Source: Haliotis rufescens (taxonomy: Eukaryota). Taken from it: a stretch of 64,000 nucleotides of DNA. The stretch spans positions 31,930,001 to 31,994,000 of the forward strand of contig NW_025964372.1 of assembly GCF_023055435.1 (NCBI RefSeq), read 5' to 3'. Below the pieces are notes generated by a model. It was not told the DNA's origin, made no database searches, and worked only from the letters and a program-made list of their open reading frames with translations. Shown piece by piece: positions 1-64,000 of this stretch. The stretch's first letter is position 1. Each line of letters starts with the position of its first letter. Made by a program: the position numbers and the translations under genes.

Positions 1-229
1 CACTGGTTCTAGATTATCAGTGCACATAACCACTGGTTCTAGATTATCAGGACACATGACCACCGGTTCTAGATTATCAGGACACATGACCACTGGTTCT
101 AGATTATCAGTGCACATAACCACTGGTTCTAGATTATCAGGACACATGACCACTGGTTCTAGATTATCCGGACACATGACCACTGGTTCTAAGTTATCAG
201 GGCACATGACCACTGGTTCTAGATTATGA
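1..229. repeat. 30-bp tandem array (CACTGGTTCTAGATTATCAGGACACATGAC) in a SelJ intron
   Basis: About 7.5 visible units; the array runs off the window start. Confidence 0.95.
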
Positions 230-574
230 GGTAGAACACTACCTAGGAGATTCCTGGTTTGAAATAGGTCCCCAGCAACCTATACTTGTTGTTTTAAGTC
301 AGCTTAAAGAATCAGGTGGTCCAGCTCTGATACATGGTTCATTAAGTTTCAAATAAATAAAATAAAATAAATCAGATTGTATTTGTTACCACTGGATAAA
401 ACTGGCAGGACATGTATGACCTATACTCAGGTGACACAATGTAACTAACCACAGCACACACCAGCACCCACTCACCTCACATTAGAAAAGTTGAATCATT
501 AAATAAACGCAAGAACCTAGTGTACATCGATGTTCAATGATAGATTGCATCATGTGACATGACCCTGTTTCCAG

Positions 575-1180
575 ATTTGCCAGGGGCCCTCCAGTCGGCC
601 CTGCACGGCGTGTTGACGGGTACCGATTACGTCGGCGCTGTCCACGCCACCATGAGAGTAGGAGGCTGCAATGCTTCACGTGGAGGATTCATTGCAGCGT
701 GTTTTGCAGCACAGGTGAATAGTTGTGAATGTGGCCTTCTTTACCTGATGATTTCAATTTTTTTACTCTTCTGGAATTTCGCTTTGTAGGTTTCAAAATT
801 GACATTTTTCTCAATGCTAATTTTGAAAATCATGGCATTCAACTTGGCACAATTCATTATGCAATATGCTTGATCAATAATAAAAAGAACAACTTTGATC
901 AAGATTTCTCTCTTTGGGTAGAGAGTTACATTACTTTACTTGATAGACGACTAGTGACTTTATTGGGATATGGAAGGTACACTTGGTATCACAAGAAGAG
1001 GCGTGGTCTGTTTGAGACAGTTTAATTTTTTTTATCTGAAATCAGTTTAGCATTTTTCTTAATTTTTGTTTCACGCAGAATGGACTGAGCAGCATCCCAG
1101 ATTCTTGGAAATCAAGGACCAAGAAATACGAAGAAATTGCGAGTCTTGCTAAAGAGCTGGTTGCCATCCTGCCTTCATAA
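575..1180 (+). CDS. SELENOJ: Selenoprotein J / J1-crystallin-like (ADP-ribosylglycohydrolase family), last two coding exons (575-714, 1079-1180); the 5' part lies upstream of the window
   Basis: Spliced translation is (x)LPGALQSALHGVLTGTDYVGAVHATMRVGGCNASRGGFIAACFAAQ|NGLSSIPDSWKSRTKKYEEIASLAKELVAILPS*. It matches my recollection of the fish SelJ C-terminus (UGLPGAFQAALHGVLT...GGCTCSRGSFIGACLGAQ.GL..IP.SW). Splice sites: ccag|575, 714|gtgaat, cgcag|1079; TAA at 1178-1180. Confidence 0.85.
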
Positions 1181-1789
1181 TCAAACAGAACATCACCATA
1201 GCAACCAGGGAAGCTTGCTTCAACAAGAAGCCAAAACTGAAGATTTTATTTCATACATGTATATTTCTTGAGTACACAGAAGTACCATTTTGATGTATTT
1301 GTGACAAATGGGATAGTTTCTGAATTTCTAATCTTTTATTTATCTGTTGATAAAGGAAAGACACTAACAATGAAAAAGATCAGATGATATATCAGCTTTT
1401 GGAACAAAATATTTACGTCATTTTTAAAATAATGTGTTTGTTATCACGTTTTTGGTTTTATGCAAAGTTATAACGAATATGAAAGTTTTATTCTTCAGCA
1501 GTGTGATAAAAAAAAGTATGTTGCTTCTTTACACAATGTGCTCCAGCCTCTTCAGTACACCAGATGCATTTGATCAGTTATCATTTAAATTCTTAAAATA
1601 TTAACTTTGATTTTTGTTGTGACATCCAGTTATTTTTCTATTCCTCCAAAGATGCCATCTCATTAAAATCAGATCTTAGCGCTCACTACCGGTACACCAA
1701 AGCTATGGGTAGCAGTAGCCTGCACTAAGATCTGATCTTAATAAGATTATCAAAGTTGCGCAGCAAGGCAAATTAAAATAGGATTTAAA

Positions 1790-2419
1790 TTGGGCTGGGA
1801 CGAGTCTGAATTCACTACCCTTGGGCACGCCAGATACCTATGATTGTGGGTTCGAATCCCGGTTCGCCCCGATTATGTTTCAAGGTTTGTCAGCACCATA
1901 CCCGTGCTCGTGGGTTTCACCGAAGTGATAAACATCAGAGACCTGCATCACTTCGGGCTTTCCTCCCACATTAAGCTGACACGCCGCGATATAACTGGAA
2001 TACTGTTAAAAGCGGCGTTAAACCCAACTCACTCACTCACACACTACCCGGGTACCCACCACCCTATTACTCGACCCAACCCGGGTACCCACTGTAGGCC
2101 TCAAGAGATAAGTACAAAATGTCCGATTGGGCATTTTGTTACCTTAGCACTGGCAAAACGTATTTAGATACGTGTATTAAACAATCTGGTCATGCATACA
2201 CTGAAGTTGACTCAAGTTATATATTTATTCAACGATATAAAAAGTCAGAAGGAATGCGAACATTTGTGACTTGTAGTGTAACCAGACAGTTCTAGATACT
2301 TTTTTGTCATTAAACAATATATCACGTGACTAACCACGGGTCCGGGTAGTCCTGTGGGTACCCGAGTCCTACTCAATACCCACAGGACCCGGGTACCCGA
2401 GTTACCCGTCCCAGCCCTA
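1790..2419. mobile_element. hAT-type MITE (TIR TAGGGCTGGGACG) with a nested SINE
   Basis: 8-bp TSD GATTTAAA (1782-1789, 2420-2427); terminal inverted repeats; related partial copy at about 12259-12560. Confidence 0.8.
1818..2040 (+). mobile_element. SINE family B (tRNA head, Meta-like body), 5'-truncated, nested in the hAT MITE
   Basis: B box GGTTCGAATCC; body ending GGCTTTCCTCCCAC; (ACTC)n tail. Confidence 0.85.
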
Positions 2420-2580
2420 GATTTAAATGTTATTTTCTAGTTGTGTCTTGTGTCTTTTGCTTCTGGTAGGAAGAATCTGTGAACAGAAAAATAGAAAATT
2501 GTGGCTGACATTGCACCCCACTGTCGCACATAATATCCCAGTGAAGCATGTGATGGGAGGGTGCCTATTGCCACCCTGCG

Positions 2581-2649
2581 TCAGTCTGTGTATGAAGGAT
2601 CAGCTGTACTTCCATTGGAACGCCTGACCCTGATGTGAGTCAGATGTGA
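2581..2649 (+). promoter_or_regulatory. Candidate type II SECIS element in the SelJ 3' UTR
   Basis: Helix I UCAGUCUG/CAGAUGUGA; core AUGAA (2592-2596) opposite UGAU (2631-2634); helix II GGAUCAGCUG/CGCCUGACCC (2 mismatches); unpaired UAC; apical mini-stem UUCC-AUU-GGAA. It lies downstream of a SelJ-family ORF on the same strand. Confidence 0.6.
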
Positions 2650-3956
2650 TGCTTGGTTACAACTGACACCCTCGGTCACATCATCCCCAAATGTTGCTAA
2701 TCAAGATTTGTTTATATATTGTGTTTTGTTTGTGCGTGTTAAAAATCATGATTTGTACGTGGAGACACGTACGCTGGTCAAATACTGTTTTCCAGTACTC
2801 TTCACATCAAGGAATACATTTATGTAGGGAGGCCCTTTCCAAGGTTGATTGTACACAATTGTTCACAACTGTTTATTTGGTTGGATACTATAGTTTGAAC
2901 AACCAAAACAAAAAAGAAGACCGCTCGCACTATATTTTCTAAAAAACATTGCCTGAGAACCAATTCTTTTATTTTTGTAAGCCTTACAGGGAACTGATTT
3001 GACAAAATGAGTTGCCAATATAGATCCCAGTGTATTGTGCTTACTGAAATCTTGAATAGGACCAAGGTACTAGTGTGCTTTACATTGACATATTGACACT
3101 ACATCATGGTTTATATACACTGTAGGCCAGTCTCTGTTATTTACCAGCTTTGGATGGTTTTATTCTTCAACTGTGATATTTAACTGCTTTAATTCAATAA
3201 TAATGAACTTGTTCTCATCACTATAGAGAGGTAATATTGCCAATGTGATGCAATATTCAACTCATTCACTGTTTGAGTGAGTGAGTTTGGTTTTACACTG
3301 CTTTTAGCAATATTGCAGCAATATCACGGCCAGGGACACCAGAAATGGGCTTCACACATTGTACCCATGTAGGGAATCAAACCCAGGCCTTTGGCATGAC
3401 GAGCAAATGCTTTAACCACGAGGCTTCCCCACTCACTGTTTGAACCAGTGGATGGACTGAAAGCGCCTGTTGGCCTCCAAGAGAATTGATTAAAGTTAAT
3501 ATTGTATGTATTGAAATTATGGAAATAATCCAGTTTATCATTTAACTTAAGCATTTATCCATGACATAAGCTTATGACATAAAAACATGTATGTCATACC
3601 CCAATGACATAAGTATGCAAATTAGATATGCAAATTAGATAACCGGAAGAGCGAGCGGTTTGATTTGAAACTATATATTATAAGTGAAGTTACACCAGAG
3701 ATATAATCAGATTACACAGAATCATTGTTGTTACCGTTATTAAAGTTTCAATTATTCTACAAAAGTCTGTTCAAGTATTTTGTTTAAAATAATCCGAGGA
3801 ACTTTTTTTCTCAGCGAATTGTTTATTTTGGTTTACATGGCTATGGAAAACATGTATCACTAAGCACGATCTATACGTAAGATTTCGACAAGTTGCTGAT
3901 GTTAATGTTTAATGCAATTATTCCCTAATTTGGAAGCAAAAATGTGAAAATGATAA

Positions 3957-4107
3957 ATAGAATTCATCACGAGTGTTTTTTAATATGGGAAATATCAACC
4001 TCGTCCCGTTAATCGGTATTTGCCTCGCCAAAGGCTTGGCAAATACCGATTAACTAAGACTCGGTTGATATTTCCCATATTAAAAAACACTCGTGATGAA
4101 TCCTCTA
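3957..4107. mobile_element. Palindromic MITE (~150 bp hairpin)
   Basis: ATTCATCACGAGTGTTTTTTAATATGGGAAATATCAACC...GGTTGATATTTCCCATATTAAAAAACACTCGTGATGAAT, near-perfect arms. Confidence 0.75.
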
Positions 4108-4530
4108 TGTATGATATAATGTTTTTCGGAACATATAGCAATGTAAAAATGCATTATTTGCTGGTCCACTAGCTACATCAAGATCAAGTGGAGGGTTTTG
4201 TATTTGCTATTTTGTGAATTTGATATGACTGTTATTGGAAAATGAGTATGAAAGCAATATAGTGATTGTTAAAGTCAAATGTTTTTAAATGTTTTGCAAC
4301 AGATAGTATTTTACAATGAAATCACCAAGGGAGGTAACTCTAGTGTGGTTTGTGACTGAAACTAGTCCTTTATAGTCAGTTAACTCTCTTGCCTCAGGAA
4401 GATGGTCATATATCTGTTAAAAACTTCTCTAACTTTTTGTGTGTGACTTCATCTGTGGTAATAAAAAAACTAGTCATCTGAGGTTCTTTTAGCATTCTTA
4501 TTTGAACTATTTATTATTGCACTTATTTGG

Positions 4531-4820
4531 CGACGTGCATGCGTGTGTTTGTGTGTGTCTGCTTGTACTAGACCAGTTTAATGCCGATTTTATAGTGCTA
4601 TCCCACTGAGATACCATGCCGCAGTTTCACATTAATACCCCACTCAGACAGAGTATACTGACTCCGACCCTTTTATATTTAGCCCCTTAATGTGGAATGC
4701 CAGGTGGGAGTACCATCTTTTAATGTCTTTTGGTGTGACGGGGCTGGGGATTGACCTGGGGATTGACCCCAACCTTCCGCTCTCTGGGCAGACGCTCTAC
4801 CACTGGACCACGGAGGTGGT
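4531..4820 (-). mobile_element. SINE family D (tRNA head + V-domain-like core)
   Basis: Reverse copy of 21390-21745. Confidence 0.75.
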
Positions 4821-4845
4821 AAGGGAGGAAAGCCCAAAGTTATGA

Positions 4846-5012
4846 GTGAGTGAGTGTGTATGGTTTTACGCCGCTTTTAGCAATATTTCAGCGATATCAC
4901 GGCGGGGGACACAAGAAATGGGCTTCACACATTGTACCCATGTCGGGAATCGAACCCAGGTCTTCGGCGTGACGAGTGAACGCTTTAACCCCTAGGCTAC
5001 CTGACCGCCCCC
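4846..5012 (-). mobile_element. SINE family A (short tRNA-derived SINE)
   Basis: A/B boxes, (ACTC)n tail, TSD AAAGTTATGA. Other copies at about 3275-3430, 13188-13350, 18627-18722, 20633-20795, 47763-47920, 48924-49085 and 55781-55873. Confidence 0.85.
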
Positions 5013-5816
5013 TAAAGTTATGAAAGTCCTATGCATGTACTACTTAGATGTAACCAATGAGCACAGCTATGGTGCAGACGATTCAGGAAACATAATCAAG
5101 ATGAACCGGAATTTGAACCCAAGGATCGCAGTTCTGCACAGTGATGCACATTGACTTCGACAACTGTGCCACCTCCCCCAATAGAGTATTGACTCTAGGG
5201 TTCTACCCAGAAGAAACCTCCTGTTACATGATATATTAAGTTGATTGTGTTCAAGTTAACGATGTTTCACTGCATATCAGTTTACCCTAATTAAGTGGAC
5301 CCGTGAAGATTCCGGGGTAGAATAGGTCGTCAGCAACCCATGCTTGCCGTAAAAGGTGAAAAGGTCTGAAAAATAATCGAGTCTGGACCAGACAATCCAG
5401 TGATTGACATCATGAGCATCGATCCACACAATTGGGATCGATGACATGCATCAACCAAGTCAGCAAGCCTGATCACCCGATCCCGTTAGTCGTCTCTTAC
5501 GACAAGCATAGTCGCCTTTTACAGCAAGCCACAGACACCTTTGATCATGGGTTGGAATCCTGAGACCTGCCTCAATTCAGGTATTCATCTCACATGCTGA
5601 CACACCGTGATACAACTAAATTTTATTCAAAGTGGCGTTGAAGCAAACTCACTCTGGGTGACCCCGTCCGTAATGTCTGGACAAGATGAACCCGTGGTTG
5701 ATACCATGATCAACTTTTCACTCTGTTAAGGTAAGGTTAGGTGAAATGGGGTTTCATGTCGCATCAAAGATTATTGCACATATATATGTGTGTGCGTGTG
5801 TGTGTGTGGCTGCATG

Positions 5817-6065
5817 TTTGTTTGTTGTTTAACGCCGCACTCAGCAATATTCCAGCTATATGATGTCAGTCTGTAACTAATCCAGTCTGAACCATATAAT
5901 CCAGTGATTGACATCATGAGAACGATCCATGATTGGGATAAGATGACATGCATCAACCATGTCAGCGAGCCTGATCACCCGATCCTGTTAGTCGCCTCTT
6001 ACGACAAGCATAGTCACCTTTTTTACGGTAAGCATGGGTTGCGGAACACTTATTCTACCCCGGAT
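5817..6065 (-). mobile_element. Short retroposon family C (no tRNA head)
   Basis: Copy of the family defined at 26555-26814. Confidence 0.8.
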
Positions 6066-6335
6066 GTGGCTGCTTGTGCTAGTCAGGACTGATGTTGATT
6101 TATAGTGCTAGCCCACTGAGATACCATACCGCAGTTGACATGAATACTCCACTCAGACACAGTATACTGACTCCGAGCAGTCCTTACTTTAGCACCTTAA
6201 TGCGCCAGACAGGGTAACAAGAAGTACCATCTTTTGGTATGATGTGGCCGGGGATCAAACCCCGGACTTCCTGCTCTCCAGGTGGACACTCTACCACTAG
6301 ACTATGGAGGTGGTCACACTCTGTTTAGGGTATAA

Positions 6336-6546
6336 TGAGTGAGTGAGTGAGTTGGGTTTTATGCCGCTTTTAACAGTATTCCAGTTATATCACGGCGTGT
6401 CACCATAATGTGGGAGGAAAGCCCGAAGTGATGCAGGTCTTAGACGTTTACCACTTCGGTGAAACCCACGAGCACAGGTATGGTGCTGACAAACCTAGAA
6501 ACATAATCGGGGCGAACCGGGATTTGAACCCACAATCATAGGTTTA
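6336..6546 (-). mobile_element. SINE family B copy
   Basis: Matches 55086-55365. Confidence 0.8.
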
Positions 6547-6640
6547 GGGTGTAATGATGCACAACCAGCTAGGTCAAGCTGAAACCGCTGAACCCCATTG
6601 TAATCCGTCTTTGATAACCTCAGTGTACTTGCCGCCTATT

Positions 6641-6744
6641 CTGGGCCCACTTGCACAAAGCGATCTTAGCGCTAATATGATCGTAACTCCCATACTTTGA
6701 CATAGGCTTAAGATAGTCTTAGATCGCTTTGTGCAAGTTGGCCA
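6641..6744. mobile_element. Small TIR element (GGCCCACTTGCACAAAGCGATCT...AGATCGCTTTGTGCAAGTTGGCC)
   Basis: Inverted termini; related sequences at about 1670-1765 and 33237-33345. Confidence 0.6.
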
Positions 6745-7633
6745 AGCTGTACCGGAATCTCATCAGAGATGATTTTCTTAAACTTCCCTTTTGAAGCATA
6801 AATGAAACCATCCATAGTCATGTTAATTATCAAGTGTAGAATATTTAATATCTTCATTCTATTATAATAAATACCATGGAACCATTCGCCACCATAGCTT
6901 CATTTCATTTCCCTCCCCTCCATCTCGAACTCAGCACAGAATTTCTCTCTCTCATGAGAATGATTTTATTGGATTGCTATTATTAAAATTGTGCAATCCA
7001 ATCAAGCTCAAAATGAAGCTATGGTTGCATTTGGGTCCATATTTTTCAAAATAGTATGAAGATACACTTGATCATATTGATAATTGATGAAGTGAAAACA
7101 TGCCTGCTTACCAAAGCAAAGTCATCATCATCATCATCATCATCATGTCCAAAAGGTGACTATGCTTGTCGTGAGAGGCAACTAGAGGCAGATGGTCAGG
7201 CTCACTGACCTGATCAATGCATGTCATCTTATCCCAATTGTGTGGGTCGATGCTCATGATATCAATCACTGGATTGTCTGACCCAGACTTGATTATTTAC
7301 AGAGCGCTTGAATATTGCTGAGTGCAGCATTAAACAACTAAACAAACAAATCATCATATCCATGATCAGAAAGCTATCCCATAAAGCAATATCAAAACTA
7401 TAACTACAATAAATCTATGTTGAAGTATTGACTGAGATCACTTTCTGGAATAGGACCCTATGTAAAACTCAAGGGAAAACATAAAAACATACAAGAATCA
7501 ATACATATATAAATGATTTAATAACAAAATGACAGTCAAAAGAACTGCCAATTCATGACACAGTAAGAAATCTTGACACAAGTTGACGGAAGTGGAGCAG
7601 TGATGTGATTAATAATATAAACTGCACGTAACA

Positions 7634-8788
7634 TCAGCTGTCCACAGGCAGACCATCTAGGGGGCAATTCATAGAGGAGTTCTTCAACCACATGTCTATA
7701 CAATTGTCATGGAACACATGATCACAGGGTAAAAATTTCCTGGTCTGTCCCATTTCATAAGGATCCATACACACAGCACAAATCTCACCCGCACTTTCTT
7801 CACCAACAATATCCGTTTTGAAAGACCCAAGGATATCTTCTGCCACAGTTTTAGGTGCCACCGACTCGTCCAATCGCAGAAGAGTTTCATAATCTTCTGG
7901 AGACAGTTCTCGGTGTTGTAGGGAAATGAGCAGAGATATCAAATCGGTTGGCAGGTCATCCGGCACAGCGTCATTATGTAAAGCATGGCTAAGATTCTGC
8001 ACAGGGGCAGACCTGCTCCTATTATTGTTAGTATCGGTATACTGTCGAGAATTTTCAGGTTCACTTTTCCTTGGAGGCATTGGATAATGGAGATGTGCTC
8101 TGTAGGGATCCAATTCCATAGTTTTCATCACTCTGTGATGGACATAAAGTTTCTTTCTTCCATCATTATTCAAAATATTCTTACAGTACTTGTCCTTCAC
8201 CTGTTTGTGAGCTTTTCTTACTTTTCTGTCTCTGTCATCACGCAAATACTTATTTTCTAACCTTTTTCCTTCGTATTTCTGTAAATGTTCAAACGGCGTG
8301 ATTTTCTCCTCCATAGCCAAGTACTCTTGATCAATTTCTTCAAGGAGGCTGTGCACTTCCTGATCATTGATATGAGAAGCTTTTGAAGGCCTTGGAAGAA
8401 GAGACATGTTGAATCCGAGGTCAGACAATTCCATTTTACTCCATTTCTTCTTCTTCTTCTTTTTCTTCTCCTTCTTTGAATCTTTAGTTTCACTCTCACT
8501 GACAACGCTTTTCTGAAACTCCATAACTTCTTCGTGTTTTTCCACCAGTCTCAGTTTTCTGTTTGCTTTCTTCTCTTTGAGTGAAAGTTTCCTGAGAGGC
8601 ATCTCAGGTGGTTGGCAGAAGATGTCCTCAAATCTGATTTCATCAACAGGAGAAGTATTCTCGGAACGGTCAGCCGAACTTTCAGAAGGCATTGACACGG
8701 ATCTTCTAAAATGGCTGAATGGCACATTTCTCTCGAACCCGTTTGAAGTTCTAGGCCAGTCTACACTGCCTTCCGCAAATGACAGCAT
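7634..8788 (-). CDS. Intronless RING-H2 finger protein (putative E3 ubiquitin ligase; C-terminus resembles the ZSWIM2-type LQxRE(L/I)xPEDY.LL.LD + RING region), about 384 aa
   Basis: Uninterrupted ORF; first ATG at 8788 (MLSFAEGS...). C-terminal CAVC-x14-LPCDHVFHDNCIDMWL-x6-CPLD is a RING-H2 with the last ligand Asp. Lys-rich NLS-like stretch in the middle. Confidence 0.85.
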   Translation of the reverse strand: MLSFAEGSVDWPRTSNGFERNVPFSHFRRSVSMPSESSADRSENTSPVDEIRFEDIFCQPPEMPLRKLSLKEKKANRKLRLVEKHEEVMEFQKSVVSESETKDSKKEKKKKKKKKWSKMELSDLGFNMSLLPRPSKASHINDQEVHSLLEEIDQEYLAMEEKITPFEHLQKYEGKRLENKYLRDDRDRKVRKAHKQVKDKYCKNILNNDGRKKLYVHHRVMKTMELDPYRAHLHYPMPPRKSEPENSRQYTDTNNNRSRSAPVQNLSHALHNDAVPDDLPTDLISLLISLQHRELSPEDYETLLRLDESVAPKTVAEDILGSFKTDIVGEESAGEICAVCMDPYEMGQTRKFLPCDHVFHDNCIDMWLKNSSMNCPLDGLPVDS

Positions 8789-8889
8789 CCTTAAACTTAA
8801 TGTACGGTGCCTTTGAACAATCTCTGTTCTAGCGGAATGTATTTTCGGACCTTGGCGTCCGCCAAGAGGCGTGAAAATGACCAAAAATC

Positions 8890-9368
8890 AAAACTGTTCG
8901 CTCGCTTATATGCAAAGCTTGCACAACACCCCAGCAACTTGTTTAGGTTCTATTTTTAGAAAGTATCAACAAACGTCATGTGCTTATTTTAGGAACTGAC
9001 AAGCATTCGCGTCTTGGTGATTGGTTGGCTATATTTAGATAATATTTCAACTATATATACTTAACAACTATCTACAGTTAAATATATATTAATGATTCAA
9101 TACGTTCAACATTTAGGTGATATTGAAATATTACTAATCATATTACAATATAAAATTGAAAAATGTATTTTCAAAATATATTTTGCTACATTTTTACTTG
9201 TTTTGTTTAAAAATGACAAACGTTGAATGTAGATATAGACAATTAGTTGTTAAGCTAATACTTTCTTGGGAATTCCATGGTATTGCATGACCATGCGTGC
9301 TTGAACCGGTGCTCGACGTCTGCTTGCTATGTGTTATTAGGCCACATTTATCTTATTATCATAACGTA
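8890..9368. promoter_or_regulatory. Putative bidirectional promoter between the RING-H2 gene and TSEN15
   Basis: Divergent starts about 580 bp apart. CTA(A/T)4TAG at 8950-8959 and 9029-9038; reverse CCAAT (GATTGG) at 9019-9024. Confidence 0.5.
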
Positions 9369-12300
9369 ATGGACACATTGAAAGGTTATCGACATCCAAA
9401 GGTTATAGTCTTTCAGCTATTTTTATTCACAAAAGCCTGCATTAATCCTAATCTGCAATGGATATATGAGATATGCCGTAAATGATTTGAGCTGATTCCA
9501 AGGTGGAAACAAGCCGAACACCATTATTCTTAATCAGTTACCACATAATGTATTGTGACGGGAGGCCAATGTCTTCAGGGTCATATGTCTATTTGTGTAT
9601 AGGAATATATGACGTTTCAATTCTGTAAGTTGTCTGGGTTCAGAAGAATGGTTACATTTTGATTTGATTAGTGGCATTAATATCCATTTCTTCAAAGTTT
9701 CATTGACATTTTCTTTATGTGAACTTTTCTACAGACGCATAACAACTTAGGATAACATTCCCTATGATATGAAAGCGTTCACTGGATTTGACAGCGTCAA
9801 TTTCTTACTTATAATTATTCCATTATCTGTTGAACTAAGCAAAAGATCTAGTGTATTCAAAGGTCAAAATGCATATGCAATTTCTATGATTTCATCAAAG
9901 GTGATTATTCAGTTAAAAAATTATGTTTTTGTGTTTTCCTGTTAACTTATTTCAAAACTATAGCTTTTTGGCAATGTCAGCTGTAACAAAACAAAATATA
10001 TGTGCAATGAACCCAGTTGTGAATTCAGTGTAACTATCACCATTAATACATCTGCAGTCCCACATACTGGTCAGTCTCTGACCCAGGGTACTTATCATGT
10101 TGTGTACGGGGTCAATGTCAGACCAGTGAGGATTATCCTTTGAACCCAAAGTAGTTCTAGCCCTTACTCTGCAACCAGTGAAGATTATGGCTAGTATATA
10201 GCTCTTCAGCAACCCATGCTTGCCGTAAGAGGCGACTATGCTAGTCGTAAGAGGTGACTAACGGGATCAAGTGGTCATGCTCGCTGACATGGTTGATGCA
10301 TGTCATCGATTCTAATTGTGTTGATCGATGCACATGATGTCAATCACTGGATTGTCTTGTCCAGACTCCTCGTCATACAGCTGGAATATTGCTGAGTGTG
10401 TGTTAAACACAAAACAAACAAACTGTTCCTTTTGTTTTACAAAAACGTTGTCTCTTTGTAATTAGGCTAATTATTAATTACAACATTGATATACATATTA
10501 AAATATACAAAAAGTGGAGTTTGAGGGTCTTGAATCAAATTTGCTCAGTCTGCCAACCGACCCAGCCAAGACCATTGATAACCAGCTACTGTTGTGTTTC
10601 AGCTAGAGGAGGCTTTGCAGATATGTCCTGGAAATGAGGGCCAAGTGAATATCGCATTCCAAGTGTACATGGATCTATGTGAAGGTAACAAATTGAGACA
10701 CTAAAGGTTGGAAATGTGCCCAGTGTTTGAAATGAAAAATATTGCCAGGCTGCCATCAGGACGCACAGACTTTAAAAGCTGCAGTCATTGACTAAACTCT
10801 ACAGGCCCTCATTAAAAAACTGCAGCTTATTGTGACAAATAAATTGACACACAAATAGACTGCAGGCCATAAGTACCGTACAAATTTGAGTGAGTGAGTG
10901 AGTATGGTTTTACACCGCTTTTAGCAATATTCCAGCAATATCACGGCGGGGGACACCAGAAATGGGCTTCACACATTGTACCCATGTTGGGCAGGTGCTT
11001 GTTTCAAACACTGAATATGCCCTGAGTAAAAGGTTTTCATGAGATCTAAGCCATGTGTACAGTGCTTCAGATTGCCAGGGGTCCTAGTTATTGACTGACC
11101 CAAGAAATCAACAAATTTCTGATCAGTATGCATCCACTTCACATCTTGAGAAACCCAGTAATGTACATGTCAAACTATGACAGTCAAAACATAAAATGTG
11201 AACATGCAAGATAATCCAAAATCACGAATGATTTCTTGAAATAACAGATCATTTTATGAAACACTGATTTTAAGGAATATTGTGCTTACCGAGTTGGAGA
11301 TGGTGGGTAAGCCTAGTGGTTAAAGTGTTTGCTTGTCGAAGGCCGGGTCCAATTCCCTAGATGGGTACAATGTGTGAAGCTCATTTCTGGACCAACTTCA
11401 TGGTCTAGTAGATAGAGCGTCTGCTGGAAAGTGGAAGGTCTGGGGTTAAATTCCTGGTCACGTCATACCAAAAACCGTTAAAAGATGGTACTTGTTATTA
11501 CCCTGCCTGGACTCGTCGGCTTGGAGTCAGTATTCTGTGTCTGAGTGGGGTATTCATGTTAAAATGTGGCATGGTGTATATCAGTGGGCTAGCACTATAA
11601 ATTTGGCATTAGTATGGACTAGTACAAGCAGCCACACACACACACACACATATGCATGCATGACGCTTTATATTTGCAACAATCTTGCCATTTCTTAGAA
11701 GTTGAGATAGTAGAGATAATTTATGGATAACAACTTCTTTGTTTACAATCGCCTTTACAGTAAATAAAGAAGTTGTTATCCATAAATTATCTCTAGTTTG
11801 TCAATGGTAGATTCATTTTCTTTTCTCCCAGCAAAAACATGGCATCATGTGGAACTACACCACTGTGGAGCTCTGAACATGATGTTTGTGTCAGCTCGCA
11901 GGGGTGAAGGTCAGCCGCGTGAAGTATTCCTGCCAACAGATGTCACCATGGCGATGTCACAAGAGGACATACACACTCACTTCCAGCACCTGGTCATTGG
12001 GGACAAACAAACACACAGGTATGTTGGCTACAAAGAACATGTACAATGATCACGACATATCAAGCATTTTATAAGCCCCAGAAACTAAATTCAGAAATGA
12101 AAATAAACTTTTGACAAAGGCCCATGTTGGACATCTTCCTGAGGCAAGGGAGTTAACTGATTTAAAAAGTCAAGTTTCCACTTTAAAAGTCAGTTTACTC
12201 CCTTGCCTCGGGAAGATCATGTTGGAAGGGAAGTAAGTCTTTGAAACTTTGAAACAGTTTAGGGCTGGGACGGGTAACCCGAGTACTCAGGTCGGGTGGG

Positions 12301-13139
12301 TCCTGAGTAGGACCTAGGTACCTACAGGACTACCCGGATCCGTGGTTAGTCATGTGATATATTGATTAATGACAATAATCTTAAAATTCCATGGTTATAC
12401 TACAAGTCGCTAATGTTCACATTTCTTTCAGACTGTGCTCACATTCCTTCTGAATTTCTATGTTTGAGTAAAGACAAAGCTTCATTAACCTTAGTGTATG
12501 CACGATCAGATCGTTTTATACTATATCTAAATACTTTCTGCCAAGGCTCTGGTAAAACAATTCCCAACATTTTGTACCCAACTTGAGATACTGTTGTGTA
12601 AATGTTCAGTATTTTGAGACATAGGTTTGGACTTGTCAAGTTTACAGATTTTTTACAAGAGTACAGAGTAATTAATATTTTTTACAAAGAATCAATCATC
12701 ATGATCATGTAGTCCATGATGATCACCATTTTTTCCCATTCAAATTTACCAAATTTCACCCAGAATGCATATTTGTTCAAAACACTAAGTTGAACAATCT
12801 GTTATCTGGAAAACATGAGAATTTGTTTTCACCTTCCTCTCTCTCTACACTCCCTTTATATCCAATGGTTGGCCCTTACATGTATAATACTCTATTTCCA
12901 GCCTCACCCTTGCAGTGTGTGACTCCGACACCAGCACCGTGTACTACAAGTTGTCCGACACACTGCTTCCACCTGCCCCGCCCGATGTGACAGAGGAGAA
13001 GAAGAGGAAGAGACAACAGTACTTCCAGCACAGGAGGCAGCACTTGTCTGCACAGGCTGAACTCTTCAGGATGGAGAGGGAAGAAAAATCAAGGGTGCCT
13101 GCCTCGGAGGGCACATGTGACGTACATGAATCATCATGA
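9369..13139 (+). CDS. TSEN15: tRNA-splicing endonuclease subunit Sen15; exons 9369-9401, 10603-10684, 11832-12018, 12902-13139
   Basis: Phase-consistent GT-AG exons give MDTLKGYRHPK|LEEALQICPGNEGQVNIAFQVYMDLCE|AKTWHHVELH...EVFLPTDV...|SLTLAVCDSDTSTVYYKLSDTLLPPAPP...*. These match Sen15 motifs (AF.VY.DL.E.K.W..V and TLA...SD.T.VYYKL). Confidence 0.9.
11711..11795. repeat. Near-perfect inverted repeat (MITE-like) in TSEN15 intron 2
   Basis: TAGAGATAATTTATGGATAACAACTTCTTT...AAAGAAGTTGTTATCCATAAATTATCTCTA. Confidence 0.85.
12132..12217. mobile_element. Collapsed (TIR-only) copy of the CATCTTCC MITE family
   Basis: Ends match 31301-31776; 9-bp TSD CATGTTGGA. Confidence 0.75.
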
Positions 13140-13187
13140 CAAAATAAAGATTCTACATACATGTTTGTTTTCTTACCAAGACAACAA

Positions 13188-13350
13188 GGGGCGGTCGGGT
13201 AGCCTAATGGTTAAAGCGTTCGCTCATCACGCTGAATATTCGGGTTCGATTCCTGACATGGGTACAATTTGTGAAGCCCATTTCAGGTCTCCCCCGCCAT
13301 GATATCGCTGGAATATTGCTAAAAGCGGCGTAAAACCATACTCACTCACT
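13188..13350 (+). mobile_element. SINE family A, full length
   Basis: GGGGCGGTCGGGTAGCCTAATGG (A box)...GGTTCGATTCC (B box)...GCGGCGTAAAACCATACTCACTCACT. Confidence 0.85.
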
Positions 13351-14339
13351 ACTAAGAAAACAAAATCGAATATGATGGCAGACAACAAAATCGAATATGA
13401 TGGCCTTAATTATTGCAACATCATTATTATTAATTCATATCAAGGAAAATGATTTTCACAATATTTCAGTCTCCAGATAAAACACCTGTTAGCCGCCTCT
13501 TACCACAAGCATAGTCCCATAGTCGCCTTTTACGGCAAGCATGGGTTGCTGAAGGCCTTTTCTACCCTCTTCATGGTCGCAAATATATATGTTCTTGCAT
13601 ATGACATTGAAGGCCGGGTGTGAATTAGGCATAACACACTTGTGTATATGATCATATGAGTACTTATGAACAGAATGTGACCACACTTAATATGCATGAT
13701 CTCCAGGTTAGGGTCTCAATTGCATCAACATTTGGTTGGTCCATGAGATCAAGGTCAATAGAGGTCACATAATGAATCATGGCTCACATTTCCGGAAGTT
13801 TTGGGTAAATTCATGAGAAATCATTTAAAATATCCTTCACTTCCTAAGTTTGCAACAAAGAATGTTTTCACAAATGATTGGCAAAGATGGAAGGTCAAGG
13901 TCACATAGTGTGAAGTACAGGTTGTAACAAGGTCATGTCAAATGTTAAGCTCTGTCATTAGCTGTGGTTGAGAAAATCAATAGATGTGACTGAGTTCAAA
14001 TTGGAGGAAACTAAAACAGTTACCTCTCTTTGATTGTACCGGGTGAGCAACAGTGCCTTTGGGGGATTTTGGAAACATTTTCTCGATCTGTACTTGAAAT
14101 TATCTTTTTTCATAACTTCATATGCAACTCTTTGTTCCCAATTATTGAATGACGGCATTAGTAGATTTCCTAAATATGTGCCAGGCAAAACAGGCGGAGG
14201 TTATCTGATGATATAATAAATAACGATTATTATTAAGCTGACACGCCGTAATGTAACTGAATTACTGTTAAAAGCGGCGTTAAACCCAACTCACTCACAC
14301 ATACACACGTGCATGGATGTCGCTATGTAAGTCCGATAA

Positions 14340-14376
<37 letters not shown>

Positions 14377-15179
14377 AGTTTGCCTGACGGGCGTCAGTTC
14401 AGCGCCTGAGATAGTCTTGCTTGATGCATGTCATGCGTGGATCGATGGCCAAGATGTCGATCACTTGATTGTCTGGTCCAGACTCGATCATTTACACAGA
14501 CCGCCGTCATAATGCTGGATTATTGCTGAGTGCGGCGTTAAACAACAAACATATTTACTTTTTGCTTGTTTGTTTGTTGTTTAAGGCCGCACTCAGCAAT
14601 ATTCCAGCTATATGACGGCGGTCTGTAAATAATCGAGTCAAGACCAGACAATAAAGTGACTGACAACATGAACATCGAACCACGCAATGACACGCATGAA
14701 CCAAGTCAGCGAGCCTGAGCACCCGATCAAACGGTCGAGTGTCTGGGCCTGGTTGCCCAAAGGGACTAAGGTATGTCACATTCTTTAACACAGACGTACG
14801 GTTACTCTTTCTAGCTCGACTAATTTCTAGTCTCTGAAATGAAAATATTTTACAGAAAAAAACAGTTGTTAAATTATGTCAAAAACATAATAAAAAAGAA
14901 CCCAGAAACTCTCTTCGTTTTCAGAAAGTGCAGTAATCTAGACAACTATTATAGACTTGCATGGGCTGTATTGGTGTATTTGTTTCTCCCAGGCCCTAGA
15001 GGATACATTAAATAAAGGAGTCTTAACTCAAGTCTTAACTAATTTGGCAAGTTTGGATTGCCCCACCTCTGAAATTTAGCATTGTTCTTGGCCCCATTTG
15101 GATTCATTTTTTTTTATTTCGTAGGTAAATATTTTTTTACGAATATTTCTTGGACTAAATGTTAGTCTAAGGTAAATGT

Positions 15180-15548
15180 AAATCAAGCAGAAATAAATAC
15201 GCCACAAAACAGGTTCGCTACTTTGGGCATATCTTCAGCAAAGATGGCATCCACGTTGATCCTTCAAAAATAGATAGTCACACAGATCCCACCCCATAAA
15301 GTGTCCATGACATGCGCCATTTCTTAGGTTTGGCCTCGTATTACTGTAGATTTGTAGCTAAAGTTTCTGGCATCGCCACCCCTTCTGAAATACAACCTTC
15401 TGAAAAAGACGTGTCTTTCAACAGGCATCCGAAAGCTAAAGCAAGCCCATACAACAGTCCCCATCCTTGCATATCCCGACCAAAACAAACCCTTCATCCT
15501 CACAACTGATGCATCTCAAACTGCAATAGGGTACACATTAGGCCATAA
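15180..15548 (+). mobile_element. Degenerate Gypsy/Ty3 pol fragment (RT thumb to RNase H)
   Basis: QVRYFGHIFSKDGIHVDPSKI...MRHFLGLASYYCRFV...PILAYPDQNKPFILTTDASQTAIGYTLG, with a stop and frameshifts. Confidence 0.85.
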
Positions 15549-16064
15549 CTTGATGTTGACTTGAACGTAATGATGTTGTTAATTCATGTCTTTTGACAAT
15601 ACAAGTATGTTCCTTGACATGGGTCATGTTCTGTTTTTTGGGAACAACAATGTTGGTTGTCAGTTTCGGTTATTGTAATAAACTATTTTTATTTTTAATC
15701 TATGTTTATTTTTTTTTACCAAGTCAGGGTAAATGATGCACTATGGTCATCTCACATCACTGTCGACTGTTTCAATCATATCAGAGCCGGACAAGTGGAG
15801 TCCATAAACCTTCTCCGAGGATACAACACAGTGACTTGCATGAGGTGACCTCTTGAAATGAAAGATTTGAAATGATTATTAATTACAGACGTATTGCCTC
15901 TCATGTGGCTTTGTTCACGAAATACTCTGTATCGAAGAGGGTTGCCATATCGCTTTCAAGACTTTTTATTGAGGCTGAGTTTGTTTGTTTTTCAAGCAGA
16001 TGGGGGCTGAGTTAATTATTTACACAAAAATATGAGCTGTGTTGTTTTTTTCAAAATGGCCCGC

Positions 16065-16320
16065 CCTTAAGGGAGAACACATCACTCCCATATTGACTGA
16101 ACTGCACTGGTTACCATTCCAACAAAGAGTCTATTCACTCTTCATTTTTGGCAGCCTGCATATCTACAGCATGTTCTCTCCGATCAAAAGATCAACATCT
16201 GCACGTGGTACCACATGGCGATAGGTCATTTCAACATGCTGGCCCATGACTACTGGACAATCTACCACAAGAAACTTTAAAAATACTCTGAAGACCTATC
16301 TCTTCAAGGGGGCCTTTGAC
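16065..16320 (+). mobile_element. Degenerate L2/CR1-group LINE ORF2 C-terminal fragment
   Basis: EHITPILTELHWLPFQQRV...GDRSFQHAGP...LKTYLFKGAF, typical of the L2-clade ORF2 end. Confidence 0.75.
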
Positions 16321-17039
16321 TAGATCAATCATGTCCTCAGCTCATTTGAACAGTTATGTGACGGCGGTCTGTACATAATCGAATTTGTACAGGACAATCC
16401 AGTGATTGACATCAAGAGCATCGATCCACGCAATTGGGATACGATGACATGCATCAACCAAGTCAGCAAGCCTGACCATCCCATCCCGTAAGTCGCCTCT
16501 TACGACAAACATAGGTATGATCGCCTCTAACGGCAAGCATGGGTTGTTGAAGACCTATTTTAACACGGTCCTTTACGGATTTCACGTTCAGTAAATGCTA
16601 TATTTAATTTTATACATGCATAGCTATGTACATGCATATATTTCCTGTTTCTAAAATTGGACAAGGACTGGTGATATCGAGGATTAGATACGGAAGAAAT
16701 TTGTAATATCCATATGACGTACGTTTAATCACGGGACCATGTAACTAATAATAATAATAATAATAATTAACAAAAAATTCGCAAAATATCAAGTTATTTT
16801 GTTATCATTAGTTACATGGTCCTTTGTTTTATTGTTGTCTGAATTAATTTGTCATAAATATCTCGCCATTGCAGTGTGTCTTTGTGTGGGTTGAAGCAAA
16901 CACCTAGTTTAATCACTGATTGACTTGAAATGAGCAGCATCACTGACAGTTTGTCAAGAACACTCCTTAGTTTTTCAACCCACTTTGGAAATGACCATAA
17001 GGGCCTATTCAGTCGTATACGATTTCGTTTCATTTTCGT

Positions 17040-17181
17040 GCAAACTTTCGAGAAAACTTTACCCGGAAGTCGTCCCACGATCTATATTTAGAAACGTATT
17101 GAGCAAGGACTTTTTCCAAACACGAATGAACATTTCACATCTGTTACTTGATTGATTATCGTCGATTTACAATAGGTAAGA
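17040..17181 (+). promoter_or_regulatory. Putative promoter and non-coding first exon of MVB12
   Basis: Locally CpG-rich. ETS-type CCGGAAGT at 17063-17070, CTATATTTAG at 17082-17091, strong donor AG|GTAAGA at 17175/6. The first MVB12 coding exon starts with an acceptor at 21960, so an upstream exon is required. Confidence 0.5.
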
Positions 17182-17961
17182 TCATGAAATGTGTATACAC
17201 ATCTTAATGGCCATATAAGTCACACTGTAAACTAGTGGCGTTAAAACGGACGAATGGAATAAAGATGAAATGTTTGTGTGTGAAGATCCGCTCTCAGTCA
17301 AACAGAAAACAGACGAAAGGTTTGAAACAGTATTTGTAAAGTGATGGTATGACACTGAGTCACCACGGCAGTCTCGTGAGGTTGTCTGTCACAAGGACTA
17401 TGGTGATGTTAGGGAGACACTCGAGAAAATGTCATGGATATTTTCTCAAGACAAGGAATCGAATCTTTTCATTGGCTTAATCTTGTGCAAGATTTAGATT
17501 TATCATTGTTGTCTGTGTTGTCAGGGCCCCAGTCAAAAATTGAAAGTGTTGCTATGTTACCTGATACCTGTTCATTAAACATGATCTGCAAAAATCGTTA
17601 ACAAATATGGATTTACTCAGAAATATATGATTTGATATTTGATATTAACAGTTGATAATAGAAGCCATAGAATGAGATGGCTAACCAGGGACAATAAGTT
17701 GGGGCCATAAGTTGACAGTTCTGTGTGTTTTTAAATCATGCATGAAATTATTTCCGAGTGTGACAACACTCCGTTAGTTCATGCCCGATTCAATTCTCAA
17801 ACCAAAACAATCGAGCTCTGCACAGTGAAGCCGCAAACTGGCTTCAGTCATGTTTTATCATGTTTATGTTACGTGCAAATTAAAAAGAAAGAAGTATTAA
17901 TTGAAACTTCTTCAAATCGGAAGTTTTTGACTGGAGGCCTGGCAAAAAGTATTTATATATA

Positions 17962-18136
17962 CAGTAAACTACGGTTATAACGAACACGCTTATAACGAAC
18001 TGACGGATATAACGAACTAACTTTTTAGTCCCGACTATTTGCTGTAGTTATGCTGCATATATGCTTATAACGAACTACGGTTATAACGAACTAAAAATAG
18101 TAGTCCCTTTGAGTTCGTTATATCCGTAGTTTACTG
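17962..18136. mobile_element. Tc1/mariner-pogo-type MITE (TIR CAGTAAACTACGG)
   Basis: TA TSD and inverted ends; further copies at about 23734-23906 and 32242-32418. Confidence 0.8.
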
Positions 18137-20632
18137 TAGTTTAAAACAATGTGATCATGCTGATCGTCAACTGAAGTTGACTGAAGCTTTGTCTTTACTC
18201 AAACATATAAAAATCAGAAGGAATGGGTGCATAGTCAGAAAGAAATGTATTAATTGAAAGCTTAATTAGATTAGAAGCAAATGTTTATCAGAGCCATGAC
18301 TGTGATATAAATATGCCTTGGTCGTATGGGGCCAATCAACTCTCCTACGTAAAGTTCTCTGTTGCCAGTCTAGTACCTCTTACACTTACAATGTCCATTC
18401 ATGTTTTTTCATCAGTTTCATTTTGGACATGTCTACACATTTAGATAAACATATGTCATGATATGTTTGACTTTCATTGAGAAAATATCTAAAACTAGAA
18501 AAACTATGTACATTTGCGCATTTTGCCTCTAGCTGTCATCGAAAACCTACGGAGAGCTAGCGAAACAGTCATATTGATATGTAATGCTATATTGTCATGC
18601 ACCTCACTGTCACAGTTGTAGTAGTAGTCACACCGAAGACCCGGGTTCGATTCCCGACATGGGTACAATGTGTGAAGCCCATTTCTGGTGTCCCCTGCCA
18701 TGATATTGCGGGAATATTGCCGAGAGAGGCATGCCAAGAATGGGGCATGTTTGATCAGAACAGGGTGCTGAACCCTAATGATCATGGAGGCATGTTTGAA
18801 CAGAATAGGGTTCCTAACCCTAAGGATCTTAAAAACATGCCTGTTGATGAATATTGAATATTGTTACAACAGTTATCACTGTGCAAATTAAGTCAAGGGT
18901 CCTAGCCAAAGAGGATGATCACTGTAGCAACAAGAAATAGCCAATAGAGTGCCTTCAGCATTTGTTCAGATATAGAATATGTCAACAGGAGTCGATCAAA
19001 GATTAAAACACCAAGGCTTGCTGAGAGCAGTAGGTATCATCAGTGGTGATATCTGGTGCTGAACTTGTGTCTTTCACGCTAAGCTATTGTTGAGAAGATT
19101 TATACTAACTGGTGTATCATGTATATAGGACTAGTTAGACTAACATTTAGTCTCTGAAATCATATATTACACAATATCCTTCTTGACTCTAAAAATAAAA
19201 AAATACCCTATGCTGATTTCAGAATAGAGCTAGCTTGAGCTGGCTAGACTTGCTTTTGTATGCATTTCTAGATTATTATTTTTTCATAAAATAAATATAT
19301 TCCACGGTCATGGTGCAGGACTAAGGACTAGTGGAACCTGCTTGTTATTGTTTTCTGCAGACACAGTCCGCATCCAGAATGTTGATCTTCATAATATTAT
19401 TATGGAATGTTCGGATGAACAAAACCGTCCAAATGGCATGCTGGTTTTCTTGGGGGAATTAGTCAGCAAAGAGCCGGAGTCATAGGAGATTAATTACAAT
19501 TTTATTTACAAGAACAATTAATAATGAGCAATTGACAATATCTTAGAAATATAGCTGGGGGTGCCACAGAGAGTTGGTACAACCCTCTAGGCTGTGGGAG
19601 AGAGATCTGCTTGGTTAGAGTGTCAAACCCCTTCTGCCTAACATTTTGCTTCAGTATGTATTTAACAAAAATTAGAACAATAAAAAGGAATATGATTGGT
19701 TGATACACGATGGGTTGTGCCCTATGCTAAATGAATGGCTAGACAGAGGTGAATACTTAATCCTGTTAATCCTGTTGGCACTAATCTTGTTGACATATTT
19801 ACTGGGTGCTTGGAAAGAGATTATGGTATCACAATAGACGAGCTTGTATTGGGGCTAATCCTTAATGAGTCTAAATTGAAGTAATTGCTGAATGTTATTC
19901 TAATACAGGTGACAGATTTACTTAAATAAAATAGTTCAAGGCAATAATACCTTAGGCATTTATCTAAAAGCTTCAAATCTATTAAACTATGTAGACATAA
20001 CTCTTGTCTTATTGAATAGTATGTCTAGGAGATGCGCTCCCATTACCTTAGGCTAACATCTATCTAACAAGCTATAACTGAATACTGATATTTTATATAT
20101 GCATTTTACCTGATGATAAGTATTACTTGCTAAACTATAATTATATGAAATGATGTATAAAGTATTACTTGCTAAACTATAATTATATGAAATGATGTAT
20201 AAATATTACACCATGATAACTCATAAAAGCACTGGATGTGGATCTAATTATTATAGGAAAACTTAGTATAAATGTTATGTCATGATAATATTATACCATG
20301 TATACAGGGAATAAGACATATGGCTTTCATCATTAGTGTTTGTAAAGCAGGTATTGTAGTTGTAACATGGCAATATAGGCAGGCCATGACAGCCCAAATT
20401 ATGAAGTGATGTTTTCTTCTGTTTCGAATTGAGAACCTGTTGATAAGAAACATTTCTAATCATTTCATCATATTGATAAATAATATTTGGGTTGACACAC
20501 GTTTCCATTAGTTTTGCATTATGAAACAGATTTGAATAGTGTTAACATGGTTAAGCGCTGTGGATAAATCCACAAAAAGAACTGTAAATACATTTGAGAA
20601 GAGTGAACGGAGGTTACATACAGTACAGACTA

Positions 20633-20795
20633 GGGGCTGTTGGGTAGCCTGGTTAACACGTTCGCTCGTCACTCCAAAGACCCGGGTTCGATTCCCGACA
20701 TGGGTACAATGTTTGAAGCCCATTTCTGGTGTCCCCCGCCGTGATATTGCTGGAATATTGCTTAAAGCGGTGTAAAACCATACTCACTCACTCAC
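20633..20795 (+). mobile_element. SINE family A, full length
   Basis: TSD TACAGTACAGACTA on both sides. Confidence 0.88.
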
Positions 20796-20951
20796 TACAG
20801 TACAGACTAACATTTTGTTTCAGAAATAAAGTTACCTCATTTAAAAATACGTATATATCTACTAAATAAACAGGAAAATCCAAATGGATACCAGAACAAT
20901 GCTTGGAGCTGAAGCAATCTAGACTTGCCAAATCATTCTAGACTTGAGTTG

Positions 20952-21382
20952 TAGAGGTGTAATGATATGGTCTGGTCATGATACAATACATGTCCTGATA
21001 CTATGACTGTGATGCGATTCACATCACGATACAGGACTTTGATTTCAAGTTGATATTCTTTCTTTTCACAGGTGAATTACAACCCAGAAACATTTGTTAT
21101 TGAATTTCAGAAATCAAAAATGGGATATTGTAAGGCAGAAATTTATTGGTAGAGGGCACTTTGAATGTTATGCTATTTATGTCCAGCCATGAAATACTAG
21201 AGACTCTGGGTAAGCTGGTGGTTAAACAGTTCCGTTATTATTCACAAGTTTTTACCACGTTTACACCAATAATACTTGTAATGTATCATATGTATCGTGA
21301 TACATGGGTTGTAAGTCGATGTATTGTATCGTGGGCCTGGTATCACGATACAATAGTGTATCACCATATCATTACACCTCTA
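20952..21382. mobile_element. hAT-type MITE (TIR TAGAGGTGTAATGATATGGT)
   Basis: Inverted termini, subterminal GATAC/GTATC repeats, 8-bp TSD TTGAGTTG/TTGTGTTG. Confidence 0.75.
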
Positions 21383-21389
21383 TTGTGTT

Positions 21390-21745
21390 GGGCCCGCCTC
21401 CGTGGTCTAGTGGTAGAACGTCCGCCCAGAGAGTGGAAGGTTCGGGGTTCGATCCCCGGCCGCGTCATACAAAAAGACGTTTAAAGATGGTACTTCTTGT
21501 TACCCTGTCTGGCGCGGGCATAAAGGGGCTAAAACAATGACTGGTTGGCTCGGAGTCAGTATACTGTGTCTGAGTGGGGTATTCATGTTAAACTGCGGCA
21601 TGGTATCTCAACGGGCTAGCACTATAAATCGGCATCAGTCCGGACTAGTACAAGCAGTCACACAAACACACACACGTACATGCACGTCGCTATATAAGTG
21701 CAATAATCTTGGACGTTAAACTCCATCTCACCTCACCTTACCTCA
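21390..21745 (+). mobile_element. SINE family D (tRNA head, V-domain-like core, CACCT tail), full length
   Basis: A/B boxes; core CGTCATAC(C)AAAAGACGTT..AAGATGGTACTT..TTACCCTG.CTGGCGC resembles the V-SINE domain. Copies at about 6070-6315, 11390-11695, 45163-45448 and 56546-56895. Confidence 0.82.
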
Positions 21746-21979
21746 CTATTGAGTTGGATTTCTTTTTTAATTATTCTCTGTGTCTAGGAGAGGGACTAGT
21801 TACAGTAGGCAGAAGCTGTGGGTGATCACTGATGAGAAATGGTCATTGATATTTTGAGATGTGTGTACACCTCTATGAACTGTCAGGCCTTCCATGTCTG
21901 CTACACTGTGAACAAGATGACTTAATGTTGATCATGTTGATGTTTATTCCTGTTTTCAGGTCAGAGTGAGCCTGCTTCA

Positions 21980-24900
21980 ATGGCTAATGATCTTCCGATC
22001 GTGTCAGTCTGCATCGTCACAGACATTGCCAAATGTCCGGGGAATCATTCTGTTGTAAGTGGAAACTTGTGTCTTCTTAATGTTGTAGTGCATCACTCAT
22101 CTTCCTGAGGCAAGGGCATTAACTGACTGTAATCATGGTAATAGTCCAGTTTCCACCCTTGCTGAACTAGGCTGGGATTTCGGAGTTACATTTTGGCTGG
22201 ACTAACGAGTCTATGCATAGTCCAATCAAAATTGTGTAACAAACCTGACATCTGGTTCATAAACAACATAGATTTCACCGTGCAGATTTTGTTTGACTGC
22301 AGGATGTGCTAGACATGCTTACCATCAACTGGACGTCGACACATATTTTGCAAATCTGTTCATGTTTCTATTCAAGGTGCTCAAGTGATTTGGTGCGCTT
22401 TGCAGGGTAAGACCCGTTTTATTAGAATATAGATCTTGATTTTCGATCAGATCGTTTTCACTGGGCGCCACCATTTTGTTTGAAGCAAATGCAAGTGATA
22501 AGAGAGTTGGAATCTGATTGCATGCAGAAGAACACGTTGTGTTTAAAAATGTTGAACACAGCCTGACACAAATGGGTGTGAGAGTATTTCTTGCTGACTT
22601 GGTTGATGCATGTCATCATCCCAATTGCATGGATTGATGCTCATGATGTCAATCACTGGACTGTCTGGTCCAGATTATTTACAGACTCCCATCATATAGC
22701 TGGAATAGTGTGGTGTTAAACAACAAACAAACAAACAAATCCTTGTGTCTTGTCAGATTGAGAAAACCTTCAATGGAGCGGAGGAGGCAGACCTGTGGAA
22801 GGATGGAATATTCGGCCGTCGAGTCACCAGATACTTGTGTGTGGAGAAGACAGTCCCTGCAGAGGTGATAAATACATCAAGCAGCAGTCTTAGAAATTCC
22901 ATGTTTTTTAAGACTTACCGTAGGACTTGTGTAAATTTTGTTCACTCATCCCCAGTTTATGGCTCCTCCTGCTTGAATGAGTGAAAAGTGTCTACTGTGT
23001 TTACATTTTCTAGCTGTTTTATTCAGTTCAAATTTGTAAAATTGGAAAAATAACAAAATTGGAGCATTGAGAACTCAAGTGCTACTAGTCCATGACGACT
23101 ACCATCATTGGGTTCTTACATGTCCTCTGCACAATCTAGTTGTCTAAGGCTGGTGGAATGGCATGAATTTCGAGAGCTTTATCAGGACTTATCAGGATGG
23201 CATAATGATGATGAATGAGTAGACTAAATGAAATATTTATGTGAAATTATGCCCACCGCATGTTGTCCAAATTGCGGTGGGCATGGTGGGGTAGCCTTGT
23301 GGTTAAAGCTTTCGCTCGTCATGCTGAAGGCATGGGTAAGCTGGTAAACAGTGTCTCACAGTACCTATTTCAACCATTTTGAAAAAATAGTTTTCGCTGA
23401 TAGTGTCTTCATTTTTACATATATTAGGAATTAAATTTGTCCTTAATGTTAATATTAGTTTCAAATGATTTCATGTACAAAGTTACATTTAAAATGTTGA
23501 ATACCTCGTCTAGTTTTCAAGTTGCCTTTGTATGATTTCAACATGTGGTCACTTGGAAGAGGAATTAAAGTGATGTATTTGTTTTTTTGTGCCTTGCAGA
23601 ATCAGGATGTTCTAGTTGATGTTGTGATAATAAATGAGAAGGACCCAGTACCCCCTGGCTTCACCGTTCTGGACTTCACACAGGATACACGTAAGTTGCT
23701 ATGGCAACACGATGCATGTCAGTTTTTTAAGTACAGTAAACTAAGGTTATAACACTCAACGGGACCACTAATTTGAGTTTGTTATAACCCCAGTTTGTTA
23801 TAAACATATACACAGCACATATATAGCAAATGGCTGGGACCAAAAAATATGTCTGTTATATCTGTCAGTTCGTTATAAACATGTTTGTTATGAACGTAGT
23901 TTCCTGTATGTTGAGTCGAAGTGAATATAGAGATCTGGGGATAGGTAACATGGTTTGACAATGCACTGTATCATTAGAATAAACATGGTAAATGACTTAA
24001 GTTTTCATGTATTGTATTACAAATTTAAATCATGTTAAATATATACTACTTAAAGTAGTGGAAGGCTGTGTGTTGCAATACCCACCAGCCATGACAGAGT
24101 AACTATCGCCATATGAGTGAGTGAGTTGGGTTTAACGCCACTTTTAACAGTATTCCAGTTATATCGCGGCGTTTCAGCTTAATGTGGGAGGAAAGCCCAA
24201 AGTGATGCAGGTCTCGGACGTTTACCACTTCGGTGAAACCCACGAGCACGGGTATGGTGCTGACAAACCTAGAAACATAATCAGGGTGAACGGGATTCGA
24301 ACCCACAATCATAGGCTTCTGGCGTGCCCAAGGGACGCAACTCTGCACAGCGAATCGCAGCGCCTTAGACGACTGGGCCACCCGTGCCCCCATCGCCATA
24401 GGAGAAAATCAGGTGTTCTTCAACTTCTTTTGAGTAGTGTAGTGTATTGTGACAAAAAGTATCGTGTCTTTGGCAACTGACACTGTTGGCAATGACAGTA
24501 AATACTATTTCTATCTGTTAATGTTTGTGCTTCAGGAGAAAAAGCGCTGAAGAAGCGATTGTTATGTATCCGGTTGATGAACCAAACACTGACCAATGAT
24601 GCTATCACAGAGCTCATTCTGATGTCAAAAGGGACGCGGAAGCCGCCAAATGGCTACACATTTGTTGGGTGAGAAGCTGGTAGTTGTGTTTGGGGTGAAA
24701 CGGAAACAGGCGTAAAATATTTGTTGCTGTTGTGTAGTACTTGAAAAAGATATTCTTAAAAGCATTGTGATTTATCAGCGCCTCTGTAGCCTAGTGGGAC
24801 ATTCACTGGGCTACAGATACGAAGGTTGCGTATTTGATCCTCGAGAATATAAAGAAAACATTTGTCATTTGTTCTTACATTTAGGACAAAATATGAGTAG

Positions 24901-27900
24901 AAGTTGTATTAATAAAATCCCTGGGATATTATATAAAATATCCGGGAAATTATAATATATTATGCAGCTAATATGCCTGGGATATCATATATAATCCCAG
25001 GGCTATTTACAACGCCCCCTTTTATGAGATTTAACCCGACTGGAGAACAATAGGATGATGTCACTGGAGGGTTTGACCCGTGAAGATTCGGGGTAGATTA
25101 GGTCATCAGGAACCCATGCTTGCTGTAAAAGGTATCAAACAACAATAAACAAACAACACTGGAGGTTTATAAAAAAAGATTTATCCTTAATGAACTTTTG
25201 AACTGGTCCCCAAGGATGCCATTGTTTTGAGTTGTGTCCATGTTTCAGAGAGCTGAACCACTTGTCCATGTGCTTCAAGATGGGGAGGGTGACAAAGACA
25301 GAGGCAAGCCACCTGTCCAGCCAGCTCCCCTACCCCATGCCACACGCTGGAGGGGGTGCGGGGACCATCAGTCTGTGAGTCTCACTCCATGTAGATCAGG
25401 ATGGCTATTGTTAACCTATAACACAGTATTGGAGCTAGTAGTCAAGAATAATAAATTTATCATTTTTAATAATTGGAAGGCACCTGTGTGTAAAATAAAA
25501 ATAACATTGCAATATCTTTTTCTAAGGTAATGTCATGGTCAGTTGGTTGAAATATGTAACAAAACTATGTTAAAGAATTGCTGGGGATTTCTTAGACTAA
25601 CATCTAGACTCTGAAATGAAAATATCTTAGAGGCTCTTCATTTTCAGAAACCGAAACTGCAGTAGTCTAGACTTGCCAACTATTATAGACTTGCATGGGC
25701 TGTAGTTGGATATATTTGTTCAGGATCTGCAAAACAGACTGGGTGTTTCTTTGAATGACAAGTTACGGAGTCATCTCCCTTCCACTTGCGTTGTTTTACT
25801 TCATTTCTTTTGATACAGAAATTAGTCAACATTAAAAAAACAACTTTCTCTTAATTAATTTTTAAGTCCTCTCAATGTTTGGTTGTAAGAACTGTACTGA
25901 TAAGAACAGCACCTTTCTGTTGGCTGATGCGTTAAGGTTATGAAGGAGGGGTACAATGTTAATTAACAAGGCTGCCTTCGTTAATCCCTAACCATGACAG
26001 CATAAACTTCTAGGATATCTGATTTATACTTATTTTTTACTTTGTCTCCTGCCATTCTGTGCAGCCTATAACTCCATGATAATCCTGGTTAGAATAGGTC
26101 TTCAGCAACCAATGTTTGTTTTTAGAGGCAACTAACAGGATTGGGTGCTCAGACTCGCCGACTTGGTTGATGCATGCCATCATATCCCAAATGCGTAGAT
26201 CAACACTTATGATGTCAATCACTGGAATTTCAGTCCAGACTCGATTATTTACGGGATGCCATCATGTAGCTGGAATATAGAGTTGAGTAACAAACAAACA
26301 GACAGCTCTAAAAGTTTTGTTTTGTTTCTGAGTATTAGACAGCTGTAAAGGTTTTGTTTTGTTTCTGAGTGTTAGACAGCTGATTTGTAGTGTTTGTTGT
26401 TTCCAGGACCCCACTAGGGACGTCGCTGCCATATGAGATGAACCCTGGTGGCCAGCCGGCTGTGAACGGACACAAGCAGGGCACCCTCACCACTCAACTC
26501 TCACTTACTCACATCAACCGTAAGTCAATCCATTCCTGAATCCATTACTGAAGGGACCCGTGAAGATCAGGGTCAGAATAGGTCATCAGGAACCCATGCT
26601 TGCCGTTTAAAGCGACTATGCTTGTCGTAAGAGGCGACTAATGGGATCGGGTGGTCAGGCTCGCTGACTTGGTTAATAAATAACATTGTATCCCAATTGC
26701 ATGGATCGATGCTCATGATGTCAATCACTGGATTGTCTTGTCCAGGCTCGATTATTTACAGACCACCGTCATATTGCTGGAATATTGCTGAGTGCGGCGT
26801 TAAAAACAAACAAACATTACTGAAGGTGGGTCAGTGGGTTAGCCTTGTGGTTAAGTGTTAGCTTGTCAGGCTAATGACCCAGGTCAAATCTCCCACATTG
26901 GGATTCCTTTGAACACCTTACATCTGTTACATCATAGCCGGAAATTCCTGTTTTGGCTGACCATCAATAAAGTCTTAGATTTTCAACAGATGTCCTCTTC
27001 ATTTCCAACCTATCTATTAGTTGTGAGGAAAACCCTATAACTATTGTTTGATAATTCCTGGGATCTGGCTTCTAGTATCCCTAGATAGTTGACAGCAGTG
27101 AAGACAGACAGAAGAAAACAGATGTCTATTGCCTGATATTTTGTTCTTGATCTTCTACTTCTGGCATTTTATGTCAACATCATATTTCATAGTGTGATGG
27201 TCAGCCCAAACAAGAATTTATGGCAATGATGTAATGGAGGTAGTTCCTTAGAATAGAAGATATCTGTTGTCCCCTGTATTGCTTAACTATAGCAGGCAGT
27301 AGTGTACAACTTGGCTCACTCACTGTAACTGAGAGTCCACATGGCTCACAACTAGATAACGGGCACAGGTGGCCCAGTCGTCTAAGGGGCTGCAATTCAC
27401 TGTGCAGAGTTGCCTCCCTTGGGCATGCCAGAAACTTATGATTGTGGGTTCGAATCCCGGTTGGCGCTGATTAGTTTTCTGGGTTTGTCAGAACCATCCC
27501 TGTGCTCATGGGTTTCACAGACGTGGTAAACATCTAAGCCTTGCATCGCTTTCCTCCCACTTCAAGCTGACATGCCGTGGTATAACTGAAATACTGTTCG
27601 AAGCAACTAAACTCACTCACTCACAAGTAGATAGCACAGCTAGGTCCCTGCATGTTTTTTATTGTGTAATTTTCTCTTTCAGCTTTGAATGGAGTGCCCT
27701 GGCAACTCAACTCCCGGTTGAAGACAAATGATGTATGTATGTTAAACCTGTAAAACTTTAAGAGATTTTCTTTATGCAGGTGTCATTGAGCATGTGGATG
27801 TATTTGATGCCCGATGTAGGCTGGAGGTTTCATATATTAAGATGCCTACACATCAAATATAGCAGCCATGATATATTTTGGACTATTAGTGTAAAACGAT

Positions 27901-29565
27901 GTTCACTCAAGTGGATGGTCTTAATTTGTTCTTAATCTCTTTTGCAGATAACTATTCCGGAGATCAGATACAAGTCCATGATGGATGTTGAAAATGAGGT
28001 ATGAGAATTGACTGAATGACACTCCTATATAAAGAGTTGACTGAATGAGGCTTCTGTATAAAGAGTTGACTAAATGAGAATCCTATTGTAAGACTTGACT
28101 GAATGAGCCCCCTATATAAAGAGTTGACTGAATGAAGCTCCTATATAAAGAGTTGACTGAATGAAGCTCCTATATAAAGAGTTGACTGAATGAAGCTCCT
28201 ATATAAAGAGTTGACTGAATGAAGCTCCTATATAAAGAGTTGACTGAATGAGACTCCTATATAAAGAGTTGACTAAATGAGACTCCTATATTAAGAGTTG
28301 ACTGAATGAGACTCCTATATAAAGAGTTGACTAAATGAGACTCCTATATAAAGAGTTGACTAAATGAGACTCCTATATAAAGAGTTGACTGAATGAGACT
28401 CCTATATAAAGAGTTAACTGAATGAGACTCCTATATATAGAGTTGACTGAATGAGACTCCTAATAAAGAGTTGACTAAATGAGACTCCTATATAAAGAGT
28501 TGACTAAATGAGACTCCTATTTTAAGAGTTGAATAAATGAGACTCCTATATTAAGAGTTGACTTAATGAGACTCCTATATAAAGAGTTGACTGAATGAGA
28601 CTCATATATAAAGAGTTGACTGAATGAGACTCCTCTATAAAGAGTTAACTGAATGAGACTCCTATATAAAGAGTTGACTGAATGAGACTCCTATATAAAG
28701 AGTTGACTAAATGAGAATCCTATATAAAGAGTTGACTGAATGAGACTCCTCTATAAAGAGTTAACTGAATGAGACTCCTATATAAAGAGTTGACTGAATG
28801 AGACTCCTATATAAAGAGTTGACTAAATGAGAATCCTGTATAAAGAGTTGACTGAATGAGACTCATATATAAAGAGTTGACTGAATGAGACTCCTCTATA
28901 AAGAGTTAACTGAATGAGACTCCTATATAAAGAGTTGACTGAATGAGACTCCTATATAAAGAGTTGACTGAATGAGACTCCTATATAAAGAGTTGACTGA
29001 ATGAGACTCCTCTATAAAGAGTTAACTGAATGAGACTCCTATATAAAGAGTTGACTCAATGAGACTCCTATATTAAGAGTTGACTAAATGAGACTCCTAT
29101 ATAAAGAGTTGACTGAATGAGACTTCTATATTAAGAGTTGACTAAATGAGACTCCTATATAAAGAGTTGACTGAATGAGACTCCTATATAAAGAGTTGAC
29201 TAAATGAGACTCCTATATAAAGAGTTGACTAAATGAGACTCCTATTTTAAGAGTTGACTAAATGAGACTCCTATATTAAGAGTTGACTGATTGAGACTCT
29301 GGTGGCCACAATGGCTATCATACTGTCACACTTTGTAAGGGTGCTCATGCTGTCAACCACTGGTCAACCAGATCCAGACTCCATTTTTCACAAACTCATA
29401 TGATATAGCTGGAATAGTGCTAATTGGCATTAAACAACACTTTCTGAGTCCCAAGACGAGCAATCTATTGCCTCCATGTTGATACCATCCCTCCTCTCTC
29501 CTCTTCAGTACCAGTATGACTTCCGAGTGGAGCGGACGGCAATGCAGGCAGCCGGGGGAAGCTGA
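21980..29565 (+). CDS. MVB12B: Multivesicular body subunit 12 (ESCRT-I; MABP + UMA domains), about 267 aa; exons 21980-22054, 22757-22864, 23600-23690, 24536-24668, 25249-25374, 26407-26519, 27683-27732, 27948-27998, 29509-29565
   Basis: All introns are GT-AG and all phases join. Translation: MANDLPIVSVCIVTDIAKCPGNHSV|IEKTFNGAEEADLWKDGIFGRRVTRYLC...|...PPNGYTFVG|ELNHLSMCFK...|PLNGVPWQLN...|ITIPEIRYKSMMDVENE|YQYDFRVERTAMQAAGGS*. Carries the MABP motif ADLWKDG.FG....RYLC and a C-terminal UMA motif. Confidence 0.92.
24114..24390 (-). mobile_element. SINE family B, full length
   Basis: TSD ATCGCCATA. Confidence 0.88.
26555..26814 (+). mobile_element. Short retroposon family C, full length (GACCCGTGAAG...(AAAC)n)
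   Basis: TSD CATTACTGAAGG. Contains the GTCGTAAGAGGCGACTAA motif. Copies at about 7150-7350, 10202-10422, 16355-16580, 42893-43144, 44635-44892, 50132-50395, 51597-51858, 55435-55703 and 60900-61100. Confidence 0.88.
27360..27624 (+). mobile_element. SINE family B copy
   Basis: Diverged full-length copy. Confidence 0.8.
28004..29299. repeat. 29-bp minisatellite (GAGTTGACTGAATGAGACTCCTATATAAA), about 45 units, in the last MVB12 intron
   Basis: Directly visible tandem units. Confidence 0.97.
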
Positions 29566-31300
29566 AACCAGCACAAACTGGAATGAACTTGAAGCAACCA
29601 ATTTCAGTTTTACATATTTCTTAGTACTTCCTTCCCTCTATGCTTGGCCCTCCAATGCTTTGTCCAGCATGTTTTTGCTGTAACCATGGTAACGAACCAT
29701 TGAAGCGTTGCTTATACATTTCACAGAACTGTTTCTTTGTTGAAGTTGGTTCTTTTTCGGACAAACTGGTGTTAGATTTGTTTTAAAATGTCAGGTCAAA
29801 CAAAACATAGTGCAATCAAGCTGAAAATATTTAAAGTAGATCAATGTTACAAAAAGCGAAACAGAAAGTAAACAAATTTGTTCCGGTTACTGATACAGCT
29901 AAAATTTGGAAGGAAAGAAACATTTTTATATAAAATGTCACCCTTGATCATGTTGATTTGTGTTGATTTTAAATGTATTTACACAACTTTCTAGTTTTTT
30001 AATTTCCTCAATGATAAATGCATGGTTTAATATTGATATTGCAAGTGTGATATTTACTTGCGAGGGACAATATGACTGTGACCTGCGCCGGCACATGTGA
30101 GCCACAGTACAAAGCAGTCAGATGGTGGTACGGAGGGAGACATTGTGGTCTGTCAAGAGTGTTTCCCCTGGGGGAAAACAACCTGAACAAAACCAGGGTA
30201 GCTTAAGTGTAGGGTCGGAGTGTAGCAGTGTTGTATCTATCTCAGTTGGATGCAAATGTTTCTTTGAACAAACGTGTACTTTAGCGTGTCGTCACATACA
30301 ACTGGTGTAACAGAATGGTCACCACTGGGACACACTGTTATATTACTTTATAGATTTGTTTGTGAAAAATTGGAATTTCCGTGTTATCTGAATACATTGT
30401 ATATTGCGTGTCTTGATGCACTTGATGTTTGACTTTCTGTATGCACAGTATTGAACGTGATTCACACATCAGTTTGCTTAGGGGAATAAGAAAATGTAGT
30501 GCTTTTCAGAAAGAAAATCCACTTTATATATTTTTAGGGCTTGTGGATCTGTAAATCAATAAACTGAGAAAAATCACGCTAAATATGCTCGCATACAGCA
30601 GGAGAAGGTAATGGGTACATCTAACGAGAAGTCGGGGAGAAAATGAGTTCAGGTCAACGAGGAAGTACTCTCGGAGAAAAGCTTGTTAGTATGGTATGAC
30701 TCTCTATTATCGCTGGCTCCATATTATTGCGGTAACGGTAAATCTTGAAGTCCACACCCCCTGTCAACTGTTTACCTATGCACATCTAAGCGTGATATTT
30801 TATTGCTTGATCGAATACAGGACTCGTTGCAGTATGTCATGGCTACTCGTAAGTATACATGTTAACTTTTTTATGATAGTTTCTGAAATGATTTTGAAGT
30901 GGAATTACCCCTACTTCCATTCGTAATTGATTAGAAAAGAACCCATTTGTTTGGATGAAGTTCTTTAACCCAACCTAGGTCGTATGCATATTGATTATGC
31001 ATAATCCAAAACAGGAAGTGATGTATCGTAACAGAAAATAGCCATACTTCAGTAATACAGAGTTGCCTGCACTTGAGTCGCTAATGACAGGTACTTTGTT
31101 TACCGACCTCGGTAAAGAAAATCAGCATCGATCAATATGTCATAAAAGTTGAACAAAGAACAAGAAACATTTATGACATATTTAATAGGTCAGTAAGTGT
31201 TTGCCATTCTGATCCATTATTAATTAACTACCGCGATAATATGGTGTACCATGCTACACTAACCTGATCATTTTAATGTTGTGTAGTTCATCTTAATATG

Positions 31301-31776
31301 CATCTTCCCTAGGCAAGAGAGTTAACTGACTTTAAAAGTCCAGTTTCCACCCTTGCCGAACTTGGCTGGAATTCCAGGGCTCGATCGTAGCGCCACAAGT
31401 GGTTATTACGAGTTATGTCCCTTCTAAGCCTGTCCTATGGACCAATCAGATTCCATCACTTGCATTTGTTTCAAACAAAACAGTGGCGCCCAGTCAAGAC
31501 GATCTGATCAATAATCAAGATCTATATTGTGATAAAACGAGTCTTACATCGCTAAGTGCATCAAATCACGCAAGCACCTTGATTAAAAACATGAAAAGGT
31601 TTGGAAAATATCTGCTGACAACGACCAGGCGGTGCACATGCTTTGCAAATCCTGCAATTGACCGAAATCTGCGCGACAGTTTGCTGTCAAAATGTAACTC
31701 CATAATACCAATCTAGTTCGGCAAGGGTGGAAACTGGACTTTTATAGTCCGTTAACTCTCATGCTTCGGGAAGATG
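31301..31776. mobile_element. MITE with ~70-bp TIRs (CATCTTCC...GGAAGATG), Mutator-like
   Basis: 9-bp TSD CTTAATATG; partial copies at about 22097-22520, 60130-60534 and 4355-4404. Confidence 0.85.
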
Positions 31777-32765
31777 CTTAATATGTGTATACTCTTTGTT
31801 CATTTTAATTCTTCAATGGGATTGGGACGATACACAAAGTCAAGACCAGTATGTTTCATGGTACAGAGAGAGTGTCACAGGTTGACGAGGATGTTGAGAA
31901 TATTGGGTTCATGCTGTAATGCATTTACTGTGCACACTAAAAACTACTGTACAGGCTAAAAAATTAATAGTCTTGGTTCTCAGGCTCCGCCCGCATCATC
32001 GTAAAGCTCACTACACGTTTCATTTTTATTTCCATTTTTTTAAAGAAACAAAAAAATTCTTAAATATTCCAAGTCCAATGGTAGTCAAATACTGTATTCC
32101 AGTATTTTTACTCATCGGGGAATACATTTATTTTGGGAGGCCCTTTCCCAGGTTGATTGTACATAACTGTTTTTTTGGTTACACAACTGTTTATTTGGTT
32201 AAATACTAGTTTGAACAACCACAAAAAGAACACCGTATTATACCGTAAACTACGTTTATAACAAACAGGTTTATAACAAATTGACGGATATAACGAACTG
32301 ACTTTTTTTGTCCCGGCATTTTGCTGTATATTTTCTGTATACATGCTTATTACGAACTACGGTTATAATGAACTAGAATTAGATCTCCCTTTGAGTTTGT
32401 TATGACCCTAGTTTACTGTATTTTCAAAAGCCATGCCTGAAAACCAAATTTTAATATTTTTTTTAGCCTAACAAAGTAATCGTTACAGAGCTGTCATTTT
32501 CTGTTGGTATTTCAGCCTGTGATAACTTAGTGTGCAACTTAATATGTCATGTTACATTGTTGTATCAGTGAGTCGTCCCATCCCTTCTCCCTATTTTATC
32601 TTTGTTTATTTTATGTTACACTGCCTTTACAAACATACCACATTTTGGTAACTTTGCTTTTTTAGACTCACTTGGTTGAATATGAAATATTCCTGTATTG
32701 ATATTATATGGAAATTCATTAAGTTTATGAAATAATTCCTTTAATGTCAATTTGGGGGCTTTTCT

Positions 32766-33025
32766 GGCCGTCATCTCAGGCGCCACAATTCACTGTGCAG
32801 AGTTGTGTCCCTTGGCTACGCCAGAAACCTATGATTGTGGGTTTGAATCCTGGTTCGCCCCGATTATGTTTCAAGGTTTGTCAGCAATATACCTGTGCTC
32901 GTTGGTTTCACTGAAGTGGTAAATGTCTGAGACCTGCATCACTTCGGTCACCGCCACAATAAGCTGACACACCGCAATATAACCCGAATATTGTTAGAAG
33001 CGGTGCTAAACCCCACTCACTCACT
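32766..33025 (+). mobile_element. SINE family B copy
   Basis: Diverged copy. Confidence 0.75.
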
Positions 33026-34768
33026 TTAATGTCTATTTGTAAAGCAAATGAATAAAATAAAATAAAGTGAACCAAAAATTTGTTTTGATAGGTCACAATT
33101 ATCTTCCAATATGTTTGCGAAATAAATAAACTGAATGTATCTTTGAAACAGTTTCAGAGTGAGATCTATTAGATCTATAACTCATTTGGTCCAGATAGCA
33201 CAGCGGGTAAAGTGTTTGTGGCCGGCTGAAGATCAGGACCCTATTCCACGGAGCTATCTTAGCGCTATGATGATCTTAAGCCTATGTGATCGTATGGGAC
33301 TTACGATCACCTTAGCAATAAGATCATGTGGTGGAAAGGGTCCCTCAGTTCTATTCCAACATAGGAACAAGGTGAAGTGTATTCTTCATGCCATTGCTGT
33401 GATATGGCTGGAATTTTGTTTGAAGTTCTTTGACTAATATCTTGCTGCTAGATCACATTCAATGGGGATATAATACTGTATTAGTAAGTCTGGAGACTTT
33501 CAACCCCTTGTTCTGTGTTGATCATGTTGGCCATGTTGGTCATGTTGGCCATGTTGATGTTGCTTTTCGCTGTTGTGATATATGCCGGCAGTGTGGCTGA
33601 AAATGTTCAGTTAGACGTGCATGAAAGCTATGGAGGTGGGTTCGAATCCTGGTTTGCCCTGATTATGTTTCTAGGTTTGTCAGCACCATCACACTCATGG
33701 GTTTCACCAAAGTGGTAATGTCTAAGACCTGCATCACATTTGGCTTTCTTCCCACATGAAGCTGACACGTCTTGATATAACTGATCAAACAGCAGTAAAC
33801 CCAACTCACTCACTCACCGTTGCAAATGTCCACCATCTATGTTATCCTAATAGATTTGATTCTGTATGTGTTTTGATGTTTAACCGATTAAATGATTGCT
33901 CTTCCTCGTACATTATTATACCACGGCGTATGAGTAGAGCACAAGTCCAATGTGATAACAGTGATGAAATAAACCTGGGAGTGATGTAGATATTATCTGT
34001 AACCATGGTAACATATAAGTCAATCTGTAAAGCTGTATATATACATACCCGGTATGTGTTAATAACCAGTCCATCTGAACTGGTTTTTGTGTTGAATATA
34101 CCAGTGACCTTATTATTCTGTATCAAGGTTAAATTTGAGGATTATGTCAATATCTCTGTGTAATTTTGATGGAGTAGTTTGGTAATAGTTGCTACACAGT
34201 GTAGAGAAGTGTAGGCAGATGTGTCATGGTCTTGTGGTTTCCTTATATGTCCATGTAGGTTTATGCTTATTGTTTCATTGCTTTACTTTGTTGTTGTTCA
34301 CGATCAAACAATTTCGTTATCTGCCATGTCTATTTCCACTTGAATCGAATCATTTTGTTGTTTTATGGTATGATGAAAAGATAAACTACTCAATAGATGT
34401 TAAAAGTCCACAATCTTTTCATATGACTATAGTTAATCACATGACAGATAAACTTTAGTCTCATGAAAAAAAATTAGTGTTCTTTAACTTCTTTTGAATA
34501 GTGTATATTCTCTCTAAAATATATCTTTGTTAAGGTTGTAGATTCATTATTTTTGGAGGGGCGGTCGGGTAGCCTAGTGGTTAAAGCGTTCGCTTGTCAC
34601 GCCGAAGACCCTGGTTCGATTCCCCATACTCACTCATTATGTTTGGAACTCTTTCCATATCTTGTTTTTTAGCTAAGGTCATACTAAATGACTTATTTGA
34701 TTATCATCCATGCTTGCTTCACTACAAAGCAGCCTACCGGTACATTCAAACGATTGCTGATGTATTTA

Positions 34769-35087
34769 CCGTATTCGACGTAATAAGCGCCCAGGGCGCT
34801 CTCAAAATTAGAAATAGGGGGCTCTTATTAGAATATTATTTTGGTGGAGTTGAAAGATAAATTTCGTGGTTTATGCCGACCGCCTGAAATGTTTATGTAC
34901 GACAGATATATTTTTCCAGAATTTAATTGCCCATGATTAAGGGTGCATATAACACACGAGTGCGTATTATACGCGAAAAAATAAGTCTTCGGAAGGGGTG
35001 CCAATTGGGATTGTTCACTAGTCAATATATTAGCAAATATCGCCGTGGGCACTTATTAGAGCGGGGCGCTTATTATGTCAAATACGG
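34769..35087. mobile_element. Tc1/mariner-superfamily MITE (TIR CCGTATTCGACGTAATAAGCGCCC)
   Basis: TA TSD and inverted termini. Confidence 0.75.
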
Positions 35088-35166
35088 TACTTTCTTTCCC
35101 TATTTGATGAAAAGTGTTGTATCTGTAGTCCTACCAAACATTCTTGCTTCATGTGAATCACATCTA

Positions 35167-35390
35167 TCAACGGTTAATGAACACAGATGCCTTGAACAGT
35201 TGGTTTAGATATACTGAACAAAATATTAGGGAAGTTAGGGATCATGAATATTTTGAGGATGTTGCGTATGAAATTATGGGCTCGGTCTACACTATACACA
35301 AGTTTCCCCAAAAATATTCACGATCCCTGACATTTTTTGTTCAGTATATTTAAACCGACTGTTTAAGGCTTCTGTGTTCATTACTGTTGA
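35167..35390. mobile_element. Long-TIR palindromic element
   Basis: TCAACGGTTAATGAACACAGA..TATACTGAACAAAA / TTTTGTTCAGTATA..TCTGTGTTCATTACTGTTGA. Confidence 0.65.
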
Positions 35391-35539
35391 CGGCTAAAGT
35401 ATAAGAATTGCGGTGTTATTACATCTGTAAAGGTGGGACTGGCAAGCACATCTTCCACTGATCTCAGTTGGCCCCAAGGCTGAATCCTATAATATTTGCT
35501 AGTCAATGAGTGTTTCATTTTGTAATATCATCTTTCCTA

Positions 35540-36565
35540 CAACATGACTGTGCTTAGTGAACCATGACTATGGTTTATTCCAGCACTACTGCTTTATGCA
35601 ACACAACTGTGCTTAGGGCCACAACTGTGTTTAGTGCAATGTAACTGTCTTGTGCAACATGACTGTGCAACACAACTGTGCTTAGTGCAACATGTTTGTG
35701 CAACATAGCTGTTTTGTGCAACATTACTGCAACACAATTGTGCTTAGTACAACATGTTTGTGCTTAGTGCAACATAACTGTTTTGTGCAACATGACTGCA
35801 ACACAACTGTGCTTAGTGCAGCTTAACTGTTTTGTGCAACATGACTGTTTTGTGCAACATGACTGTGCAACACAATTGTGCTTACTGCAACATGTTTGTG
35901 CTAAGTGCAGCATAACAGTTTTGTGCAACATGACTGCAACACAACTGTGCTTAATGCAACATGTTTTTGCTTAGTGCAACATAACTATTTTGTGCAACAT
36001 GATTGCAACACAATTGTGCTTAGTGCAACATGTCTGTGCTTAGTGCAACATAACTGTTTTCAGCAACATGACTGCAACACAACTGTGCTTAGTGCAACAT
36101 AACTGTTTTGTGCAACATGACTGTGCAACACAACTGTGCTTAGTGCAACATAATTGTTTTGTGCAACATGACTGCAACACAACTGTGCTTAGTGCAGCTT
36201 AACTGTTTTGTGCAACATGACTGTTTTGTGCAACATGACTGTGCAACACAATTGTGCTTACTGCAACATGTTTGTGCTACGTGCAGCATAACAGTTTTGT
36301 GCAACATGACTGCAACACAACTGTGCTTAATGCAACATGTTTTTGCTTAGTGCAACATAACTATTTTGTGCAACATGATTGCAACACAATTGTGCTTAGT
36401 GCAACATGTTTGTGCTTAGTGCAACATAACTGTTTTGTGCAACATGACTGCAACACAACTGTGCTTAGTGCAACATAACTGTTTTGTGCAACATGACTGT
36501 GCAACACAACTGTGCTTAGTGCAGCATAACTGTTTTGTGCAACATGACTGCAACACAATTGTGCC
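35540..36565. repeat. Complex GCAACA-based tandem array with a 376-bp higher-order duplication
   Basis: Units such as TGTGCTTAGTGCAACATAACTGTTTTGTGCAACATGACTGCAACACAAC; the block at 35783 recurs at 36159. Confidence 0.9.
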
Positions 36566-37296
36566 ACATCCAGTCATATGTTTCAAAAATTCTTTTTATT
36601 ATAATGCCCTTCTCAACCCCCTTTCATATGTGAGGAGTCCCTCTCTCCCAAACACCCCATGCTTGTCATGAGAGATGACTTAAATGAGGATTGGATGGTG
36701 TCAATATACCCTAGTGGCTTGGGTTTGAGGATTTGATGGATATAATGAGTGACCTAGCTCTGTGGTGTCATTGTACCCTAGTGGCTTAGGTTTTGAGGAT
36801 AGGATGAATATAATGAGTGACCTAGCTCTGTGGTGTCATTGTACCCTAGTGGCATGGGTCCGTTGCTCTCGCGGTCAAACACTCGTCTGTCAACATATGA
36901 TTTTAGGACCATTGTGATGTAGTTGGAATATTGCTGACAGTTACAAAAAGCAACTCTGTTCAAGCACTTATATGTACATGTGTGATACAAGCAGTCTTCA
37001 GTTGTACACTTATTTTCATTTTGCATGTTTCCGTCTTTTTAAGCCTGACATGGATGGAGCCTATATAGGTTCAATTTTAATTTCATATTTAGTGTCAATT
37101 TTAAAACATGTACCCACAGAACCTTTTTACTGTTTTAACATATGTTTTATTATTGTATTTCAGTCCTCTTTGTCAAGAAGCCTACAGTGTTGATAGTTTG
37201 TACATACTCTACTGTTGTTTGACTTCTGTATAACAGTGCAAGTGATTGTGTAAATAAAGTAACTTATTCAGGTTTTGGATTGATTGCTTCATTGCT

Positions 37297-40200
37297 GGTT
37301 GGATCTTGGAAGTGTTGGGTGGTCACATGTGATGGTCTGGTGTGTTGGACTGGGAGGCGTTGGGTGGTTACACGTGTGGATCTGGTGTGTTGGACTGGGA
37401 GGTGTTGGGTGGTCACATGTGATGGTCTGGTGTGTTGGACTGGGAGGCGTTGGGTGGTCACATGTGATGATCTGGTGTGTTGGACTGGGAAGTGTTGGGT
37501 GGTCACATGTGATGATCTGGTGTGTTGGACTGGGAGGCGTTGGGTGGTCACATGTGATGATCTGGTGTGTTGGACTGGTAAGTGTTGGGTTGTCACATGT
37601 GATGATCTGGTGTGTTGGACTGGGAAGTGTTGGGTGGTCACATGTGATGATCTGGTGTGTTGGACTGGGAAGTGTTGGGTGGTCACATGTGATGATCTGG
37701 TGTGTTGGACTGGGAGGTGTTGGGTGGTCACACGTGAGGATCTGGTGTGTTGGACTGGGAGGCGTTGGGTGGTCACACGTGTGGATCTGGTGTGTTGGAC
37801 TGGGAAGTGTTGGGTGGTCACATGTGATGATCTGGTGTGTTGGACTGGGAGGTGTTGGGTGGTCACATGTGATGATCTGGTGTGTTGGACTGGGAAGTGT
37901 TGGGTGGTCACAAGTAAGGATCTGGTGTGTTGGACTGAGAGGTGTTGGGTGGCCACACTTGATGATCTGGTGTGTTGGACTGGGAAGTGTTGGGTGGTAA
38001 CACTTGTGGATTTGGTGTGTTGGACTGGGAAGTGTTGGGTGGTCACACTTGTGGATATGGTGTGTTGGACTGGGAGGTGTTGGGTGGTCACACGTGAGGA
38101 TCTGGTGTGTTGGACTGAGAGGCATTAGGTGGTCACACGTGTGGATCTGGTGTGTTGGACTGGGAAGTGTTGGGTGGTCACACTTGATGATCTGGTGTGT
38201 TGGACTGAGAGGCTTTGGGTGGTCACACATGTGGATCTGGTGTGTTGGACTGGGAGGTGTTGGTTGGTCACATGTGAGGATATGGTGTGTTGGACTGGGA
38301 AGTGTTGGGTGGTCACATGTGATGATCTGGTGTGTTGGACTGGGAGGTGTTGGGTGGTCACACGTGAGGATCTGGTGTGTTGGACTGAGAGGCGTTGGGT
38401 GGTCACACGTGTGGATCTAGTGTGTTGGACTGGGAAGTGTTGGGTGGTCACACTTGATGATCTGGTGTGTTGGACTGAGAGGCTTTGGGTGGTCACACAT
38501 GTGGATCTGGTGTGTTGGACTGGGAGGCGTTGGGTGATCACACGTGTGGATCTGGTGTGTTGGACTGGGAAGTGTTAGGTGGTCACACGTAAGGATCTGG
38601 TGTGTTGGACTGGGAGGTGTTGGGTCGTCACATGTGATGATCTGGTGTGTTGGACTGGGAAGTGTTGGGTGGTCACACGTGAGGATCTGCTGTGTTGGAC
38701 TGGGAGGCGTTGGGTGATCACACGTGTGGATCTGGTGTGTTGGACTGGGAAGTGTTAGGTGGTCACACGTAAGGATCTGGTGTGTTGGACTGGGAGGTGT
38801 TGGGTCGTCACATGTGATGATCTGGTGTGTTGGACTGGGAAGTGTTGGGTGGTCACACGTGAGGATCTGCTGTGTTGGATCTGGGAAGTGTTGGGTGGTC
38901 ACACGTGAGGATATGGTGTGTTGGATCTGGGAAGTGTTGGGTGGTCACACGTGATGATCTGGTGTGTTGGATCTGGGAAGTGTTGGGTGGTCACACGTGA
39001 GGATATGGTGTGTTGGACTGGGAGGTGTTGGGTGGTCACACGTGAGGATCTGCTGTGTTGGACTGGGAAGTGTTGGGTGGTCACACGTGTGGATCTGGTG
39101 TGTTGGACTGGGAAATGTTGGGTGGTCACACGTAAGGATCTGTTGTCTTGGACTTGGAGGTGTTGGGTGGTCACATGTGATGATCTGGTGTGTTGGACTG
39201 GGAAGTGTTGGGTGGTCACACTTGATGATCTGGTGTGTTGGACTGAAAGGTGTTAGGTGGCCACACTTGATGATCTGGTGTGTTGGACTGGGAAGTGTTG
39301 GGTGGTCACACTTGTGGATATGGTGTGTTGGACTGGGAGGTGTTGGGTGGCCACACTTGATGATCTGGTGTGTTGGACTGAGAGGTGTTGGGTGGCCACA
39401 TGTGATTATCTGGTGTGTTGGACTGGGAGGTGTTGGGTGGTCACACGTGAGGATCTGGTGTGTTGGACTGGGAAGTGTTGGGTGGTTACACTTGTGGATA
39501 TGGTGTGTTGGCCTGGGAAGTGTTGGGTGGTCACAAGTGAGGATCTGGTGTGTTGGACTGGGAGGTGTTGGGTGGTCACACTTGATGATCTGGTGTGTTG
39601 GACTGAAAGGTGTTGGGTGGCCACACTTGATGATCTGGTGTGTTGGACTGGGAAGTGTTGGGTGGTCACACTTGTGGATATGGTGTGTTGGACTGGGAGG
39701 TGTTGGGTGGCCACACTTGATGATCTGGTGTGTTGGACTGAGAGGTGTTGGGTGGCCACATGTGATTATCTGGTGTGTTGGACTGGGAAGTGTTGGGTGG
39801 TCACATGTGATGATCTGGTGTGTTGGACTGGGAGGTGTTGGGTGGTCACAAGTGAGGATCTGGTGTGTTGGACTGGGAAGTGTTGGGTGGCCACACTTGA
39901 TGATCTGGTGTGTTGGACTGAAAGGTGTTGGGTGGCCACACTTGATGATCTGGTGTGTTGGACTGGGAAGTGTTGGGTGGTCACACTTGTGGATATGGTG
40001 TGTTGGACTGGGAGGTGTTGGGTGGCCACACTTGATGATCTGGGGTGTTGGACTGAGAGGTGTTGGGTGGCCACATGTGATTATCTGGTGTGTTGGACTG
40101 GGAGGTGTTGGGTGGTCACACGTGAGGATCTGGTGTGTTGGACTGGGAAGTGTTGGGTGGTCACACTTGTGGATATGGTGTGTTGGACTGGGAAGTGTTG

Positions 40201-40758
40201 AGTGGTCACAAGTGAGGATCTGGTGTGTTGGACTGGGAGGTGTTGGGTGGTCACACATGTGGATCTGGTGTGTTGGACTGGGAGGTGTTGGGTGGTCTCA
40301 AGTGAGGATCAGGTGTGTTTGACTGGGAGGTGTTGGGTGGTCACACCTGAGGATCTGGTGTGTTGGACTGGGAAGTGTTGGGTGGTCACATGTGATGATC
40401 TGGTGTGTTGGACTGGGAGGTGTTGGGTGGTCACAAGTGAGGATCTGGTGTGTTGGACTGGGAGGTGTTGGGTGGTCACACCTGAGGATCTGGTGTGTTG
40501 GACTGGGAGGTGTTGGGTGGTCACAAGTGAGGATCTGGTGTGTTGGACTGGGAAGTGTTGGGTGGTCACACATGTGGATCTGGTGTGTTGGACTGGGAAG
40601 TGTTGGGTGGTCACACATGTGGATCTGGTGTGTTGGACTGGGAAGTGTTGGGTGGTCACACATGTGAATCTGGTGTGTTGGACTGGGAAGTGTTGGGTGG
40701 TCACATGTGTGAGATCTGGTGTGTTCGACTAGGAAGTGTTAGGTGGTCACATGTGTGA
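37297..40758. repeat. 45-bp G/T-rich minisatellite (GGTCACATGTGATGATCTGGTGTGTTGGACTGGGAAGTGTTGGGT), about 77 units
   Basis: Directly visible; higher-order duplications of 180 bp (38521/38701) and 360 bp (39241/39601). Confidence 0.98.
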
Positions 40759-41829
40759 GGACCAGGTTGATGGTAATTCATTTCACCCTGATCAAATGGC
40801 ATATCATGCAATGAAGTTCATACTATGAAACCACTGAATTATCTGGTCCAGATTGGATATTTTCAGGCAAGTGTCGTTAGAAACAGACAACCAAAGGACC
40901 AATGCCATATAGCTGTGATACTGCTGCCTAGAAGAATATGTAATATAGTTGTAATATTGCTCGCTTGAGGCCAATGTGATATAGCTGTCATATTGTTTCA
41001 TGGCCATTCAAACAAAACAAATACTGGTAGAAATATTTTGGTTAACACTTTTATTTTTTTAACATGTCCCACATAAATAAATACATGTTGAAATGTTATT
41101 TGTACAAAACATATTATTGTTAATTTGTGTTCTTGGTCATTTGTGATTTGTCTGTCTGTGATGAGACTGTTAGTGTCAACAAATGCTGATGTCACTTGGC
41201 AGTTCTAGCTTTTGTGGCCTGGCCTTTCTTTCTGTGGGTGACATGGGATTCTTGAGCAGTACACACAGGAATAGTAGTACTCTGTTCTGTCCGTGCTCCA
41301 TTAGATGACGTCTGTCTTACCCTGTCGTTGGCTTTATAACATGGTCTGACAGCAGAGAGGATCAGAGAATGGACTTTCTACTTGACTTCTCATCTCTCCT
41401 CAGCTCAAGTCACGTGTCTGGGGAACCTGTACCCGAGACAGTTGTCTCTGTAATGTGGTGTTAACAGAGAATGAGACTATTCTATGTTCCTGAACTTTGG
41501 CTGCTCAGCGTGGCCGTCTGGTGGAAGAGTGAAATGGAGAGAGTGTTTTGTCCATGTTATATTTTTGTTGAAATCCACATGTTTGACACAGATATGAGAG
41601 CGTTTGCTGTCCTCTATGTGTTATCTTCTCAACACCATCTGCTGTTCACTTGAGAAGCCTCAGCAAAGATGTGAAACAAGATGACTTGCAACCTGCCAAA
41701 TACTCTCGCTACGTTGCATATCTAAGCAAGGACGGGAGGGTGGCTGAGTTCTTCATAATGACTCTGATCAAGGAGGGGGGAGTGTACGAGGTACCTTACA
41801 ATGGCCACTTGATGCACACAGTGAAGTCA

Positions 41830-42345
41830 AGCTTCTCACATGGCCATTTTCGTTTGATCATCTGCCAGCTTCTAACGTGGCCATTTTCGTTTGATCATCT
41901 GCTGCCAGCTTCTAACGTGGCCATTTTCGTGTGGTCATCTGCTTCCAGCTTCTCACATGGCCATTTTCGTTTGATCATCTGCTGCCAGCTTCTAACGTGG
42001 CCATTTTCATGTGGTCATCAGCCGCCAGCTTCTAACGTGGCTAGGTTCGTGTGATCATCAGAAGCCAGATTCTAACGTGGCCATTTCCGTTTGATCATCT
42101 GCTGCCAGCTTCTAACACGGCCATTTTTGTTTGATCATCTGCTGCCAGCTTCTAACATGGCCATTTTTGTTTGATCATCTGCTGCCAGCTTCTCACATGG
42201 CCATTTTCATTTGATCATCTCCCGCCAGCTTCTAACATGGCCATTTTCGTTTGATCATCTGCTGCCAGCTTCTAACACAGCCATTTTCGTTTGATCATCT
42301 GCTGCCAGCTTCTAACGTGGCCAAGTTCGCGTGGTCATGTGCTGC
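41830..42345. repeat. 40-bp tandem array (GCCAGCTTCTAACGTGGCCATTTTCGTTTGATCATCTGCT), about 13 units, in the TRIM45 3' UTR
   Basis: Directly visible; starts about 75 nt past the TRIM45 stop. Confidence 0.93.
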
Positions 42346-42420
42346 TGTGCAGTCAGTTGCTGTTGAACGTGGCCAGTCTGACCAGACAAGTGTGTTTTCC
42401 AGTGATCAACTGTGACTGCT

Positions 42421-45400
42421 TCATAACGTGACCTGTCTGAGGGGAGAGGGTCTGCTGGTAACAGAGCATTCCGAGTTCTTCACCATCTTCCCACAGCACG
42501 ACCAGTGAGGTCCGCCGGGGTGGTTGCCATGTCCGTGCCCGCAGCCTGCAAACCCACCTGGAACATCCACAAATATAAACTGTCAATGCAAGAGAACAAC
42601 CATCCTAGATTTTCTGCCAAAACAGATTCCATTTGGAGCAAAGGCCAAAATAGCTGTGGATATTATATGAGGGGACCACTGAAAATCAGCGTCACCAGGT
42701 GTTCCCAAAAAGGGTAAGCATGTCCTACGGTTGACAAACGAATCAAAATCTCTCCTCTATCTTCAATTAGGATCATTGTGTCAATAACATTTGCTTTGCT
42801 TTGCTTTAAGTCTAACCTATGAGTTCACCCTTGAACAGGACAACAATGTGAACAATTGAACTTACTATCGTCTCTCATAAAGACATTACGATTGGTTAGA
42901 ATTGAAGAGGTCTTCAGCAACCCATGCTTGACATAAAAGGTGACTATGCTCGTCGTAAGAGGCGACCAATGGGATTGAATGGTCAGGCTCGCTGACTTGG
43001 TTGATGCATGTCATCGTATCCCAATTGCGTGGATTGATGCTCATGATGTCAATCACCGGATTGTCTGGTCCAGACTCGATTATTTACAGACCTCTGTCAT
43101 GTAGATGTAATATAGTGCGGTGCTAAACAACAAACAAACAAACAGAACTGAAGATGTAGCTCACCTGGCATTGCCCCCTTGCATCCGCACGTGACGTCCC
43201 TCTTCCCTCCGGTCTGACAGAAGGTGCAACACTGCCAAATACCCTTGTGTTCCCGCCATCTTGCCTTCACACTGAACTTGAAGGGGCTATCCTGAAGATG
43301 GACATAAAATACTTAAATGATAAACAAGCTTATCATAGATAGCATTCAATTTCAGATGCTACTATTCTTCAGTGCAAGCCCACTGAGATACCATGCAGCA
43401 GTTTAACATTATTCTCAGACACCTGCCAGGCAGGATAACAACAAATACCATCTTTTAACGGGGTTTTTGTACGACGCGACGGGATGGAACCCCTGACCTT
43501 CCACCCTATGGGCGGACGCTCTGTCTACTAGACCTCCGAGCCATATATATATATTCTGTTGAAGTTTTATTTTTAGGCCTTTATGTAGCAAGGACCATAT
43601 TTTCATACAGATTTATAGGCAGAGAGGCTATTAATTTAACGCTGTGATTTTAGTCCGAATATTCTCCCTACCTTGACCGGCTGGCCACTGACTGCCACGT
43701 GGAGGAAGTGCGTGCCCTTCTGGACCGGGGTGAAGGTCAGCTGGTGGGTTCCGTCCTTCTTACAGGAGATGTTTACAGGAACGCTTCTGTGGAGGGGAAG
43801 AACACATCATCAGCGTGTACATACTCGTCTAGGTGCTGACAGTGATAAACACACCACGAAAGACGTCAATGGCTAAATCAAAGAAGTTACCTATTACATC
43901 TTCTCTGGGTGTATAAGGGGGTGCAACCTGGGTCTTTTGGGGCAAAATTTAATCAGAATTCTGAAAATGCTGAGGAATTTGTCCTCAAGTTTATTATAAT
44001 ATTCAAACTGCACAGTACATGATGGATGTTTAGAAAAATGTGACGCCCACCCCCCACCTCACCCCCACATATTGTTTGTTTTAAAGCGCAACTCAAAACA
44101 AAAAAAAATTCTAAAAACATCCCAGGACACTTGTGTTTAGTAAAATATGGACATTTTGGTACTAAGGAATTGATAAAGGCAAATTTACAGAAACACAATC
44201 TCATTAAACTCTGATCTAAGTTCTCGCTGCCGTTAAACAAAGCTTTGTTTAGCGATAGGGAGAACTAAGATATGATTTTAATCAGATTGACGGAAACAGT
44301 GCATTTAAAGTCCATAAGTTAATCCTGCCTTCATAGATATCCCACCTTCTATGTACCATCTAAAGATCTTCATTGAAGTATCAATAAAACTGTGATCCAA
44401 CTTGAAATACTTTTACATACAGATATATACACTCCAACTTACCTGAGACTTTCATTCTGGTAGATAAGCCACGCTCTGACGTTGACGTCACTTCCGTTGT
44501 ACTGCACGTGCTCTGTATCTCTTACAGTCAAAGTCATCTCAGACTTGTGACCAATCCTTGCTGTGCTCAAACCTGTAACAGGATATCCAGTGTAAGCATA
44601 TAATACTTAGTATAACCTAAATCCCAATTAACATCGGGGGTAGAATAGGTCTTCACCAATCCCTACTTACCGTAAAAGGCGAAGGCGACTATGCTTGTCG
44701 TAAGAGGCGACCAACGGGATCGGGTGGTCAGGCTCGCTGACTTGGTTGAAGCATGTCATCGCATTCCAATTGCGTGGATCGATGCTCATGATGTCGATCA
44801 CTGGATTGTCTGGTCCAGACTCGATTATTTACAGACCGCCGTCACATACCTGGAATATTGTTGAGTGGGGCGTAAAACAACAAACCAACCAACCGTTAGT
44901 CGCCTCTTACGACAAGCATGAGTTGCTGAAGACCTATTCTACCCCAGATCTTCATAGGTCGCAAGCGGCTTCTAAATAAGCTCACTTAACCCAACTCAAA
45001 GCACAATGCTAACTATGTCCCACACTGACACCATGCACTGAAACACCGTTTCCTCACTATCTCACACACATTGTTCTGACCATGCCCTGGTGACGTACAG
45101 TGTGCCCGGTTGTGCGTACTAAACATAGCATGCCAAGATCATCATTAAAACATCGATCCAGTGGCCACGTCATACCAAAAGACGTTCAAGGGTGGTACTT
45201 GTTGTTACTCTGCCTGGCGCTCGGCATTAAGGGGCTAAGACAAGGACTGGTCAGCTCGGAGTCAGTATACTGTGTCTGAGTGGGGTATCCATGTCAAACT
45301 GCGGCATGGTATCTCAGTGGGCAATCGGCATTAGTCCGGACTAGGACCATTGGACACAAACAAACACACACGCACGCACGCACACACACACGCGCGCGCG

Positions 45401-47436
45401 CGCGCATGCCTGCAATAAAATGTGAAAACCTATTTCACCTCACCTCATCAAGAACACGAACTTAAGTTAAAACTCACAACGGTGTTAAACAAATCAACAA
45501 AACAATTTGTAACAGCTTCAAACCCTCTTACGTTGCTGAGAATAATCTCGCAATTAGTTAAAAACAGAAACAAAAATGTTCCCCTTGTAAAGTAGGCAGT
45601 GTTTTTGCGAACATGTTCGCCTTGCGTTGCATTGTACTCAGATGTGTGCCAAGAATAGCCGTGTAGTGGGGATGTGTGGAGCTTATGTCATTCCTGCAAT
45701 GTATCCCAGTTGTTGTGTAAACCTACACAGCGCGGCAGGGATCTGTGTGGGGGTCCGACTGCTGAAGCTCATTACAGGCAACAGTGTGATGAGTACGACG
45801 TGTAGTTATACACACTTGTAACATGTTGTGTCTATTCACGGTGGAAATAATCCTCTCTAATTACTATCACCTGGTGTACTTAAGCAATGGTTCGTCATAA
45901 ACTGAACAAAAAAGCGATCATGAATATTTTGGGGAATTTTCATTTGCTGTGAAGACGGAGCACTAAATTTCAAAAACATTCTGACTCTACACGGTCCACA
46001 GTACAAAGGGTTATTGTCCATTTCAGGAGACGTTTACCCACTGACATACTGGTATATCACGTGTCAAACATACCTGATATACCTTATATCACCCTGGATC
46101 TCCAGTGTCTACAACCTACATTCCACACATCGCGTCAACCAGACAGGGTATCACATTATACAGACACGGGTCTTTTCTTAATGAAACGGATCAGTCAGGG
46201 TACCTGTTGTCTCGTCGGGACACTAGGGTGCTGACTGGGGTGCTGACATTCATTCGTGGGGCGATTTATGTCAACTATTCATGAAGATATTCATAAGTTG
46301 TACATGACCCTGGTGTTTGGTATGCCATCATGCAGATTTTCTAAGACGTCAACTAAGTACCACAAACACCCCTAAGTGGCTACGTCCGCCCGCCTAGTTT
46401 TCCGACATCTACCTGTAACCAGACGTACGCATATAGTCAAAATATGAAATATCCCTTGTAAATTCTTGAGTTTGAAAATTCGGAGGCTTCACTCGCTACT
46501 ATGATGTGACGGCTTGGTGTCTCTCCAGGCACTTGAGTGAGTGAGTGGGTGGTCAGTGTATGGGTGAGTGAGTGTATGGATGTGCGTTTGGTTATATGTG
46601 TGAGTGGGTTAGCGAGTGAGTGTGCGTGATTGTATGTCGCTTTTATCAATATAAGTGAGTGAGTGATTGAGTTTGGTTTTACGCCGCTTTTAACAGTATT
46701 CCAGTTACATCGCGGCGTGTCAGCTTAATGTGGGAGGAAACCCGAAGTGATGCAGGTCTCAGACTTATCAATATCAGGGCAGGGGACCACAAATAGCTTC
46801 AAACATTGTACCCATGTGGGGAATCAAACCCGAATCTTCGGCGTGACGAGCGGAAATTATTAAACACTAGGCTACCCAACCGCCCAACAACACGTAAAGC
46901 TCCGAGGTATAAGAACGAGCAAGACACCAATGGGTGATTGAATATTGCTTATCGCCGCATCAGCAATTTTGCAGCTATTCGCGGCGAGCAAGACCCCAAA
47001 ATAAGTTCCCTGTTTGAAGGGAGGGTGGTGGTTATTCAAGACCATGGTTTGCAGTAATTAGTTACGACGTACAGCCTTCTCTCCATGCTAGTCACGCTGA
47101 CTGACAATTAGTGTTATGAACCTCGGAATGCTCTTTCTGTTGTAACGGGGAAACACCCAGCGCGAAGACGTAATTTAAGCTCTGAGAAACAATAGCCAAT
47201 AGAATATGCCACGTCACATTGTCTGTTTCAACCACCTTGTTAAGTCAATGTTCATTTCGCTATGTAAGCTTGCCTTAGACTGACAGATGTGAAGCCACGT
47301 CTGAAAATAAATAATTGATAAATATCCTCTTGACAATCATCACCATCATCATCATCATCACCCGTGTGATATTTATATAACCAAAACACAATACATGTCA
47401 TTATCTATCTTATTATCATTCATGTTTTGTTTTTTA

Positions 47437-47481
<45 letters not shown>

Positions 47482-50400
47482 GTGTCCAGAAAACTATGAT
47501 CGTGGGTCGATTCCTGGTTATGTTTCTAGGTTTGTCAGCACCATACCCGTGGTCATGTGTTTCACCAAAGTGGTAAATGATTAAGATTGATATCAATCTT
47601 GCTTCCCTCCCACATCAAGCTAACACGCCGTGATATAACTGCAATACTGTTTAAAACGACGTTAAACCCAACTCACTCACTCACCTGTACCAGCATCTAC
47701 ATACTTACGATGCTGCTGATGATGATAGTGATAATCAAGACACGTAGGTATGTGATGATCGAATGAGTGAGTAAGTTTTTGTTTTACGCCGCTTTTAGCA
47801 GATTTCCAGCAATATCACGGCGGGGGAAACCAGAAATGGGCTTCATGCATTGTACCCATGTCGGGAATCGAACCCGGTTCTTCGGCGTGAACGCTTTAAC
47901 CACAAGGCTACCCGACCCCCTGACGTTCAAAGGAAATAAACGACTCCGCGTACCAAGACCCTTGATATAAGATAACCTTTTAAGTGTATATAGTTTTATG
48001 TTTTGTGTATATTTTTAGTTCATATATAGTCTCTCGTAACCATTAAAGGGCGGCTCACTTTTTATTGTATTTTGTATAGCATATTTTTACCCTGTACTTG
48101 TGAGGTGAGACTTTAATAAATTATCTGTCTGTCGGTCTGCCCGGCTATATTGTAAACATAAACACATACGCTCAATGGCACTATTACCGAACTAAACATA
48201 ATAACGTTTTGTTCATAATAACTTCTCAGGCTGCTGCTGTCCCGACCTCACGGCACCCGCAAGACACGGCTTCAGTATCTAATATCTCCATCTCACGATG
48301 TTAACAAGATTTAACATGGGTCAACTCTCTCCGACCTGATGTATCCAACTATCTCAAACCTAACATCTCTCTTACCGCTACTGTAGACGGGCAACTCGTC
48401 CGACCAGCTGGCGGAGAGGGTAACCACCATCAGAAGTACTCGCTGAGAGGGCTAATTTTAGTCGAACGGAAACATTTGGTAGAAAGAACTTAAGTGCCAG
48501 CTGGTTGCAACGTAAGCTATGCACCAGCTAGTAACCGCTGGGTTGCCTTTTAATACATTCGGTAAATTGGTGGGATGGTTTTCACACATAAACAGACGCT
48601 ATTCATGATGATATTTGATTAATAGCGGAAGTAGCACAATTGATAAACCACAAATCATACCTTGTACAGGTGTGAAATTAGTTTGATGTATTCATTCCCC
48701 CGCGGGGATTCCGTGACTGAGAAGGCCAACGTACCTCAAGCTTGCAACAGCCGGCTAAAATGGGCATCGTTTATTTCTTGACCACAGACGCGATAGAACA
48801 GATGAATTCCGATTACAGTGTACCAAAGTTGGTTCCAAGAAACCACTGATTTAACCGCTAAATTACCAAACATGAAGTTGCTAATATATCCACATCTTTG
48901 TGTTTAACGCTTGACTCAGCGATAGGGCCGGGTGGGTAGCCTAGTGGTTAAAGCGTTCGTTGATCACGCCAAAGACCCGTGTTCGATTCCCGACATGTAC
49001 AATGTGTGAAGCCAATTTCTGGTATTCCCCGCCGTGATATTGCTGGAATATAGCCAAAAGCGGCGTAAAGCCATACTTACTCACTCAGCAATATTCCAGC
49101 TACATGACCACAGACTATAAATAAACAAGTCTGCATCAGACAATCGCAACTATATAGCGACACTGTATTAATCAGGTATAGGACACACATGTGTGATTTA
49201 TCGCGTATGTGACCCTGAACCCCGAGGATGGAACAGGGTAAGCAGATATTGCTGGATTTTATTGTTGATATCTCATATGACCGTGTTTATCTCGCACTAC
49301 CAGGAGCTAATGGTCTGCAGAAACGGAAATTATAACATTAGAGTCATCGCAAAACGTGAAACATGTTTACACACTATATATATGTCCGGGGATATGATTA
49401 GGCCTGATGACAAAAAAATAACAGCTGTGCAGTTTATCTAATTAGGAAAAAAATTTAAAATTATCACTCACGGAATAGTTTATTACGCAAAACCGACGAT
49501 TTGTTCCTAACTATGTTTCAGTCGGTAATTTACTTTCAAACCTACATGCCTCTGCAACCTCCCATGAACAAATCTGTTAAAACCACAACTCAGAAATGAA
49601 ACGAAACAGCCAATTTACGGGAATGCCTGTTGCATGTCTGATGCGCGTGGTGTGAGTCATAAGCTCGTTACATGCACGTATAGCGCTTGTTCCCATGCTG
49701 TGCCTGTAGATATTCCCAGTTTTAGAATATACCAGGTTTCTCTGAGATTTTATCTTATTGTCGGTTATTCTAGTGGTTAAAGTGTTTGTTCTTCACACTG
49801 TAGGCTGAAGTTGGGTTTCCCCTACCGATACAGTTTATGAAATCCTGCCTATAGGTGTCGTGATGTAGAAGTGCTACACGAGTGGCGCAATACCCCCACT
49901 CACTCACTCACCCACTCTCACTTAGTCACGCGGTGCAGACCGGCTCCCCTTTCCTTCACCCCTAGCGTATTGCTGAGTGTGGCGTTAAACAACAAGCAAC
50001 CAACAAACAATAGAGGTTCAAGGGAATATGTCACCAGTACTTTGGTACTCGCGAACAAAAGAACACCACAGATCGCATGTTGGCATGGAGTTGAATTCCT
50101 TTCCATGAGATAATCAGTACACTGTACCAGTGTTTGTTTTGTATGTTGTTTAACGCCGCACTCAGCAATATTCCAGCTATATGACGGCGGTCTGTAAATA
50201 ATCAAGTCTGGACCAGACAATCCAGTGATTGACATCATGAGCATCCCACGCAATTGGGATACGACGACATGCATCAACCAAGTTAGCGAGCCTGCCCACC
50301 CGATCCCGTTAGTCGCCTTTTACGACAAGCATAGTCGCCTTTTACGGCAAGCATGGGTTGCTGATGACCTATTCTACCCCGGATTTTCACGGGTCGTTTA

Positions 50401-53400
50401 TGCTTTGACTCGTCTACAGCACTGTATTACATACGACCCCTGATCTCCTCCCTACCCACACTCCTACATCAAACCCGTAACATGGACTACCGAGATACAT
50501 GAACATAACTCCCACATCCTCTGTACTAACGATGGTTCTTTGATGGCTGATTAAGCCGTGTCGATCTATGTGCAAGTTCATTCCACGGTTGTTCTAAGTG
50601 CACGTGTGCGAGTTGTCGGAATGCATGCAGCTAAGCGGGCGGATACGAAGAGAGGTGCAATTACGTGCACCTGAAATAGACTAAATGCATGCACGTGCAC
50701 AAAAATAGACCACTCGCGTGCGATGTCAGAATTCCAGGGTGAATGTGCTTTAACTTGGTTCACAAGTGGTTCGGTTCGCTCTTCGTGGCAAAACCGCGAA
50801 AGTTGCAAAAAAAATATATGCATTCTGCAAATAATGCACATTTACAATATGCGAATTTCATTGTGTTCTTTAATGCTATAATAGCCTCCAAACCTGAAGA
50901 AATACGCTCATTTTATCCTGCGTTACAATCTCAAGACATCAGATCTAGCACAAGTATACATATTTGTTTACAGTGAGACCTCATTGATCCGGACCCGCTA
51001 GTCTATGTAAGGAACGTCAAAATAGAAAGGGACGTGCTCGATTATCTAGTGTATCTTATCTCCATGAGGATAGGAATAAACATTTTCTGACCATCATTTC
51101 ATTAAAATTCTAAACTGTAGGGTCGGAATATTGCTAAAAGCGGCGTAAAACCATACTCACTCTTCCCCCCTGGGTACACTTTAGTGAGTGTAAATCATAA
51201 TTCAATCTGAAAATGAACCTGGATGGACCCCCCCATACTATAGAACCACGCGGGTTGTGTCATGCGTCACCCCATTGTCATGTTAATCTATTGCCCCTTA
51301 CACCACCGTATGTGCTACAGTAAAATGTTGCATAGCTGCAGTGAACAGCTCAGCGTGCATAAGCGGCGTGTTGATGTTAGGGTGTTGTGTAAAGGTTTGT
51401 TGTGTTTATCTTATGTGGCAACTCACGAAACATACCAGAAAGAAAATAAAGAAACGTGAGAGCGTCTCAAAATAAACCATGAGAAAATATCAGCAATATA
51501 TGCATCATACAAGCACGCGGTAGTGTTAAGTAGCAGGGATTTGAATAAGCATGGGAGCACGAGCTCGTACGTATTCACACACTTGCATGAAAAGCTTTGT
51601 TTGTTTGTTGTTTAACGCCGCACTCAGCAATATTCCAGCTACATGACTGCGGTCAGAAAAATAATCGAGTCTGGACCAGACAATCCGGTGATGGACACCA
51701 TGTACATCGATCCACGCAATTGGGATACGATGACATGCATCAACCATGTCAGCGAGACTGACCACCCGATCCCGTTAGTCGCCTCTTACAAGCATAGCCA
51801 CCTTTTATGACAAGCATAGGTTGCTGAAAACCTATTCTAACCAGGATCTTCATGAGTCTGCATGAAAGCAGTCAGTGATGTTGGGAAAAACGACTCAAAT
51901 ATATTTCCTTCCCATTTCAACTATGCAACCTATACAAGCAATCATCCATTAAATTATACAACCAAAGATTCGTTGAGCTAAATAATCAATGATTCGTTGA
52001 ACTATACAACCAATGATTCGTTGAACTATACAACCTTTGAGCCATACAATCAATGATTCATTTAACTATACAATCAATGATTCGTTGAGTTATACAACCA
52101 ATGATTTGTCGAACTACCCAATTATTGAACCGTACAATCAATGATTCACTGAACTATTCAATCAATGATTCGCTGAGTTATACAACTAATGATTCGTTGA
52201 ACTTTAAAATCATTGAGCCACACAATCAATGATTCATTGAACTATACAATCAATAATTCGTTGAGCTATACAACCAATGATTGATTAAACTAATCAACCA
52301 CTGAGTCATTTAACTATACAACCAAAGATTCGTTAAGCTTAATAATCAATGATTCGTTGAACTACACAACCATTGACCCATACAATCAATGATTCATTGA
52401 ACTGTACAATCAATGATTTGTTGAACTTCCCAATCATTGAGCCATACAATAAATGATTCGTTGAACTTTATAACCAAAGATCCGTTGAACTATACAACCA
52501 ATTATTTGTTGAACTAGACATGTATCATCATCCAAACATAACTTACCGTCACCGTCGACGGTGGACTTGGCAGCGGTCACTTGTCTTGACACCACCTTCC
52601 CATACATCTGGAAGTCGTTAATGACGTCTGCTTTCTCCTCGGGACTGAACCTTACGAAATCGTTGATCTTGGTCTTCGGGTCAACAGGGAGTGAGTTCAG
52701 ACGGTTCAGACGTCCGGTTATTAACTTCTTGACGGTCAGTATCTCCAGATCTGAACCTGTGTCGATCAGTTCAGACACGAGTTTACAAGTCTCTCCGACC
52801 TCTCCCTTCGAATCCTTCAGGTGCAGTTCAGTCACGTTCAGACTTCGTTCCCTGTCCTTGACTAGTGAGTCTATCTGACCAATCAACGCCTGCCTGTGTT
52901 TCTCGATAGCTTGGATGTAACTGTCCATGAATTTGTTAATCTCAGATTCCACCTGTTTCGCTCGTGTCCGAATCTTGTCTTTAAGAGTTGAGACGCTTTT
53001 TAGACGTGCTTCAACGGCATTGACTTTGGGAACGACGTTTTTTATGAGAAGTTGCATCGAGTCCATCTCCGTTCGAAATAGTTCTGATGACACGAACTGA
53101 CACTGGTGGTCCCTGTGGTCGAGCACAACACAGTCCCGGCATACGACCTCGTCACAACTTGAACAAAACAATTTCAGTTCTTCTGACGTATGTCTAGGAC
53201 AAAATATTTGACGATGAATGTTTTTTCTCGTTTTGTCCGTGTCTGTAGGTTCGTTCACACTGACAAGGTGATGGCCCTTGGTTCGCCGCTGTCGTCTGTG
53301 GGCCTGTTCGCAATAGGAACACAGACTCTCGGAACACTCCACACATCGCACTCTCACCACAGACCCTTCTGTGAGATCAACACAGGAGTCACAGAACTGG

Positions 53401-53945
53401 GGAATGTTGTTGTTGATATTCTGCAAGCAGTCTTCAGCTAGTTTTCTCTCAACCACATGATTTTTATGTAATTCGCTGACGTCCGTTGCGATTTCAACTT
53501 CTCTTAAGCAATCGGGGCACAGAATCATGCGTTTCTTGTGATAGTAAGTGTCGTCTGTTTTGCCGTCTGCTGAATCGAAGGACGGCTGATCTAAACTCGG
53601 AGCAGACGACAACACCTTCGCACTCGATAGCTCCTCCCTTTCACCCGAATCATTCAAATCAGGGCAGTTGATGGGATACGTTCGGAATCCGGAGATGCAC
53701 TCGGAACAAAACGTATGAAGACACGGGAGAATTCGTGGATTTACGAACCTTTGAGAACACGATGTACACACAAGTTTTGGCGAAATGCCTGCACATTTGC
53801 TGGATTCGTCCACGTTGGCCTCCATGCTAACCCGACTGTTAAACGCGTACTCTTCCACGGAACCACTCAGCTGTTCTGAATAGGAAATACAAGAGTCGTC
53901 TGCCTCTACCTGCAGCACGTGAGGCGATCCACCGGCCGCTTCCAT
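42421..53945 (-). CDS. TRIM45: Tripartite motif protein 45 (RING, 2 B-boxes, coiled coil, filamin repeat, Cys/His-rich tail), about 635 aa; exons 53945-52547, 44572-44443, 43786-43672, 43291-43165, 42557-42421
   Basis: The large first exon encodes the RING, B-boxes and coiled coil. Downstream exons encode a filamin repeat (DGTHQLTFTP.QKGTHFLHVAVSGQPVK|DSPF) and the TRIM45-type tail CCTFCQTGG...CGCKGAMPGGFAGCGHGHGNHPGGPHWSCCG...RQVTL*. Phases are consistent. Confidence 0.93.
50132..50395 (-). mobile_element. Short retroposon family C, full length
   Basis: Matches 26555-26814. Confidence 0.85.
51950..52516. repeat. Degenerate ~24-bp array (ATGATTCGTTGAACTATACAACCA) in TRIM45 intron 1
   Basis: Repeated motif visible up to about 30 nt from the exon-1 donor. 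Confidence 0.85.
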
Positions 53946-55085
53946 TTGGAGGTTTATGTAGCTGTCTGCTCTAGATCGACACGCTGTTCAGAACACTATT
54001 GTAACCCTTCCACTCAACGAGCCTATTCAATGCTAACGAATCTCCGTACTGGTGTATAGAACAAATAATCTCGTTTTCAGTCCGTAAAGATTAAGAAGTG
54101 TATGCAGTCTACACTTCACGGGCGTGGGTAAGAACTAAGCAGACCTTGGTCCATACGCTGTTTAACTGTCGTCTGCTTATTCATACGGTTGTCAAACGAG
54201 TTCACGTTCACTCTCATAACATGAAAATAGAACAATTTCAATAGCAGATGTGCGTCAGTCGTTCAAGCCTAATGACACTGAGTTCCCTATTAATGAATTA
54301 TCCTGGCGTGTTGAGCAGGTACACGTCTCACTCAAGGAGGGCGAACAATTGAGTGATCGTCTTCCACAACAAAGGGTGTTGATTACGTCGTCTGACGGCG
54401 ATGCTCCGATATACACCAATCTGTTGTACCGTACACTTATCAGTGTCGAGGCGAAGTGTCAACACTCGTCCTGTACACAACCTACAGCAGCCCAGAACAG
54501 TGATAGGCCCGCTTGGCTTTTGGGATGCGTGTCTTGTCCTACAATAGATGTGAATTTGATGTTATTTATACCTATTATTGAGATTGGATTATAATTTGTT
54601 GGAAACGTGGTGTGATACTGGTGTGTTTAGGAACACAGGTGTGTGCAGGATATCGTAAATAAACATATAACGCTCTCAAATACACATATCACCCTTATCA
54701 AAACGACATTTCACACGTCACGCAAGTCTCTCTCCATTAAAATATACTGTCGAATACTAGCACTCATACAAATAAACATCTTGATCTCAGCATTCTCTCT
54801 GTGTCGCGTTGTTTTTTAAAAATAACTTTGTATTCATGACCCACCCGTAAAGATCTATCAACTTGCTCTCGTCGCTATGAGGCTGAAATAAAGCCGATGC
54901 GACGTAATTTTTTTAACTCACTCACTGTGTCACGGGGCCTTTCTTACCTAAGTGACACCATTATGATAATTAAACAAACAAATACTGTTACATACATTTG
55001 AATGAAAAATTGTTGTAAATAATTTTCTTATGGTGAACTGTATTGCAGAAATGACATGATATCGTGAAACTGTCAATACCATTTA

Positions 55086-55365
55086 GTGAGTGAGTGAGTT
55101 GGGTTTAACGCCGCTTTTAACAGTATTCCAGTTATATCACGGCGTGTCAGCTTAATGTGGGAGGAAAGCCCGAAGTGATGCAGGTCTCAGACGTTTATCA
55201 CTTCGGTGAAACCCACGAGCACGGGTATGGTGCTGACAAACCTAGAAACATAATTGGGTCGAACCGGGATTCGAACCCACAATCATAGGTTTCTGGCGTG
55301 TCCAGGGGACGCAACTCTGCACAGCGAATCGCGGCGCCTTAGACGACTGGGCCACCCGTGCCCCC
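55086..55365 (-). mobile_element. SINE family B, full length, near consensus
   Basis: TSD TCAATACCATTTA; tRNA-like head; Meta-domain-like body; (ACTC)n tail. Confidence 0.9.
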
Positions 55366-55434
55366 TCAATACCATTTAATTAACTGCCGGGCAAAAGAAA
55401 GCATACGTCCATGTTTGATGGTGGCTACAAATGA

Positions 55435-55703
55435 TTGGTTGTTGGTTGGTTGTTTAACGCCGCACTCAGCAATATTCCAGCTATATGACGGCGGTCTGTA
55501 AATAATCGAGTCTTGACCAGACAATCCAGTGATTAATATCATGAGCATCGATCCACGCAATTGGGATACGATGACATGCATCAACCAAGTCAGCGAGCCT
55601 GACCACCCGATCCCGTTAGTCGCCTTTTACGACAAGCACAGTCACCTTTTACGGCAAGCATGGGGTGCTGAAGACCTATTCTACCCCGGAATCTTCACGG
55701 GTC
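55435..55703 (-). mobile_element. Short retroposon family C, full length
   Basis: TSD GGCTACAAATGA. Confidence 0.9.
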
Positions 55704-56545
55704 GGCTACAAATGAAACAAACAAGAAATGAGACGTCATATATATATCCGCACTTGAAGGTTGACCTCGCCTCGGTGCATCGGGGTACAATGTGTGAAGC
55801 CCATTTCTGGTGTCCCCCGCCGTGATTTTGCTGGAATATTGCTAAAAGCGGCGTAAAACCATACTCACTCACTCGGTGCATCGAGTCATGTTTATATATT
55901 TGTTCACTTTCCCGTTATCTCTTTTGGAGATTAGGTTAATCCCAAATATGGTTGTCAATTTGTTCAGATAATAAAATTGTGTTGATGTTGACGTATTTGT
56001 ATATATTCAAAGAACTTTTTGTCTTTGCGTAACTGAGTATGGGGAAACGTGTGTGACCGAGAGCCAGCAAATACCGACAAAATAACATTGTTGCAATGTT
56101 CCTCCGCGAAACCAGAGAACTTCAAAGTAAGCAATCATTGTTACGATATTATTCTGCGCGTTCGGTTCCAAATTCAATTTAGCGCGGTTAGATCTACAGG
56201 TAACCTAGCTCTACATTGAAAATACAGTATGTTTATCTCCTAATTGTCAGCTCCCTGGGACCCATACAACCTTTAACCTCTGATCACAACTCGTTATCTT
56301 TCCACCCTTGCGCGCCTCTACTGCAAGTGTTCCTATAATCCAACGAATACTACAAACCCTATAACACAATAAGGAGACGACGGTTTTGTTGAACGATTTA
56401 AACGCATATAAACATAAACAACTCAAAGAACACCCGATTGTTTCTATTGATATGTCGTCATGCATTCTTTCAGTAGTATATAAACATTAACACATATACG
56501 TTATTTGTATCTGCACTACACTGACATTTATAGTTGTTTACTTCA

Positions 56546-56895
56546 GTGAGGTGAGGTGAAATTGGGTTTAACGTCGCGTCCAAGATTATTGCACTTATAT
56601 AGCGACGTGCATGCACGTGTATGTGTGTTTGTGTGCTGCTTGTACTAGTCCGGACTGATGCCGATTTATAGTGCTAGCTCACTGAGATACCATGCCGCAG
56701 TTTAACATGAATACCCCACTCAGACACAGTATACTGACTCCGAGCCGACCAGTCCTTGTTTTAGCCCCTTAATGCCGAGCGCCAGACAGGGTAACAACAA
56801 GTACAATCTTTTAACGTCTGACGCGGCCCGGGATCGAACCCTGGACCTTCCGCTCTCCGGGCGGACGCTCTACCACAAGACCACGGAGGCGGTCC
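56546..56895 (-). mobile_element. SINE family D, full length
   Basis: TSD TTGTTTACTTCAG. Confidence 0.88.
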
Positions 56896-57451
56896 TTGTT
56901 TACTTCAGAACTGAAACACAAGACCCGTAATGTATCCCCTACCCCACCTATGTGTCGTAAATCTAACGGCCCGGAACTACACCCGAGTACTCATCCCAGC
57001 AGATGTGCAGTTCAGAATGTCCATTAAACATGTTGACATGTTTTCTCCAAAGAACGACAATCAGAAAATATCCGAACATTGTACATGTATGCGACAGTGC
57101 TAAGGAGACAATAGCTTACCTCTACTTTAACGCTGTATCTTCTAGGAAGTGGGAGATCGTATCGAGTGTCTACAAATGCTTCGAGGTATATCTAAACCCC
57201 TCACCGCGTGGCAAATTTATGTTAAGAAATACTAGTACTGCTCAACCTGTTTGTGAAATTCCTGTAGCGTCAACCCCCACTTGAGCGGATCAACGTGGGG
57301 CGCTGCGCCAGTACAAACACACGCCTTCCAATCTGGGAGGGACGATAGTTCATGGCCCGGTCAGTTTGAGTTACCTGTAATCAGAGCGGCGCTCCCGCGA
57401 TAGAATTTCATGGCTGGCTGGCTGTCCAGGGTGAATATTCTTTGTCATGAA

Positions 57452-57588
57452 GGGGAATTCCACACATCACGTGACCAGTCTGCGAGTCTCCGCTATAAAT
57501 ACAAATTTAGCAGGGTATCCAGTCAGTGTTGAAAGTTTTAGCTGAAGTCAAAGTTCTGACTGCAAATCAATGCGATATGACGGTAATA
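57452..57588 (+). promoter_or_regulatory. Putative TATA/Inr core promoter with kB site and E-box, plus short first exon
   Basis: GGGGAATTCC 57452-57461; TCACGTGAC 57467-57475; TATAAATA 57494-57501; TCAGT Inr with A at 57525 (31 nt after the TATA start); possible donor G|GTAATA at 57582/3. Confidence 0.4.
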
Positions 57589-57589
57589 G

Positions 57590-60120
57590 TGCTGACTACA
57601 GTCCAATGTCATATACCTATAACTCTCATATTGTTGACTACAGACCAATGTCATATACCTATTACTATTATATCGTTGACTACAGGCCAATGTCATATAC
57701 CTATAACTCTCATATCGTTGACTACAGGCCAATGTCATATACCTATAACTCTCATATCGTTGACTACAGGCCAATGTCATATACCTACAACTATTATATC
57801 GTTGACTACAGACCAATGTCATATACCTATAACTATCATATCGTTGACTACAGGCCAATGTCATACACCTATAACTATCATATCGTTGACTACAGACCAA
57901 TGTCATATACCTATAACTCTCATATTGTTGACTACAGACCAATGTCATATACCTATAACTATCATATCGCTGACTACAGGCCAATGTCATATACCTATAA
58001 CTATCATATCGTTGACTACAGGCCAATGTCATTTACCTACAACTATTATATCGTTGACTACAGGCCAATGTCATATACCTATAACTATCATATCGTTGAC
58101 TACAGGCCAATGTCATATACCTATAACTATCATATCTTTGAGTACAGGCCAATGTCATATACCTATAAATATCATATCGTTGACTACAGGCCAATGTCAT
58201 ATACCTACAACTATTATATCGTTGACTACAGACCGGTGTCATATACCTATCACTCTCATATCCTCAACTACAGGCCAATGTCATATACCTATAACTCTCA
58301 TATCGTTGACTACAGACCAATGTCATATACCTATAACTCTCATATCATTGACTACAGACCAATGTCATATACTTATTACTATTATATCGTTGACTACAGG
58401 CCAATGTCATATACCTATAACTCTCATATCGTTGACTACAGGCCAATGCCATATACCTATAACTCTCATATCGTTGACTACAGACCAATGTCATATACCT
58501 ATAAATATCATATCGTTGACTACAGACCAATTCATATACCTATAACTATCATATCGTTGACTACAGACCAATGTCATATACCTATAACTATCATATCGTT
58601 GACTACAGGCCAATGTCATATACCTATAACTATCATATCGTTGACTACAGACCAATGTCATATACCTATAACTCTCATATCGTTGACTACAGGCCAATGT
58701 CATATACCTATAACTCTCATATTGTTGACTGCAGACCGGTGTCATATACCTATCACTCTCATATCGTTGACTACAGACCAATGTCATATACCTATAACTC
58801 TCATATCGTTGACTACAGACCAATGTAATATACCTATAACTATCATATCGTTGACTACAGACCAATGTCATATACCTATAACTCTCATATCGTTGACTAC
58901 AGGCCAATGTCATTTACCTACAACTATTATATCGTTGACTACAGACCGGTGTCATATACCTATCACTCTCATATCCTCAACTACAGGCCAATGTCATATA
59001 CCTATAACTATCATATCGTTGACTACAGACCAATGTCATATACCTATAACTACCATATCGTTGACTACAGGCCAATGTCATATACCTATAACTCTCATAT
59101 CGTTGACTACAGACCAATGTAATATACCTATAACTATCATATCGTTGACTACAGACCAATGTCATATACCTATAACTCTCATATCGTTGACTACAGGCCA
59201 ATGTCATATACCTATAACTATCATATCGTTGACTTCAGGCCAATGTCATATACCTATAACTATCATATCATTGACTACAGACCAATGTCATATACCTATA
59301 ACTCTCATATCGTTGACTACAGGCCAATGTCATATACCTACAAGTATTATATCGTTGACTGCAGGCCAATGTCATATACCTACAACTATTATATCGTCAA
59401 GTACAGACCAATGTCATATACCTATAACTCTCATATCGTTGACTACAGACCAATGTAATATACCTATAACTATCATATCGTTGACTACAGACCAATGTCA
59501 TATACCTATAACTCTCATATCGTTGACTACAGGCCAATGTCATATACCTACAACTATTATATCGTTGACTACAGACCAATGTCATATACCTATAACTATC
59601 ATATCGTTGACTACAGACCGGTGTCATATACCTATCACTCTCATATCCTCAACTACAGGCCAATGTCATATACCTATAACTCTCATATCGTTGACTACAG
59701 ACCAATGTCATATACCTATAACTCTCATATCGTTGACTACAGGCCAATGTCATATACCTACAAGTATTATATCGTTGACTGCAGGCCAATGTCATATACC
59801 TACAACTATTATATCGTCAAGTACAGACCAATGTCATATACCTATAACTCTCATATCGTTGACTACAGACCAATGTAATATACCTATAACTATCATATCG
59901 TTGACTACAGACCAATGTCATATACCTATAACTATCATATCGTTGACTACAGACCAATGTCATATACCTATAACTCTCATATCGTTGACTACAGGCCAAT
60001 GTCATATACCTATAACTATCATATCGTTGACTACAGGCCAGTGTCATTTATTTGTTACTATCATATCGTTGACTACAGGCCAATGTCATATACCTGTATA
60101 ATTGCTGACTACAGACCGAT
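57590..60120. repeat. 42-bp minisatellite (CCAATGTCATATACCTATAACTATCATATCGTTGACTACAGG), about 60 units
   Basis: Directly visible; 420-bp higher-order duplication (59281 vs 59701). Confidence 0.98.
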
Positions 60121-61103
60121 GTATATCTAAATTGCCAGATTCCACCTCTCGTATCACTTGTGTTTGCTTCACACAAAATGGTGGCGCCCAGTCAGGACGT
60201 TCTGATCGATGATCAAGTTCTATATCATGATAAAACGGGTCTTACATCGCGAAATGCATCAAATCAAGTGAGCACCTTGATTAAAAACATGAAAAGATTT
60301 GGAAAATATCTGCTGACAACGAGTTGGCGGTGCACATGCTTTGCAAATCCTGCAATCGACCGAAATCTGCACGACAGTTTACGAACCGGATTTCGATTTC
60401 GGTGCGCGATTTTGATTGGACTATGCATAGACTCGTTAGTCCAGCCAAAATGTAACTCCAAAATACCAGCCTAGTTTGGCAAGGGTGGAAACTGGACTTG
60501 TATGGTCAGTTTACTCTCTTGCCTCGGGAAGATGTGGGATACCATACCCTATAGATGTTTGTGTTTGTTAGTCATTAAAACGGCATATTTCTCATTTATG
60601 CGAGATGACGTTCAGTCATACGAAGGCACGTCACCAAAAAGTGACTGATTTACTATCAATACAATGTCAGTGTTTTTACTGAGTGCTGCATGCGTGATGA
60701 GGTGTTTTGCTGCATGCACCTAGGGGTGTAATCGGGGGAAATACAATTGTAAGCACATAAATGCCGTAATAGAGAAGATTTATGATTTTATATGCTCCGA
60801 GGAAAGGTTATTATTTTCCAAAGCACTTGTTTTGTTTTTTTGGGCTACGCAGACGTTACGCCACTGGCATCCTTGTGTATTCAGCTGTGTTCACAAAAAC
60901 GCCACACTCAGCAATATTCCAGCTATATGACGACGGTCTGTAAATAAACGAGTCTGGAGCGGACAATCAAGTGATTGACATCATGAGCATCGATCCACTC
61001 AATTGGGATACGATGACATGCATCAACCAAGTCAGCGAGCCTGACCACCCAATCCCGTTATTCGCCTCTTACGACAAGCATGGGTTGCTGAAGATCAATT
61101 CAC

Positions 61104-61357
61104 TCGTCTAAGGCGCCGCGATTCGCTGTGCAGAGCTGTGTCCCTTGGGCACGCCAGAAACCTAAGATTGTGGGTTCGAATCCCGGTTCGCCGAAATTAT
61201 GTTTCTAGGTTTGTCAGCACCATACCCGTGCTCGTGGGTTTCACCGAAGTAGTAAACGTCTGAGACCTGCATCACTTCGGGCTTTCCTCCTACATTAAGC
61301 TGACACGCCCTGATATATAATGTTAAAAGCGGCGTCAAACCCAACTCACTCACTCAC
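61104..61357 (+). mobile_element. SINE family B copy, abutting a family C copy
   Basis: Matches 55086-55365. Confidence 0.82.
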
Positions 61358-61515
61358 TAATCAGCAACGGAGAAGGGTATGGTTATATGACTATGGCGTT
61401 ATCACCATTTCAAAATCACAAAGAAGTCTCTTCATATCATCTTATGTCTTTACTGGAATGTTTAACCTCCTTTAAATGAGATAAAGGATACAACATTGTA
61501 CACGTACGTAACTTA

Positions 61516-64000
61516 TATCCCGGGCTGTTATGTTGGGATATCTGTCCTTCAATCACAGGAGTCCATCAGTGGGTCCACAACACTTTATTTGTGGTATATC
61601 AGTTACAGCATGTGCATAATCACGTTTGTGGTGATGGGACAGACATGGCCAGGCAGCATATCAGAGGCGTCAGAGAGCCAACCTGCCTAGCCGCTGTCCG
61701 AGGGTCAAGTCCCGACTAACAGAAAGCGTACTACCTTTAACCCTCACTGTCAGACTGCCATGTATCGTGTTACGTTACATACATGGTCAGCCTGCAGTAT
61801 TCCGCACCTCATCCACAATGTTAAGCTTCAGTGGCCAACCGGCCATTCTCTGGCACTAATTAGGAGCCACTGACCTGCACATGACTCCGTGCTGTTTGCC
61901 ATAGTAATAATAGTCCAGCTGCTGTTATAATTTGATTTGGGCAACGATGTGAATATTTATCTATATATATATTTAACTTATTTAACTCAGGGAATATATA
62001 AGACATATACATATTCCCTGTTAAAACCTATACTCTGCCAAACTGCCTACGATATACGCCCTTTCTGTAAAGAAGGACGTGTCCCACGTCCTTATAAAGC
62101 ATTGTGAATGAGGTAGGGATTAAATTACAATATACATGATACAAGTTAAATACTAAAGCATGAAACATGTTAAATTAATATAATAGGGTAGAGACGGTAT
62201 AGCTATACCATTCAGATTGTACTGATGTGACAAATTATACAAGGATTCGTATCAACCATGGTTGATTCACAAAGTTTAAATGATGAATTCATATTAAAAT
62301 TGAACAACATCCACGGTAAGCTGTATATTATTAATCCATAAGTTAGTATAATAATAACAATAGTTTCAAAATAGGAAAGCAGACTGAGATATATGCTGTG
62401 GAACCCGATTTTCTTTTTGCTACAACAGACGGCACATTACAATGTGTTAATTAACACCAGATTACGTCAAGTACATGGATCAACACAATAAAATAAAGTA
62501 CACCATGTATAAATAACATTGTTACACAAATACGTTTCCACTGAGCAGTGAGGTAGAAAATATTTTTTTAAAAATAGAGCTTTACAGGAATCATGGTAAG
62601 GTGCCATGTACCAATTCACCGTCACTAATAATATACACGACGCTCAAGTCTCACACAGTTGCTCGCTAATAGCTTATCATTCTAACGGTAAATGATCAGT
62701 CACACCTATAAATGCTCTCTCTCTCTCTCACTCACTCTCTCTTTCTCTCTCTCGCGTACGTACTTTTAACTCTCCCCTTTCTACCTGTCTCTCATCTACT
62801 CTCATCACATCACACCATTCAAGTCAACTATACAACCTATTAATACATCATATCAGGTTTACGAGCATCCTCATACACATCATAAATATATATCATAAAC
62901 ATCATTACATTTATCATAAGCATCATTTTCAATTTCAGGCGCATAATATTTCTCTTACACTACTGCTCATGACTAACAAAACATTACGAGCCGATCTCAG
63001 GCGTACTTGAAACACACAATGTCATTCATACATCAAATAGCAGTGAAACAACGCCCTAATCAAATTGATATATTTTAGTGCATATTACTAAACGTCGGGA
63101 AGGGGCACAGGCTACTAAGTTGACGGGACATATACACACAGGTGTATGCTACAGCTGAGAGAAAAAGGAACAGGGACAGAAAATTGTATACATGTACAAA
63201 GAAAGCGTTAAGTGGTGGCAGAAAGTAATTAACAGGGGTCCACTTGCCGTAAAAACACGTCACTATTGTAAGATGTGACGGAAACCTTTTCACAAAGCTG
63301 CAAAGCGTCCAAATTGTGGATTCCGTGGCACAGTTGAAAGGCAGTGTGGTCAACTGTTCTCCGAATTCACAATGTTAGTTGCTGTTTTGACGTGAGTTGT
63401 GATGTGGACCCAGGATGGATGGATATCACCGGACTTGTGGGGAGATTTCGCTCACGAACGTTGTTGCAGAGAGGTTCCGAGATCTTGGATTCCACCATGT
63501 ATCCCGGGCTGTTATGTTTGGATATCTGTCCTTCAAACACAGGAGTCCATCAGTGGGTCCACAACACTTTATTTGTGGTATATCAGTTACAGCATGTGCA
63601 TAATCACGTTTGTGGTGATGGGACAGACATGGCCAGGCAGCATATCAGAGGCGTCAGAGAGCCAACCTGCCTAGCCGCTGTCCGAGGGTCAAGTCCCGAC
63701 TAACAGAAAGCGTACTACCTTTAACCCTCACTGTCAGACTGCCATGTATCGTGTTACGTTACATACATGGTCAGCCTGCAGTATTCCGCACCTCATCCAC
63801 AATGTTAAGCTTCAGTGGCCAACCGGCCATTCTCTGGCACTAATTAGGAGCCACTGACCTGCACATGACTCCGTGCTGTTTGCCATAGTAATAATAGTCC
63901 AGCTGCTGTTATAATTTGATTTGGGCAACGATGTGAATATTTATCTATATATATATTTAACTAATTTAACTCAGGGAATATATAAGACATATACATATTC
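61516..64000 (+). repeat. Local direct duplication: 61516-62016 is nearly identical to 63500-64000 (offset 1984)
   Basis: Only a few substitutions over about 500 bp; the second copy runs off the window end. Confidence 0.92.

Follow-up and report, generated by a model that had tools for sequence, protein, structure and literature searches.

A likely SelJ selenoprotein gene in the abalone Haliotis rufescens with a candidate type II SECIS element, a variant whose apex lacks AA

The window analyzed here, i.e., the whole stretch of 64,000 nucleotides from Haliotis rufescens contig NW_025964372.1, opens with the 3' end of a SelJ-family gene located on the forward strand. The second-last coding exon of this gene (575..714, +) has AG/GT borders and comes after a phase-1 intron, which contains 7.7 copies of a 30-nt tandem unit (window positions 1-231); the exon sequence runs xAT and then LPGALQSALHG. 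The last intron (715..1078, +; GT..AG) separates it from the last coding exon (1079..1180, +), which was identified by translation and BLASTP comparison to homologues and comprises 33 codons plus a TAA stop (1178-1180). The 3' UTR (1181..3563, +), as deduced from contig pieces and a signal scan downstream of the stop, in which ATTAAA is found at 3489 and the first AATAAA at 4460, contains high-copy repeats. These repeats, at approximately 1640-2420, 2770-2950 and 3210-3430, attain contig depths of up to 1.6 million. Further downstream, a long near-perfect inverted repeat (3968-4096) with sub-threshold matches to plant microRNAs is probably a small transposon. A convergent RING-H2 gene (7634..8887, -) follows, being a single open frame with a Pfam RING match that is conserved across molluscs and whose product is 96% identical to that of a Haliotis cracherodii cluster, 82% to that of H. 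rubra and 79% to that of H. asinina. In these three Haliotis species the RING orthologue and the SelJ-like models are found on contigs of equal length, from which the SelJ-RING locus was judged to be syntenic. In Mactra, the RING orthologue is found at a locus number 16 away from the SelJ model, which hints at an old linkage.

The assignment of the gene to the SelJ family, as originally predicted, is substantiated by a match of exon 575-714 to Pfam PF03747, with an E value of 1.7e-4 over positions 233-277 of the 287-position profile, and by 61-78% identity of this exon to the top-matching SelJ-like models from molluscs and fishes. Profile and homologue comparison place its product in the ADP-ribosylglycohydrolase fold family, in the subfamily that includes the jellyfish J1-crystallins. 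The aspartates of the acidic GGD-x-D motif, present in solved ADP-ribosylglycohydrolases, have a role in the ordinary metal-dependent hydrolase activity of these enzymes; SelJ-family proteins read GGCNAS or GGNCS at this point (window 661-681; P0025), and it is therefore doubtful that they possess such an activity.

Since exon 575-714 opens with AT and LPG codons after a phase-1 intron, the codon for selenocysteine (Sec) or Cys would end one base short of the end of the previous exon, i.e., outside the window, and the identity of this codon was approached through relatives. A metagenome scan returned nine SelJ loci (L001-L009), five of which are intron-free and uninterrupted, while L006-L009 are interrupted and distant and were left out at the Sec site. 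All five intron-free contigs carry TGA in the Sec column followed by an in-frame xLPG-type sequence, L003 reads TGA CAT TTG in agreement with the AT TTG of the window, and exon 575-714 shares 26-33 of 46 residues with these TGA-type relatives (L001-L005). Coding conservation between the window exons and the relatives is present after the Sec site. In L003, a frame shift at the last-exon-junction position (approximately 1075-1160) places the final exon out of frame and is likely to be an assembly slip.

Of 124 family proteins aligned at the Sec column, 49 stop no more than one residue short of it, nine carry Cys, five end earlier and 61 belong to other classes; the latter include 23 fish models that, as judged by eye, end at the same place, while many of the others skip the segment. 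One SelJ protein (P0109) carries Trp in this column, reflecting either a TGA-to-TGG change or an assembly error. Some sea-slug models are already named selenoprotein J in databases.

Abalones possess two SelJ-type copies, one of which is of the Cys type and the other annotated as short. The Cys-type paralogue (322 aa, with Cys before an xVPG motif) is intact in four abalone species, and its representatives are 93-98% alike over exon 575-714 in the four pairs compared. The window exon shares just 23-24 of 46 residues with these paralogues, as opposed to >90% among the Haliotis Cys forms, and its identification as the Cys paralogue was therefore rejected. The other copy is represented in four abalone species by models of 258-263 aa (XP_046333134, XP_046577997, XP_067661914 and XP_071096602), each of which has FRKD as its last residues, immediately ahead of the Cys column. 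When the window exon was searched for among longer proteins, no abalone protein was found and one of fifteen candidates matched, this being a snail model that skips the site (a weak blank). As the window exon is unlike the Cys paralogue and no longer abalone protein containing it was found, the window exons would most simply represent the missing end of the FRKD-type gene.

The TGA of all five relatives and the common FRKD terminus of the four abalone models are in accordance with the prediction that an in-frame UGA immediately precedes the xAT-LPG codons, and it can be stated with high confidence, from the orthologues, that the abalone gene would carry UGA at the Sec position, one exon upstream of the window. 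It had also been suggested that annotation pipelines may miss the gene or truncate it as 'crystallin J1-like'; truncation, as 'crystallin J1A-like', is supported by the four abalone models. In Aplysia, Ylistrum and Haliotis, Cys-type copies accompany truncated models that are likely to be of the Sec type (P0015/P0056, P0115/P0041, P0025/P0039, P0040, P0124), and Cys forms also occur in Patella and the land snail Bradybaena within the same protein list. The distribution of these forms suggests that several independent Sec-to-Cys changes may have taken place in molluscs.

Transcription of the locus was assessed using unstranded contigs from four runs of four studies, the run type being guessed as probable RNA. 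Both exons are covered in all four runs and depth is zero over positions 795-1004 of the last intron, indicating that the runs behave as spliced RNA. Contig pieces cover 1076-1847, 2391-2769, 2955-3317 and 3355-3563 of the tail, while no contig from the four runs spans 1818-2420, where repeats lie between the stop and the hairpin described below. Depth over the whole or most of 2391-2769 amounts to 12, 14.6, 156.8 and 24.9 in the four runs, and that of the last-exon contig to 16.6, 13.7, 146.1 and 14.9; the former thus tracks the latter, which is a weak hint. The hairpin is accordingly present in transcript-type contigs of all four runs, as had been expected of an element of the mRNA, by way of unstranded pieces with no bridge to the stop.

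The candidate type II SECIS (2578..2652, +, including helix I) was recognized by sequence, fold and descriptor. Its AUGA starts 1411 nt past the TAA, compared to a stop-to-SECIS distance of 84-513 nt in three relatives (L001, L003 and L005), and the high-copy repeats in the tail account for much of this distance. The 5' side of the core reads AUGAA (2592..2596, +), of which AUGA is invariant in the alignment with the three relatives, and the 3' side reads UGAU (2631..2634, +), which fits KGAW. The sequence therefore contains a purine-led UGAN/KGAW quartet, from which tandem G.A pairs would be expected. The 5' arm of helix II (2597..2607, +) pairs with 2620-2630, resulting in a helix of 11 positions with two separated mismatches (A2599.C2628 and C2604.C2623), within the 10-13 positions and at most two mismatches of type II elements; the nine paired positions exhibit probabilities of 0.82-1.00, or 0.76-0.92 in a 200-nt context. 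A mini-stem, UCC/GGA with an AUU loop (2611..2619, +; 2611-2613 with 2617-2619), is predicted in approximately 45% of the ensemble, the predicted alternative being that C2609 and U2610 pair with G2618 and G2617. Helix I consists of 5 bp (2584-2588 with 2641-2645), to which a further 6 bp can be added beyond a single bulge (2578-2583 with 2647-2652), and 6-8.5 bp are expected in context folds. The predicted hairpin with SECIS geometry some 1.4 kb past the stop, with its helix I, AUGA/GA core, helix II and mini-stem, is thus present in all its parts.

When folded in context, the element has a core no less accessible than that of the three relatives (opening cost of 0.8-1.0 versus 0.2-1.8 kcal/mol). 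Helix I faces competition from an 8-bp helix (2631-2638/2676-2683), and its own probability is 0.26-0.31 in one 200-nt fold. Two hairpins overlap the candidate, one on either side (2541-2596 and 2631-2683), and would compete with its core or its helix I.

The apex had been described as an unpaired UAC in place of the usual AA. Its lack of AA was confirmed, as the dinucleotides at helix II to apex lengths of 10-13 are UA, AC, CU and UU, with no AA, AG or CC among them. Of the two possible registers, ACU (-8.8 kcal/mol) was preferred to UAC (-8.0 kcal/mol), which is less stable by just 0.8 kcal/mol; the minimum-energy form (-9.1 kcal/mol) has A2608 opposite A2619. U2607 pairs with A2620 at a probability of 0.83, A2608 is unpaired at 1.00 and C2609 is unpaired only about half the time. 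The fold ensemble and the alignment with L001, L003 and L005 therefore favour ACU (2608..2610, +) as the apical residues. In these three relatives AAA begins 12 nt after AUGA, and A2608 is found at the same spacing in the window, which implies that one conserved A has been kept and that the apex is less exotic than a wholly non-canonical UAC. As judged from these alignments, it is likely that AAA gave way to ACU at the apex within the abalone lineage, with retention of the first A, and the change is not one shared across the family. One contig is identical to the window over 2391-2769, which excludes an assembly error as the source of AC, while another differs over this interval only at 2533 and 2554.

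Model-based scans supported the candidate in part. In a 141-nt scan, the Rfam SECIS_1 model (RF00031) was the top of six listed matches (18.4 bits, E 0.25 over 4227 families; match at 2584-2645). Its score falls below the gathering cut-off of 35 bits and the model skipped the apex, while all SECISearch1 patterns fail on the element. The AAA-type elements of L001, L003 and L005 also score below 35 bits (23.3, 28.1 and 24.6, respectively). By our own arithmetic, an 18.4-bit match corresponds to approximately 5e-4 for one family on one strand of a 2.4-kb tail. SECIS_1 was not among the matches listed in Rfam scans of 1-6000 and 1181-3570; since the AAA element of L005 was likewise lost in a 7.9-kb scan, such long-scan blanks are no proof against other elements. 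The short tails of L002 and L004 returned no SECIS.

An apex-blind descriptor, which is passed by the elements of all three relatives, returned a single match in 1181-3570, i.e., the element at 2592, and two matches on both strands of the 64-kb window, while 4 of 1000 dinucleotide shuffles matched; the limit of two defects in helix II was chosen once the window element was known, the relatives having one. A looser descriptor gave 62 matches in the window, many of them in tandem arrays, and missed L003. These arrays, at approximately 37400-40000 and 57600-59300, are rich in TGATGA/ATGATA and generate dozens of false SECIS-like matches in loose scans. The folding energy of the element is at chance level when compared to shuffles (z -1.27, 21 of 200 as good).

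Variation contributed little to the assessment of the hairpin. None of the seven listed variable sites of 2460-2769 fall within 2555-2672, which is not significant, and the list leaves out a single substitution in organism B as well as one substitution and eight gap positions in C. Both organisms are approximately 97% identical, too close for covariation to show, while the distant relatives share the SECIS geometry with no alignable stem sequence; the MAFFT alignment of the three relatives misaligned their 3' arms.

Taken together, we consider it probable, with good confidence, that the hairpin at 2578-2652 is the SECIS of the abalone SelJ gene and would recode the in-frame UGA deduced upstream as selenocysteine. 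The gene is thus likely to encode a SelJ selenoprotein by means of a variant type II SECIS; an apex that lacks AA, AG or CC leads us to file the element as a variant rather than as a standard type II member. The UGA of the orthologues, the parts of the hairpin and the apex without AA all point the same way as the original proposal of UGA recoding through an atypical SECIS, which at the level of sequence is supported. In such a scheme, the UGA would lie approximately 1.65 kb ahead of the element in the spliced mRNA. What is established for other SECIS elements would predict that the tandem G.A core folds into a kink-turn to which SBP2 or SBP2L binds, and that helix II positions the apex at the right distance for contact with eEFSec carrying Sec-tRNA. 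The altered apex and the two helix II mismatches imply that the element may be weak and that low readthrough is plausible; a mixture of full-length (approximately 344 aa) and shortened product would be a guess. As to the broader claim that the abalone element is natural and working with AC as a third kind of apex besides AA/AG and CC, we lean only slightly in its favour.

An alternative would be a decaying SECIS, whereby the abalone SelJ is losing Sec, the Cys paralogue is taking over and UGA mostly terminates. An apex that has moved away from AA, two mismatches in helix II, repeats inserted in the tail and an intact Cys paralogue in four abalone species would all fit such a process. However, the exons downstream of the UGA remain intact and spliced, with 65-78% identity to their nearest mollusc homologues, and the single coding change listed for organisms B and C (position 1141) is synonymous. 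Furthermore, a product ending in FRKD would lose the last part of the PF03747 domain, and the truncation point is common to four abalone species. We therefore regard decay as unlikely.

Marginally less likely still is that the gene encodes Sec but that another element of the tail (2541-2596, 2994 or 3007) performs the recoding, with the hairpin at 2592 being incidental. The most conspicuous of these is an overlapping hairpin (2541..2596, +) with a GUGA core, 49-nt spacing and a 3-nt stem bulge, whose formation and that of the candidate core are mutually exclusive. The loosest SECISearch pattern (Loose+) was re-implemented with the published energy cut-offs applied; 2541, 2994 and 3007, all in covered tail, pass both with an AG apex, while 2592 fails. 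The pattern is very permissive, with 15 AR-type matches in 1181-7630 (6.4 kb), six of them within the energy limits. The stem at 2541 has a folding energy of -16.4 kcal/mol, and the change T2554C, seen in three of the four runs, would convert a U.G pair of this stem to C-G and strengthen it. Against this, none of the three has an Rfam SECIS match in 141-nt scans. The 2541 hairpin has G before UGA, its 3-nt bulge exceeds the SECISearch3 bending limit of 2, its spacing compares to 34-37 nt in the relatives and its AG apex is predicted to be partly paired; helix II of 2994 is not formed (probability 0.01) and the stem of 3007 is offset from its core. That the 2541 hairpin acts as a switch tuning readthrough of the candidate is similarly improbable.

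Least likely of all, a Cys or ordinary codon at the Sec position, or a covered region that is the tail of the RING gene, would make the hairpin a chance look-alike: the codon lies outside the window, the contigs are unstranded, loose descriptors match often and the Sec column has Trp in one relative and Cys in nine, yet no full-length abalone protein with the exon was found, the apex-blind descriptor rarely matches shuffled sequence, the RING stop is 5 kb away and the depth of the element follows that of the SelJ exons, albeit as a weak hint from four runs.

Should the candidate SECIS be the functional element, a single unpaired A at a fixed distance from the core would suffice, and the abalone gene would offer a naturally occurring means of probing which apical features eEFSec recognizes; an AC apex in a gene with AAA relatives represents a ready-made test of the apical adenosines. 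It would also follow that genuine selenoprotein genes of invertebrates escape pattern searches, and that Sec-type SelJ extends across molluscs beside repeatedly evolved Cys copies. An annotation error is also flagged, as SelJ models of abalone and many other molluscs appear to miss the last 80 residues. The gain is incremental, since this type of element, the protein family, apices other than AA and such misannotation are already known. The family range reported in the literature examined leaves molluscs out, and in the same literature nothing was found concerning SelJ of abalone or other molluscs, or concerning an AC apex; Castellano 2005, the founding SelJ paper, and Baclaocos 2019, on mollusc selenoprotein P, may list mollusc SelJ.

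As regards known SelJ systems, the abalone gene shares with SELENOJ its fold family, the Sec/Cys column, the xLPG motif that follows and database truncation at the Sec position. Fewer than 1% of SELENOJ genes are reported to be well annotated in Ensembl (PMC12822975, in excerpt). Ray-finned fishes, sea urchins and amphioxus possess Sec-type SELENOJ and cnidarians have Cys forms of it (PMC13134290, in excerpt), in accordance with the premise that the family is Sec-type in fishes and some invertebrates and Cys-type elsewhere; it is further reported from algae (PMC7539508, in excerpt), while the excerpted text of one survey lists none in the limpet Lottia (PMC3473315). In contrast, molluscs here appear to carry the Sec type widely, and the abalone has a likely Sec-type and a Cys-type copy on the same contig.

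The abalone element has the purine-led core, 11-position helix II, mini-stem and helix I of type II SECIS elements (Rfam RF00031; PMC2647825; PMC3753652, in excerpt), as well as the G-C first pair above the core that is over-represented among them (PMC2647825), and lies within the 3000-nt limit that Seblastian sets for SECIS position (PMC3753652, in excerpt). It departs from them at the apex. The four SECISearch1 patterns, as given in the excerpted PMC3753652, need AA, AR or CC, all of which AC(U) fails, and under the SECISearch3 grading described in the same excerpt it would earn no apex points. On the other hand, the SECISaln consensus calls for a 'run of Ms', i.e., A or C, at a conserved distance (PMC2647825), which A2608-C2609 fits. 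The AC apex is thus a small departure from a known element, given AA, AG and CC in published patterns and A or C in one consensus.

Functional data from other organisms bear on this apex in both directions. In annelid Capitella, SBP2L serves as the SECIS-binding protein (PMC3328465, in excerpt). eEFSec contacts the SECIS apex (PMC11431864, in excerpt), and the apical adenosines are called essential although their exact role is described as unclear (PMC3316567 and PMC11431864, both in excerpt). Deletion of the apical As or an AA-to-TT change abolishes or sharply lowers the activity of mammalian SECIS elements (PMC2761289 and PMC1802603, both in excerpt), which counts against an AC apex, and helix II mismatches are a mark of a weak human element (PMC2761289, in excerpt). 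The closest precedent is the CC apex of mammalian SELENOM and SELENOO, whose CC versions work in mammals (PMC3316567, in excerpt) and which bears out the premise that non-AA apices exist; CC is also found in TXNRD3 (PMC2761289, in excerpt). The abalone element resembles these in that its apical adenosines have been replaced in a lineage-specific manner, its SelJ relatives L001, L003 and L005 keeping AAA. As a candidate element it differs from them in belonging to an invertebrate and in replacing only the second and third A while keeping the first.
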